From an uncultured Acidobacteriota bacterium (GTDB lineage: Bacteria; Acidobacteriota; Thermoanaerobaculia; Multivoradales; SZUA-115): DNA of 64,000 nt. A program made the translations under genes and the position numbers. Under the pieces are notes generated by a model, which was given only the letters and a program-made list of their open reading frames with translations, searched no databases and was not told the origin of the DNA. The DNA is taken from assembly GCA_963805975.1 (NCBI GenBank), contig CAWDVR010000002.1, positions 672,001 to 736,000 of the forward strand, read 5' to 3'. Of this stretch, positions 1-64,000 are shown in pieces. Every line of letters begins with the position of its first letter. The first letter of the stretch is position 1.

Positions 1-123
1 CCCGGCTCGCGCGCCCTCACCCGCCGGTCCCTGGGCTCCGCACCCGGCCAGCGCCAGGACGGCCAGCAGCCGGGCTGCGGCCGGCCGACCTCGCCATCGT
101 GCTCGCGCCGGCGCCGGCCTCAC
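1..123 (-). CDS. 5' part of a lipoprotein (runs off window start)
   Basis: Own translation from GTG at 123: MRPAPARARWRGRPAAARLLAVLALAGCGAQG. Lipobox LAGC; AGGAGG RBS upstream. Confidence 0.6.
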   Translation of the reverse strand, partial: MRPAPARARWRGRPAAARLLAVLALAGCGAQGPAGEGARAG

Positions 124-248
124 GGCAGCCACCTCCTCTTGGGGCGGTCTCCTACAACGGTGGTCTCGTACATGCGGGGGACGGGCCTGATTGTAAGTTG
201 GATTGCGAGGGAGCCCCAGCGGCCCGCGATAGACTGGCGCCCTTCTCC

Positions 249-1289
249 ATGCGCTACGGCACCATCCCGGAAAACCTCGCCGAGAGGATCGCTCTCCTGG
301 CGGGCAAGGTGCCGGTGCCGATCCTCGACTCGCTGTTCCCCCTGCTGACGGCGCGCTCGCTGATGGCGGGCGTCAAGCTCGGCGTCTTCGAGGCGCTGGC
401 GGGCGGGCCGCTGCCGGCCGCCGAGGTCGCCGCCCGCCGCGGGCTCGACCCGGAGGCGACCGAGCTGCTGCTGCGCACACTGTGCCTCGCCGGCTACATC
501 GAGATGGGACGGGGGGGTTACGGCCTGTCGCGGCTCGGGCGTCGCACCATGCTGCCGGGCGGCGAGATGGAGCTGCGGGGTTACGTGCTGTGGAACTTCA
601 CCCAGTGGGAGATGGTCGAGCACCTCGAGGAGCTGGTGGCGACCGGGCGCGGCCTCGACTTCCACCGCACCATGACCGACCCCGAGGCCTGGGCCCACTA
701 CCAGCGAGCCATGTTCGAACTCGCTCGGCTGGAGGCGCCGCTGCTGGTGGCCAAGGTGCCGGTGAAGCGGGGTGCGCGGCGCCTGCTCGACCTCGCCGGC
801 TCGCACGGCCTCCTGGGCGCGGCCCTCTGCCGCGCGCATCCGCCGATGCGCTCGCTGGTGATCGACCTGCCGGCGGCGATCGGGCATGCCCGTACCCTCG
901 CCCGCGAGGCGGGGATCGAAGACCTCGTGGAGCACCGCGAGGGGGACCTGCTGGCCGCGGAGCTGCCCCGCGAGCAGGACGTGGCGCTGCTCTCGAACAT
1001 CCTCCACCACTTCGACGGCAAGACCAACCTGGCGCTCCTCCGGCGGGTGGCCGCCGCTCTCACGCCGGCGGCCACGGTCGCGATCTGGGAGATGGAGACG
1101 CCGGACAAGAGCCGCCAGCCGAGCGCCGGCGACGGCGCGGCGCTCTACTTCCGGCTGACCTCGAACGCCCGCTGCTACAGCGCCGGCGATTACACCGGCT
1201 GGCTCGGCGAGGCGGGCTTCGAGAAGGTGCGGGTCCACCACTCGCTCCTCGCCCCGGGGCAGATCCTGGTGGTGGGGCGCAAGCCCTGA
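249..1289 (+). CDS. SAM-dependent O-methyltransferase (dimerization + Methyltransf_2 domains)
   Basis: LLDLAGSHG SAM motif, GD, SNILHHF, N-terminal wHTH dimerization region; ATG at 249. Confidence 0.85.
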   Translation: MRYGTIPENLAERIALLAGKVPVPILDSLFPLLTARSLMAGVKLGVFEALAGGPLPAAEVAARRGLDPEATELLLRTLCLAGYIEMGRGGYGLSRLGRRTMLPGGEMELRGYVLWNFTQWEMVEHLEELVATGRGLDFHRTMTDPEAWAHYQRAMFELARLEAPLLVAKVPVKRGARRLLDLAGSHGLLGAALCRAHPPMRSLVIDLPAAIGHARTLAREAGIEDLVEHREGDLLAAELPREQDVALLSNILHHFDGKTNLALLRRVAAALTPAATVAIWEMETPDKSRQPSAGDGAALYFRLTSNARCYSAGDYTGWLGEAGFEKVRVHHSLLAPGQILVVGRKP

Positions 1290-1334
1290 CCGGGCCCGAT
1301 CACCCCACCACCGTGTCGCGCTACGACGTGCGCG

Positions 1335-3277
1335 TTACGTCACCGTCACCTGCACCGCGGTGCCGAGGTCGCCGAAGAACTCCACGCACTCGTGGACCAT
1401 GCGGAGCCGGAAGGTGTAGGGCCCCGGCGTCGACGGGGCCGTGACGTTGAAGTTGAGCGTCGCCTGCCCCACGGCCGGGACCTGTGAGGAGAGGTCGGCC
1501 CGGATCGGCGTCCAGCCCGAGCTGCCCACCAGGGCCAGTCGATAGGCTTCGCACAGCGCGCCGACAGAGTCCCAGTCGACGTTTCCGCTGTTCTTCACCG
1601 TCACGCTGATCGCGTACTGTTGTCCCGCCACCATGGTCGAGGGCACGGTCTGGCTGATGAACTCCGCGTCCTTGACCGCCGGGGTTACGCTGACCACCAC
1701 GTTGGTGCTCTCGTCGCCGAAGAAGGCGGTGCACTCCTCGACCATCTGCACCTGGAAATCGTGCTCACCGCCCACCGCGGGCGCGGTGACCGTGTAGCTG
1801 AACGTAGCCTGCCGGCCGGGAAGGACGGGTGTGGACAGATCCGCGCGGATCGGCGACCAGGCGGTGCTCCCCACCTGCGCCAGGCGGAAGCCGTCGCACT
1901 GTGCGCCCACCGTGTCCCACGCCGTGACCCCCGTGTTCTCGACGGTGATCGACGCCGGGTACTGCTGCCCGCCGGTCATCAAGGTGGGCACGCTCTGGCT
2001 GACGATGCGCGCGTCCCGGCTGGGGATCAGGTCGAGGCAGATGCCGTCGACGAAGTCGCGTTGGGCCGGGATCGAGGTGAGTGTCGAGCCGCACCAGGCC
2101 GAGTTGCATTGCCCACCCGTGGGCGCCATGACCCCGCATGCCTCGATGGAGCCCCAGCTATGCCCTAGCTCGTGCATGACCAGCCCGGACGAGGAGCAGC
2201 TATTGCTGAGCACTTGGGCGAAGGAATACATGCCCGAGCCGCCGAACGTGCAGACCTTGCCGACGTGGCTCTGACCGGCGGGCACTGCGAAGGCGCCCCC
2301 TCCGTACAGCAGATGCACCAGGTCGACGTCCTTGCCGCTCGGGGCCACGGGCCATTGCTCGCCCACCGTCGCCAGCAGCTCGGATCCGGTATCGATCGCC
2401 GGGTCGGCATAGGGATCCTCGAGCGGGTCCGGACGGCGCTCGATATGCGAGATCTCGTGCCGGATGTGGAAGAACGCGTAGCGCTCGTTGACCTGGGCGA
2501 AGATGGCTTCGATCGTGCCATCGACTTCGTCGGGGTCGTTGTCGTGGGCGGCGTAGAAGGCGCTGTCGGTGTCGACCAGGACTCGCGCCAGGCAGCCCCC
2601 CAGCACGGCGCAGTCCTGGCCGGTGGACTTGTCCGGGCCGAGCAGCCCGATATCTGCTGCGAGCTCCTTCGCGCCCTCCTCCAAGCCACAGGTCCAGCCT
2701 GCTTCCTCCTCGCAGGCGCGGAGCGCGTAGAGATCGCCCGCCACGCCTTTGAGCCGGCGCGAGAGCGGTTCGACCTCGACGACTCTCCCACCGGGGAGAT
2801 GGAAAGCTCCAGGCCGGACGGCTTGACGACGCCCAGGACCACCGAGCCCTCGATGCCGGGGATCGAGCCGCGCAGAGTGCGGACCGGACCGGGTTCTTGC
2901 GTCTTGCAGGGCCCACCGCCCGAGCACTTTCCTACCGTGAAGCCCGGCGCCCGTACCGAGTTCGGGACGAGAACGAGCTGGACCTCCGCACCGTTGAGGA
3001 CGAGCGTGGCGCGGAGCGGTTTCCCCGGCTCGATCGCACCGGTGATCCGCGCCACGGCCGCGTCCTCGACGGCGAGCAACGCGGCCTCCGGGTCGAACCG
3101 GCGCTCGCCTGCCCGCGGCCCGCTCTCGAGCTCTTCGAGCGCCACCCGCAGGCGCTCGGCGCGCGCCTCCTCGTGAATGCCGTCCACCCCAGCCTGAGCG
3201 CTAAAGGCATTCGTCAGCAGCAGAGTCACAGCGAGAATCTGGCTACCGAACGACATGGATCTCCTGCCGGTTCTCAT
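1335..3277 (-). pseudogene. Secreted M12/reprolysin-like zinc metalloprotease with two C-terminal Ig-like (NBR1-like) repeats; frameshifted near 2790
   Basis: Signal peptide and prodomain in ORF 2165..3349; HELGHSWG, Met-turn and two 'SQSVP..M..GQQY..S.TV.N.G' repeats in ORF 1335..2927. Confidence 0.75.
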
Positions 3278-3370
3278 GGATGCCCCCTTTCCGTTGTATG
3301 ACTCGCCAGCACTCCCTCGACAGGAGATGCGAGGAACCGTCCCCCGCACCCGTCACCGAACGAGGGGAAA

Positions 3371-4249
3371 TCAGCGTGGAGCCGGAGAGACCGGCAGCGA
3401 GGCGGTGATCGCGCCCACGTAGAGCGTGCCGTCGTAGCCCAGGTCGCCCGTCTTGCCGAACGGCGTCTCGACCGCGGTGCCCAGCACCACGCGGCGCGGG
3501 CCGGGAGGATGGCTGCCCCGCTGGCGGGTCGGGCCGCACGGCCGGTCGGACTGGCAGACCCACGCCTCGCCGGCAGAGTAGGTGCCGAGCAGCGAGACCA
3601 GCTTCCACTCCGGCCGGACCTTCGCCACCAGGAAGGCCATGGGCTCGGTGAGGAAGGGCACCGTGTTCGCCTTCTTGCGGTTGTGGAGGTTGCCGGAGAG
3701 CACCACGGCGAGGTCCGAGGGGCTCGCCTCCAGGCTCCGGATCAGCGACTTCGCCATCAGCAGGTCACGCTCCGCCTTGCGCTCGGACGGCGGCAGCGCG
3801 GCCCAGGCATCGAAGGCGCGGATCTCCACCTTCCCGCCCCGGCGCCGCAGGGCATGAAGCCGGCGCAGCAGGTCGAGCATGGCCTCGCTGGTGCGGCCGT
3901 CCGGCGGGAAGCCTTCGGGGAAGCGCTCCCAGCCGGTCTCGGCGCGCAAAGCGGCGAGCGCCGGCTCCACCTCCCGCGCCGCGAGAAAACGATCGAACGC
4001 CGCATTCCAGCGCGAGTCGAGCTCGAGCCCCACCACCACCGAGCGCTGGAGCTCGACCGCCCGGCACACGATGTCGACCACCGCGGCCGGGTGCTCGCGG
4101 GTGCCGTGGAGCTCGCCCACGAAGAGGCGCGTGCCGGGCGCGAGCAGCGGGTCGAGACCTTCGATCGAAGCGCAGGCCGAGGGCGAGGTGGCGGCCACGG
4201 CGTGGCTGCCGAGAGCTGCCAGAAGAAACGCGGCCAGTAGGTGTCTCAT
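3371..4249 (-). CDS. Secreted EreA/ChaN/TIKI-fold protein
   Basis: Signal peptide; GELHGT, VGLE, RD..MA and GNLH motifs. Confidence 0.6.
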   Translation of the reverse strand: MRHLLAAFLLAALGSHAVAATSPSACASIEGLDPLLAPGTRLFVGELHGTREHPAAVVDIVCRAVELQRSVVVGLELDSRWNAAFDRFLAAREVEPALAALRAETGWERFPEGFPPDGRTSEAMLDLLRRLHALRRRGGKVEIRAFDAWAALPPSERKAERDLLMAKSLIRSLEASPSDLAVVLSGNLHNRKKANTVPFLTEPMAFLVAKVRPEWKLVSLLGTYSAGEAWVCQSDRPCGPTRQRGSHPPGPRRVVLGTAVETPFGKTGDLGYDGTLYVGAITASLPVSPAPR

Positions 4250-4261
4250 TGCAGGCCCCTC

Positions 4262-4339
4262 CTGTCGTTCTGAGCGTAGCGAAGAACCTGGGCGGTGGCA
4301 GCCCGCCCGCCAGATCCTTCGCTGCGCTCAGGATGACAG
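4262..4339. repeat. REP-like inverted repeat (CTGTCATCCTGAGCGCAGCGAAGGATCTGG type)
   Basis: ~30-bp intergenic arms differing only by transitions. Confidence 0.8.
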
Positions 4340-4348
4340 ATACGGAGG

Positions 4349-5476
4349 TCAGCGCTCGGCGAGATCCAAGTCCGCCGTGCCGACACGCCCCGCCTTGCGC
4401 CCGGCGCGCACCGAGCGCGGGGCCTGGGTGTCCACGGCCAGGAGCTGCCGGCTGGTGGCGACCGCCCGCTCCACCAGCTCGCGCGCCGCCTGGCGCAGCG
4501 GCTCGCTCTTCTTCACCTGCTCGACGTTTCTCTCCATGTCCTCGGAGGACCAGCCGCGGGAGTGGGCGATGAAGGGGAAGGGCGGGAAGCGGCAGCCGAT
4601 CTCGGAGAAGAACATCAGCATCTGGCCGGCCACGGACTGCACGTTGTCCTGCCCGCCGGTGATGATGAAGGCCGCCACCTTGTTCTCGATCAGCACCTTG
4701 TTCTTGATCGTGACCTGGTTCTGCACGCAGTTCAGGCGCTCGACCATCTTCTGATAGAGGGCCGAGGGCTGGCCCCAGCGGATGGGTGTCGAGACCAGGA
4801 TCACGTCCGCCCAGAAGACGAACGCCTCGTAGACCTGCTCCATCTCGTCCTTCTTGTCCATCTGGGTGATGGAGCACGGCCAGGTGCAGGCGTGGGCGCT
4901 CTTCGAGTAGTAGCCCTCGCAGGCGCGGAAACGGAGATCGTTGAGCTTCAGGAGCCGCGCCTCGGCACCCAGGCTCTCCCGGGCGTGCGCGAGCGCCGCC
5001 TCGAGAAGGGCGTCCGAGGTCGAGTAGCGCGGATAGGCGGCATCCATGGCGGTGGTCGAGATGCCGATCACGCGGAGCGGCCCGTCCTCGCGGCGCACCG
5101 GCCGCGAGAGCGGGTGCGGCGCATGGGGCTTCTTGGTTCGCAGGCTCGCGGCCTCGAGGTTCACCCACAACCGGCCGCCCTCCTGCTTCAGGTCGTGGCG
5201 CGGCACGGCGTCTTCCTCGTAGCCGGGCTCGCCCAGACCGGTGCCGCGATGGAACTTCCAGTGGTGCCAGGGGCAGACCAGGTAGTCGCCCTCGAGCCGG
5301 CCCTCGCCGAGCGGCCCGCCGGCATGGTTGCAGACGCCGGAGACCGCGCCGAACTCGCCCTGCGCGTACGAGAGCGCGATCCGCGTGCGGCCGGCCGCCA
5401 CCTGCCGGACGCCGCCCTCGCCGAGCTCGGCGCGAAGGACGTCGATCGATCCCAGGTCGTGCCAGCTTTCCGTCAC
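4349..5476 (-). CDS. Rieske [2Fe-2S] ferredoxin fused to NAD(P)H-dependent FMN reductase/flavodoxin-like domain
   Basis: CNH...CPWH Rieske motif; STPIRWG and ITGGQD flavodoxin-like motifs; GAGGAGG RBS before GTG 5476. Confidence 0.85.
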   Translation of the reverse strand: MTESWHDLGSIDVLRAELGEGGVRQVAAGRTRIALSYAQGEFGAVSGVCNHAGGPLGEGRLEGDYLVCPWHHWKFHRGTGLGEPGYEEDAVPRHDLKQEGGRLWVNLEAASLRTKKPHAPHPLSRPVRREDGPLRVIGISTTAMDAAYPRYSTSDALLEAALAHARESLGAEARLLKLNDLRFRACEGYYSKSAHACTWPCSITQMDKKDEMEQVYEAFVFWADVILVSTPIRWGQPSALYQKMVERLNCVQNQVTIKNKVLIENKVAAFIITGGQDNVQSVAGQMLMFFSEIGCRFPPFPFIAHSRGWSSEDMERNVEQVKKSEPLRQAARELVERAVATSRQLLAVDTQAPRSVRAGRKAGRVGTADLDLAER

Positions 5477-5592
5477 GCGAACCTCCTCTCGGTCCCGCCC
5501 CGCGGACGGCCGGTACAAGCCCGGCCGCTACGTCCTGCAGCGCGCCCTCCGGTCTCTGGCCGTAGCGGCCGGACCTGTGCCGGCCGTTCGGG

Positions 5593-5859
5593 CTAGGGTG
5601 AGGGGCTCTGTACCGCCACCGGGGCCGGCAGCACTTCCACCGCGTCTTCCCACCAAGCCTCGCGGGACGTGAAGGCCTCGCCCTGGTGCGGGCATGGCGA
5701 GGCCACGTGGTCCTTGCCGTGCAGCGGCTTGCCCTGGTGGAAGCCGGCGAAGAGCGAGTACACCTCGCCGCAGGCGAGGCAGAAGCGGCCCAGCACGCGT
5801 CCCCGGCGCTCGGCCGGGATGCGGCTCGCCGGGGCGGCCTCGGGTCCGCGATAGGCCAT
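5593..5859 (-). CDS. Small hypothetical protein with CxxC...H..CxH, possibly Zn-binding
   Basis: Starts 2 nt after ndk stop; FCLACG and DHVASPCPH. Confidence 0.6.
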   Translation of the reverse strand: MAYRGPEAAPASRIPAERRGRVLGRFCLACGEVYSLFAGFHQGKPLHGKDHVASPCPHQGEAFTSREAWWEDAVEVLPAPVAVQSPSP

Positions 5860-5861
5860 GG

Positions 5862-6284
5862 TCAGCGCCCTCCGAGCAGCTCGGCTCGCGAGAAGAAGAA
5901 GGCGAGCTCGAGGGCGGCGTTCTCTGCCGAGTCGCTGCCGTGGATGGCGTTCCGCTCGATCGAGGTGCCGAAGAGGTTGCGGATGGTGCCGGCCTCGGCC
6001 TTCGCCACGTCGGTGGCGCCCATCACCTGCCGCAGGTGGGCGACGGCGTTCTCGCGCTCCAGAGCCACGGGAATGACGGGTCCGCTGGTCATGAACTCCA
6101 CCAGGCTGCCGTAGAAAGGCCGCTCCTTGTGGACCTCGTAGAAGGCCTGCGCCTGCGCCGTCGAGAGGCGCAGCTTCTTGAGGCCGTGGATGACGAAACC
6201 TTCTTCCTCGAGCCGGGCCAGGATCCTACCGCCGCTGCCGGCGGCGACGCTGTCGGGTTTGAGGATCGCGAGGGTCTTCTCCAT
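5862..6284 (-). CDS. ndk: Nucleoside diphosphate kinase
   Basis: MEKTLAILKPD, NAIHGSDS. Confidence 0.97.
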   Translation of the reverse strand: MEKTLAILKPDSVAAGSGGRILARLEEEGFVIHGLKKLRLSTAQAQAFYEVHKERPFYGSLVEFMTSGPVIPVALERENAVAHLRQVMGATDVAKAEAGTIRNLFGTSIERNAIHGSDSAENAALELAFFFSRAELLGGR

Positions 6285-6350
6285 GATCGATGTCTCTCCA
6301 CGCCGGCGCTCCGCGAGAGGGCCCGGCTGAACGGGTTCTGTTTTTGCTGC

Positions 6351-7034
6351 CTACTCTTCGTCGCTGCCCAGCACTTCGAAATCGTCGTCGGCATCGCCCA
6401 GCCGGAAGGCGGTGCCCACGGTTTCTACCACGCCCTCGGGCCCTAGGAGGAGCGCCGAGCCCGCCGGCAGGCCCACGCCCCAGCGCACGCCCGGCGAGCC
6501 CAGGAGCTGGCGCAGCCGCCGGTCGTGGCCGGGGTCGAAGTTCGGTTCCAGGACGCCGTCCGGGAGCCAGCCGAGGCCGGGGATGGAGGAGCGGGTGAGG
6601 AGGCTCCGCGCCACCTTGCCCGCCGCCTGCGCCGCGGCGGCGATCGCCACCACGATGCCGTCTCCGGCGAGCCTGGCGGCGAGGACCTCGCCGGCCAGGG
6701 TGCCCGGCAGCGTCTCGAGCAGATGATCCGTGACGCCGCCGCCCAGGTATACGGCCGCCGCCGCCGCGATCCGCTCCGCGTTCTTGCCGCGTGCCGCGTC
6801 CCGGCCGCGGTAGACCGGGATCACTTCCACCTCGCGGCCGAAGACCTCGCCCATGTAGGTCGCGAAGTGGCGGCCGTAGTCCGCCGAGTCGCTCGCCGTG
6901 GGCAGGAAACCGATCGCGCCCGGCGGCGCCTTGGCCAGCCAGGCGCGGTCGGCCTCCTCGGTCTCGCCGAAGCTGAACTCGCCGCCACCCACCAGGCAGA
7001 GCCAGCCGGTGCCTGGGACGCGGTTGAACTTCAC
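6351..7034 (-). CDS. Peptidase S51 / cyanophycinase-like (class I GATase fold) protein lacking catalytic residues
   Basis: LVGGGE, FLPTAS, VYLGGG, GLGWL motifs. Confidence 0.75.
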   Translation of the reverse strand: MKFNRVPGTGWLCLVGGGEFSFGETEEADRAWLAKAPPGAIGFLPTASDSADYGRHFATYMGEVFGREVEVIPVYRGRDAARGKNAERIAAAAAVYLGGGVTDHLLETLPGTLAGEVLAARLAGDGIVVAIAAAAQAAGKVARSLLTRSSIPGLGWLPDGVLEPNFDPGHDRRLRQLLGSPGVRWGVGLPAGSALLLGPEGVVETVGTAFRLGDADDDFEVLGSDEE

Positions 7035-7037
7035 GGG

Positions 7038-7144
7038 CCCTCACCCCGTCCCTCTCCCGCGAGCGGGAGAAGGCGCCACCTCCCACCCCCGCGGGCTCCG
7101 GTCCCCTCGCCCCGCGCAAGCGGGGAGAGGGCTAGGGTGAGGGG
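7038..7144. repeat. Inverted pair of CCCTCACCC..CCCTCTCCC-N-GGGAGAGGG REP units (REPIN-like)
   Basis: Units at 7038-7073 and 7103-7144; same family at 47122-47242. Confidence 0.85.
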
Positions 7145-7152
7145 CTCCGGTC

Positions 7153-8025
7153 TCACCGCGCGAGCGCCCTCTGGACGGTCGTCCCCAGCTCGGCCGGCGA
7201 CTCGCAGACGTGGAGACCGGCCTCCTGCATCGCCGCCATCTTCTCCGCCGCCGTGCCCTTGCCGCCGGCGATGATCGCGCCCGCGTGGCCCATGCGGCGG
7301 CCCGGCGGTGCCGTGCGGCCGGCGATGAAGCCCACCACGGGCCGGTCGAAATGCTCCTTGATCCACGCCGCCGCCTCTTCCTCGGCGCTGCCGCCGATCT
7401 CGCCGATCAGGATCACCGCCTCGGTGTCGCCGTCGGTGCGGAAAGCGGTCAGCACGTCGATGAAGTTGGTGCCGTTGACCGGGTCGCCGCCGATCCCGAC
7501 GCAGGTCGACTGGCCGAACCCCAGGTTGGTGAGCTGCCAGACCGCCTCGTAGGTGAGCGTTCCCGAACGGCTGATGACGCCCACCCCGCCCCGGCGATGG
7601 ATGTGCCCCGGCATGATGCCGATCTTCGCCATTCCCGGCGAGATAACGCCCGGGCAGTTGGGGCCGATGAGTCGTGTGGGATGGTCCCGGAGGAAGGCCT
7701 TGACGCGCAGCATGTCCGCCACCGGCACGCCCTCGGTGATGCAGACCACGAGGTCGATCCCCGCCGCCGCGGCCTCCATGATGGCGTCGGCCGCGAACGG
7801 CGGCGGCACGAAGATCATAGTCGCGTTGGCGCCGGTCTCCGCCCGCGCCTCGGCCACCGAGTCGAAGACCGGGATGCCTTCGACCGTCTCGCCGCCCTTG
7901 CCGGGCGTCACCCCGCCCACCACCTGCGTGCCGTAATCGCGGCAGCCCAAAGCGTGGAAGGTGCCCTCTTTGCCGGTGATGCCCTGCACCAGAAGGCGCG
8001 TCTCGTTGTTCACCCAGATCGCCAT
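7153..8025 (-). CDS. sucD: Succinyl-CoA synthetase alpha subunit
   Basis: [20 protein letters not shown]. Confidence 0.97.
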
Positions 8026-8027
8026 GG

Positions 8028-9197
<1,170 letters not shown>

Positions 9198-9431
9198 GCT
9201 CTCCTCCTAAGTTTCGCTGGATCGCTGCCAGAGCTGCCTCAAGAGCCAGGATATCCGTGCCTCGCGGGCTCGCTTGCGGAGCGCGGAGTGTAGCAAGGGT
9301 GCGGCGCCAGTGACACCTTGACCCGTTTCTTGCTTCGGGTATAAAAACCGCGATTTCGCGGGCCGGGCTCGGGCCGTCTTCTCGCCTGGTAAGCCTCGCT
9401 CCACCCGCCTTGAGCTTCGGGAGGCTGCTGA

Positions 9432-9456
9432 TCTAGAATCTATATTGAATTCTAGA
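9432..9456. promoter_or_regulatory. Putative vapBC operator TCTAGAAT-N9-ATTCTAGA
   Basis: Perfect 8-bp inverted repeat in an AT-rich stretch just upstream of vapB. Confidence 0.65.
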
Positions 9457-9468
9457 AGGGAGAAGCTA

Positions 9469-9723
9469 GTGGCCCTCAGCATCAAGCATCCTGAAGCCGA
9501 CACCCTGGCCCGAGAGGTCTCCAAGCTGACCGGTGAGAGCTTGACCGAGGCTGTGGTGAGCTCTCTCAGAGAGCGTCTGCGAGTGATCCGCGGGCGTGCA
9601 TCGGCACCCCGGCTCGAGGAGGAACTGGCGGCGATCCGGCAGCGGTGCTCCACTCTGCCCGTGCTCGACTCGCGTAGCGCCGAGGAGATCCTGGGATACG
9701 ACGACCGGGGCCTGCCGCGCTGA
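9469..9723 (+). CDS. vapB: VapB antitoxin (Rv0623-like)
   Basis: [32 protein letters not shown]; overlaps vapC. Confidence 0.9.
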
Positions 9724-10121
9724 TGGTGATTGACTCCTCGGCGTTGCTGGCGATCCTTTGCGACGAGCCCGAGGCTCCGACGTTCGAGGCGGCAATCGCG
9801 GTCGATCCGGTGCGCCTGCTCTCGGCCTCTTCCTTCCTAGAGACAGCGATAGTCGTCGAGACGCGTTTCGGTGAAGCGGGCGGACGCGAGCTCGACCTCC
9901 TGATCCACAAGGCGCAAGTCGAAATCATCGCCGTCACCGCCGAGCAGGTCGAGCTGGCGCGGCAAGCATTCCGGGCCTTCGGCAAAGGCAGGCATCCCGC
10001 AGGCTTGAACTACGGCGACCTCTTCGCCTATGCACTCAGCCACGTCTCCGGCGAGCCGCTGCTCTACAAGGGCCAGGACTTCGCGAAGACCGATGTGGCT
10101 TCGGTTCACCTGCCGGCCTGA
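9723..10121 (+). CDS. vapC: VapC PIN toxin
   Basis: [28 protein letters not shown]. Confidence 0.93.
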   Translation: MVIDSSALLAILCDEPEAPTFEAAIAVDPVRLLSASSFLETAIVVETRFGEAGGRELDLLIHKAQVEIIAVTAEQVELARQAFRAFGKGRHPAGLNYGDLFAYALSHVSGEPLLYKGQDFAKTDVASVHLPA

Positions 10122-10233
10122 GCTCCGGCCGCGGGGCGGGAATCACACCCATCGCTTGGGCCACTCCCACTCCAAAACCGCCCGAACTACCGGAAGCTCG
10201 CCGTCAGCGCGTGGCCGCTATACTGCGAGTGCC

Positions 10234-10455
10234 ATGCGCTCAGTAGCTGACACGATGCGCGAGGAGCTCGAAGAGCGCGTTCGCGCTCTCAGTCCGAAGC
10301 GCCGCCTGGAGCTTGCGTTCGAGATGGGCCAGAACGACCTCGCGTTGCTCCAGGCTGCTCAGAATCTGGATCGCGAGGCAGCTCTGCGCCTCCTGCGCCG
10401 ACAACGACAGGCCGGGCGACGACCCTCCAGTTGCATGCAGGAACTCGAAGGGTGA
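10234..10455 (+). CDS. Small helical protein coupled to a nucleotidyltransferase
   Basis: TATACT box upstream; GTGA overlap with next gene. Confidence 0.6.
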   Translation: MRSVADTMREELEERVRALSPKRRLELAFEMGQNDLALLQAAQNLDREAALRLLRRQRQAGRRPSSCMQELEG

Positions 10456-10982
10456 CCTTGCTGGCCCTTGTCGTCGAGGCGCTGGAGCGCGCTGAGCTCC
10501 GCTTCGCCGTGATCGGCGCTGCCGTGCTTCCGACGCTCGGCGTCAGCCGCTCCACCCTGGATTTCGACCTTCTCTCCACGGATCCACGCTGCCTCCAGGC
10601 TCAGACCTGGGACCTCCTGGGCAAGAGTGCCGTTCAAACCGACATCCGTCACGGCGATCTCTCCGACCCTCTGCTCGGCGTGGTGCGGTTCACGCGTCTC
10701 GAGGAAATCGCAGTCGATCTCGTGGTGGGCCGCTCGTCTTGGCAGACCCGAGCAATCACGCGGGCGCGGGCACTACCGACAGCCGGCCTCACTCTACCGG
10801 TCGTCCGCGGCGAAGACCTGATCCTGCTGAAGCTCTTCGCCGGCGGGCCGCAGGATCTCTGGGACGTTCAGCAGATCCTGCACGGCCCGACGAGGCGCGA
10901 GCTGATCGCCGCCGTGGAGCGGGATCTGGGCGATCTGCCGGAGGAGGCGCGACGGCTGTGGCAATCGGTCGTGGCCCCCTGA
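10452..10982 (+). CDS. Pol-beta-like nucleotidyltransferase (DUF6036-like)
   Basis: VIGA..RSTLDFD, EDLILLKL.AG.PQD..DV motifs. Confidence 0.75.
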   Translation: MTLLALVVEALERAELRFAVIGAAVLPTLGVSRSTLDFDLLSTDPRCLQAQTWDLLGKSAVQTDIRHGDLSDPLLGVVRFTRLEEIAVDLVVGRSSWQTRAITRARALPTAGLTLPVVRGEDLILLKLFAGGPQDLWDVQQILHGPTRRELIAAVERDLGDLPEEARRLWQSVVAP

Positions 10983-11040
10983 GACGCCGGGAGAACCTCG
11001 CACCTGCCACCTCCGTATCCCTCTCTCGGAGGATCCATCG

Positions 11041-12738
11041 ATGAGAACGAGCCTCAGACGTTGGGCCCGCGGTGCGAGCGCCGCGGTCTTGCTGCTTTCT
11101 ACCGCCGGCTCTACGTGGGCAGCGAAGGAAGAGAACCTCACGACGCGGGTGGATGCCGTGTTCGAGGAGTACACCAAGGCCGGGTCGCCGGGGTGTGCCG
11201 TGGGTGTGATCCAGGACGGCCGGCTGGTGCAGCGGAAAGGCTATGGCCTGGCGAACCTGGAGCACGAGGTGCCTATCACGCCGCAGACCGTGTTCGACAT
11301 CGGCTCGACCGCGAAGCAGTTCACCGCCGCGAGCGTGCTCCTGCTGGCCCAGGACGGCAAGCTGTCGTTGGACGACGACGTCCGCAAGCTCGTCCCCGAG
11401 ATCCCGGACTACGGCACGCCGGCCACCATCCGCCATCTCCTCCACCACACCAGCGGCCTGCGCGACTACATCAACCTGATGATCCTCGGCGGGAGCCGCG
11501 AGGAAGACCTCACCACCGCCAAGGACGCGCTCGCCGTCCTCGCCCGCCAGAAGGCGCTCGATTTCGCGCCGGGAGACGAGCACAGCTACAGCAACAGCGG
11601 CTACTTCCTGCTCTCGGTGATCGTCGAGCGGGCGAGCGGCAAGTCGCTTGCCGACTTCGCCCGCGAGCGCCTCTTCGTGCCGCTGGGCATGGAGAGCACA
11701 CAGTTCCTGGACGACCACACGCAGGTGATCCGGCGGCGAGCGTCGAGCTACGCGCCGCGCGAGGAGGGCGGCTTCGCCGCCACTCTCTCCGACTGGGAGC
11801 AGACCGGCGATGGCGCCGTGCTGACCACCATCGAAGACCTGGCCAAGTGGGACCAGAACTTCTACACGCCGCGGGTGGGAGGCCCGGCGCTCCTCGCCGA
11901 GCTCCAAACCAAGGGGACCCTCAACAGCGGCGAGACGATCCCCTACGCCCGCGGCCTGTTGGTGGACGAGCAACGTGGCCATCGGCGGGTCTCCCACGGA
12001 GGCGCGTGGGTGGGCTTCCGCGCCCAGATGATGCGCTTCCCCGACGACCGCTTGACCGTCATCACTCTCTGCAACCTGGCGACGGCGGACGCCTCGGCCC
12101 TAGCGCGGAAGGTAGCGGATCTCTACCTGCCGGAGGCTCCACAGCCCGCAAAGCCGACAGTGGCCCCGGCGCCACGAGCGGCGGCGGTGGCGCTCGCGCC
12201 GGCCGAGCTCGCAACCTACAGCGGCGTCTTCTGGAACGAGAGCACCGCGTTCGTCCGCCGGCTCGTGGTGCACGACGGCAAGCTCTTCTATTTCCGCGGT
12301 CCGGGCAACGAGACCGAGCTGGTGCCCCTGGGGGATGGCCACTTCGCCTTTGCAGATGCACCGGAATTCCGCCTCACCGTGGCGGCCGAGGCCGGTGGCG
12401 GCCGCCGGCTCACGCTCGAGGGCGCTGGCCCAGCGGTCGAGCTGGTGGAGGTCGAGCCGGCCCAGCCTGCGGCCGAGGAGCTACCCGCCTACGCCGGCTC
12501 GTTCTGGAGCGAGGAGCTGGACACCACGATGCGGCTCTCGGTCGCCGCGGGCAAGCTCGTGATCGAGGACCGCCGCGGGAAGCGCATCGAGCTCGAGCCG
12601 CTCGTCTGGGACACCTTCAGCGGCCGTGGCTTGACTCTGCGCTTCTCCCGCGACGCCGCGGGCGGGGTGACCGGCTTCGCCCTCACCGTGGGCCGCGCCC
12701 GGAACCTCGGCTTCACCCGCGCGCCGGCTCCGCGGTGA
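11041..12738 (+). CDS. Secreted serine hydrolase (beta-lactamase class C / peptidase S12 family)
   Basis: Signal peptide; STAK (SxxK), LLHHTSG, YSN, HGG. Confidence 0.9.
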   Translation: MRTSLRRWARGASAAVLLLSTAGSTWAAKEENLTTRVDAVFEEYTKAGSPGCAVGVIQDGRLVQRKGYGLANLEHEVPITPQTVFDIGSTAKQFTAASVLLLAQDGKLSLDDDVRKLVPEIPDYGTPATIRHLLHHTSGLRDYINLMILGGSREEDLTTAKDALAVLARQKALDFAPGDEHSYSNSGYFLLSVIVERASGKSLADFARERLFVPLGMESTQFLDDHTQVIRRRASSYAPREEGGFAATLSDWEQTGDGAVLTTIEDLAKWDQNFYTPRVGGPALLAELQTKGTLNSGETIPYARGLLVDEQRGHRRVSHGGAWVGFRAQMMRFPDDRLTVITLCNLATADASALARKVADLYLPEAPQPAKPTVAPAPRAAAVALAPAELATYSGVFWNESTAFVRRLVVHDGKLFYFRGPGNETELVPLGDGHFAFADAPEFRLTVAAEAGGGRRLTLEGAGPAVELVEVEPAQPAAEELPAYAGSFWSEELDTTMRLSVAAGKLVIEDRRGKRIELEPLVWDTFSGRGLTLRFSRDAAGGVTGFALTVGRARNLGFTRAPAPR

Positions 12739-12786
12739 TCGGAGCCAACGCCGGGTGGAGAGCCGGGTTGAGAGTCTCGCCGCAGG

Positions 12787-13089
12787 TCAGCGAGGCGCCT
12801 TCGGTGTCGAGCGGGACGGGCTGCCGATCTCGAGGCCGATCGGAGGCGGAGCGGAGGATCTCGGGTCCATGGATGGCATGAAGTAGGGGCAGGAAGGCGT
12901 CCAGGGACAGCACGGGCTCACCGGCTTGCAAGCCCAGACCGGCACGACGACGGGGGGATGGGACGCCTGGATCCCCGGCTGCGCGGAGCGGGCGGGCTGG
13001 GCCGAGCCTTGGTCGAAGCTGAAGGCCGCGGCCAGTGCCACGAGGCTGAAGACGAGCGCCGTGGCGCACTTGCGAAGCATGCTGTTCAT
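12787..13089 (-). CDS. Small secreted Cys/Pro-rich protein
   Basis: Strong AGGAGGAGG RBS; signal peptide; WACKPVSPCCPWTPSCP. Confidence 0.65.
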   Translation of the reverse strand: MNSMLRKCATALVFSLVALAAAFSFDQGSAQPARSAQPGIQASHPPVVVPVWACKPVSPCCPWTPSCPYFMPSMDPRSSAPPPIGLEIGSPSRSTPKAPR

Positions 13090-13162
13090 AGTTTCCTCCT
13101 CCTTGTTTGTACTCAGAGTAGAGGAGGACCCGGGACCCGAGAACTGGCAAAGGTGAGGAGCC

Positions 13163-13184
13163 GGCCCTGCCTTTCGGCAGGGCC
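13163..13184 (-). terminator. Hairpin downstream of DinB-family gene
   Basis: GGCCCTGCC-GAAA-GGCAGGGCC perfect stem with GNRA loop on minus strand; no clear U-tract. Confidence 0.4.
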
Positions 13185-13194
13185 AGGAGAGGCC

Positions 13195-13704
13195 CTACAT
13201 GTTGCCTTCGTCCGCGGACGGGCCGTAGATCGACGGCAGTGGAACGTCGTTCAGCCGCAGATAGACGCCGAGCTGGGCGCGATGGTGGATCATGTGGCTC
13301 AGCACGAACGAGCGGATCACGACGGCCTTCGGCAGAGTGAAGATCTCGTGGCCGCCGGAGAGCAGCTTCCAGGGCTTCCCGAACTCCTCGTCCGAGCAGC
13401 CGGCCAGCGCCGCCCGCGCTTCCTTCACGAAGCCATCGAACTTCTCGAGCAGCTCGGCAGTGCTCGACGGCACGTACGGCTGCCACGGAGCGGCGCCTGC
13501 CGGAGCGAAGTCGAGCTCGTCCTGCAGGATGGTGACGGTGGTCCAGGAGGGTATCTCGGCCACGTGCCCGGCCAGGCTGCCCAGGGACGTCGACTTCTCG
13601 TGCGGCTTGTACTCGAGGCGGTCCTCCGGCACCCGCTCCAGGGTCTTCCGGGTGCTGGCCATCTCTTGATCGAACTCGGGAAGCAGCATCTCGCTCAGGC
13701 TCAT
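13195..13704 (-). CDS. DinB/YfiT-like family protein
   Basis: YKPHEKS..LAGH, HMIHHRAQL.VYLR, P.IYGPSADE. Confidence 0.9.
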   Translation of the reverse strand: MSLSEMLLPEFDQEMASTRKTLERVPEDRLEYKPHEKSTSLGSLAGHVAEIPSWTTVTILQDELDFAPAGAAPWQPYVPSSTAELLEKFDGFVKEARAALAGCSDEEFGKPWKLLSGGHEIFTLPKAVVIRSFVLSHMIHHRAQLGVYLRLNDVPLPSIYGPSADEGNM

Positions 13705-13748
13705 GGTTTCCTCCGTGGTTGGGGGCCGGATCTTAGCCGAGCGCCGGG

Positions 13749-16157
13749 CTAGGGGACCCGCAGCACGAGCACTGTTTGATCGTCGTCACGCGGTGCACCG
13801 TGGGTGTGGGTCTCCACGTCCTGGAGCACCGCGTCCCGCAGGCGGGCCACACCCAAGTGATGGTGTCTCTTGAGGCTCTGCTCGAGCCGATCGAAGCCGA
13901 ACATGTCCTCGCTGTCCTCCGGCCGCGCCTCGACCAGCCCGTCCGACAGCAGGAACAGCGTGTCTCCGGAGCCCAGACGGGCGAGCCGTGCCTCGACGGC
14001 CAGATCGCTCCGCACACCCAAGGGGTAGGCCACGAACTCGAGCGGGTGGACTCCCCCCTCGCCGGTCACGATGTAGGGGTAGAGGTGGCCGGCGCTGGCG
14101 TAGAGCAGCTCGCGCTTGACCGGGTCGAGCACCGCGTAGCAGAGGGTCGCGAGCAGGCGCTTCCTGGCGCTCTGGTAGACCACCCGGTTGAGGGTGGCGA
14201 AGACCGCCTCGACCCGCGGGTTGAAGGTCACCTGCACGGCGAGCGCCGAACGCGCCATCGACATCACGAGCCCGGAGGAGACGCCATGGCCGGCGACGTC
14301 CCCCACCGCCACCGCCAGCCGCCCGTCCTCGAGCGCCAGCACGTCGTAGAAGTCGCCGCCCACCTCCGAGGCCGGGAGGTACGAGTGGGCGATCTCGACA
14401 CCGTTCAACTGCGGCGGCAGGTCGGGCAGGATCGTGCTCTGGATGCGCCGCGCGGTCTCCAGCTCCACCCGCTGGCGCTCGCGCTCGGCGATGCGGCGCA
14501 CGTGCGGCGGCACGTCGTCGTAGCGGTAGACGAACTCCTTGCCCGAGGTGATGTGGCGCAGGCTCACCGCCAGCGGCAGCAGGGCGACGAACACCGGGAT
14601 GGCGGCCTGCAGCTCGAGCCAGGGGTGGCCGGAGGTAAGGAAGGCGTAGGCGGAGAGCAGCACGGTGCCGGTCAGCGAGGCGAGGAGCGAGGTGGCAAGC
14701 CCGTAGCGCAGGAAGAGCACCACGTGCACGGCGGCCAGGAGCAGCCAGATCGGGAGGCTGTAGAGCATCGGGAAGGCGACGACCGGCGGGAAGAAGATCA
14801 GCGCGCCGATCACCGCGGCGACCGCCGCCCCGCCCCAGGTGCCCAGCCGGCGCACCAGGGCGGAAGTCAAGAGCAGGCGGCCGAAGAGCTCGGCGTAGAG
14901 GACGTGGAAGGCCACGAAGCAGAGCATCGCGACCCCGAACCAAGTGGCGCCGTCCCACCAGGGACCGAAGAGGTTCCCGAGCGTCACCCAGGCGCCCATC
15001 CGCGCCGCCACCAGGAGGCTCAGCACTTGGAGGGCGGCGAGCGCGATGCCGCACACCAGCCCGCGCAGCGCCGCGGCGGCCACCGTCGCGTTCGCCCAGT
15101 CGCCCTTGAACAGGGCGTCGAAGGCGGCGAGCCGTTGCGGCGCCCGGTCGCGGCACAGCACCTCGCCCACGCTCCAGCCGAGGGCCGAGAGCACGGCGAC
15201 CGGAAAGAAATAGGTGACCAGCACCAAGAGGGAGACAACCCAGGAGATCTGGGGCCGGGTGAGCGTCGGACCGAAATCGCTGCCGAGGCCCATGGCGGCG
15301 GCCGAGAGCACGGTGGCCACCAGGCCGAGGCCGGCCGAGAGCACCGCGATCTGCGTCCCGCGCCGGATGCCGATCTCGCCCTCGTGGTAGCGGCGCACGA
15401 AGAAGATCATCACCACCGGCAGGATCAGAAAGGGCAGCAGGCGCCAGCCGATCTGGCCGAGCACGAAGAGGCTCATCAACGTGCCCCACTGCTTTTCCTT
15501 CGGGTTCTCGACCCAGGGCTCGTAGCCGGTGAGGCGGTCGCCGGCAAAGCCGACCTCGAGGCCGTAGGCCACCTCGGCGCCGAGCGGCCGGCCGCGCAGC
15601 CGGTAGAGGAAACGCCGGTCGACCCGTTCGGCGAGCTGCTGGCTGCGGACCTCCGGCTCCTCGAGCTCCCCGAGGTCGAAGCCCTGCTCGGTGAGGAAGG
15701 CGTCGGCGCGGGCACGGGCCGCCGCCGGGTCGATCTCGCCCGCCTTCGCCTCCGGCGGCAGGCGCATCCGGAGCGCCACGATCTCCCCGGAGGGCGCGAT
15801 GCGAGCCCGGTAGGTCCACTCGCCGGCGTGCGCCGTACGCTCGTACACCCGCACCAGCCAGCAGAGAGTTTGCGCGCGCACCCGCTCCCGCACCGCGGCC
15901 GGCACCTCGCCGGTCTTCTCGAGCTGCCAGACGGCCTGGCCCACGTCGTCGTCGTAGTCGAGGCTCGCCTCCACGTAGGGGTTCGCCACCGGGTCCCCGA
16001 GATCCCGCAGCCGCTCCAGGGTGGTGGCGACCGCCTCGCCCTTCGAGACCGTCCAGCGCTCGGGCAGCCAGGGGAAGGCGCGCGGGAACGCCCAGAGGAA
16101 GAGGACGAGCGCCAGCGCGCCGCCGAGCAGCCAGCCGAGCAGGGTCTTGGGTCTCAT
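13749..16157 (-). CDS. Multi-pass membrane protein with C-terminal SpoIIE/PP2C phosphatase
   Basis: VGGDFYD, GDVAGHG, SAGH, SDGL, DDQT; many TM segments; start uncertain. Confidence 0.9.
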   Translation of the reverse strand: MRPKTLLGWLLGGALALVLFLWAFPRAFPWLPERWTVSKGEAVATTLERLRDLGDPVANPYVEASLDYDDDVGQAVWQLEKTGEVPAAVRERVRAQTLCWLVRVYERTAHAGEWTYRARIAPSGEIVALRMRLPPEAKAGEIDPAAARARADAFLTEQGFDLGELEEPEVRSQQLAERVDRRFLYRLRGRPLGAEVAYGLEVGFAGDRLTGYEPWVENPKEKQWGTLMSLFVLGQIGWRLLPFLILPVVMIFFVRRYHEGEIGIRRGTQIAVLSAGLGLVATVLSAAAMGLGSDFGPTLTRPQISWVVSLLVLVTYFFPVAVLSALGWSVGEVLCRDRAPQRLAAFDALFKGDWANATVAAAALRGLVCGIALAALQVLSLLVAARMGAWVTLGNLFGPWWDGATWFGVAMLCFVAFHVLYAELFGRLLLTSALVRRLGTWGGAAVAAVIGALIFFPPVVAFPMLYSLPIWLLLAAVHVVLFLRYGLATSLLASLTGTVLLSAYAFLTSGHPWLELQAAIPVFVALLPLAVSLRHITSGKEFVYRYDDVPPHVRRIAERERQRVELETARRIQSTILPDLPPQLNGVEIAHSYLPASEVGGDFYDVLALEDGRLAVAVGDVAGHGVSSGLVMSMARSALAVQVTFNPRVEAVFATLNRVVYQSARKRLLATLCYAVLDPVKRELLYASAGHLYPYIVTGEGGVHPLEFVAYPLGVRSDLAVEARLARLGSGDTLFLLSDGLVEARPEDSEDMFGFDRLEQSLKRHHHLGVARLRDAVLQDVETHTHGAPRDDDQTVLVLRVP

Positions 16158-16293
16158 TTGGCCGTCCATCCTACCTTTCAACCGCCGGCACCCGAGAGGT
16201 TAGTACGCGCACCGGCGCGGTTCGTTCCGCGGCGGCGATGCGATACTGTTGCCGGCCCTGGAACCCCAAAAACGCCTGCACCGAGGAACCCCG

Positions 16294-17292
16294 ATGAGCC
16301 CCTCCTCTTCCAGCAAGACGCCCCTCCGAGTCGCCGTCACCGGCGCCGCCGGCAACATCGGCTACGCGCTGGTCTTCCGCATCGCCGCCGGCGACCTCTT
16401 CGGTCCCGACCAGCCGGTCACCCTGCAACTGATCGAGATCCCCTCCGTCCTCGACACCTTGAAGGGCGTGGTGATGGAGCTCTCCGACTGCGCGTTCCCG
16501 CTGCTGGCCGGCGTGGTCGCGACCGCCGACCTGGCCGAGGGCTTCGGCGGCGCCGACGCCGCCTTCCTGGTGGGCGCCCGCCCACGCGGGCCGGGCATGG
16601 AGAGGAAGGATCTCCTCTCCGCCAACGGCGCCATCTTCGGCCCGCAGGGCAAGGCGCTCGCCGCGCACGCCGCGAAGGACGTGAAGGTGCTGGTGGTGGG
16701 CAACCCCGCCAACACCAACTGCCTGATCGCGGCGGAGAACGCGGGCGGGCTCGACCCGCGGCAGTTCCACGCCATGACCCGGCTCGATCACAACCGCGCC
16801 CTCTCGCAGCTCGCCGAGAAGACCGGCAGCCACGTCAACGACATCCGCCGCATGACGATCTGGGGCAACCACTCCTCCACCCAGTTCCCGGACGTGGCCC
16901 ACACGACGATCGGCGGCCAGCCGGCGACGGGCCTCTTCGACGAGGGCTGGTACCGCGACACCTTCATCCCCACCGTGCAGCAGCGCGGCGCGGCGATCAT
17001 CAAGGCGCGCGGCGCCTCCTCCGCGGCCTCGGCGGCCTCGGCGGCGATCGACCACGTGCGGGACTGGGTGCGCGGCACGCCCGAGGGCGACTGGGTGTCG
17101 ATGGCCGTGCCGTCGGACGGCAGCTACGGCATCGCTCCGGGCGTCGTCTACTCCTACCCCTGCGTGTGCAAGGACGGGGACTACGAGATCGTCCAGGGCC
17201 TCGACTGCGACGAGTGGAGCCGCGGCAAGATGGCCGCCACCGAGGCCGAGCTGCGCGAAGAGCGGGCCGCGGTGGAGGAGCTGTTGGGGTAG
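16294..17292 (+). CDS. mdh: Malate dehydrogenase
   Basis: [31 protein letters not shown]. Confidence 0.96.
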
Positions 17293-17296
17293 ATAC

Positions 17297-17626
17297 CTAT
17301 TCCGCGAACATCTCGGCCAGGATGGCCAGGATCTTCTTCTGGGTCGGAGCGCCGAGGCGACCGAGGCGGCGGACGAGCCGCGTCTTGTCGACGGTCCGTA
17401 GCTGGTCGAGCACGACCAGTCCTCCCTTATCGTCGAATGAGCAGCGCACGCGTGTTGGATACATCCGGCCGCGCGAGGTCATCGGCGCCACGATGACCGT
17501 GGCGATGTGCCGGTTCATCTCGTCCGGGGAAACTACCAGGCAGGGGTGGGTCTTCTGGATCTCGCTCCCTACCGTAGGGTCGAGGTTGACCAGAAATACC
17601 TCGAACCGCTCTACCTCCACTGCCAC
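17297..17626 (-). CDS. mazF: MazF/PemK toxin
   Basis: LDPTVGSEIQK.HPCLVVSP, DQLRTVDK. Confidence 0.93.
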   Translation of the reverse strand: MAVEVERFEVFLVNLDPTVGSEIQKTHPCLVVSPDEMNRHIATVIVAPMTSRGRMYPTRVRCSFDDKGGLVVLDQLRTVDKTRLVRRLGRLGAPTQKKILAILAEMFAE

Positions 17627-17871
17627 TCTTGATCCTCGAAGCTCGTCGGCGCCGGCTCATCGAGCAACCGGTCGTCGCCGCGCTCCGCCATGCTGCGAAA
17701 CTGCGCGTCCCAGTGCTGGCGGGGCCGATCCGCCGCGCGGATCACCAGATGATCCTCCTCGACCTGGATCTCGATCTCCCGTACCAGCCCGACTTGCTCG
17801 ATCATCGGCTTGGGAAGCCGAAGGCCCCGGGAGTTGCCGATCGAGATCAGTTGTGTTCTGACGGTGCTCAT
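17611..17871 (-). CDS. mazE: AbrB/MazE antitoxin
   Basis: IGNSRGLRLPK AbrB motif; upstream operator TGATCACTC-N8-GAGTGATCA (17871-17896). Confidence 0.9.
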   Translation of the reverse strand: MSTVRTQLISIGNSRGLRLPKPMIEQVGLVREIEIQVEEDHLVIRAADRPRQHWDAQFRSMAERGDDRLLDEPAPTSFEDQEWQWR

Positions 17872-17952
17872 GATCACTCCTCTTCGAGAGTGATCACATT
17901 GTAGGTACGACGAGGCTCTCCGTCAAGCCTTTTCGGCGCGCTCCTTCGCGGT

Positions 17953-19194
<1,242 letters not shown>

Positions 19195-19331
19195 GCTTCC
19201 ATCCTCCTCGAATTTTGTGGGGCGAGATCGCGGCGATTCCGGCGCGAAAGGGTATCACGCGGCCACCGGCGTCCTGCCAGGCCGCGGCCCGGTGGCGGCA
19301 CGGCCGGTCCGCGGCACAGAATAGCCGCGCC

Positions 19332-20831
19332 ATGCCCCATCTCGGCATCGTCGATCTCGGCTCGAACAACGCCCGCATGGTGGTCTACGAGTACGAGCCC
19401 GGGCGCTGGTTCCGGCTGGTGGACGTGATCCGCGAGCCGGTGCGCCTGGGTGAGGGCCTGGGGGCCACCGGGGAGATGACCGGGGCGGCCATCCAGCGCG
19501 GCCTCGCGGCGCTCGACCTCTTCGTGGACTACGCCGCCGCCGCCGGCCTCGACCACCTGGAGACGATCGGCACCAGCGCGCTCCGCGACGCCGCCAACCG
19601 CGCCAGCTTCCGCCGCGCCGTGGCGCCGCTGGGGGTCGAGGTGAAGGTGCTCTCCGGCGAGGAGGAGGCACGGCGTGGCCTGTCCGCGGTGGCCAACGGC
19701 TTCGACCTCGAAGACGCCTGGGTGATGGACCTGGGCGGCGGCAGTGCGCAGATCTCCCGCATGCTGGGCAGGAGGTACGCCGACGGCGCCTCCTACCCGC
19801 TGGGCGGCGTGCGCCTCACCGAGGCGTTCCTGCGCAGCGATCCACCACGCCGCGCCGAGGTCAAGGCGCTGGAAGCCGAGGTCGCCCACCATCTGGGGCC
19901 GGCGGCCAAGTCCATGGCGAGGGCGCCGGCGCCGCTGGTGGTGATGGGCGGCACGATCCGCAATCTCGCCCGCATGATGCAGCGGAAGAAGGCCTATCCT
20001 CTCGACCTGCTGCACGGCTATTTCCTGTCGCGCGCCGAGCTGGAGGAGGCCACCGGCATCCTGCTCGCCAAGACCTCCCGCCAGCGGCGGCGGGTGCCGG
20101 GCATCAACGAGGACCGCGCGGACGTGGTGCTGGCCGGCGCCCTGGTGTATCGCTGGCTGGTCCGGGCGAGCGGCACGGCCGGTGTCTTCATTTCCGGCCA
20201 CGGAGTGCGCGAAGGCACCTTCTATCGCCACTTCTTGAAGGCGCCCTACCGCATCCGGAACGTGCGGGCCTTCTCGGTGGCCAACCTCTCGGCCCGCTTC
20301 GGGCTCGCCTCGCCGCACATCGACCACGTGCGGCGCCTGGCGCGCCGGTTGTTCGACGGGCTGGCGCCCATCCACGGCCTGGGCCCGCGCGAGGCCGAGC
20401 TGCTCGACGCTGCCGCGGCGCTCCACGACATCGGGATCAGCGTCGACTTCTACCGCCACCACCGGCACGGCGCCTATGTGCTCGAATCCGATCCCCTCCC
20501 CGGCTTCAGCCACCGCGAGCACGCCCTGCTGATGCTCCTGGTGCGCTATCACCACGGCGGCCTGCCGAGCCTCGAGCCCTACCAGCGCCTGATGGCGGCG
20601 GGCGACAAGCGCATCCTGGCGCGCCTTGCCGCCTGCCTGCGGCTCGCCGAGTCCCTCGAGCGCTCCCGCGCGCGCCGGGTCAAGGACGTGGCGGTCGAAA
20701 TGAGCCAGCGCACGGTCACGCTCCGCCTCAAGGCCCGCGAGGAGCCGGCCGTCGAGATCTGGGAGACGGCCCAGCACGCGGATCTGTTCGAGCTGGCCTT
20801 CGGCAGGCGGCTCGAGCTGGCGAGGGGCTGA
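19332..20831 (+). CDS. ppx: Exopolyphosphatase Ppx/GppA with HD domain
   Basis: DLGSN, DLGGGS, GVREG, LHDIG. Confidence 0.93.
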   Translation: MPHLGIVDLGSNNARMVVYEYEPGRWFRLVDVIREPVRLGEGLGATGEMTGAAIQRGLAALDLFVDYAAAAGLDHLETIGTSALRDAANRASFRRAVAPLGVEVKVLSGEEEARRGLSAVANGFDLEDAWVMDLGGGSAQISRMLGRRYADGASYPLGGVRLTEAFLRSDPPRRAEVKALEAEVAHHLGPAAKSMARAPAPLVVMGGTIRNLARMMQRKKAYPLDLLHGYFLSRAELEEATGILLAKTSRQRRRVPGINEDRADVVLAGALVYRWLVRASGTAGVFISGHGVREGTFYRHFLKAPYRIRNVRAFSVANLSARFGLASPHIDHVRRLARRLFDGLAPIHGLGPREAELLDAAAALHDIGISVDFYRHHRHGAYVLESDPLPGFSHREHALLMLLVRYHHGGLPSLEPYQRLMAAGDKRILARLAACLRLAESLERSRARRVKDVAVEMSQRTVTLRLKAREEPAVEIWETAQHADLFELAFGRRLELARG

Positions 20832-20837
20832 GAACGC

Positions 20838-21347
20838 CTACGCTTCGAGGCCCAGGTTCTCCAGCAGCCTGGGAACCACCAGCCAGAGCAACTTCCCCCG
20901 CCCCGGGGCCACCTCGGCCCAGCTCTCGATGTCGAGCTCGATGGCTGCCACCGCTGCCGTCGTCATGCGGACCGTGCCGCCGCCGATGAGGAGGCTCGCG
21001 AGGCTCGACCACGTGGGTTCGTGGCCCGCGAGCAGCACGGTTTGCGCCGCGGCGGGCTGGAGCTGCAACAGGGTCAGCACCGCCGCCGGCGTGGTCTCGT
21101 AGAGGTCCGGCGTGATCTCGACCTTGGACGCCCACCGGCCGGCCGCCGCGCCCAGCTCGACCGTGGTGCGGGCGCGCACTGCCGAGGAGGTGAGGGCCAG
21201 GTCGGGCACGGCACCGGCCCGCGCGAGAAAGGAGCCGACGACCGCCGCGGCTTTCCGCCCACGCTTGTTGAGCGGCCGCTCGTGGTCGCCCCCGGCGGGC
21301 GCGTCCCAGTCGGACTTGGCGTGGCGCAGCAGGAGAAGAGTTCGCAT
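20838..21347 (-). CDS. sixA: SixA-like phosphohistidine phosphatase
   Basis: LLRHAKS, DHERPL, GHEP. Confidence 0.88.
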   Translation of the reverse strand: MRTLLLLRHAKSDWDAPAGGDHERPLNKRGRKAAAVVGSFLARAGAVPDLALTSSAVRARTTVELGAAAGRWASKVEITPDLYETTPAAVLTLLQLQPAAAQTVLLAGHEPTWSSLASLLIGGGTVRMTTAAVAAIELDIESWAEVAPGRGKLLWLVVPRLLENLGLEA

Positions 21348-21409
21348 GACGTCACCATATCGTGATGCTCACGGCGTGTCCCTGCCGGCGGTTTTGCTAG
21401 TCTCGGCGG

Positions 21410-23599
21410 GTGAGTGAAGCCCTCCGCACGACCGATTTGAGGCTGGCCGAGCCACCGCCCGCGGTTCCCGAGCCGCCCGCCGTCGGGCTGGACGACCCGG
21501 CGCTCGACGACCCGGGCCTCTACTTCAACCGCGAGCTCTCCTGGCTCAAGTTCAACGAGCGGGTGCTCGAAGAGGCTCTCGACGAGAAGAACCCCCTGCT
21601 CGAGCGGGTGAACTTCCTGTCGATCTTCGGCAGCAACCTCGACGAGTTCTTCATGATCCGCGTCTCCGGCCTCAGGCGCCAGATGGCGACCGGAGTGGTC
21701 GGCGCGCCGCCGGACGGCATGACCCCCACCGAGCAGCTCGCCGCCATCCGCCAGCAGCTCATGCCGGTGCTCGAGACCAGCAGCCAGTGCTGGAAGAGCG
21801 ACCTCGAGCCCAAGCTGCGCGAGGCCGGGATCAAGATCTTCTCCTACGACCAGCTCAAGGGCCGCCAGCGCCGGTTGCTCCGGCTCCATTTCAAGTCCGA
21901 GATCTTCCCCGTGCTGACTCCTCTGGCCTTCGACCCGGGGCACCCGTTCCCCCACATCTCCAACCTGTCGATGAACCTCGCGGTGGTGGTGCAGGACCCG
22001 GTCGAGGGCGAGAAGTTCGCGCGTCTCAGGGTGCCGCAGACGGTACCGCGCCTGCTGCGCATCCCGGAGGAGGAGAAAGCCGACTCCTACGAGAAGCTGG
22101 GCCTGGCGGCGGTCAAGACGCCCTACTTCATCTGGGTCGAGGAGGTGATCGCCGCCAACCTCGATCTGCTCTTCCCGGGCCTCTCGGTGATCGCGGCCCA
22201 TCCCTTCCGCGTCACTCGGGACGCCGACCTCGAGATCGAGGAGGACGAGGCGAGCGACCTCCTGAAGGCGATGTCGGACGTCGTGGGGCAACGCCACTTC
22301 GGCTCGGCGGTGCGGCTCGAGATCGACGAGACCATGCCGCCCAGGATCCGCGACATCCTGACCCGCAACCTCGAGCTGGCGCCGTTCCAGGTCTTCATCA
22401 CCGCCAAGCCGATCGGCCTGGCCGACCTCTCGCAGCTCACCGGCATCGAGCGCCCGGCGCTCAAATACCCGCCGTTCCTGCCCCAGGTGCCGCCGGGCCT
22501 GGGCAGCGAGGACGACGTCTTCGCCACCTTGAAGCGGCGCGGCAACGTCCTCCTCTACCATCCGTACGACAGCTTCTCGCCGGTCGTCACCCTGCTCCAG
22601 CAGGCGGCCCGCGACCCCAACGTGCTGGCCATCAAGCAGACGCTCTACCGCGTGGGGCCCAACTCGCCGATCGTCAAGGCGCTGATGGAAGCGCGGGAGA
22701 ACGGCAAGCAGGTGTCGGCGCTGGTCGAGCTCAAGGCCCGCTTCGACGAAGAGAACAACATCGTCTGGGCGCGGGCCCTGGAACGCGCCGGCGTGCACGT
22801 GGTCTACGGCGTGATGGGGCTCAAGACCCACGCCAAGATCTGCCTGGTGGTGCGCCGCGAGCCCGGGGGGCTCCAGCGCTACGTGCATCTTTCGACCGGC
22901 AACTACAACCCGGCGACCTCCCGGATCTACACCGACTTCGGCTACTTCACCTGCGACCCCGGCGTGGCCGACGACGTCTCCGACCTGTTCAACGCGCTCA
23001 CCGGCTACTCACGGAAATCCGAGTACGGCAAGCTCCTGGTGGCGCCCTGGCAGATGCGCGAGGGCATTCTGGCCCGCATCGAGCGCGAGATCGCCGAGCA
23101 CCGGGCCCACGGCGGCGGCGTCATCGCCTTCAAGATGAACGCCCTGGTGGACCGCGCCTGCATCCAGGCTCTCTACCGGGCCTCGCAGGCCGGGGTGAAG
23201 ATCGAGCTCCAGGTGCGGGGGATCTGCTGCCTGCGGCCCGGCGTGCCGGGAGTCTCGGAGAACATCCGGGTGACCTCGATCGTCGGCCGCTTCCTCGAGC
23301 ACAGCCGCGTCTTCTACTTCCGGAACGGCGGCAAGGAGGAGGTCTTCGCCGGCAGTGCCGACCTGATGCCACGCAATCTCGTGGGCCGCGTGGAAGTGCT
23401 GTTCCCGGTCGAGGACCCGCGCCTGCGCTCGGCGCTGGTGGACGGCATTCTCCCCCTGCACCTCGCCGACACCAAGAAGGCGCGCCTCATCCTGCCGGAC
23501 GGCGCCAACTCCCGGGTGACCCCGGCCGAGGGCGAGCCGCCCATGAGCTCGCAGGACTGGCTGCTCGAGCGCGGCGGCGGTTGGCGGGCCGAGGAATAG
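21410..23599 (+). CDS. ppk1: Polyphosphate kinase 1
   Basis: NRELSWL, ELKARFDE, KTHAK, GRFLEHSR. Confidence 0.97.
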   Translation: MSEALRTTDLRLAEPPPAVPEPPAVGLDDPALDDPGLYFNRELSWLKFNERVLEEALDEKNPLLERVNFLSIFGSNLDEFFMIRVSGLRRQMATGVVGAPPDGMTPTEQLAAIRQQLMPVLETSSQCWKSDLEPKLREAGIKIFSYDQLKGRQRRLLRLHFKSEIFPVLTPLAFDPGHPFPHISNLSMNLAVVVQDPVEGEKFARLRVPQTVPRLLRIPEEEKADSYEKLGLAAVKTPYFIWVEEVIAANLDLLFPGLSVIAAHPFRVTRDADLEIEEDEASDLLKAMSDVVGQRHFGSAVRLEIDETMPPRIRDILTRNLELAPFQVFITAKPIGLADLSQLTGIERPALKYPPFLPQVPPGLGSEDDVFATLKRRGNVLLYHPYDSFSPVVTLLQQAARDPNVLAIKQTLYRVGPNSPIVKALMEARENGKQVSALVELKARFDEENNIVWARALERAGVHVVYGVMGLKTHAKICLVVRREPGGLQRYVHLSTGNYNPATSRIYTDFGYFTCDPGVADDVSDLFNALTGYSRKSEYGKLLVAPWQMREGILARIEREIAEHRAHGGGVIAFKMNALVDRACIQALYRASQAGVKIELQVRGICCLRPGVPGVSENIRVTSIVGRFLEHSRVFYFRNGGKEEVFAGSADLMPRNLVGRVEVLFPVEDPRLRSALVDGILPLHLADTKKARLILPDGANSRVTPAEGEPPMSSQDWLLERGGGWRAEE

Positions 23600-23606
23600 G
23601 CTCTCT

Positions 23607-24867
23607 GTGCGGTCGGGGCCGGCCTGGGAGCCTCTGAAAAAGCTGCTCTTCCGCTTCGCTTTCGTGTATTGGTTCCTGTACTGCTTTCCGTTCCCTCTTT
23701 CCTACATCCCCGACGTCTACACGTGGCACTTGCGGCTGTGGAACGCGCTCGTGCCCTCGGTCGCGAAGCATGTCTTCGGCGTGGGCACCACCTCCTATGG
23801 CGGCGGAGACTCGACCTACGCCTTCGTCCAGATCTTCTGCTGCCTGGTGATCTCCATCGCGGCCGCGCTGATCTGGACCCTCCTGGACCGGAAGCGGAGC
23901 AACTACGCGCGGCTCTACGAGTGGCTGAGGGTCTACGTCCGCTTCATGCTCGCCGTGACCATCATCGAGTACGCGTCCTGGAAGGTCGTTCCAACGCAGT
24001 TCCCCGCACCGACGACGGACCGCCTGATGCAGCCCTTCGGGGACGCCTCGCCCATGGGGCTGCTGTGGACGTTCATGGGCGCGTCCGTGCCCTACACCGT
24101 CTTCGCCGGCCTGAGCGAGCTGGTCGGCGGGCTGCTCCTGACCGTCCGCCGGACCACCCTGCTCGGCGCACTGGTCACGATCGGCGTCATGAGCAACGTC
24201 GTGATGCTCAACTTCAGCTATGACGTGCCGATCAAGCTCTTCTCCACGCACCTGCTGCTGATGGCGGTCTTCCTGGCGGCTCACGACCTGCGGCGCCTCG
24301 CCAACCTGCTCGTGCTCAACCGCCCGACCGAGCCCGAGGAGGTCCGCCCACTCTTCCGGAGGAGATGGCTCGCCCGCACCGCGACGGGCTTCACGGCCGT
24401 GCTTCATCCTCTTCATGACCGGCATGCTGCTGCACAAGTCCTACCGGGACTTCGAGCAGTACGGCAGCGAGGCGGCGGCCAAGTCGCCGTTCTATGGGAT
24501 GTGGAACGTCGAGGAGCTCGTGGTCGACGGCGAGGTCAGGCCGCCGTGGGTCACGGACGAGACGCGATGGCGGCGGATGTTTTTCAACACGCTCGACCGG
24601 TGCACGATCCAGCTCATGAGCGACTCGCGCGAGCGCTACGACCTCGAGCACGACGAGACGAAGAGGACGCTGGTCCTCAGCAAGCGCACCGACCCCGACT
24701 GGAAGACAACTCTCGTCTACAGCTTGTTGCAGCCGGACGTTCTCTACGTGGAGGGGTCGTTCGACGGGCAGAACGTCCGAGCGCGGCTCCGTCGGACCGA
24801 GCCTCCCGAGTTCCTGCTCGTCACCCGCGGCTTCCACCTGATCAACGATCGCCCGCTCAACCGCTGA
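23607..24867 (+). pseudogene. DoxX-like integral membrane protein, frameshifted near 24402
   Basis: SPMGLLWTFMG, NFSYDVPIK; continues in another frame (FILFMTG...RGFHLINDRPLNR) after about 24402. Confidence 0.75.
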
Positions 24868-24969
24868 GAACCCCCGACTCAAGGCTGCCTCACCGTCGCA
24901 AAGAGGCTTCGACTTGGTGATCGGCTCGGCAGCGAAGGGTGACCCGCTAGCCGTACTCTCGTCGCCGCG

Positions 24970-24997
24970 TTGACTCCTATTGAAGCAGGCGTAAAAT
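24970..24997 (+). promoter_or_regulatory. Sigma70-like promoter for SLATT gene
   Basis: TTGACT-16nt-TAAAAT. Confidence 0.6.
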
Positions 24998-25059
24998 GCT
25001 GCCAACTACTGACATCCGAAAGCGCTTCGAGTGGGCAGCGCCCAACAAGGGGACTTCTC

Positions 25060-25593
25060 ATGGCTGACGAAAAGCGCGTGTTTACCCCTCCTGGGACGGA
25101 CCAGCTTCTCACCGGCTGGCTCATTCATTCCCACAAGGCCCGGGACAGGCATGACGAGGCAGCCCGCAGATATGCGAAGGGGCAATTTGCCTTGGGAATT
25201 CCTTCACTCATTGTTTCTACTGTCGTTGGAACGTCAGTCTTTGCGGCACTGTCCTCCAAGGAGGTTCCACCGCTGTGGGTAGGCCTGCTGAGCATCCTTG
25301 CTGCCGTGTTAGCAGCGCTGCAAACGTTTATGGACTTCGGAGGTCGATCCGACAAACATCGGAACGCAGCTGTCAAGTACAAGTCGTCCATCCGCCTGCT
25401 CGAGGAATCAATAGTTCAACAGAAGCAGGGGACAGCACTTACCAAAGAAGAGATCGCGGCCATAAGAACAGCGCTGGACAGCCTGGAAGAAACTGCTCCT
25501 GTGGTCATGCCAAGGATCTATGTCAACGTGGAGAAAAAATATCAAGACATGAAGTATGTTTCCGAAGCGATTGGTCTATACAGCAAGCAGTAG
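25060..25593 (+). CDS. SLATT-domain 2TM protein
   Basis: H..AARRY..LGIPS.IVS..VGT, second TM LAAVLAALQTF, H..AA..Y; visibly lower GC than flanks. Confidence 0.8.
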   Translation: MADEKRVFTPPGTDQLLTGWLIHSHKARDRHDEAARRYAKGQFALGIPSLIVSTVVGTSVFAALSSKEVPPLWVGLLSILAAVLAALQTFMDFGGRSDKHRNAAVKYKSSIRLLEESIVQQKQGTALTKEEIAAIRTALDSLEETAPVVMPRIYVNVEKKYQDMKYVSEAIGLYSKQ

Positions 25594-25654
25594 GTATCTC
25601 CTTGATGCGACGGCGCACGTTGGCGCGCTGTCCGCGGTTCGGCACTGAGAGGTC

Positions 25655-26395
25655 TCACACCTTCCGCTTCACTTCCTTCCACAGGCTCTCATACGCCTGC
25701 CCCGCGACGCTCGAGGGCGCGTAGGCCGTGATCGGCTGCTGGCGCAGGCCCATCCCTTCGACCAGGCTCGAGTACGGGACCTGGGTCTTGAGCAGCGGGT
25801 AGGGAGACTGCTTCACGAGCCATTGCGGCTCCCGGTGCATGAGCTTGCGCCGGTCGACCAGCGAGAGGAAGGGGAGCACCTTGAGGTCCCTGGGGCCCTT
25901 CTCGTCGAGGTGCTGGTGGAGCTGCTGCAGGGCGCGCAGGGAGAGCGGCGTGGGGATGGTGGGCACGATCAGCGCGTCGGCGAGCGCGAACAGCGACTCC
26001 GAGAGCACCGAGAGGCTCGGCGGGCAGTCGAGGAAGAGGTAGTCGTAGGTTTCGACCAGCGGCCCGATGAGGCGCGCGAGCTGCTGGCTCGGCCGCTTGG
26101 TCTCGGCGAGCGCCAGATCCAGCTTGCGGTAGGAGAAGTCGGCCGGCAGGAGGTCCAAACCCTCGAAGTCGGTGCCGCGTACCAGATCGTCGAGCTCCTT
26201 CTTGCCTTCGATCAGCTTGCGGCCACCGCCCGGGACCTTGGGCTCGACGCGGAAATAGAAAGAGGCGGCGCCCTGCGGGTCGAGGTCCCAGAGCAGCGTG
26301 CGCCCGCCGGCGCGGGCCGCGAGATAGGCCAGGTTCACTGCCGTCGCGGTTTTGCCGACCCCACCTTTGATGTTGTAAGCCGCAAGCACTTTCAT
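25655..26395 (-). CDS. ParA/Soj family ATPase (orphan)
   Basis: KGGVGKT, DLDPQG, DCPPS. Confidence 0.9.
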   Translation of the reverse strand: MKVLAAYNIKGGVGKTATAVNLAYLAARAGGRTLLWDLDPQGAASFYFRVEPKVPGGGRKLIEGKKELDDLVRGTDFEGLDLLPADFSYRKLDLALAETKRPSQQLARLIGPLVETYDYLFLDCPPSLSVLSESLFALADALIVPTIPTPLSLRALQQLHQHLDEKGPRDLKVLPFLSLVDRRKLMHREPQWLVKQSPYPLLKTQVPYSSLVEGMGLRQQPITAYAPSSVAGQAYESLWKEVKRKV

Positions 26396-28044
26396 GGCGA
26401 CACCTCGATGTCAGAGGAGGGGGGGCTGAAGAGACGACGGACCCGCTCCTGGTTGTCCCGCCGGAGAAACGCTCGCAAGGCACCGGCAAACCGCTCTCCC
26501 TCGCGGGCGCGGTGCTCGTCCAGTCGTGCGACCACATACCCGGTGGCGGCGAGCGCCGACGTACCCACCTCGACCGCTGCCCGGCGCAGGGCCTGCTCCT
26601 GATTCACCAGGTCGTTCAAGCTCCCCAGCACGTTCTGAAGACCCTTCAGCGCCTCCAGCAGCCGGTCGATCTCCGCTCGAGGAAAGAGAGAACGGAAGAA
26701 CTCCAACAGATACCGCAATTTCTTGCAAGCGATCCGCAGGGCGTGGAGGGCCGCCGGCTCAGGGTCGGGCCCCAGGGCCTCGGCGCGCTCGACCACCCGC
26801 CGGGCGGCTTTGCCGAGGCGCTCGGAGGCGACTTCGCGAATCGGCCGGCGGGCCGCGGCAGGCTGCCGCGAGGCCTGGGCGCGGCGCTCGAGAAAACCGT
26901 CCAATGCTTCCATCGTCTGCTGGTAACGACTGGAAGCAAAGGACTTGACGATCTCTTTCTGCGCCTCCCGTGCCGCCTGGACAAGCTGTGCCTCGACCGG
27001 CACAAAGCCCTCCCGGACCCAGGACGGCAGGGGATCGAGGAGGTCCGGCAGGCTCTCGAGAAGGACGTCCAGGTCCCGCTTGGGGCCGGTCTGCTGCCCG
27101 AGCCAGGCGAGCTCGGAGCGGAGTGCCTCCACCTCGCGCCGGGGGAACAGGCCCCGGAGCTGGCCCAGGGCGGACCGCAGCCGCCGCAAGGCCACGCGGT
27201 AGTCGTGCAGGAACTCGCGATCGAGCTCCGCCACCACGCCCTGCTCGTTGGCGCGGAGGGTGGCACGGAGCGGGCGCAGGATGGCGAGGGCCGCGGCGCC
27301 GGCGGCCTCCTCGGGATCGAGATCGAGGCCAGGCTTCAGGGAACGCCGGTCGAGCCAGGAACCGGCGGCGGTCAGCGCGTCGGCCAGCTCGTCCTCGAGC
27401 GCCTCGGCGGGCCGGCCCAGCCGGACTTCGAGAGCCTCCACCACCGGGTGGCAGGCAGCGGCATAGCCGCGCAGCGGCTCGATGCGCAGGCGCCGCTGCA
27501 GATCCCTGGAACCCAGCGCTCCGCTCGGCACCACCCGGCGATCGACCAGCGTGAGGTAGCCGATCTTCTTGGCAGGTCGAAGCCGTGTGCTCAGAAGCTT
27601 CGAGGCGAGGCTTGAGGTTCGGGATCTCCTGCCGCCGGCAGAAGCTGCCGGTCCCGAGGCCGGGGCCTGGTACAGCGGCCGGATCTCGAGACGCTTCTCG
27701 ATGGTCACCGCCGGTAGCAGCCGGCGGGCTCCTATCGTCTCGGCCACCACGTCCCGCAGGCGGCCCGCGGGCAGGTTGGCGGCGAAGTCCAGCGTCTCGG
27801 GAAGCGGCAGCTTTCCCCGCAACTGGCCCGCCAGCGTCAGGAGCTGGAGCTCCCGCCGGCCCTCTGAAACCAGGCCACGCAGGCAGAGACCTTCCTGCCA
27901 CAGAAGGCCGTCGAAGGTGTCGTAGAGGGTGAGGTGAGCGCTACCGCTGCGCCGCCGGCCGAGCGGCAGCCCTTCGATGAGCGCGAGCCAGCCTTCACCC
28001 GCGGCCCGCTCGGCGGGAAGTGGAAAGGAGAAGACACCATGCAT
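26392..28044 (-). CDS. CHAD-domain protein with CYTH-like N-terminal region
   Basis: YDTFD; LHDYRVALRRLRS, RDLDV, LHALRIACKKLRY, LQ..LG..ND; start uncertain (28044 or 28071). Confidence 0.88.
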   Translation of the reverse strand: MHGVFSFPLPAERAAGEGWLALIEGLPLGRRRSGSAHLTLYDTFDGLLWQEGLCLRGLVSEGRRELQLLTLAGQLRGKLPLPETLDFAANLPAGRLRDVVAETIGARRLLPAVTIEKRLEIRPLYQAPASGPAASAGGRRSRTSSLASKLLSTRLRPAKKIGYLTLVDRRVVPSGALGSRDLQRRLRIEPLRGYAAACHPVVEALEVRLGRPAEALEDELADALTAAGSWLDRRSLKPGLDLDPEEAAGAAALAILRPLRATLRANEQGVVAELDREFLHDYRVALRRLRSALGQLRGLFPRREVEALRSELAWLGQQTGPKRDLDVLLESLPDLLDPLPSWVREGFVPVEAQLVQAAREAQKEIVKSFASSRYQQTMEALDGFLERRAQASRQPAAARRPIREVASERLGKAARRVVERAEALGPDPEPAALHALRIACKKLRYLLEFFRSLFPRAEIDRLLEALKGLQNVLGSLNDLVNQEQALRRAAVEVGTSALAATGYVVARLDEHRAREGERFAGALRAFLRRDNQERVRRLFSPPSSDIEVSP

Positions 28045-28135
28045 GGGAGGGGAGGTCCGATCCGGCAGCATCCTACCCGAACGACAGCAAGGAGCCTGCC
28101 CGAGGGGCGCAGGCCCGCATGCTAGATTGCGCGCC

Positions 28136-28543
28136 GTGGCCGAGCCGACCCTCGACTGGGAGCCCCTGGTGGCCGCCGCCCGGGCGGTTCGCGAGCATGC
28201 CTACGCTCCGTTCAGCCGCTTCCGGGTGGGGGCCGCGCTGCTCGCCGAAGACGGCCGGATCTACGCCGGCTGCAATGTCGAGAACCGCACCTTCGGGCTC
28301 ACGGTCTGTGCCGAGCGCTCGGCCGTCCTGCAGGCGGTGGCCGCGGGCGCCGGCCGGCCCCTCGCGCTCGCCGTGATCGCCGACGCCAACCCCAAGGCCC
28401 CGCCCTGCGGCATGTGCCGCGAGACGCTGGTCGAGTTCACGCCGGACCTGCCGATCCTGCTGGTGGACGTGGAGGGTGGGCGCGAGGAGATCCGCCTGGC
28501 GGAGATCTTTCCGCGGCCGTTCGTGTTCCCGGAGATTCCCTAG
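28136..28543 (+). CDS. cdd: Cytidine deaminase
   Basis: AYAPFSRF.VGA, CAERSA, PCGMCR. Confidence 0.92.
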   Translation: MAEPTLDWEPLVAAARAVREHAYAPFSRFRVGAALLAEDGRIYAGCNVENRTFGLTVCAERSAVLQAVAAGAGRPLALAVIADANPKAPPCGMCRETLVEFTPDLPILLVDVEGGREEIRLAEIFPRPFVFPEIP

Positions 28544-28953
28544 TAGGGCATGTCCTCTTCTTCCATCCCGAAGTAGTGCCCCAGCTCGTGGAGGACCGTT
28601 TTCGCCACCTCCTCCACTACCTCGCGCCGGCTCTCGCAGGCCCGCAGGATGGGCCCCGAATAGATGACGATGCGGTCCGGCATGGCCTGGTAGAAGGTGT
28701 CGCGCTCGGTCTGCGGCACCCCGAAGTAGAGGCCGAAGAGCTCGCCGCGCTCGGGATCGTCCGGGTCGTCGTCCGGAAGCGTGGCCAGATCCTCCTCGGT
28801 GGGCTCCTCCTCCACCGTCACCACCACGTTGTCCAGCAGCTCCGCGAACTGCTCGGGCAGGGAATCGAGGGCCTTCTCGACCAGCGCCTCGAACTCCTCG
28901 GGCGCCAGGCGCAGGTGCGGGCGGCGTGAGGAGCGCGGGTAGCGGGAGCTCAT
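28540..28953 (-). CDS. Zincin_1 minimal metallopeptidase (DUF1025)
   Basis: LFGLY.G, PDRI.IY, TVLHELGHYFG. Confidence 0.9.
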   Translation of the reverse strand: MSSRYPRSSRRPHLRLAPEEFEALVEKALDSLPEQFAELLDNVVVTVEEEPTEEDLATLPDDDPDDPERGELFGLYFGVPQTERDTFYQAMPDRIVIYSGPILRACESRREVVEEVAKTVLHELGHYFGMEEEDMPY

Positions 28954-29011
28954 GGCCGGGATCTTAGCCGAGGGAGCTCCGCGCTCCGTGGCCGGGTAGA
29001 CTCTGCGTACC

Positions 29012-29419
29012 ATGAGCGAGCCCCGCCCGTCCGCCGCTCCCCACGCTTCCGTCCGCCTCGACAAGTGGCTGCAGGTGGCCCGCGCCTTCAAGACTCGCAC
29101 CCAGGCGACGGACGCCTGCTCGCTCGGCCGGGTGAGGGTGAACGGCAGCGTGGCCAAGCCGCACCGGGCGGTCGCTCTCGAAGACGTGATCGAGGTCGAG
29201 CAGCGCGAGTGGACACGCGTGCTGGTGGTCAAGAGGCTCGCCGATCGGCCGTTGCGCAAAGAGGAGGCGAAGCTGCTGTTCGAGGACCAGAGCCCGCCCC
29301 GCCCCGAGCTCGACCCCCTCGAGCGCCTCCTGCGCCGCGCGCCCGTGCGGCGCGAGCCCGGAGCCGGAAGGCCGACCAAGCGGGACCGGCGTGAGATCGA
29401 GAAGCTAACCGGCGAGTGA
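29012..29419 (+). CDS. hslR: S4 RNA-binding heat shock protein Hsp15
   Basis: VRLDKWL..AR.FKTR, GRPTKRDRR. Confidence 0.9.
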   Translation: MSEPRPSAAPHASVRLDKWLQVARAFKTRTQATDACSLGRVRVNGSVAKPHRAVALEDVIEVEQREWTRVLVVKRLADRPLRKEEAKLLFEDQSPPRPELDPLERLLRRAPVRREPGAGRPTKRDRREIEKLTGE

Positions 29420-29434
29420 GCTACTCTTGCGGTC

Positions 29435-29827
29435 ATGAGCGAGGCGATGCTCGAAGCCGCAAGGGCCCTGGCTGCCGACCCGCGGGTCCTCGCGGTCTAT
29501 GCGTTCGGATCCCAGGCCCGCGGCGTTGCACGACCTCACAGCGACCTCGATCTGGCCGTCCTTCTCGATCGGTCTGTCAGCCTGCGCGAGGAGCTGGCAC
29601 TGCGCGCCGAGGTCGTGGACGCTCTCCATCGCGACGACATCGACCTGGTGGTCCTGAACCTCGCTCCACCGCTGCTGCGCTACGAGGTGATCTCGGCAGG
29701 CTCGCGGCTCTACTGCCGATCCGCCCTGGAGGCCGATCACTTCGAGGAGAAGTCTCTGCGCGAGTATCTCGACACCGCTCACCTGCGCCGCGTCCAACAG
29801 GATCTCGCCCGACAGGCCGCAGCATGA
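29435..29827 (+). CDS. mntA: MNT antitoxin (type VII TA)
   Basis: FGSQARG....SDLDLAV (GSx10DxD). Confidence 0.88.
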   Translation: MSEAMLEAARALAADPRVLAVYAFGSQARGVARPHSDLDLAVLLDRSVSLREELALRAEVVDALHRDDIDLVVLNLAPPLLRYEVISAGSRLYCRSALEADHFEEKSLREYLDTAHLRRVQQDLARQAAA

Positions 29828-30261
29828 CCTTGCGACCGGCGGTGGTGCGCGAGCGGCTCCGTAAGCTGCGGGAGGTGGTGCGCAATCTCGAGAGCCTTCA
29901 GAGCATCGAGCGCGCCGATTTCACCGTCTCTTTTCGCCACTACTGGCTGGCCGAACGCGGCCTGCAGCTCGCCGCCGAGTGCCTGCTCGATATCGGCAAC
30001 CATATTCTCGCGGGACAGTTCAACGTCCACCCGAGCGACTACGAGGACGTGGTTCGCAAGCTGGCCGAGCATCGGGTCGTGTCCGAGGAGCTGCGGCAGG
30101 ATCTGCGCGGCCTGGGCGGCTTCCGCAACCTCCTCGTCCACGAGTACCAGGACATCGACCTCGACCGAGTGTACGACTACCTGCAAACCGGCCTTGGGAG
30201 CTTCAAGGCTTTCGCCGAGGAGATCGAGGCTTTCCTGGAGCGCTCGCCAGACAGCGATTAG
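29824..30261 (+). CDS. hepT: HEPN/DUF86 RNase toxin
   Basis: GFRNLLVHEY (Rx4HxY); ATGA overlap with mntA. Confidence 0.9.
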   Translation: MTLRPAVVRERLRKLREVVRNLESLQSIERADFTVSFRHYWLAERGLQLAAECLLDIGNHILAGQFNVHPSDYEDVVRKLAEHRVVSEELRQDLRGLGGFRNLLVHEYQDIDLDRVYDYLQTGLGSFKAFAEEIEAFLERSPDSD

Positions 30262-31447
30262 CCGTCGGTCTTCGGTATGGCCGCCTCGCCCGACGAAGCA
30301 ACTGCCGCCCCGGCCGCGGCCCATCCCCCCGGTACACCGCCGAGCTCTTGTAGGCAGCCAGCCAGTGGCGGGCGAAGACCTGGATGGCCGCCGCGGTGGG
30401 CACGGCGACCAGCATGCCGATGAAGCCGAAGAGGCTGCCGCCGGCGATCACCGCGAGCAGCACCCACACCGGATGGAGGTTGACGTTCTTGCCCAGGATG
30501 CGCGGCGAGAGCACCGTGCCTTCGAGGAACTGGGCACCGGCGAAGACCGCCGCCACCGCCGCCAGGCGGCCGAGGCTCTGGTGCTCCACCCAGCAGAGGA
30601 GGAGCGCCGGCGTCAGGCCCACCACCAGCGCCATGTAGGGAATCATGTTGGCGAGGCCGGCCACGATACCGATCACGATCCCCATCGGCACGCCGATCAC
30701 CATCATGCCGGTGGCGTTGATGGCGGCCAGGATGAGCGCGATGGTGAGCTGGCCGCGCAGGAAGCCGGCGACCGCGCCGTCCACCTCCTGCGCCCGCTCG
30801 AGAACGGTCGGGCGGTAGGGGATCGGAACCAGATCCACGGCGGCGCGCTTGATCTTCGGGAAGTCCACCAGCAGATAGAAGGCGAAAACCGGCACGAAGA
30901 TCAGGTTGAGCAGCACCAGCAGGAAGCGCAGCGCGTTACCCGCCAGCGCGCCCAGCATCTTGCCCGCCCGGCCGGCGACGTCGGGAAGGTTCTCGGAGAG
31001 CGAGCTCCGCAGGCGTTGCTCGAGGCTTCCCATCTCCTCCGGAAACTGCTGCTGGAGGGTGGCGATCCAGGGCGCGAACTTTGCCTCCAACTGCGTCCGG
31101 TACTGCGGGAGGCGGCTGCCCAGGCTCTTCACCTGCTCACCGATCGCCGGCACCAGGTACATGAAGAACGCCGCCAGGAAGAGCAGCAGGATGGCCATCA
31201 CCGCCACCACGCCCAGCGAGCGGGAGAGGCCTCGCCGCTCGAACCAGGTCACCAGAGGGTCGAAGAGGTAGGCGATCGCGAGGCCCATCAGGAGCGGGGC
31301 GAAGATCTCGTCGAAGACGATCACCAGCACCAGGAGCAGCGTCAACGCGCCGAAGAAAACCAGCAGCCGCAGCCAGGCGGGGTCGATGCGGGCCAGCCAG
31401 CGCGGGGGTGGCGGGGTGGGTGGGGAGACAGTGCGGGCGACGGGCAT
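30203..31447 (-). CDS. AI-2E family transporter (true stop probably 30258 if an indel near 30320 is corrected)
   Basis: AYLFDPLV, FLRGQL, IPY, LHPVWVL..G..FG.IGML.AVP. Confidence 0.9.
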   Translation of the reverse strand: MPVARTVSPPTPPPPRWLARIDPAWLRLLVFFGALTLLLVLVIVFDEIFAPLLMGLAIAYLFDPLVTWFERRGLSRSLGVVAVMAILLLFLAAFFMYLVPAIGEQVKSLGSRLPQYRTQLEAKFAPWIATLQQQFPEEMGSLEQRLRSSLSENLPDVAGRAGKMLGALAGNALRFLLVLLNLIFVPVFAFYLLVDFPKIKRAAVDLVPIPYRPTVLERAQEVDGAVAGFLRGQLTIALILAAINATGMMVIGVPMGIVIGIVAGLANMIPYMALVVGLTPALLLCWVEHQSLGRLAAVAAVFAGAQFLEGTVLSPRILGKNVNLHPVWVLLAVIAGGSLFGFIGMLVAVPTAAAIQVFARHWLAAYKSSAVYRGDGPRPGRQLLRRARRPYRRPTANRCLASAPGKPRSPRRKP

Positions 31448-31461
31448 GGGAGGGACCGATC

Positions 31462-32532
31462 CTACCGGAAGAGCGGCAGCTGGCCGCGTTCCTGCGCCGA
31501 GACGAGGTTCGAGACACTCACCCCCAGGAGGCGCACCGGCCGGCGGCCGGCCTCGGTCGCCGCGAGGAGCGCCGCGGCGTGGCGCGCGATCTCGGTACCC
31601 TCGGTCACGCTCCAGGGCACGCTCCGGGCGCGGGTGAGGGTCGTGAAATCGCCGTAGCGCACCTTGAGGGTCACCGTCCGCGCCGCGATCCCGCGGCGGC
31701 CGAGCGAGCCCGCCACCAGCTCGGACAGGCGCTCGATCTCGGTCCGCACGGCGGCGAGCTCCCGCAAGTCCTCGGCGTAAGTCCGCTCGTTGCCGACGCT
31801 CTTGCGCTCCCGGTGGGACTCGACCGGGCGCGGGTCCTCGCCGCGCGCGTAGCGATAGAGGGCCTCGCCGTAGCGGCCGAAGCGGGCTTCGAGCTCCTCG
31901 GGAGAGCGCACTCGCAGGTCGGCCACGCTCTCGATCCCCATCTCGACGAGAGCGCGCTCGGTGGCCGGCCCCACACCGTGGAGCCGGCGCACCGCGAGCG
32001 GCGCCAGGAAGTCCAGCACTTTGGGCGGCGGCACCACGGTCAGTCCGTCCGGCTTGCCGAAGTCCGAAGCGATCTTCGCCACCAGCCGGTTGGGCCCGAC
32101 GCCGATCGAGACCGCCAGGCGCCGCTCCTCGCGCACCCGGCGGCGGATGTCCTTGGCGAGCGCGGTGGCGGTTGGAAAGGCGCCCAGGTGGTCGCTGACG
32201 TCGAGGTAAGCCTCGTCCAGGGCCACGGTCTGAACCACGGGCGTGTACTCCCGGAAGAGAGTGAAGATGGCCTCCGACTCGCGGGCATAACGGGGAAAAT
32301 CCGGCTTGATGAAGATCGCGTGCGGGCACAGGCGCCGGGCCCGCGACGCCGGCATGGCCGAGCGCACGCCGAAGCGCCGCACCTCGTAGCTCGCCGCCGC
32401 GACCACCCCCCGCCCCGCCGGATCGCCGCCGATCACCACCGGCTTGCCGGCCAGCGACGGCTCGTCCCGCTGATGGACTGCCGCGTAAAAGCAGTCCATG
32501 TCGCAGTGGAGTATACGCCTCGTTTCCGCCAC
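31462..32532 (-). CDS. dinB: DNA polymerase IV
   Basis: HCDMDCFYA, SYEVRRFGVRSAM, LDEAYLD, KPDG. Confidence 0.95.
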   Translation of the reverse strand: MAETRRILHCDMDCFYAAVHQRDEPSLAGKPVVIGGDPAGRGVVAAASYEVRRFGVRSAMPASRARRLCPHAIFIKPDFPRYARESEAIFTLFREYTPVVQTVALDEAYLDVSDHLGAFPTATALAKDIRRRVREERRLAVSIGVGPNRLVAKIASDFGKPDGLTVVPPPKVLDFLAPLAVRRLHGVGPATERALVEMGIESVADLRVRSPEELEARFGRYGEALYRYARGEDPRPVESHRERKSVGNERTYAEDLRELAAVRTEIERLSELVAGSLGRRGIAARTVTLKVRYGDFTTLTRARSVPWSVTEGTEIARHAAALLAATEAGRRPVRLLGVSVSNLVSAQERGQLPLFR

Positions 32533-32570
32533 GGGCGGATTGTACTCCGCCACGAGACTAAACTGTCGTC

Positions 32571-33233
32571 ATGGCCCGCCCCCGCGTCAAGATCTGCTGT
32601 ATGGCCTCGGTCGAAGAGGCTGCGATGGCCGTGGCGGCGGGGGCTGACGCCGTCGGGCTGGTGTCGGCCATGCCGAGCGGGCCAGGCCCCATCCCGGAGG
32701 AGCGGATCGCCACGATCGCCGCCGCGGTGCCGCCGCCGGTCGCGACCTTCCTGCTGACTTGCCTCTCGACAGCGGAAGAGATCGTGACCCAGCAGCACCG
32801 CTGCGGCGCCGGCACCTTGCAGCTCGTCGACTCGGTCGCGCCCGAAGAGCTCCTGGCGCTGCGGCGGGAGCTGCCTGGCGTCCGGCTGGTGCAAGTGATC
32901 CACGTCACCGGACCGGAGGCGATCGACGAGGCCGTCGCGGTGGCGCCTCTCGTGGACGCTCTGCTCCTCGACTCCGGCGACCCCAGGGCCGCGGTCAAGG
33001 AGCTGGGCGGCACAGGCCGCGTGCACGACTGGTCGATCTCGGCGGAGATCCGACGGCGGGCGGGAAAGCCCATCTTCCTGGCCGGTGGCCTCACCCCGGA
33101 GAACGTGGCCGCCGCCGTCGCCACCGTGCGGCCGTTCGGAGTGGACGTGTGCAGCGGCGTCCGGACCGAGGGCAAGCTCGACCCGGACAAGCTGCGGCGC
33201 TTCTTCGCGGCCCTCGCGACCGGGCCCGTGTGA
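32571..33233 (+). CDS. trpF: Phosphoribosylanthranilate isomerase
   Basis: RVKIC, LLDS, GGTGRVHDW, LAGGL, GVDVCSGV. Confidence 0.9.
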   Translation: MARPRVKICCMASVEEAAMAVAAGADAVGLVSAMPSGPGPIPEERIATIAAAVPPPVATFLLTCLSTAEEIVTQQHRCGAGTLQLVDSVAPEELLALRRELPGVRLVQVIHVTGPEAIDEAVAVAPLVDALLLDSGDPRAAVKELGGTGRVHDWSISAEIRRRAGKPIFLAGGLTPENVAAAVATVRPFGVDVCSGVRTEGKLDPDKLRRFFAALATGPV

Positions 33234-33294
33234 GCTCGATGTTTCCTGGCTTCGACGGCTTGCCACGTTTGAAATGGCCATGTAGGATTGAGAT

Positions 33295-33534
33295 ATGGAC
33301 ATTTCCGTGACCCGCTTCCGCGCTAGCTGCCTCGAGCTCATCCGCCAGGTCGAAACCGGAGGCCAGCCGGTGGACATTCGGCGCCGCGGCAAGATCGTCG
33401 CTCGGCTGGCGCCGGCTCCCTTGCCCGTCGCCATTGCACCCCGACCTTGGGAGCGGCTGCGCGGCTCCGGCAGGTTGCTGGCCGAGCCGGACGAGGCCGT
33501 GCTGAGCGCCGAGGACTTCGAGACGGCGCGTTGA
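33295..33534 (+). CDS. Phd/YefM antitoxin
   Basis: ISVTRFRA..LELIRQV..G....I.RRGK.VARL; operator AAATGGCCAT...ATGGACATTT (33272-33304). Confidence 0.85.
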   Translation: MDISVTRFRASCLELIRQVETGGQPVDIRRRGKIVARLAPAPLPVAIAPRPWERLRGSGRLLAEPDEAVLSAEDFETAR

Positions 33535-33935
33535 GCGTCCTGCTCGACACGCACGTCTGGCTGTGGTGGCTGCTCGGCTCGGAAAGCCTACCGGCGGCGG
33601 AGCGTGCCGCCCTCGAACGCTTGGCGCCTCGACGCGCGCTACGCCTGGCAGCAGTCAGCCTGTGGGAGGCCCAAATGCTCCATGCGAAGGGCCGGTTGGA
33701 GCTCGACCGGCCCTTCGACGTCTGGGTACGTGAGGCAGCAGCAGCCGACGTGGTCGAGATCGCGCCCCTCGACGCCGAGGTGGTGATCGCCCTCGACCGG
33801 CTTCCAGCCTCGTTCCACGGCGACCCAGCCGACCGTCTCATCGTGGCGACGGCGAGGGCGTATCGCCTTCCCCTTGCCACCCACGACCGCGCCATCCGCC
33901 GAAGCCGGGCAGCGAGGATCTGGAAGGCGGCCTGA
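33531..33935 (+). CDS. vapC: VapC PIN toxin
   Basis: LLDTHVWLW, HGDPADRLIVATA, THD. Confidence 0.9.
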   Translation: MSVLLDTHVWLWWLLGSESLPAAERAALERLAPRRALRLAAVSLWEAQMLHAKGRLELDRPFDVWVREAAAADVVEIAPLDAEVVIALDRLPASFHGDPADRLIVATARAYRLPLATHDRAIRRSRAARIWKAA

Positions 33936-33940
33936 GCGGC

Positions 33941-35356
<1,416 letters not shown>

Positions 35357-35423
35357 CTGCTCAAGACCTTTCTGTGGCAGGGGTGGACGGCTCGTCGCGG
35401 GTGGACGCGCGCGCCGGGTTCTC

Positions 35424-35912
35424 CTAGTTCACGGTCTGGTTGCCGGCCATCATGCGGCCGGTGGCGATCGCCCGGGCCTCGGCCAGCACTGCGGGGTCCA
35501 CGGCCTCGACCAGGAGCTCCAGCGCCGCCGTGTTCTGCACCAGGCCGGCCAGGAGGCGCCCGGCCGCGGCCCGTTCGGCCGCCGGAGCGCTCCACGAAGC
35601 CGTGGGGTCGCGGACCTCGTCGCTCAGCAGGGCGCCGGCTTCCGGCTCCTCTTCGAGCTTGGTGCCACCGAAAGCGGTAAACACGGCCGCCGCCAGAAAA
35701 GCGGTGCGGCGGTCGCCGAGGACGGCCGCCGGGGCCGCGCCTGGCGGAGCTCCCACCTCGACCACGGCGAAGCGGCCCGTGCCCATCTCGGTCACGCGGA
35801 AACGGGGGCCTTCGCCCTCGCCCACCGCCTCGATGGGCTCCTCCGCCCGTCGCCGCGCGGCGAGATAGCGGAGCAGAAAATGTGTCGGGTCGCGGTCGTC
35901 GTGGCGGCTCAT
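35424..35912 (-). CDS. Hypothetical protein
   Basis: Protein-like ORF filling the gap between fumC and a TA pair; no recognised motif. Confidence 0.6.
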
Positions 35913-35982
35913 CGGAGAGATCCAAGTATCGCATAGCGCCCTCGCGCCGGACGACTCGCTTCAATGTGCTACCCTGTGCTCC

Positions 35983-36267
35983 ATGGCGGATCTCCCTGCT
36001 GTCAACGTCCGCGAGCTACGGCAGAACCTCAGCAAGTATCTGCGGCGCGTCGCGGCCGGCGAGACGTTGCGCGTAGCCGAGCGTGGTCGGCCGGTGGCCA
36101 TCCTGGCGCCGCTGCCCGAGGGCGAGAGTCTGATCGATCGCCTGCTAGCGCAAGGGCTGCTGACGCGTCCACGACTCGATCTCGCCGCGCTCGGCCCTCC
36201 TCCTCCGCTGCCGACCGCCATACCCATCAGCGAGGCGCTAGCCGAGCAGCGAAGCGACAGGGTGTGA
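35983..36267 (+). CDS. Phd-family antitoxin
   Basis: VRELRQNLSKYLRRV..GE...V..RGRPVA. Confidence 0.88.
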   Translation: MADLPAVNVRELRQNLSKYLRRVAAGETLRVAERGRPVAILAPLPEGESLIDRLLAQGLLTRPRLDLAALGPPPPLPTAIPISEALAEQRSDRV

Positions 36268-36671
36268 GCGGCTCTGCCCTCTACCTGGATTCGTCGGCCC
36301 TCGTCAAGCTCGTGCTGCCGGAGCGGGAGTCGGCCGCTCTTGCAGCCGCTCTCGCGGACTGGGGCGTGCATGTTGCGAGCGAGGTCGTTCGCGTCGAGCT
36401 CCGGCGCGCTGCACGCAGAGCATCGCCGGCGCAACCGGACGCCATCCAACGGGTTGAGGATGTGTTGGCGGGCCTCCACCTGCTCAAGGTGAACCGTCGC
36501 GTCCTCGATCAAGCTGGCGAGCTGCCGCCCGCGAAGCTTCGCAGCCTGGACGCGATCCACTTTGCCTCCGCCCTCTCCTTGGGCGAGGATCTCGGTGCGA
36601 TGGTGGTCTACGACAATGCGTTAGCCGAAGCAGCGCGGGCGGCCGGACTCACCGTGCTGGCGCCGGTCTGA
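36264..36671 (+). CDS. vapC: VapC PIN toxin
   Basis: YLDSSALVKL, LRSLDAIH.ASA, YD..L. Confidence 0.9.
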   Translation: MSGSALYLDSSALVKLVLPERESAALAAALADWGVHVASEVVRVELRRAARRASPAQPDAIQRVEDVLAGLHLLKVNRRVLDQAGELPPAKLRSLDAIHFASALSLGEDLGAMVVYDNALAEAARAAGLTVLAPV

Positions 36672-36676
36672 ACCAT

Positions 36677-37426
36677 CTACCCCTCCAGCCTCGCCCGCAC
36701 CTCCGCTGCCCTCCTTCGCGACACGCGCACGGTCGAGCCGTCGGCCAGGGTGAGGGTGGCCGAGCCATCGCCGCAGCCGGTGATCTTCTCGATCGCCTCG
36801 AGGTTGACGAGGTCGGCGCGGCTGGCGCGCACGAAGCAGGCCCCGGCGCGGGCCTCGATCTCCTGCAAGGTGTAGTCGGTGAGATTGCGACCGGCCTTGG
36901 TGTGGGCGACGACCAAGCCGTCGCCGGCCTCGAAGCGCAGAATGGCGCGGAACGGCAGCAGCCGGTGCCCGCGACTCTCGCGCACCAGGAGGCGGGGCCG
37001 CGCCGCCCCCGAGAGCTGGAGCGCGTCACCGAGGCGGCCGAGGAGGTCCGGCGGCAGCGCCGGCGCCTGCCGCTCCTCGAGCCGCCGCCGCGCCCGCTCG
37101 AGGGCGCGCTCGAGCCGGTCGCGGGTCACCGGCTTGACCACGTAGTCGATCGCCTCGTGCTCGAAGGCCTGCAGGGCGTACTCGTCGTAGGCGGTCTGGA
37201 AGACGATCAGCGGCCGCGGCTCCGGCAGGTGGCGGGCGACGTCGAAGCCGTCGACCTCGGGCATGGCGATGTCGAGCAGCAGCAGATCCGGCCGGAATTC
37301 GCGCAGCCGCTCCAGGGCCTCGACGCCATCGGCCGCCTCGCCCACCACCTCGACGTCGAGGTCGGCGAGCATGGCGGCGAGACGCCCGCGGGCCGCCGGC
37401 TCGTCGTCGACGATCAGCACCCGCAC
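36677..37426 (-). CDS. LytTR-family response regulator
   Basis: VLIVDDE, LDIAMP, TAYDEYA, KP; C-terminal F.R.SR..LVN and VSRR. Confidence 0.9.
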
Positions 37427-37428
37427 GT

Positions 37429-38598
37429 TCAGCTCCGCTCCGACGTGCGCGGCCCGGTGACGGGGAGGGTCACCACCGCCTTCGCGCCGCGCTCGCCGGG
37501 CTCCAGCGCGAGGCTCGCCGCCGGTCCATACAGGGTGGCGAGCCGCTGGCGCAGGTTCGAGAGGCCGGTGCCTTCCCCGTGCCGCAGAGGCAGGCCGGCG
37601 CCGTCGTCCGCCACCGAGAGCACGAGCTTGCCGGCGACGAAACCGGCCACGATCTCGATCGTGCCGCCCTCGATGCGCTGGCCGAGCCCGTGCTTCAGGG
37701 CGTTCTCGACCAGGGGCTGGAGGACCAGCGGCGGCACGGGCACCGCCAGGGCGTCCGGGGCGATGGCCCAGCTCACCCGCAGCCGGTCGCCAAAGCGCTG
37801 CTCCTCGACCGCCAGGTAGGCCTTCAGGTAGTCGATCTCTTCCCCCAGCGGCGCCGCCGTGCGCCGCGAGCGGTCGAGGGTCTTCCGCAGCACCTGCGCC
37901 ACGTTCTCGACCGTGGCCTCGGCGGCGCGGGCGTCGGTGCGCACCAGGGCGGCGATGGTGTTCAGGGCGTTGAACAGGTAGTGGGGATGGATCTGCGCCT
38001 GGAGAGCTGCGAGCTGCGCCTCGGTGGCCTCGGAGCGGGCGCGGGCGGCGGCCTCGGCCTGCTCGCGGGCGTGCTGATAGAGGAACCTCGAGGCGCGGTG
38101 GCTGGCGCGGGCGACGAGCACGCCGACGAAGAGGAAGCCGACCACCATGAGCAGGTATTCGGGGCCGTGGAAGAGCGCGCGCACGATGTTCACCCCGGTC
38201 CCGGCGCCGAGCAGCAGCCCGGCGGCCACCCCCAGCACCGGCGAAACCTCGAGCATCTGGTGCAGGACGCGGGGCTCGACCTCCGGCAAGGAAACCGGAC
38301 CGGCCTCCAAGGCCTTGCCGGTCTGGCTGGCCGTCTCGAGCACGTGCGAGATCATCCACAAGTAGAGCCCCGACAGACCGAGACAGAACGCCATCGACTC
38401 GGCCACGCCCCACTTGCCGCGGCTGTTGTCGAGATCTAAAACCAGTTGCAGGGTGACGATGAACACGGTGCCGAAGATCAGGCCCAGCACGGTCAGCCGG
38501 CTCTTTCTCGGCGCCTCGCGGTAGGTCGAGGTGAGGATGGCCCAGAGAGAACCGGCGGGGCGCGGCCTTGCAGCCAAGACGGAAGCGGGTGTGGTCAT
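37429..38598 (-). CDS. LytS-like sensor histidine kinase
   Basis: Several TMs; [33 protein letters not shown]. Confidence 0.92.
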
Positions 38599-38790
38599 GG
38601 TGAAGCCCTCCTTTCGAGGATCTACCATCCCGCCGTTCGCGGCAACCCTCAACGCCGAGACGGGTGAGCGGCCGGACGAGCGGGTCGAGCGGCAGTTTTC
38701 GGCCGCCGAGCCGGAGACCGCCGCGCATCGAGTCCGCGCCGGTCTTGGCGGCCCCCTCCTGCGGTCTGTGGGGAGAACGAGCGAAGCTGG

Positions 38791-42016
<3,226 letters not shown>

Positions 42017-42218
42017 GGCGACGGCGGAGTGTAGCAGGCGCTCCTGGGCGCCCAAGAGCCGGACCGCGCCACCAAGGCGTAAGGCCTGCCCCGCCGTTTC
42101 CGTCTCTTCTCGTAAGACCGGCGCCACTGGAGGTGCCACTGAAGTCAACCAGCTGGCTCTTCCTTCTGAACACGGAGTTGGTGTACACTATCTTCGTGCA
42201 CAGAATGAGAGCCTGGCC

Positions 42219-42440
42219 ATGCTGAGGAACATCACCATGAGCGCCGAAGCGAGTGTCATCGACCGTGCCCGAGAAAGAGCGCGCCGCGAGAGCACGACTC
42301 TGAACGAGGTCTTCCGCGGCTTTCTGCTGCGGTACATCGGCCAGGAAGCAGCTCCCAGCGAGTACCGGGGACTGATGGACCGTTTGAGCTACGTGCAGGC
42401 AGGCGCCCACTTCACGCGGGACGAGCTCAATGAGCGCTAA
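42219..42440 (+). CDS. RHH-like antitoxin
   Basis: NITMSAE..VIDRAR..A....TTLN...R..L, FTRDEL.ER; palindromes GTGTACAC/GTGCAC at 42181-42201. Confidence 0.8.
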   Translation: MLRNITMSAEASVIDRARERARRESTTLNEVFRGFLLRYIGQEAAPSEYRGLMDRLSYVQAGAHFTRDELNER

Positions 42441-42861
42441 GTTCTTCCTGGACACCAATGTCCTGGTCTACACCTTCGACACCAGAGAACCGGTGAAGCA
42501 GGCCCGGGCCCGCGAGCTGGTGGAGACGGCTCTTTCCGGCGCTCGCGGCCTGATCAGCTACCAGGTTGTCCAGGAGTTCCTGAACGTCGCCACCCGACGG
42601 TTCGAGCGACCACTGTCACCCACCGATGCGGAGCTCTACCTCAACCAGGTCTTGAGCCCGCTCTGCGAGGTCTTTCCCAGCACCGGGCTCTACCGCTCGG
42701 CACTGGGCGTAGCCGCGCGCCTGCAGCTCGCCTTTTACGACAGCCTGATCGTCGCCGGGGCCCTGAGCCGTGGCTGTCGGGTGCTCTACTCCGAGGATCT
42801 TCAGCACGGCCAGCGGATCGAGGGCCTGGCGATCGTCAATCCCTTCCTGCCGGTTGGCTGA
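42430..42861 (+). CDS. vapC: PIN-domain VapC toxin
   Basis: FLDTNVLVY, QEF, FYDSLI, LYSEDLQHG, NPF. Confidence 0.92.
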   Translation: MSAKFFLDTNVLVYTFDTREPVKQARARELVETALSGARGLISYQVVQEFLNVATRRFERPLSPTDAELYLNQVLSPLCEVFPSTGLYRSALGVAARLQLAFYDSLIVAGALSRGCRVLYSEDLQHGQRIEGLAIVNPFLPVG

Positions 42862-42890
42862 GCGCCCCATCGCGGCGCCTAGCCCGCCGT

Positions 42891-44006
42891 CTACTGGAAC
42901 GCCGAGCCGCACTTCCCCGTGCCGGTGAGCGGCACCTTCTGGCCAGGGGCCAGGATCAGGGTGCCAGGCCGGTCGCCGCGCTCCTGCCAGCCGCTCCAAT
43001 CCACCAGGTAGGAGCAGGTGCAGGAGATGCCCTGATCGATCAGCGCATCCTTCTGCGCCTCGGTGAGCGAGAAGTCGGTGGTGGGGATGCCGAGGTCGTT
43101 CAGGATCACGGTGCGCTCGAGGTTGGGAGGATCGGTGGCCAGTGCGTCCACCTGCACCTTGAGCAGGGCCTCGAACAGCGCCTTGGTGTACTGGGGCAGA
43201 TCCTTGATCTTGCGCTCCCGTGCCGGTGAGCCGGTGTTGAGCAGCACGAAGCCCAGGGTCTCCCGGTCGAGACCCTGCTCGCCGTCGAAGGCGTCCACGG
43301 GATAGTTGCGCATCACGCCGCCGTCGACAAAAGTATCGCCGTCCGAGAGCACCGAGGCGAAGAAGACAGGGTAGGACATCGACATGCGCACGGCCATGGC
43401 GACCTCGAAGCCCGGGCTGGTGGCGAAGGAGAGCTCGCGGGCCTGGCTCGAGTTGAGGTCGGTCGAGAAGACGTGCAGGTCGCGGTAGCCGCCGGCCTGG
43501 AGGTCGGCGAAGGTGGCGTTCTTCTTGCCCGTCTTCGTCTCGATCAGGCAGCGCATCAGCTCGAGGAAGTAGTCACCGGCGTACCAGCCGTACTTCGACA
43601 GCAGCCGCGGCACGCCGTCGTCGCCGCCGTCCTCGAATTGCTTGAAATCGATCGACATCATCACCGACCGGATCTCCGACGGCGTGTAGCGCAGGCCCAC
43701 GAGCGCCGCCGTGATGGCGCCGGCCGAGGTCCCGGCCACGCGCTCGATCTGCGGCAGGATGCCCTGCTGCTCCATCACCTCGAGGGCGCCGGCGTAGGCC
43801 ACGCCTTTGACGCCGCCGCCCTCGAAGACCAGGTTGCGGAACGGGTACGCTCGGGGCGCCGGGCACAGGGAGGCTGCCTGTACAGGGAGTGGCGTGACCG
43901 AGGCGTCAGGCAGGAGGCTCTGACAGTCGAACGTGTGCGCCGTGGTGCAGCCTGCCGCAAGCGTGGTCACGACGACGAGCAGAGCGAGAGCCGGTTGGCG
44001 CCGCAT
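42891..44006 (-). CDS. Patatin-like phospholipase, lipoprotein
   Basis: GGGVKG, GTSAG, DGG; LAAGC lipobox. Confidence 0.9.
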   Translation of the reverse strand: MRRQPALALLVVVTTLAAGCTTAHTFDCQSLLPDASVTPLPVQAASLCPAPRAYPFRNLVFEGGGVKGVAYAGALEVMEQQGILPQIERVAGTSAGAITAALVGLRYTPSEIRSVMMSIDFKQFEDGGDDGVPRLLSKYGWYAGDYFLELMRCLIETKTGKKNATFADLQAGGYRDLHVFSTDLNSSQARELSFATSPGFEVAMAVRMSMSYPVFFASVLSDGDTFVDGGVMRNYPVDAFDGEQGLDRETLGFVLLNTGSPARERKIKDLPQYTKALFEALLKVQVDALATDPPNLERTVILNDLGIPTTDFSLTEAQKDALIDQGISCTCSYLVDWSGWQERGDRPGTLILAPGQKVPLTGTGKCGSAFQ

Positions 44007-44105
44007 GGAAGCTCCTTTCGAACAGAGGTGGGGACGGCGGCAGAGTAGCACCGTTGCCCGTTCTCGCGACCGGGCCGGGAGCCTGGAGTAGGATCCGTCT
44101 CACCT

Positions 44106-45602
44106 ATGAGAAACCCTGGCGCGCGGTCCCGGCGGAGCGTTCGACTCGTGGTCTTTCTCGCGGCGCTCTGCGCCGCGCCCATGGCCCCCCCGCTCGCCGC
44201 CCAGTCCTGGCGCGGCACGGCCGGGCTCGACGTCGAGATCTCGGAACGCGGCAAGCCGCCGGTGGCAGGGGCCGAAGTCCACCTCCTCTACCTCGAGATC
44301 GAGCCCAAGGCCGGGCCGCCGGCCGCGATGACCGACGCCCGTGGCATCGCGTCCATCGATGGCCTCGCCGAGGGCAAGTGGCGGCTCGAGGTGCGCTACC
44401 AGGGCAAGAGCCCCTACTCGGCCGTGGTCCAGGTGACAGCCGGCGAGAAGCTCACGGTGGTGGCCGGGCCGGTCCGCGACGCCGCGGCGCCGGCCCTGAC
44501 CGTGAAATTCGGCAAGATCCGCGTCACCGCGGCACCCGTGGTCCCCTCCGCGGCACCAGCTCCCGAGCCGGTGAAGCCCGCGCGGCCGGCACCTGCACCG
44601 CAACCGAGACCTGAGCCGCCGCCCGCCCCGGCGCCCAAGCCAGTTCCGCCGCCGGCACCTCAGCCGAAACCCGAGCCGTCACCAGCGCCAACACCCACGC
44701 CGGCTCCGCCGCCCGTACCGCAGGCGAGACCCGAGCCCCCTCCGGCCCCAGCGCCGGCGCTCCGGCCTCCCGAGACCAAGCCCGCACCGCAGCCGGCGCC
44801 TACGCAACCTGCTCCGACTCAGCCACCGCCGGCTACGCCCCCGGTGGAGGCTCCGCCGCCGGTGATCGCTGCCCCCAAACCCGCGCCGGCACAGCCCGCC
44901 CCACCTCCCGCGTCGCCCCAACTCGTGGTTCCCAAGCCCGCGGTTCCCGAACCGTCACAGCCCGCGCCGGTGCCAGCTCCGGCCCCGAAGCCGGCGCCGC
45001 TCCCCGCACCGCCGGCGATCAGCGCCCCCCCTATGAGTGCCCCTCCGATGAGCGCCGGGGTGCGCTCCGCCACCGCCGGCAACTGCCCGGACTGCAAGGC
45101 GGGTGAAGCGGCGGTCTCGGTGCAGCTCACGGCCGGCGCACAGGCCTCCCCCGGCGCCTGCAATGCGGAGGCAGACATGAAGCGGGCCATCGCTGCCCTG
45201 GTCGCGGCGGCGGACGCCGGCTTCGCTTCCTTTACCGGTCCTCTGATCGATCCCGCGAGCGGCCAGCTCGCGGCCGCCGCCGGCACCGCCGCGCGCGAAG
45301 CCGTGGGGCCGATCTTCGCTCCCTACCTCGAGCCCGGTGGCCCCTGCCAGGTGCTGGCAGTGGTGCTGCAGCCCGGCACTCGCTACGCCGGATACGCCTA
45401 CGAAGCGAGCGATGCCACGGGAGGCGGGGCCTGTGTGGGCAGCGAAGAGTGCGAGGTGGGCGGCGCCCGGTGGGCCGGGCACCCGGTGATGGAGAAGACG
45501 GCCCAGGGCACCGTGCTCTACGGCGTGTTCACCAACCGCTCGGTCGATCGCGCCCGGCGGGCGAAGCTCGTCGTGTACTTCCGGCCGGCCGGCGGATCCT
45601 AG
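44106..45602 (+). CDS. Secreted protein: carboxypeptidase-regulatory-like beta-sandwich, long Pro-rich linker, Cys-containing C-terminal domain
   Basis: Signal peptide; QSWRG, TDARG..GL..G.W.L; PAP/PEP/PKP low-complexity tract at about 44540-45050. Confidence 0.7.
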   Translation: MRNPGARSRRSVRLVVFLAALCAAPMAPPLAAQSWRGTAGLDVEISERGKPPVAGAEVHLLYLEIEPKAGPPAAMTDARGIASIDGLAEGKWRLEVRYQGKSPYSAVVQVTAGEKLTVVAGPVRDAAAPALTVKFGKIRVTAAPVVPSAAPAPEPVKPARPAPAPQPRPEPPPAPAPKPVPPPAPQPKPEPSPAPTPTPAPPPVPQARPEPPPAPAPALRPPETKPAPQPAPTQPAPTQPPPATPPVEAPPPVIAAPKPAPAQPAPPPASPQLVVPKPAVPEPSQPAPVPAPAPKPAPLPAPPAISAPPMSAPPMSAGVRSATAGNCPDCKAGEAAVSVQLTAGAQASPGACNAEADMKRAIAALVAAADAGFASFTGPLIDPASGQLAAAAGTAAREAVGPIFAPYLEPGGPCQVLAVVLQPGTRYAGYAYEASDATGGGACVGSEECEVGGARWAGHPVMEKTAQGTVLYGVFTNRSVDRARRAKLVVYFRPAGGS

Positions 45603-47068
45603 GGCTCGCCTTCGACCTCGAGCCGCGCCGTAGCGTCCAGGTTCGCGGTGAGCACCACGGCCTGGCCGCCGTAGGTGCGCCGCAGGGCGGCGGTGCGCGA
45701 TCCCTGGCCGGTCGCGTTCTGGTCGCAGGCCGTGACCTCGAGCTGCGAGCCGTCGAAAGCCACCGCTCCGATCGCGCGCACGATGCACGGCGTCGAGAGC
45801 CGCACCCGCGCCTCGGTGGTGCCGCGCAGCACGACCCGCGGGTCGCCGTGCAGCTCGCTCAGGTCGAGATCCAGCCGGCCGTCCGTGACCTCCACCCGGC
45901 CCAGCTCGGTGATGCCCGCGGCCGTCACCTCCGAGCGCTGCGCGGTGACCTCCAGCCGTCCGGTCTGATCCACCTGGAGGCGCCCGTCGGCCATCTCCAC
46001 CGTGAGGTTGCCGGCGATCTCCTTGGCCCCCGCCGAGGCACCGCCGCGCAGTTGGAGCGCCAACGCGCCCCGAAAGCCGGAGACCGTCACCTGCGCGTCC
46101 GCCTGCGCCTCGACCTTGGCCTCTCCCTCGTAGCCGGTCATCGCCACCGAGCCTCCTTCCAGGCGCACCGTGGCGGAGCCACGCACCTCCTCGAGAAAAA
46201 CCTGCGTGGCCAGGCCGCTGAGGTCGATCCTGCCGTCCATCGTCTCCGAGCCGCGGATCTCGACCCCGGCGGTCTCGGCACGGATCGACATGGGACCCTG
46301 CCAGCCGGCGATGCGGGCGCTGGCCTCGCGCACCTGCGCGGTCAGGGACCCGGTACCGTCCTGCACATCGAGTGAGCCGCCGACGAGGACCGCCTGCACG
46401 TCGCCGCCAACGCCCGCGAGCGTCATCTCGGCGCCCTGGCCGCTCGCCTCGATCGATCCCAGGTGACCCCGGAGCTCGAGACCGCCGCCCTCGACCTCGA
46501 GGCTCAGGCGCCCCTGCATGGCGTCGAGCCGAGTCCAGCCGTCCTTGACCTTGGCCTCCAGGCCCTCGAAGCCGGCGACGCTCACCTGCGAGCCCTCGAC
46601 CGCGAGCGCCAGCCCCAGGACGCCGGTGTCGGCCGCCGCCTGCTTGGCCGAAGCCGCGCTCGCCGGCGCCGGAACGCCGCCGCCGTCGGCGTTCACGGTC
46701 AGCGCCTGGCCTTCGATGCGTACTAACTGGCCCGGCCGTGCCACCACCTCGACACGCAGCCGGCGAGGTTTGGGAGCGCCGGGCTCGGCGGTGGCCGCAG
46801 GCCGGCCGATCCGGGTCTCGCCGGCTTCGAGCAGCAGCTCGATCTCCTCGCCGTGCGCGCCCTCCGGTTGCCAGCGCGCGACCAGCGACGGCGGGGCTTG
46901 GGGGTCGACCCGCACCCAGACGTCCGCGCCCCAGAGCCGCAGGGTCACCGGGCCGCCCTCGAGGTTCATGGCCAAGGGCAGCGGCACGGCGGCGGCCGGC
47001 GTAGAAAGGAGAACGCAGACGAGAGCCAGCGTGGTGGCGAGCGGATGAGGAAAACGGCGCGGGAGCAT
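45599..47068 (-). CDS. Secreted beta-repeat (DUF4097/adhesin-like) protein
   Basis: Signal peptide; repeated G.L.V...GG beta-strand motifs. Confidence 0.6.
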   Translation of the reverse strand: MLPRRFPHPLATTLALVCVLLSTPAAAVPLPLAMNLEGGPVTLRLWGADVWVRVDPQAPPSLVARWQPEGAHGEEIELLLEAGETRIGRPAATAEPGAPKPRRLRVEVVARPGQLVRIEGQALTVNADGGGVPAPASAASAKQAAADTGVLGLALAVEGSQVSVAGFEGLEAKVKDGWTRLDAMQGRLSLEVEGGGLELRGHLGSIEASGQGAEMTLAGVGGDVQAVLVGGSLDVQDGTGSLTAQVREASARIAGWQGPMSIRAETAGVEIRGSETMDGRIDLSGLATQVFLEEVRGSATVRLEGGSVAMTGYEGEAKVEAQADAQVTVSGFRGALALQLRGGASAGAKEIAGNLTVEMADGRLQVDQTGRLEVTAQRSEVTAAGITELGRVEVTDGRLDLDLSELHGDPRVVLRGTTEARVRLSTPCIVRAIGAVAFDGSQLEVTACDQNATGQGSRTAALRRTYGGQAVVLTANLDATARLEVEGEP

Positions 47069-47121
47069 GGTTGGGCTGCGCCGGCTTCGGCGCAGAAACA
47101 GCGTAGCACGCAGCTCAGCAG

Positions 47122-47242
47122 CCCTCACCCTAACCCTCTCCCGCAAGCGGGAGAGGGGACCAGAGGGTTTCCTACTCGTCCGGACTCTTGGGGTTGGGTG
47201 GCGGCGCCCTCTCCCGCCTGCGGGAGAGGGTCGGGGTGAGGG
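47122..47242. repeat. Inverted pair of CCCTCACCC..CCCTCTCCC-N-GGGAGAGGG REP units
   Basis: Units at 47122-47159 and 47207-47242. Confidence 0.85.
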
Positions 47243-47297
47243 CCGGCTGCTTGGCGCAGTTGACACCAGCCCGCGGTGCCTCGATCATCGGCCCTGC

Positions 47298-48065
47298 ATG
47301 GAACTTCGCGGCAAGGTCGCCCTGGTCACCGGCGCGGCGCATCGCCTGGGCAAGGCCATCGCCCTGGCGCTCGCCGGCCGCGGCGCTTCGATTGTCGTCC
47401 ATTACGGCAGCTCGGGAGACGAGGCGGCGGCGACCGCGGACGAGATCCGCCGGCTCGGCGTCGACGCCTGGCCTCTCGCCGCCGACCTCGCCGATCCCTT
47501 GCAGATCGAGAGCCTGCTCACCGCCGCCCACGAGCGCGCCGGCCGGCTCGACGTGGTGGTCGCGAGCGCCGCGAGCTTCGAGCGCAAGCCCTTCGAGCAG
47601 ATCACTGCCGAGGACTGGGACCGCGTGCAGGCCGTGAACCTGCGCGCTCCCTTTCTGCTGCTGCGCGGGGCGGCGGCGCTCTTGCGGGCCTCGCGCCGCG
47701 AGGGAGACGCCCCAGCCGCGGTGGTGAACGTGCTGGACCTCGCCTCGCGGCTGCCCTGGCGCGGCTACGCCCACCATGGCGCGGCCAAGGCCGGTCTGGC
47801 CCACCTGACTCGCATCGCCGCCCGTGAGCTGGCGCCGGCGATCCGGGTCAACGCCGTGGCGCCCGGCGCCATCCTGCCGCCGCCAGGCATGAAGGAGAGC
47901 GACGAGGCCTGGCGCGCCACGGCCGAGCGCCTGCCCCTCCACCGCACCGGCGATCCGCGCGAGATCGGCAACGCCGTCGTCTTCCTGGCGGAGACGGACT
48001 TCGTGACCGGCGAGGTGCTGGTGATCGACGGCGGCGAGTCGCTGATCGGTTCCGCCCATCGATGA
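47298..48065 (+). CDS. folM: Pteridine reductase-like SDR (FolM/PTR1)
   Basis: TGAAHRLG, RVNAVAPG; upstream of folB-folK. Confidence 0.75.
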   Translation: MELRGKVALVTGAAHRLGKAIALALAGRGASIVVHYGSSGDEAAATADEIRRLGVDAWPLAADLADPLQIESLLTAAHERAGRLDVVVASAASFERKPFEQITAEDWDRVQAVNLRAPFLLLRGAAALLRASRREGDAPAAVVNVLDLASRLPWRGYAHHGAAKAGLAHLTRIAARELAPAIRVNAVAPGAILPPPGMKESDEAWRATAERLPLHRTGDPREIGNAVVFLAETDFVTGEVLVIDGGESLIGSAHR

Positions 48066-48084
48066 ATCACCCACCGGAGGAGCC

Positions 48085-48456
48085 ATGCCCCAGCGCGACA
48101 AGATCCTGATCCGCGAGCTCAAGGCCCGCGGCATCATCGGGCTCAACGATTGGGAACGCCACGAGAAGCAGGAGATCGTCATCCATTTGACGCTCTACGG
48201 CGACTGGCGGCGCTCCGGCCGTTCCGACGACATGGCGGACTCGATCAACTACCGCACCGTGGCCAAGGCGGTGCTCGCCTACGTCGAGGCCTCGAGCCAC
48301 TTTCTGGTGGAGGCCCTGGCGCACCAGATCGCCCGGATCGCCATCGTGGACCACGGCGCCGAGCGGGCCGTGGTCCGGGTCGAGAAGCCGGGCGCGCTGC
48401 GCTTCGCCACTTCGGTCGGGGTCGAGATCGACCGTGAGCGCGCCGACTTCTCCTGA
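48085..48456 (+). CDS. folB: Dihydroneopterin aldolase / epimerase
   Basis: IIG..DWER..KQ, SINY, LVEALA, KPGALRF. Confidence 0.85.
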   Translation: MPQRDKILIRELKARGIIGLNDWERHEKQEIVIHLTLYGDWRRSGRSDDMADSINYRTVAKAVLAYVEASSHFLVEALAHQIARIAIVDHGAERAVVRVEKPGALRFATSVGVEIDRERADFS

Positions 48457-48997
48457 GGCCGCCGGGCCGATCCTGGTCGTCCTCGGCTCGAACATCGAGC
48501 CGGAGAGAAACCTCCCGGCTGCCGTGCGCCTGTTGCGGCAGCGCCTCTCGGTGCCGGCGGCCTCGCCGGTCTATCGCTCGGCGCCCGTCGGGAGCCCCGG
48601 CTCGCCAACCTTCTGGAACGCCGCCGTGGCGCTCGTCACCCATCTTCCGCCGCAGGCGCTCAAGCTCGAGGTGCTGCGGCCGATCGAGGCCGCGCTCGGC
48701 CGCGTGCGGGGCGCCGACCGCAACGCACCGCGCACCATCGACCTCGACCTCGCCCTCTATGGTCCGCTGGTCGTCGACGATCCCGACCACGGCCTCACCC
48801 TGCCCGACCCCGCCATCCTCGAGCACGCGCACGCGGCCGTGCCGCTGGCCGACCTCGCTCCCGACCTCGAGCATCCCGTGACCGGCGAGCGGCTGGCCTC
48901 GATCGCCGCCCGCCTGGCACCCGGGGCCGGGCTCGAGCGCCTGCCGGGGATCGATCTCCTGGCGGGCGGCGGCAAAGAGACCGGCGGCAAGGGGTAA
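48434..48997 (+). CDS. folK: HPPK
   Basis: LGSNI, S.VY.S.P, PRTIDLDL. Confidence 0.9.
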   Translation: MSAPTSPEAAGPILVVLGSNIEPERNLPAAVRLLRQRLSVPAASPVYRSAPVGSPGSPTFWNAAVALVTHLPPQALKLEVLRPIEAALGRVRGADRNAPRTIDLDLALYGPLVVDDPDHGLTLPDPAILEHAHAAVPLADLAPDLEHPVTGERLASIAARLAPGAGLERLPGIDLLAGGGKETGGKG

Positions 48998-49036
48998 CTG
49001 CTTCTTGGACGCGAACCGAGACCCGAGGAGGAAACC

Positions 49037-49657
49037 ATGATCGTCGAAGCCAAGCCCGACCATCCGCAGACCGATGAGGCGATCCGCGCCGCCACCGGCA
49101 AGACCTGGGACGAGTGGTATGCCGCTCTCGACGCCTTCGGCGGCCTCGAGAAAGGCAGGCGTGCCATCGGCGACCACTTGGTGGGTGAGCTGAAGCTGGA
49201 CCCCTACTGGTCCTCCACCCTGGTGGTCGAGTACGAGAAGGCGCGCGGCGTGACCGAGAAGGACGGCCGCCCCAAGGGCTACATGATCTGCGTCTCGAAG
49301 ACCATTGCGGCCTCGGCCGACGACGCCTTCGCCGCTTTCGCCGACGCCAATGCCCTCTCGGGCTGGTTCGGCAAGGGCGCCAAGGCCGACTTCCAGGAAG
49401 GCGGCCGCTACGAGAACGCCGACGGCGACCGCGGCACGTTCAAGAAGATCCGCCCCGGCAAGGCGCTGGTCCTCACCTGGGAGAACCCGCGCGAGGAGCC
49501 GGGCGGCACGGTCGAGGTGAAGTTCCAGCCCAACGGCAAGAAGATGGCGGTAATGGTGGCCCACGACCGTATCCAGGGCCGGGCCCACGCCGACGGCCTG
49601 CGCCGCGGCTGGGGCCAGGCGCTGGACGCGCTCAAGGCGAAGCTGGAGGGGAAATGA
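49037..49657 (+). CDS. SRPBCC/AHSA1-like protein with DUF4287-like N-terminus
   Basis: ATGKTWDEW; C-terminal W..ALD.LK helix. Confidence 0.7.
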   Translation: MIVEAKPDHPQTDEAIRAATGKTWDEWYAALDAFGGLEKGRRAIGDHLVGELKLDPYWSSTLVVEYEKARGVTEKDGRPKGYMICVSKTIAASADDAFAAFADANALSGWFGKGAKADFQEGGRYENADGDRGTFKKIRPGKALVLTWENPREEPGGTVEVKFQPNGKKMAVMVAHDRIQGRAHADGLRRGWGQALDALKAKLEGK

Positions 49658-51137
49658 GCTTCGCGACCACGCTGTGGCGGCGGCCGTAGGCAAAGTAGAC
49701 GAGGAGACCGAGGCCCAGCCAGGCGAAGAGCCGCCACCAGGTCTCGGCGGGCAGCGAGAACATCAGCAGCACGCAGCTCGCCGCACCGAGGATCGGCACC
49801 ACGGGCACGAAAGGCACGCGAAAAGGCCGCTCCGCCTCGGGATGGGTGTAGCGCAGCACCAGCACCGCCACGCACACGATGGCGAAGGCGAGGAGCGTGC
49901 CCATGTTGACCAGAGTGAGGAGCACGGTGATGGGCAGCAGGCCGGCCAGGGCGGCGACGAAGACGCCGGTCGCGATCGTCGCCTTCCACGGGGTCCGGAA
50001 CCGCTCGTGCAGGGCGCCGAAGAAGCCCGCCGGCAGCAGGCCGTCGCGGGCGATGGCAAGCAGCACCCGCGCCTGGCTCAGCATGGTGACCAGGATCACC
50101 GAGGTGATGCCGGCCACCCCGGCGAGCGCCACCAGGAGCTGGGCCCAGGGCAGGCCCACCCGCCGGAAGGCGTCGGCCACCGGAGCCTGCATGTCGAGCT
50201 CGCCATAGGGCACCATGCCGGTGAGCACCGCGACCACCCCGATGTAGAGCAGCGTACAGATCACCAGCGAGGCGATGATGCCGATCGGCACGTCGCGGCG
50301 GGGCTTCCTCGCCTCCTCGGCGTGGGTCGAGACCGAGTCGAAACCGATGAAGGCGAAGAACGCCAGCGCCGCGCCGGCGAGCATGCCGAGCGGCTGGCCG
50401 CCGGCATCCGAGGTGCCGAGCACGGTGGTGCCGAAGAAAGAGAGACCGGCGTAGCCGTAGGGTGCGAAGGGCCGCCAGTTGGCCGGGTCGACGAACGCCG
50501 CGCCCACCGCGATCACGAACAGCACGGCCGCCAACTTGACGCCGACCAGCACGGTGTTGAGGCGCGCGCTCTCGCGGATGCCGATCACCAGCACGACGGT
50601 GACGATGGCGACGATCAGCACCGCCGGCAGGTTCAGGTAGGCGCCGGTCGTGACCACGCGGCCGAGCGCCGGGTCGTAGGTGACGACCGGCCCGGCCCAC
50701 TCTGCGGGCAGGGCCAGGCCGAGGCTCCCCGCCGCGCTCTGGAAGTAGCCGGACCACCCCGTGGCCACGGTGGCGGCGCTCACCGCGTACTCGAGCACCA
50801 GGTCCCAGCCGATGATCCAGGCGAAGAACTCGCCGAGGGTGGCGAAGGCGAAGGTGTAGGCCGAGCCGGCGACCGGCACCATGGAGGCCAGCTCGGCATA
50901 GCACAGCGCCGCCAGGACGCACACCAGGCCGGCCACGGCGTAGGAGAGCATCAGCGCCGGGCCGGTGACATTGCGCGCCACGGCGCCGGTCGAGACGAAG
51001 ATGCCGGCGCCGATCACCGCGCCGATTCCGAGGCTGGTGAGCTGCACTGGCCCCAGCACGCGGCGCAGCCGGCTTTCGCCTTCGGCCTCGGCCAGCAGCA
51101 GGCCGAGCGGCTTCTTGAGGAAGAGGGAGTGTGCCAT
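49632..51137 (-). CDS. APC-family amino acid permease
   Basis: GAVIGAGIF, CYAELAS, GSAY, FFAFIGFD. Confidence 0.93.
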   Translation of the reverse strand: MAHSLFLKKPLGLLLAEAEGESRLRRVLGPVQLTSLGIGAVIGAGIFVSTGAVARNVTGPALMLSYAVAGLVCVLAALCYAELASMVPVAGSAYTFAFATLGEFFAWIIGWDLVLEYAVSAATVATGWSGYFQSAAGSLGLALPAEWAGPVVTYDPALGRVVTTGAYLNLPAVLIVAIVTVVLVIGIRESARLNTVLVGVKLAAVLFVIAVGAAFVDPANWRPFAPYGYAGLSFFGTTVLGTSDAGGQPLGMLAGAALAFFAFIGFDSVSTHAEEARKPRRDVPIGIIASLVICTLLYIGVVAVLTGMVPYGELDMQAPVADAFRRVGLPWAQLLVALAGVAGITSVILVTMLSQARVLLAIARDGLLPAGFFGALHERFRTPWKATIATGVFVAALAGLLPITVLLTLVNMGTLLAFAIVCVAVLVLRYTHPEAERPFRVPFVPVVPILGAASCVLLMFSLPAETWWRLFAWLGLGLLVYFAYGRRHSVVAKLISPPASP

Positions 51138-51305
51138 GCCGACTCTCCGGCGCTCCCACCGCCGCCCGGGCCGGAAGTGGCCGTGCGGGGCGAGGCTACA
51201 GGCGGCACGCTAGCCAGCACCGGGGGCCGCGGGCTATGGGTGGAACCTTGGTGGGCTTCGGGCCACCGGAGGGAGGGAGACGGAGGTGAGCCCAGGCGTC
51301 ACCCG

Positions 51306-51752
51306 TTACTCCGGGATCTCGGGTTCGACGAGCTTCGCAAGCTGTGCGAGCGACTCTTGCCAGCCGAGGTAGCACATCTCGATCGGAATGGCCTCAGGCA
51401 GCCCTTCTTGCACTATGTTGAGCTCAGTTCCGCACGACACTGGCTTCAAGGTCACCGTCGTTTGCATTTCCCCGGGGAGGTTCGGGTCGTCGAACCTGTC
51501 CGAATAGCAAATCTTTTCGAATGGCACCAGCTCACGGTACTCGCCGCCAAAGGAGTGACCGTGGCCGGTCGTGAAGTTCGTGAACGACATCCTGTAGGTG
51601 CCGCCAACTTTGGCATCCAGGTGGTGAACCTTGCAGGTGAAACCGTAGGGCGGAAGCCACTTGGCCTTTGCGTCGGCGTCCAGGAACGCGCGATAGACGC
51701 GCTCGGGATTCGTCCGGAGCACACGATGAAGTCGGATGGTGCCTGTGGGCAT
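51306..51752 (-). CDS. SRPBCC (AHSA1-like) protein
   Basis: PERVYRAF, W.PP.GF, GWQESL..L. Confidence 0.88.
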   Translation of the reverse strand: MPTGTIRLHRVLRTNPERVYRAFLDADAKAKWLPPYGFTCKVHHLDAKVGGTYRMSFTNFTTGHGHSFGGEYRELVPFEKICYSDRFDDPNLPGEMQTTVTLKPVSCGTELNIVQEGLPEAIPIEMCYLGWQESLAQLAKLVEPEIPE

Positions 51753-51754
51753 GG

Positions 51755-52231
51755 TCAGTTCGCCTTTCGATTCGTCGTTGGGTGGGAGTTGGGTTTACGG
51801 CCTGGTACGGGAGCGCTGACGGATGCGACCTGCCGCAGCAGGCGCCGGGTCACGAGGCTGTGGCCGCCGCTGCCGATGACCGCGGCGCGGTAGAGACTGC
51901 CGAGGACGCCGGGGAACGCCGCGTGGGTCTGCGCGCGCAGGCAGTCGCCGTCGAGGATGAACGTCAGGGCGTAGTTGGAGAAACGGTGGCGCCCTCGCAG
52001 GGCAAGCCGCCGGCAGGGCTCGGCCTCGGCCACCCGGAAACCCGGTACCGCTTCCCCGGGTCGGCCGGCGAACTCGGCCGTGCCCTGCGCGGGGTCGCAG
52101 CGCAGGATTCGCGCGATCGGCGCACCGCCACCCAACTCGCGACGCAGGATCTTCAACAGCGCCGTCCAGACTACGTCGACGGGAGCGTCGACCCGCTGAC
52201 GATGCTCGTCGATGAAGGGAAGCTGCTCCAT
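51755..52231 (-). CDS. Hypothetical SRPBCC/DUF2867-like protein
   Basis: LPFIDEH, GRHRFS.Y.L.F, YRAAVIGSGGH. Confidence 0.7.
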   Translation of the reverse strand: MEQLPFIDEHRQRVDAPVDVVWTALLKILRRELGGGAPIARILRCDPAQGTAEFAGRPGEAVPGFRVAEAEPCRRLALRGRHRFSNYALTFILDGDCLRAQTHAAFPGVLGSLYRAAVIGSGGHSLVTRRLLRQVASVSAPVPGRKPNSHPTTNRKAN

Positions 52232-52438
52232 CGCAGGATCATCACATGACTACGTGCATCGCGGGACGGAGTCGAGAGGTCGCAGGCCGTTCTTCACAGG
52301 CCCTGGGCGAACTGGCTGAAGTGCGCCTAACAAAACCGGCGGCGCAAGTAGGCGAGAAAGCAGGATGGTTGCGAGCCATGGGATCGAGTCGAAGGAGCGC
52401 CTAGGGCGCCACCGGTTTCTCCGAAGGCGGTGAACGCT

Positions 52439-52879
52439 TCAGAAGAGTTCCTCGGCCAGCGCGACGATGATGCCCGCAGGGCCTCGCATGTAGCAGAGTC
52501 TGTACTTGTCCTCGTACTGGACCACCTCGCCGACGAGTTCGGCGCCGTTGGCGCGCAGGCGAGCGACAGTGTCGTCGACGCTTTCGACTGTAAACATGAC
52601 GCTCCGGAGGCCCAGCGTGTTCGGCGGTGCGATCGCCGGTTCGATCTCGACCAGTTTTGGATTGCGAAACTTCGTCAGCTCAAGCCGCCCGTGCCCATCT
52701 GGGGTCCGCATCATAACGATGTCGACCTGGACACTTTCGAGCGCGTTGATGCGGTCCACCCACGGGCCCTCGACCCGCGCCTCGCCTTCGAGCGTCATGC
52801 CGAGCGCGGTGAAAAAAGCGATGGCGGCTGCAAGGTCGTCGACGACGACGCTGACGTGGTCCAATCTCTTGATCGTCAT
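52439..52879 (-). CDS. VOC / glyoxalase family protein
   Basis: DHVSVVVDDL, RLELTKF, CYMRGPAGIIVALAE. Confidence 0.9.
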   Translation of the reverse strand: MTIKRLDHVSVVVDDLAAAIAFFTALGMTLEGEARVEGPWVDRINALESVQVDIVMMRTPDGHGRLELTKFRNPKLVEIEPAIAPPNTLGLRSVMFTVESVDDTVARLRANGAELVGEVVQYEDKYRLCYMRGPAGIIVALAEELF

Positions 52880-52944
52880 GTCCCTAGTATAGCAGAGGCC
52901 GTGCGCGGCGGTCCAGGCCGACCGTTCTCGCGAGCTGGACATGG

Positions 52945-53208
52945 TTAGCCGAGGAAGCGCAGGGAGATGAGGGCGCAGCCGAGCTGCAAGAAGGCCAGAT
53001 GGATGTCAGCCCGGTGCTCGTAGCGGATCTTCAGGCACCGGAAGCGGTGAGCCAGGAGAGCGTCCGTTCGACCACCCACCGGTAGCGTCCCAGGCGGTTC
53101 TTGGGCTCGACACCACAGCGGGCGATGCGGGGGATGATGCGGCGCTTGCGGAGGCCAGACGGAGGTGACGGTAGTCGTAACCCTTGTCGGCAAAAGTTCC
53201 TTCGCCAT
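52945..53208 (-). pseudogene. IS5-family transposase, internally deleted and frameshifted
   Basis: MAKELLP joined to ADKGYD; RWVVERTLSWL; R.LKIRYE..ADI..AFL.LGC across different frames. Confidence 0.85.
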
Positions 53209-53274
53209 GGCACCCTCCTCCATGGCTCCTATTCTGCTTCCGTGGCTGCTTACGCGACGGTTTTGTTAGGCGTA

Positions 53275-54357
53275 CTAAGGCGCAACACGCCCAACCAGCA
53301 GCTCCTCCGCCAGGCGGTAGGCGTGGTCGGCGGTCACCAGGGCCTTGGGGTCGCGCAGGCGGCCGCGGAGGGCGTGGACGTGGCGCGCCGCGAGGTTCGT
53401 GGCCTCGGCGCGGTCGGCGCCCTCGGGCGCCAGGCGCCGGCCGACCTCGAGCACCGGCACACCGCGGCCTCCGGCCAGCCGGTCCTCGACGAGCGCGAGC
53501 CAGGTGCGCGCCTCGTGACTCCCCGCCTTCAAGGTCAGGCGCTTCCCGTCAGCGGCGGTCTCAGCGCCCTGGAGCAGCCTGCCTCCCAGCTCCAACGCCG
53601 GCTCGCCGCACCAGGCCACCAGATCGAGCGCGCTCTCGATCTCGCGGCGGTCGGCCTCGGCGCGCCCCACGGCGGCCGGTGGACGGTCCGGCCCCGCGCC
53701 GGCCACGGCGAGGCGCAGCGGGAAGCGGCGCGCGAGGTGGGCTGCGAGGCAAGGCGCGAGGAGCCTCGCGAGCTGGTTCTTGTCCAGCACGTCCCGGGGA
53801 TGAAAACCGGCCTCGAGAAGCTCGTGGCCGAAGGTCGCCTCGTAGCCGCGCTTGTTGGAGAGAAAGCAGCAGGCCGGCGGGTCCTCGGCCAGCATGCCGC
53901 GCACCGTGGCCGCAAGGTAGATCGACTCCCACCAGCGCTCCCGCGGCACGAACTCGAGGGTCGAGAGCTGAATGTCCGAGAGCAGTAGCCCGCCGGGCCG
54001 CAGCAGGCCGGCCACCAGGCGCGGGAACTGCTGCGCACCGGCGAACGCCTCCGCGGGCACGGCGAGCCAGCGATCCTCGAGGGAGCGGTCGCCCTCGACC
54101 GGCGAGCCCCCAATCGGCGAGCTCATATGCGAGGCGACCTGAAGGCTGGGGTGCTCTCCCAGCCAGCGAGCGGCCGCGGCGGCGGTGTCCGGTCCTGGCC
54201 GGTCGAGGCAGACGACGGTCAAGTGGGCCAGGAGCGCCGGTGCCTGGCCGGCGAGCACGGAGAGCGCTTCCGAGACGTGGAAGAGGTGGTCCTCCACCAG
54301 CACCAGTGGCCGCCGCGTGAACCCACCGGCCGTCACCCACGAAACCGTACCGATCAT
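53275..54357 (-). CDS. Atypical OmpR-like response regulator (receiver with large insertion + winged helix)
   Basis: LVLVED ... LLLSDIQL ... CFLS ... EAG...DVLDK; C-terminal HVHALRGRL....LVT...AYRL. Confidence 0.65.
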   Translation of the reverse strand: MIGTVSWVTAGGFTRRPLVLVEDHLFHVSEALSVLAGQAPALLAHLTVVCLDRPGPDTAAAAARWLGEHPSLQVASHMSSPIGGSPVEGDRSLEDRWLAVPAEAFAGAQQFPRLVAGLLRPGGLLLSDIQLSTLEFVPRERWWESIYLAATVRGMLAEDPPACCFLSNKRGYEATFGHELLEAGFHPRDVLDKNQLARLLAPCLAAHLARRFPLRLAVAGAGPDRPPAAVGRAEADRREIESALDLVAWCGEPALELGGRLLQGAETAADGKRLTLKAGSHEARTWLALVEDRLAGGRGVPVLEVGRRLAPEGADRAEATNLAARHVHALRGRLRDPKALVTADHAYRLAEELLVGRVAP

Positions 54358-54363
54358 GGGCTG

Positions 54364-54371
54364 ACTATACT
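54364..54371. promoter_or_regulatory. Overlapping divergent -10 boxes (TATACT on +, TATAGT on -)
   Basis: 23-nt intergenic gap; boxes lie 9 and 6 nt from the two ATGs; no SD. Confidence 0.6.
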
Positions 54372-54380
54372 GGCCGCACG

Positions 54381-56939
54381 ATGTCGCCGAGATCGCCGGG
54401 CGGTCCTGGGAGCGCGCGCCTCCTCTACCTCGGCGCCGCCGGTTTCTTGCTGCTCGCCGCCTTCACTGCCGTCGCGGTCCGGCGCGAGTGGGCGCGGCAG
54501 GCAGGCCAGAGCCGGGCGGAGGCCATCTTCCAGCTCGTGCAGGGCACGGCGCCCACGCGCCCCACCGACTCGCCCGGCGCCGCGGCCTGGCTGCTCCACG
54601 AGCTGGCTCGCTACGGCCGGCTGCTCGAGGACCGCGGCCGCTCCCGCCTGTTCGGGGACGTCGTCGACTGGCGTGACACCACCTCGGTGCCGCCCCTCTT
54701 CGCGCCGTTGCGAGAGCTGCTCGCGACGCCGGTACGCGAGGCGCCCGCGCCGCTCTCCAGTGTGGCACCGGCGGACCTCGGCGAGCCGCCGGAGGCGAGC
54801 GCCTCGACGGTCTTCACGCTGCGGCGCCAGCTCTACCTCGAGCCGGAGGGGGCCGCCGAGCCAGCGAGCGCCCACGATCTCGTCTTCGTCGTCACGCGGC
54901 GGCGCGGGCTCGATACGGGCGAGGGCGACCCCGAGCCCTCGTCCAACCCCTTCCTCGCCGCCGCCGTGCCCCACCTCGCCTCGCTCGCCGGCCGGCTGCG
55001 CGAGCTGCTGGCGAAGGAGCCGCTGCCCGCCGTGCCAGAGGACCGGCCGCCGGTCCTGGTGCGGCTCTACGCGCTGTCCGAGGACGGCACCCTCGTCACC
55101 CTGCCGCTGCCGCTGGTGACGGACGGCGCCGCGCGGCGCCGCGCAATCCTCGCCGAGGGCCGCGAGCTGCGGAAGCTGCCGCAGCAGCCGAGCTTCGTGT
55201 CCAACGAGTTCTTCTTCCGCTTCGACTTTCGCCAGCCGGCAGGCGCCGGGAGGGGCGAGCAGAGCTTCTTCTCCGGCCCATACCTCGACCTAGGTGGCCA
55301 GGGCCTGGTGGCGACGCTCACCGTGCCGAAGAGCGAGACGCCGGGCGGCGTCCACTGGCTGGCCGGGGTCGACCTGAAGCTCGAGATCGACTGGTCGGCC
55401 TTCGCCCGCCGCATCGAGCTGCCGCTGGTCGCCGCGGCAGTCGAGGTCGAGACGCCGCTCGAAGCCCATCGCCCCTGGGGTCAGATCCACGACGCGCTCG
55501 CATCCGCCGGCGCTCCGGCCCTGGCCGCCGCCGTCGCGGTGCTCGCCGAGCGCGAGCCGCACGCCGATCTCGCGCCCGGGCAGCCCTACGTGCTGCACGG
55601 CGTGGCCGAGGGAGAGGGCGCGCTGGCGGCGTTCCAGGTCGCGGCCACCACGTGGCTGGTGGTGCTGTTCCCGCGCACCGGCTCCCACCTGCCGGTGGCA
55701 CCCCTGCTGCTCTCGGCGGCGAGCCTGGCGCTGCTCTTCGCCGGCTTCGAGCGCAACCGCCGGCGGGCCGAGCGGGCGCAGGCCAAGGCCGAGGGCGAGC
55801 TGGCCGAGAAGCAGAACCTGCTCAACACCATGCAGGTGCCGCTGATCGTGGTCGATCCCAACACCGACGTGGTGGTCTCCGCCAACCGCGCGGCGGAGAG
55901 CCTGGGCGTCGCGCCCGGCTCGCGCGTCGCCGACCTGGTGGAGGCCGAGCCGCGGGCCCGCGACCACTACCGGCGCATGCAGGTGGCGGGCGAGGCGGGA
56001 CGCCGCGCCTATGGCCTGCCGGTCTCCGTGCGCGGCGAGGCGGGGGCTTTCGAGCGCCGCTACGCCGTGGTGCGCTCGGTGGCGGTGACGGCGCCGATCG
56101 AGGCCCTGGGCGCCGACGAGCGCCACCGCCTCGGCATCCTCTTCCTGCTCGATCCGGAGGCGGACCTGGCGCTCCTCACCGAGGAGCTGGCGGCCACCAC
56201 CCGCCGCGACGAGCGCCGGCGGCTGGCCGGCCTCCTCACCCACGGCGTCGACACCCTGGTGCGCCTCCTCGCCCACGGCCTGGCCCGGGAGGATGGACGC
56301 GGCGCCGAGGGCCGCACCGGCGCACTCCACGCCTGGCTGGCCGGCTACGTGGACCAACGCCTCGCCGCCACCTGCTGGCTGCTCGACCACTGGGACGCGG
56401 AGCCGCCGCTCGCCGCCGAGTGCTCGGTCGAGGCGGCGCAGGCGCGGTCCACGCTCGAGCGCTTGACGAGCGTCTTCGCCGCCGCGGCCGCCGACCCCGA
56501 GCTGCGCTCGCGCCTGCACTGGGACAACGGCACGCTGTCCGGCCGGGCAGGCGCCGATGGGGGCTTGCTCGATCTCGAGCTCGACTGGCCGGAGGATTTC
56601 TGGCTCGCGAGCCCGGTGCGCGGCGGCTTCGGCTTCTTCCTCTCGGAGGTGCTGGTCAACGCCGTGCAGCACGGCCGGCCGGGCTCGACGCCACGGCTCT
56701 CGATCACTCTCGACCGCGTGCGCCGGGAGCTGGTCTTCGAGGCCGTCAACGAGGTGAGCGCGGCCCGGCCGCCGGCGCTCGCCGGCCCGGACGAGGGCTA
56801 CTCCGGCCGCCGGCTGCTCACCCGGCTGGCCCATCTCTTCGGTTGGAGGGGTCTTGCGTTCGTCGCGGAGGGCGGCGCGTTCCGCGTCTCGTGGCGCGCT
56901 CCCGCGGGAGAGCGCGGGGAGCCCGGGGAAGCAGACTGA
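54381..56939 (+). CDS. Atypical membrane sensor kinase (Cache-like periplasmic domain, PAS, degenerate DHp/HATPase)
   Basis: 2 TMs; SGPYLDLGGQGLVATLTVP..GVD; LLNTMQVPLIVVD...ANRAA; ERRRLAGLLTHG; SEVLVNAVQHG. Confidence 0.7.
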   Translation: MSPRSPGGPGSARLLYLGAAGFLLLAAFTAVAVRREWARQAGQSRAEAIFQLVQGTAPTRPTDSPGAAAWLLHELARYGRLLEDRGRSRLFGDVVDWRDTTSVPPLFAPLRELLATPVREAPAPLSSVAPADLGEPPEASASTVFTLRRQLYLEPEGAAEPASAHDLVFVVTRRRGLDTGEGDPEPSSNPFLAAAVPHLASLAGRLRELLAKEPLPAVPEDRPPVLVRLYALSEDGTLVTLPLPLVTDGAARRRAILAEGRELRKLPQQPSFVSNEFFFRFDFRQPAGAGRGEQSFFSGPYLDLGGQGLVATLTVPKSETPGGVHWLAGVDLKLEIDWSAFARRIELPLVAAAVEVETPLEAHRPWGQIHDALASAGAPALAAAVAVLAEREPHADLAPGQPYVLHGVAEGEGALAAFQVAATTWLVVLFPRTGSHLPVAPLLLSAASLALLFAGFERNRRRAERAQAKAEGELAEKQNLLNTMQVPLIVVDPNTDVVVSANRAAESLGVAPGSRVADLVEAEPRARDHYRRMQVAGEAGRRAYGLPVSVRGEAGAFERRYAVVRSVAVTAPIEALGADERHRLGILFLLDPEADLALLTEELAATTRRDERRRLAGLLTHGVDTLVRLLAHGLAREDGRGAEGRTGALHAWLAGYVDQRLAATCWLLDHWDAEPPLAAECSVEAAQARSTLERLTSVFAAAAADPELRSRLHWDNGTLSGRAGADGGLLDLELDWPEDFWLASPVRGGFGFFLSEVLVNAVQHGRPGSTPRLSITLDRVRRELVFEAVNEVSAARPPALAGPDEGYSGRRLLTRLAHLFGWRGLAFVAEGGAFRVSWRAPAGERGEPGEAD

Positions 56940-56984
56940 GCCGGCAAGCGGCGACCCGGCCGGGCCGCCGCTCCAGATCTTCAA

Positions 56985-57950
56985 CTAGGGAGCCGGGCCG
57001 ATCGGCTCGTCGACCGACGCGCATAGCACCTGGGCGCCGCCGATGCTGCCGGGCTGGACGCACACCCACTTGCAGTGGCGGTGGTCGTCGTCGCAGCCAT
57101 CGTCCGTCTCGTTCGGGTCCCAGTCGTCCTCGCTCGGGTTGCAATGGCAGGACTGGTAGGGGCAGAGCCCCGGCGGGCAGGAGGGCACCGCGCCCGCGCC
57201 GGCCGCGAGGGTCCAGGAGTTGCTGCCCCGCGAGCCGCCGCGGAGGGCGACCGGCGCCACGCCGGCGAGGAAGTTCGAGGGCTGCGGCAGCAGGGCGTTG
57301 GCCGTGCCGTCGCCATCGGTGTCCACTTTCACGGCCACGTGCTCGCCCGGGTCCTGCCACGCCCACACCGCGTGGTTGTCGGGGCCGAGGCGGACCTTCC
57401 GGTAGAGCTCCACGCGCGGGTTCGGGTTGCCGATCGCGGGCTCGAAGGCCACGCGCACGTTGAGCGCCAGGGGCGCCGCGTAGGTGCCGCCAAACTCCGA
57501 GGTCTTGGCGATCTTCATCCAGGTGGTCGGCTGCTCGCCGGCGAGCGCGACCTTGACGTCGTAGCTGCCGCAGGAGGTCGAGATCGGCTCAGCCGTCTCG
57601 AGCGCCAGGGCCAGGAGCTTGATCGGCGTCAGGCCGACGCCGTTCTCGTCGAGCACCACGTCCTCCAGGCGATGCACCACGGTGTCGATGCGGCCCAGGC
57701 TGCCCGCCGGCTCGGTCACCAGGCGGCCGCCCTGCAGCTTGATTTTGCTGGTGAAGGGCTGCGAGCCGGGGCAGAAGAAGCCGGCCGGCACCGGGTCCTT
57801 GTCGAAGGAAGTGAACGTCAACCCATCGCCCGCGGTCAGCCAGAAGTCGGTTCCACTCTGCACCACGTCTTTCGCCGCCACGGGCAGAGCCATGGCAGCC
57901 AGGATCGCGATGCCCGCCAGGAAGCAGGTACAGCTCTTCGAAAGCGTCAT
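56985..57950 (-). CDS. Secreted protein with Cys-rich C-terminal domain
   Basis: AGGAG RBS, signal peptide; CPPGLCPYQSCHC...C....CKWVC. Confidence 0.7.
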   Translation of the reverse strand: MTLSKSCTCFLAGIAILAAMALPVAAKDVVQSGTDFWLTAGDGLTFTSFDKDPVPAGFFCPGSQPFTSKIKLQGGRLVTEPAGSLGRIDTVVHRLEDVVLDENGVGLTPIKLLALALETAEPISTSCGSYDVKVALAGEQPTTWMKIAKTSEFGGTYAAPLALNVRVAFEPAIGNPNPRVELYRKVRLGPDNHAVWAWQDPGEHVAVKVDTDGDGTANALLPQPSNFLAGVAPVALRGGSRGSNSWTLAAGAGAVPSCPPGLCPYQSCHCNPSEDDWDPNETDDGCDDDHRHCKWVCVQPGSIGGAQVLCASVDEPIGPAP

Positions 57951-58147
57951 CTCACTCCTCCTTGGGAGGCCTGCCGGAGAGAGGCGAGGCTAGCGCCACA
58001 GGCGGGCACCCGCCCTTCCGGCAGCCGGTTTGTGTCTTGAAGGACCGTCGAGTCCTCTAGGAGTGGGGTGCTCGCCGGAGGCGGTTCGTGACGGCGAGGC
58101 TCGCCGCAGGTGTCGACAGGCCGCGAGATGGATCGGCGATACCCAGC

Positions 58148-58172
58148 CGATAGCACGGGGTCCGTGCTATCG
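58148..58172. promoter_or_regulatory. higBA operator CGATAGCACGG-N3-CCGTGCTATCG
   Basis: Perfect 11-bp inverted repeat 7 nt upstream of higB start. Confidence 0.7.
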
Positions 58173-58179
58173 TGTCAAC

Positions 58180-58473
58180 GTGATCCGGACCTTCAAGGAT
58201 GCCGGGACCGAGGACATCTTCAACGGCCGCAACACACGGGTCGCACGACAGACCTGCCCCGCCGGCATCTGGCGGATCGCCACCCGTAAGCTCGATCAGC
58301 TCGACTCTGTCACCCGCCTCGAGGAGTTGCGGATTCCACCAGCCAACCGCCTGGAAGAGCTGAAAGGCGACCGCCGGGGACAACACAGCATCCGGATCAA
58401 TGACCAGTATCGGATCTGTTTCGTGTGGACGTCGGAGGGACCCTTCGACGCAGAGATCGTGGACTACCATTGA
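58180..58473 (+). CDS. higB: HigB toxin (RelE/ParE fold)
   Basis: IRTF..., PPANRLEELKGDR.GQHSIRINDQYRICF.W, VDYH. Confidence 0.93.
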   Translation: MIRTFKDAGTEDIFNGRNTRVARQTCPAGIWRIATRKLDQLDSVTRLEELRIPPANRLEELKGDRRGQHSIRINDQYRICFVWTSEGPFDAEIVDYH

Positions 58474-58489
58474 GCAGGGGAAAACAGCC

Positions 58490-58807
58490 ATGATTCGAGT
58501 ACCCACCCACCGGCCACCAACCCATCCCGGAGAAATGCTCCTCGAGGAGTTCTTGAAGCCCATGGGGCTCACGCAGCGCGACTTGGCTTCCGGCATCCGC
58601 GTGCCGTACCAGAGAGTCAACGATCTGGTGAACGGGCGCCGGGGAGTGACTCCCAGCACTGCCCTCCGCCTCGCCCGGTATTTCGGAACGTCCCCTGATC
58701 TCTGGATGAACCTGCAACTGCGCTGGGACCTCTACCACGCCCAGCAGTCCGAGGACGCCGCGCTGCGGCAGATTCGACAGGTGAAGCCACCGGTCCGGGC
58801 GGCGTGA
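58490..58807 (+). CDS. higA: HigA antitoxin
   Basis: PTHPGEMLLEEFL.P, TALRLARYFGTS..LWMNLQ. Confidence 0.93.
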   Translation: MIRVPTHRPPTHPGEMLLEEFLKPMGLTQRDLASGIRVPYQRVNDLVNGRRGVTPSTALRLARYFGTSPDLWMNLQLRWDLYHAQQSEDAALRQIRQVKPPVRAA

Positions 58808-58959
58808 GAAACGTCATCCGTGGCCTGCTCGAAGGGTGCTGGCGGCGCTAAACACGCTAGCGGCTGATGCCGACCGACGAAACCGGCGTACCGCCGCGCC
58901 CGTAGAGCAGGGCACTGCCACCTCGAACGGCGAGGCTGGACCAATCTGCGGAGAATGTG

Positions 58960-59138
58960 ATGCGGAACGGCGTGGGATCTGGTTCTCGTCTCCTGTGCTG
59001 GCTGGTCCTCGCCCTACTTCCCTGGACCCTCGCCTCCGCCCAGCCCCTGGAGGAGCCGACATCCGAGCCTTCGCCGACGTGCGGCACACCCTCCGCGGCG
59101 GCCGGCTGATCTACTCCGCTCCCCCGGCAACGCCCTGA
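58960..59138 (+). pseudogene. Deletion remnant of a secreted amidohydrolase-like gene
   Basis: Signal peptide MRNG..LLCWLVLALLPWTLASAQP joined out of frame to ADIRAFADVRHTLRGGRLIY*. Confidence 0.5.
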
Positions 59139-59311
59139 CCTCCACTCTCAGAGAGCGCCGGTCGAGCAATTTGTGCCGCGGTCGTTGCAGGGGCTTCCGT
59201 GAAAAGTAGGCCCGACCTGCATTCCTCGGGCGACGCAGGTCTGGCTGGCAGCTTGCAGCCTCGAGCCGAGCGGGCCGAGCGAATCGGCACTCCGCGAGAC
59301 CAGGAGGCACG

Positions 59312-59647
59312 ATGGCTGAAAAGGCTCCGAAGTCCCTGCAAGGCAAGACAGTCCGCTGGACCTTCGACGAGGGCCCCACCCAGGGAACGACCTACGAGCA
59401 CCGGTTTGGCGACGATGGAACGGTGGTGTGGAGCGTGGTGAAAGGGGAGGGGGAGGGCAAGTCGGGACCCGAAACGAAGTGCGCCGTCGAGAGAGTGACG
59501 CCCGACGTTCACGTCGTCTCCTACCTTTCCGAGTCGGGCTACACCCTCACCGCCGTGCTGAGCTTCGCCGACATGAGCGTTCTCTCCTTCGCTTCGAACG
59601 AGAAGCAATGGTTCCAGGCGAAAGGGAGCTTCGAGATCGTGGAGTGA
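59312..59647 (+). CDS. MoaF-like beta-barrel protein
   Basis: AGGAGG RBS; L.GKT.RW.F, YEH.F, VSY.SESGYTLT..L.F. Confidence 0.65.
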   Translation: MAEKAPKSLQGKTVRWTFDEGPTQGTTYEHRFGDDGTVVWSVVKGEGEGKSGPETKCAVERVTPDVHVVSYLSESGYTLTAVLSFADMSVLSFASNEKQWFQAKGSFEIVE

Positions 59648-59698
59648 ACGCCGCCGGCAGAGTCGTAGGGCCCTCGAGATGCCATACGATCGCCGGCC

Positions 59699-60466
59699 AT
59701 GACGGACCCGGCTTCGAACCCGCCCGGCGACCGCCGCACGCCCTCGCCCGTCTACCAGCTTTTCATGCTGGTGCTCTGCCTCTTCGCCCTGGCGGCGCTG
59801 GCAGTGCAGACCACGATCCGCATCCAGCCCGAGACGAGCGCGATCCTCGACTACGCGGACTATGTCGTCTGTCTCGTGTTCCTCGCAGACTTCCTGTGGA
59901 GCCTGCTCCGCGCGCCGAATCGCTGGCGCTATTTCGCCACCTGGGGCTGGCTCGACCTCCTCTCCTCGATCCCGGCCGTCGACATGGCACGCTGGGGCCG
60001 CGCGGCGCGCATCCTCCGCATCTTCCGCGTGCTGCGCGCGCTCAAGGCCACCAAGCTGCTGGCGACCCTGATCCTGCGCAAACGGGCCCAAAGCAGCGCC
60101 TTGGCCGCCAGCCTGGTCGCCCTGCTGCTGGTGGTCTTCTGCAGCATCGCCGTGCTGCACTTCGAGACTGACCCCGCCTCGAACATCAAGACGGCCGAGG
60201 ACGCCCTGTGGTGGGCCTGCGAAACCATCACCACCGTGGGGTACGGCGACCGCTTCCCGGTGACCTCCGAGGGCCGCTTCGTGGCGGTCGTGCTGATGGG
60301 CGCCGGGGTGGGTCTCTTCGGCATCTTCTCCGGCTTCCTGGCCGCCTGGTTCCTGGGACCGCAGGAAGCCGAGGAGGAGATCGAGACCCAGAACGAGCTC
60401 GCGGCGCTCCGCGAGGAGATCCGGGCGCTGCGCCGCGACCTGGCGGCCGATCCTCGCCGCGGCTGA
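59699..60466 (+). CDS. Voltage-gated-type potassium channel
   Basis: S4 RxxRxxR repeats; TTVGYGD filter. Confidence 0.92.
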
Positions 60467-60492
60467 GCGGCCAACCACAAGGAGAGAGGCGG

Positions 60493-61821
60493 ATGGGTGC
60501 GGTCGACGTGGCGGTGGTGGGGGCCGGGGCGGCCGGGCTGACGGCGGCCGGGGAGCTGGTCCGGCTTGGGTACGAGGTGGCCGTTCTCGAGGCGCGCGAC
60601 CGCGTTGGCGGGCGCATCCTCACCCACCGCGATGCGCGGGTGCCGGTGCCCATCGAGCTGGGAGCCGAGTTCATCCACGGCGAGGCGGCCGAGACCCGGC
60701 GCCTGCTCGCGGCGGCGAGCCTGGTGGCGTGCGACGTCGCGGGCGATCACTGGGCCGCCACCGGCGGCAAGCTGCGCCGCGTCGACTTCTGGAAGGGCAT
60801 CGACCGCGTGCTGGGGCACATCGACCCCCAGGCCCAGGACGAGAGCTGGGCGGACTTTCTCGCCCGCAAGCCCGGCGGCCGCTCGCTCGCCCGCGATCGA
60901 GCAGATGCGCGCGAGTTCGTGGAGAGCTTTCACGCCGCCGACCTCGCCGAGATCAGCACGCTTTCCCTCGCGCCGCAGGAGGGTGAGGCAGCGAGCGACT
61001 CCGCGGCACGCATCGGCCGGGTGGTCGGCGGCTACGACCAAGTTCCGGGTTGGCTGGCGCGGGACCTGGGCAGCGCGCTGCGCCTCTCGACGCGGGTGAC
61101 GGAGATCGCCTGGAGAAAGGGGCTCGTGGAGCTCACGTTACGGCACGGCTCGGGTGGCACCTCTCGCGTTCGGGCGCGCGCCGCCGTGGTCACGGTGCCG
61201 ATCGGGGTGCTCCAGGCACCATCGGGCTCGACCGGAGGGCTCCGCCTCGACCCCGATCCGCCCCGCATCCGGCGGGCCCTGGGCCGGCTCACCATGGGCT
61301 CGGTCGAACGCCTGGTGCTCTGGTTCCAGGACGATCCATGGAAAAAGCTGTCGGCCTCCCCGGAGGAGCGGGACCTCGAACGGATGAGCTTCCTCCACAC
61401 CCTCGGTGGCCCGTACCAGGTGTGGTGGACGGCCTACCCCACTCGCTTTCCGCTCACCGTCGCCTGGAGCGGCGGCCTGCGGGCCGTGGGCCTGGCGAGG
61501 AAACCACCTCGGGAGCTCGAGGCCATCGCCCTCGGTTGCCTGGCGGAGCGCCTGGGTACCTCCCGGCGCCGCCTCGCCTCCAAGGTGGAGGCGATCTGGA
61601 CCCACGACTGGGACGACGATCCCTACGCCCGCGGCGCCTACAGCTACGCCCGCGTGGGTGGAGCGGAAGCGGCGCGCGAGCTCGCCCGGCCGGTGGCGGC
61701 GACACTCTTCTTTGCCGGCGAAGCGAGCGACGTCCAGGGCCAGACCGGGACGGTCGAGGGTGCGATCGCGAGCGGGCGGCGGGCGGCCCGCCAGGCGGCG
61801 CGGGCGCTCGGTCGCAAGTGA
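60493..61821 (+). CDS. Flavin monoamine oxidase family protein
   Basis: [38 protein letters not shown]. Confidence 0.9.
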
Positions 61822-61833
61822 CCCTCGGTGCGG

Positions 61834-61930
61834 GTTCGGATGTCGATCCGGTCAGCCTTGGCCGGAGCGCAGCGTGACCCGCAGGGGGCGTCGAGCACCG
61901 GACCAAGGCTGACCGGATCGACATCCGAAC
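61834..61930. repeat. Perfect 28-bp inverted repeat (REP/MITE-like)
   Basis: GTTCGGATGTCGATCCGGTCAGCCTTGG (61834-61861) and its exact reverse complement (61903-61930). Confidence 0.85.
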
Positions 61931-62023
61931 GCCTTCCTCGTGGGCGGAGCGCTTGTCGCTTCTCCCCCGCTCTGGTAGAACGGCGTCTCGTCGACGACTC
62001 GCTCCTACCTCCCGGAGGCTGTG

Positions 62024-62572
62024 ATGGGCTCGAAGAATCGATTCTCCGCTCTCGGCATGCTGGCGGCGATGGCGGCGCTGGTGCTGCCCTCCTGCAACGC
62101 TGCCGCCGCCGACCCGCCGGTCGTGGGCAGCCCGGCGCCCGACTTCAACCTGCCGACCCAGGAGGGCAAGACGGCCGCCCTCAAAGACTTCCGCGGCAAA
62201 TGGGTGGTGCTCTATTTCTACCCCAAGGACGCCACCCCCGGCTGCACCGTCGAGGCTCGCAACTTCCAGCGCGACCTCGCCAAGTACGAGCAGGTCAACG
62301 CCGTGGTGCTCGGGGTCAGCGTCGACAGTGCCGACTCCCACAAGGAGTTCTGCGCCAAGGAGGGCATCTCCTTCAAGCTGCTCTCCGACTCGGAGGCCCA
62401 GGCCTCGTCCGCCTACGGCTCGCTCAGCAGCTACGCGGGCATGAAGCTCTCCGCGCGCAACACCTTCCTGATCGACCCCGAGGGCAAGGTCGCGAGAGTC
62501 TTCCTCAAAGTCCAGCCGCGCGAGCACAGCGACGAGGTGCTGGCGGCGCTCGCCGAGCTGCAGAAGGGGTAG
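62024..62572 (+). CDS. bcp: Peroxiredoxin (BCP/PrxQ), exported
   Basis: FYPKD.TPGCT.EA; N-terminal signal/lipobox-like LPSC. Confidence 0.88.
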   Translation: MGSKNRFSALGMLAAMAALVLPSCNAAAADPPVVGSPAPDFNLPTQEGKTAALKDFRGKWVVLYFYPKDATPGCTVEARNFQRDLAKYEQVNAVVLGVSVDSADSHKEFCAKEGISFKLLSDSEAQASSAYGSLSSYAGMKLSARNTFLIDPEGKVARVFLKVQPREHSDEVLAALAELQKG

Positions 62573-62576
62573 CGCG

Positions 62577-63647
62577 GTGAGCGAGGCGGAGCACGGAGCG
62601 GGGGGCGACGAGCTGCCCGCGCTCTACCATGCCGCGGTGGCCAACGACCTGCCGCGGGTGCGCCACTTGCTCGCGGAGGGCGCCGATCCCAACGACGGCG
62701 AGTCGGTCTACCACGCGGCCGAGCTCGACCATCGCGAGGTCCTGGAGATCCTGCTCGAGCACGGCGCGGACCTCTCGCGCCGGGACCCCAGGTGGGAGAA
62801 CACGCCGCTGTACTTCATCTCCGGATACCGTGAGCTTCATCCCGGCTGCGCTGCCGCCACGCGCGGCATGCAATGGCTCCTGGAGCACGGCGCCGACCCC
62901 AACGTGACGAGCTCCGCCAAGGTGGAGACGCCACTCCACGCCGTGGCCGGCCATGGGCGCAGCCCGGCGGTGGCCGAGCTGCTGCTGGCGCACGGCGCGG
63001 AGGTCGACAAACCACGCGCCGACGGCCGCACGGCCTACGCTCTGGCGGTCCGTTCGGGCAACGAGGCGATGGCCGCCTTCCTGCGCGAGCGCGGCGCGGA
63101 CCCCGGCCGCCTGCTGGCCGCTGACGAGCTCCTCGGCGCCTGCATGCGGGCGGACGAAACGGCGGCGCGGGAGGTCCTGGCCCGCCACCCGGGCCTCGTC
63201 GCCGAGCTGACGCCGGAGGAGCGGAACATGACCACCGTCGCCGCCGAGGAAGGCCGCGAGGCGAGCCTCCGCCTGATGGCCGAGCTGGGCCTCGACCTCG
63301 CCGCGGAAGGCGAGTGGGCCGGCACCCCGCTCCATCGCGCAGCCTGGCACGGCAACCCGGCGGTGGTGCGCGTGCTCCTCGGGCTGGGGGCGCCGGTCAA
63401 CGCGCGCGATCGCGAGTTCGGCAGCTCGCCCCTCGGCTGGGCGGCGCACGGCTCCACCCACTGCCGCCAGGCGGATGCAGACTACGTGGCCGTGGTCGAG
63501 CTGCTCTTCGCCGCCGGCGCGGAGCGCGAGGCCGCGGTCAATCGCTGGGGCGAGCCGCCCGAGAGCATGGCGCAGCCGGCGGTCGCGGCGGTGATCGCGG
63601 ACCGGCCCGGCCCCGAAGAGCGCCGTTCGCCCCCTACCCCATGCTGA
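62577..63647 (+). CDS. Ankyrin repeat protein
   Basis: Repeated TPLH.A..G....LL..GAD.N. Confidence 0.9.
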   Translation: MSEAEHGAGGDELPALYHAAVANDLPRVRHLLAEGADPNDGESVYHAAELDHREVLEILLEHGADLSRRDPRWENTPLYFISGYRELHPGCAAATRGMQWLLEHGADPNVTSSAKVETPLHAVAGHGRSPAVAELLLAHGAEVDKPRADGRTAYALAVRSGNEAMAAFLRERGADPGRLLAADELLGACMRADETAAREVLARHPGLVAELTPEERNMTTVAAEEGREASLRLMAELGLDLAAEGEWAGTPLHRAAWHGNPAVVRVLLGLGAPVNARDREFGSSPLGWAAHGSTHCRQADADYVAVVELLFAAGAEREAAVNRWGEPPESMAQPAVAAVIADRPGPEERRSPPTPC

Positions 63648-64000
63648 CCCGGCCGGCACCTTCCCCTCCCACACTCTCGCAGCCGGGCCGGCTGGCGCCC
63701 TTCCTGCTGGCGGACGGCAGCGGGCCGGCGCGCTGGCAGACGACGCTCGACGTCGGCTGGGATGGCGACCGCCTCGCGCTTCGCTTCGAGTGCCAGGACG
63801 ACGACGCCTGGGGCACCATGACCCGCCGCGACGACCCGCTATGGCAGGAGGAAGTCGTGGAGGTGTTCCTGGCGCCGGGTGAGGCGGACCCCAAGGAGTA
63901 CTTCGAGATCGAGGTCAGCCCCTTGGGTACACTCTTCGACGCCCGGATCTCGAACCCCACCCCACGGCGCGCGGACCTGCGGGTCGACCGCTCGTGGGAC
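63641..64000 (+). CDS. CBM9/DOMON-like protein (partial, runs off window end)
   Basis: Own translation: WDGDRL.LRFEC.D...RDDPLWQEEVVEVFL....YFEIEVSP.GTLFD. Confidence 0.8.
   Translation, partial: MLTRPAPSPPTLSQPGRLAPFLLADGSGPARWQTTLDVGWDGDRLALRFECQDDDAWGTMTRRDDPLWQEEVVEVFLAPGEADPKEYFEIEVSPLGTLFDARISNPTPRRADLRVDRSWD

Follow-up and report, generated by a model that had tools for sequence, protein, structure and literature searches.

A ParA-type ATPase tied to one CHAD subtype, a possible organiser of polyphosphate granules

Why should an orphan ParA-type ATPase be encoded in overlap with a CHAD protein, close to genes of polyphosphate (polyP) metabolism? The question arises from a stretch of 64,000 nucleotides of an uncultured Acidobacteriota bacterium (the window), in which gene calls and profile matches agreed with the preliminary description that ppx, sixA and ppk1 lie near a CHAD-parA pair. 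The ppx/gppA exopolyphosphatase gene (19332-20831, forward strand; Ppx-GppA, E 2e-46) is followed by a sixA-like phosphohistidine phosphatase gene (20838-21347, reverse strand), whose match to TIGR00249 (57 bits, E 2e-15) falls under the cut-off of 74.5, and by the polyphosphate kinase 1 gene ppk1 (21410-23599, forward strand; matched by four PP_kinase families). On the reverse strand, a gene for a CYTH-like plus CHAD protein of 559 aa (26392-28071; PF05235, E 3e-58, residues 263-496) runs into parA (25655-26395; 246 aa; AAA_31, E 6e-33), the TGA of the former sharing bases with the ATG of the latter in an ATGA overlap (26392-26395, reverse strand) that suggests translational coupling. The CHAD frame opens at 28071 and has a second in-frame ATG at 28044, the end assigned previously; the start may be either.

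These genes had been read as a polyP cluster. They are all present, but they do not form a single operon, since ppk1 and CHAD-parA are convergent. The two are separated in the window by 2 kb of unrelated DNA (GC 0.53) carrying a SLATT_4 gene and a membrane-protein gene with a frameshift; ppk1 faces parA directly in five related genomes, and a sixA-like gene directly follows parA in other loci. No sigma-70-like promoter was found for CHAD-parA, the sole match (24970-24997, forward strand) lying ahead of the SLATT gene, and there were no phage matches at E 1e-30. The reported lack of a parB in the window was confirmed and extends to its contig, on which ParB_N is absent; a ParB_N search of the genome placed its two parB genes on two other contigs, each adjoining its own parA.

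The preliminary description had named as a check whether this ParA clade is linked to CHAD; the linkage proved strong in both directions and across phyla. ParA was present in 21/21 genomes with the full-length CHAD subtype among 61 of the organism's own order, in 0/24 with other or short CHADs and in 0/14 without a CHAD match, and in 21/24, 4/35 and 7/191 of the respective classes among 250 scored Gammaproteobacteria, all counts that include non-independent kin and use a subtype profile partly built from ParA-adjacent CHADs. Two genomes of the order also carry ParA with diverged CHAD copies; of the three gammaproteobacterial full-subtype genomes that lack it, two were rechecked. Both proteins co-occur though unlinked in three genomes, in two of which the lone CHAD gene sits within a ppk1-sixA-ppx cluster, and are encoded 6 kb apart in a fourth. 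The CHAD gene lay immediately upstream of parA at 18/22 loci of the order, 9/11 of the phylum, 24/30 of the Gammaproteobacteria, 7/14 of the Actinomycetota and 48/63 informative metagenome loci, and on both Paracoccus plasmids read. An adjacent CHAD was absent from an actinobacterial subclade of six loci and from 15/63 metagenome loci, none was near the Marinobacter and Pontibacter plasmid parA copies, and no CHAD was found in four further ParA carriers, whose genome completeness is not shown.

Four-base overlaps are common in bacterial operons. Of 61 adjacent pairs taken from genomes (12 of them close kin), 43 kept the -4 overlap, a retention that exceeds chance. Inter-protein covariation across 61 paired rows (Neff 44) gave a best Z of 8.5 against 6.2-7.5 in eight shuffles, with the top pairs at variable columns and relatedness uncontrolled. 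This ParA belongs to a clade of its own, and that clade goes with a single CHAD subtype, which combines a CYTH-like barrel lacking the catalytic motif with a CHAD domain. The module is optional: ppk1 occurs in 56/61 genomes of the order, and the majority of ppk1-bearing genomes do without the pair.

The KGGVGKT, DxDPQ and Walker B motifs of the ATPase are intact, and K10, K15, T16, D37, D39 and D123 are invariant in the clade (61/61). The clade is split from Soj-like outgroups with an SH-aLRT of 100, and the protein scores under every NCBIfam equivalog cut-off. We rejected a MinD/FlhG identity (TIGR01968, 36 bits against a cut-off of 213; no C-terminal amphipathic helix), the name BcsQ used by some sources (TIGR03371, 62 bits against 157.85) and a ParABS partition ParA, given the lack of an adjacent parB and the replaced ParB-arginine acceptor residues. 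With Soj and M. xanthus ParA (PDB 8ray; TM 0.89), as presented in sections of bioRxiv 10.1101/2025.03.14.642875, it shares the Soj-like fold, Walker A, DxD-Q, Walker B and the arginine R183, at 27-30% identity, and it differs in having no adjoining parB and in replacements of Y81, E82, D110, E117 and R238. The first four are the M. xanthus acceptor residues; Y81-E82 align with R59-K60 here (26216-26221, reverse strand). Position 59 is K/R in 51/61 clade members and Y/F in 0/61, against Y in 6/7 Soj-like controls. Loop 47-66 has a median net charge of +7 and is positive in 61/61, compared with -2 to +3 in the seven controls; among wider representatives the median is +4, with 99/115 positive.

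On the putative DNA-facing side, the basic DRRK patch noted previously is indeed present (residues 181-184, 25844-25855, within D181-R-R-K-x-x-H187-R188, 25832-25855, reverse strand). R183, found in 57/61, aligns with a conserved Soj arginine, H187 is clade-specific (61/61 against 0/7 Soj-like controls), and R90 and R154 are, like H187, invariant in 61/61. M. xanthus ParA has a tested DNA-binding arginine, R238, whose counterpart is by contrast lost in this clade: the aligned residue is L211 (25763-25765, reverse strand), the position is K/R in 1/61 and 1/116 and D/E in 54/116, and the controls have R in 7/7. That the residue is lost and often acidic weakens the case for a nucleoid-binding step. 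ParA has no C-terminal membrane helix and ends seven residues after W239 (clade median 9.5); a putative nucleoid-binding surface would include the retained R183 but not the R238 equivalent.

The predicted structure of the partner (AF2, pLDDT 91.5) gave Foldseek matches to polyP-bound CtCHAD (6qva, E 4e-14), YgiF (5a60) and TTM barrels. Its N-terminal part is a CYTH/TTM-like domain, which the preliminary description had overlooked. We assign it because of its fold and its Atlas features (residues 10-250 match CYTH clusters at 0.94); when the CHAD alignment was compared by profile with a lone CYTH sequence, there was no match. Residues D51, D54, R116, K168 and G202-Y203 are conserved in the barrel. 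The ExExK motif, which we take to be the N-terminal metal-binding motif of active CYTH/TTM enzymes and which is also seen in NE1496, occurs in 0/61 aligned proteins of the subtype and in 6/23 other CHAD-bearing frames, and the barrel is therefore predicted to be catalytically inactive. E. coli YgiF and NeuTTM (NE1496) likewise join a CYTH/TTM barrel to a CHAD domain, but the window barrel differs from theirs in lacking ExExK.

The closest characterised relative of the CHAD part is CtCHAD of Chlorobium tepidum (PDB 6qva, 3e0s), whose match to the subtype profile reaches 313 bits, while other CHADs attain at most 171. All six of its tested polyP-binding residues, which were mutated there, are retained, with H253, R256, R260, R296, R418 and Y419 corresponding to H289, R292, R296, R332, R453 and Y454 here. 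CtCHAD is a measured polyP binder according to passages of PMC6537752; it also has about 207 N-terminal residues, omitted from the crystal construct, and those passages describe no ParA link, unlike the window pair. Granule localisation in vivo is, in the parts concerned, attributed to R. eutropha CHAD proteins only (as cited in PMC6537752 and another paper), and CHAD deletions in other bacteria are there said to have no apparent phenotype (PMC6537752). With its CHAD fold and conserved polyP-pore residues, the window protein qualifies, on sequence and predicted structure, as a CHAD phosin, and it is likely to be both a polyP-granule binder and the partner of ParA.

The preliminary description had tentatively assigned the activation of the ATPase to a basic insert in the CHAD protein, and this part of its model does not hold. 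The stretch (residues 146-169, 27565-27636, reverse strand) is indeed basic and lies in a flexible, low-confidence loop (pLDDT about 55), within a 29-residue genus-specific insertion of the CYTH-like domain, and known adaptors do use basic disordered peptides. The loop, however, measures 39 residues in the window protein and 10 in 59/60 homologs with the same ParA pairing, and the sole other homolog with an insert belongs to the same genus and has a different sequence. The acidic site that would receive such a peptide is gone from ParA, the acceptor site being basic. No basic N-terminal peptide was seen in the partner either (median K+R of 0 before position 30, some aligned starts being uncertain). 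We consider the insert almost certainly not to be the activator.

Ties of this ParA to CYTH domains recur elsewhere. Of the best 120 longer ParA homologs, 80 are ParA-CYTH fusions, with repeated fusion to CYTH domains that retain an ExExK-like motif, and stand-alone NE1496-like CYTH genes (match to NE1496, E 1e-16) follow parA; other homologs are fused to SBP or HAD domains, and parA has CYTH, NUDIX, SixA and Ppx genes as neighbours in other loci. Apparent CHAD-ParA fusions (about 19 of the same 120) were set aside, as most lack the CHAD end or are out of frame at the joint, one being uncertain; at one locus the frameshift at the joint was seen directly.

Among known systems, McdA-McdB, as described in parts of PMC10241942, PMC13052382 and PMC13556221, likewise pairs an orphan ParA-type ATPase that has no membrane helix with a cargo-binding protein encoded next to it, and its cargo is a body without a membrane, located in the nucleoid region. 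The window pair has the corresponding features (deviant Walker A KGGxGKT, DxD, Walker B, ParA fold, and a conserved adjacent gene for a putative cargo binder). It differs in its ParA clade (McdA, E 2e-11), in a partner that is a 500-aa CYTH-like plus CHAD protein without the basic N-terminal peptide of McdB-type adaptors, in a basic partner-binding surface on the ATPase and in a cargo that would be an inorganic polymer. AlgP of P. aeruginosa has been linked, in the relevant passages of PMC9239181, to even polyP granule spacing on the nucleoid, but it is a histone-like tether whereas the window pair would be an ATPase system. Passages of a 2025 review name AlgP as the sole factor in granule placement and ask whether ATP is used (PMC13052382/PMC13556221); even spacing is described there without a known ATPase, and in S. 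elongatus, according to parts of a 2026 paper, it needs no ParA (PMC13052382/PMC13556221). Our literature search for a ParA-polyP or ParA-CHAD function returned only a conserved folD-ppk-parA-CHAD cluster in Acidithiobacillus, mentioned in passing and with no function given for parA in the passage concerned (PMC10892726); the likeness is one of gene names, clade membership of its parA aside. The main text of a 2026 ParA survey contains neither "CHAD" nor "CYTH", and its figures or supplements may include the clade.

We propose, at a probability of roughly 45%, that the CHAD-ParA pair is a ParA-type organiser of polyP granules, acting via the CYTH-like domain or polyP itself. The evidence lies in how the genes are laid out, in the folds, in the conservation of residues of the ATPase and of the polyP pore, in a co-occurrence that is reciprocal and spans phyla, and in the recurring CYTH ties. 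The products of the overlapping genes would work as a dedicated machine of two proteins: the CHAD domain would coat granules, its pore binding polyP in the CtCHAD manner, and ParA, by ATP cycling, would space them or pass them down. ParA may recognise the catalytically dead CYTH-like barrel, possibly with bound polyP; ATP-bound dimers might hold the nucleoid weakly through R182-R183-K184-H187-R188, and their release beside granules could yield McdAB-like spacing. The trigger of the ATPase would be acidic or polyanionic rather than a basic peptide. The original idea of a CHAD adaptor with which ParA spaces granules is partly supported: the linkage and the retained polyP-binding residues agree with it, and the role given to the insert fails.

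The main rival, which we judge unlikely, gives ParA the role of a switch, dependent on ATP, that controls the turnover of polyP or the assembly of granules: it would load or release the CYTH-CHAD coat, or gate access of CYTH triphosphatases, Ppx or Ppk1, with no nucleoid gradient. Loss of the R238 equivalent, the repeated fusions to motif-bearing CYTH domains and to HAD phosphatases, and the CYTH, NUDIX, SixA and Ppx neighbours suit such a role, and ParA-family proteins act as switches or chaperones elsewhere (parts of bioRxiv 10.64898/2026.10.19.760177). Against it, the nearest folds are Soj/ParA, R183 and a larger basic patch are retained on the DNA-facing side, and the CYTH-like domain of the main partner lacks its catalytic motif, which fits an adaptor. 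It is far less probable still that the two genes adjoin by accident, with ParA acting on an unrelated cargo: solo ParA copies in several lineages would allow it, but co-occurrence that includes unlinked genomes, the conserved overlap and the CYTH fusions largely refute it for the linked majority.

PolyP itself might be the activator or matrix of ParA, replacing the peptide finger or DNA, with CHAD presenting the chains and the basic partner surface and RRKxxHR patch binding them directly. The positive loop, the invariant R90, R154 and H187 and the replaced Y/E/D/E acceptors all point this way, and while some ParA carriers lack the CHAD subtype, one of these has its parA directly behind ppk1. 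MinD, however, is without the ParB pocket too, and its activator is nonetheless a protein; basic loops, moreover, may simply contact an acidic patch on a protein, or DNA in a different manner. We regard the idea as rather improbable. Its broadest form, in our view similarly doubtful, is that a widespread ParA clade positions polyP granules and is switched by polyP itself, the cargo displayed by a dead CYTH barrel and CHAD ring taking the place of the arginine-finger peptide, and perhaps of the DNA, of all described ParA systems, because the peptide-receiving site is charge-reversed.

As for the organiser reading, that charge-reversed partner site predicts a mode of activation unlike those of ParB, McdB or MinE. 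The pair supplies a candidate ATPase, a candidate partner, a structurally characterised relative in CtCHAD and cultured carriers in the Paracoccus plasmids, which makes the placement and inheritance of polyP granules a directly testable question. If the reading is true, CHAD proteins would gain a function.

The preliminary description placed ppx, a sixA-like gene, ppk1, a CHAD gene and parA in one cluster, and all five lie where it put them: ppx at 19332-20831 (+), the sixA-like gene at 20838-21347 (-), ppk1 at 21410-23599 (+), parA at 25655-26395 (-) and the CHAD gene at 26392-28071 (-), whose stop does overlap the parA start as ATGA. The absence of parB from the window was also borne out: one parB was found on contig C5 and one on C1, both adjoining a different parA, and the window's contig has none. 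Tblastn and profile searches found a single CHAD gene in the source genome. The CHAD-parA pair is convergent to ppk1, from which it is separated by a frameshifted gene for a membrane protein and by a SLATT gene of low GC, and the stretch from ppx to CHAD is more than one operon; in five relatives, no gene separates ppk1 from the parA that it faces.

The intervening membrane-protein gene (23607-24867, +), putatively DoxX-like, has no Pfam match and occupies two frames split near 24410; since a paralog on contig C3 (440-aa frame) spans both halves, this copy is frameshifted or misassembled. The SLATT_4 gene (25060-25593, +), of the two-helix effector type, has a GC of 0.53 against about 0.69 around it, follows a sigma-70-like promoter (24970-24997) and is likely a recent insertion, because a same-genus genome lacks it between ppk1 and parA. 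Elsewhere, a PemK/MazF-like toxin gene (17297-17626) and a small upstream ORF (together 17297-17904, -), flanked by mdh-like and icd genes, are likely a toxin-antitoxin pair; two short overlapping ORFs at 29435-30261 (+; one of 130 aa, the other the terminal part of a 281-aa frame) presumably resemble a nucleotidyltransferase-HEPN toxin-antitoxin pair. Another orphan ParA, with no parB alongside, is encoded at 706433-707245 of contig C1.

The linkage anticipated in the preliminary description extends well beyond this genome. In searches seeded with linked members, which favour linked matches, CHAD lies directly upstream of parA in 18 of 22 loci of the same order, 9 of 11 of the same phylum (three repeating the order sample), 7 of 14 from the phylum Actinomycetota and 24 of the 30 loci returned from Gammaproteobacteria, where 32 of 251 genomes matched ParA. 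The same holds for all 14 GTDB pattern matches (11 being close Vicinamibacterales kin) and for 58/79 metagenome loci (one of 80 omitted), or 48/63 of those with at least 400 bases upstream. Among 61 genome-derived pairs, 43 retain the -4 overlap. The reverse relation was counted with a profile of the CHAD subtype that took in 12/21 own-order and 6/24 gammaproteobacterial CHADs tested against it, and kinship among genomes makes these counts overstate independence: in the order, ParA accompanies the full subtype in 21/21 genomes (both genes occur as diverged copies in a further two), other or short CHADs in 0/24 and no CHAD match in 0/14, while ppk1 is present in 56/61. The gammaproteobacterial figures are 21/24 (21/23 without the exception G100, which bears on no other count) versus 4/35 and 7/191; ParA is missing from two full-subtype genomes (G281 and G160), as confirmed on recheck. 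In G012, G040 and G178, both genes are present on separate contigs.

Several observations count against the linkage. Six actinobacterial loci (L093, L096, L097, L099, L100 and L102) form a subclade with no adjacent CHAD and only distant CHADs elsewhere; no CHAD was found in four ParA-bearing genomes searched or near two plasmid ParA copies; and fusions of ParA to SBP_bac_3 and HAD phosphatase domains occur among 120 listed. With both sides weighed, incidental adjacency of CHAD and ParA is very improbable. In several related metagenome loci, a gene read from its ORF as aminotransferase-like abuts parA instead of CHAD. A deep-branching ParA on Marinobacter nauticus plasmid pMAQU02 (L088) is divergent from pyruvate kinase, acetyl-CoA hydrolase and phbB, neighbours that hint at different cargo such as PHA granules.

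The CHAD protein, modelled from a 61-row alignment (pLDDT 91.5), combines a β-rich domain at its N-terminus with a CHAD domain; Foldseek ranked Chlorobium CtCHAD with polyP first, followed by YgiF and TTM barrels. The N-terminal domain has no Pfam match, and Atlas features assign residues 10-250 to CYTH clusters at 0.94. The CYTH catalytic motif, ExExK, was found in none of the 61 rows, and on that account the barrel is predicted to be inactive. Because CtCHAD scores 313 bits against the subtype profile versus at most 171 for other CHADs, a measured polyP binder falls within the subtype; its mutated residues H253, R256, R260, R296, R418 and Y419 (in the accessible text of PMC6537752) align with H289, R292, R296, R332, R453 and Y454. 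One CHAD (L079, genome G037) ends in a lysine-rich, histone-H1-like tail recalling AlgP-type DNA tethers, and one ParA (P0250) has a similar tail.

A basic insert in the CHAD protein had been proposed as the ATPase-activating peptide. The segment between residues 129 and 168 is 39 residues long in this protein and 10 in 59 of 60 homologs; in the remaining homolog, from the same genus, it is 40 long and differs in sequence. The loop's pLDDT in the model is near 55. The insert cannot be the conserved activator, and the proposed role is scarcely credible. Known ParA adaptors have a basic N-terminus (PMC10241942, in part), but that of the CHAD protein is not basic.

ParA has intact ATPase motifs, a Soj-like fold and no membrane helix, and falls below every NCBIfam cut-off; of 7,997 proteins scored, at least 7,941 match it with an E value no worse than 1e-40. 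In a quick-method tree of 88 rows (genome and plasmid loci, nine fusion proteins and seven Soj-like outgroups, metagenome loci omitted), clade and outgroups are separated with an SH-aLRT support of 100, and members from different phyla are interspersed within the clade. The accessible part of a Myxococcus xanthus study (bioRxiv 10.1101/2025.03.14.642875; arginine-finger background in parts of PMC9178275 and PMC11229316) reports that ParB's activating arginine binds ParA Y81, E82, D110 and E117 and that R238E abolishes DNA binding. Alignment to PDB 8ray, with the numbering offset derived from D60A, maps these five residues to R59, K60, S88, A95 and L211. Position 59 is K/R in 51/61 rows and Y/F in none (Y in 6/7 Soj-like controls), position 88 is never acidic (0/61; D in 6/7 controls) and position 211 is K/R in 1/61 (R in 7/7 controls), being D/E in 54 among 116 wider rows (115 of 141 representatives taken, chosen by length). 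The β2-β3 insert, described as the partner surface of ParA (bioRxiv 10.64898/2026.10.19.760177, section 10), has a median net charge of +7 at residues 47-66 and is positive in 61/61. Of the DRRK patch noted earlier, R183, an arginine common with Soj, is kept in 57/61; it lies within a larger RRKxxHR patch whose His is invariant. Intact motifs and replaced acceptor residues together make ParA look like an active ATPase whose sequence precludes the usual mode of activation by a ParB-like basic peptide.

ParA is tied to CYTH domains in three separate arrangements: a C-terminal CYTH domain is present in 80 of the 120 best longer homologs, stand-alone CYTH genes matching NE1496 lie downstream of parA at loci that lack a neighbouring CHAD (L034, L035), and Paracoccus plasmids have the order CHAD-parA-CYTH-NUDIX. 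The CYTH-like barrel is therefore the best candidate for ParA's contact on the CHAD protein. Among the ParA-CYTH fusions (in P0123-P0242), an ExExK-like motif is intact in some and degenerate in others. Apparent CHAD-ParA fusions were mostly frameshifts.

We consider it likely (about 0.9, over the positioning, switch and polyP-activator readings jointly) that the pair is functionally tied to polyP granules. In the leading reading, a tentative one with slightly less than even odds, ParA would position granules by way of the CYTH-like domain while binding the nucleoid weakly. A metabolic or assembly switch is unlikely, and polyP as direct activator or matrix of ParA somewhat less likely still. 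On the other side, the accessible texts report McdAB-independent polyP spacing in S. elongatus, with no other ParA in that organism (PMC13556221), polyP spacing by AlgP in P. aeruginosa (PMC9239181), and no apparent phenotype when CHAD genes were deleted in Ralstonia and in E. coli (PMC6537752).

A folD-ppk-parA-CHAD cluster is reported from Acidithiobacillus, with parA given no function in the accessible text (PMC10892726). No ParA-type polyP positioner was found in the freely accessible text of the literature searched, and the accessible part of a 2025 review names none (PMC13052382). The CHAD-ParA pair resembles McdAB in layout but lacks one defining McdAB feature, and is therefore filed as a putative variant of the ParA cargo systems. 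The present analysis adds a reciprocal profile of the CHAD subtype, a refutation of the insert as activator and evidence at residue level that the arginine-acceptor and R238 sites have been lost.
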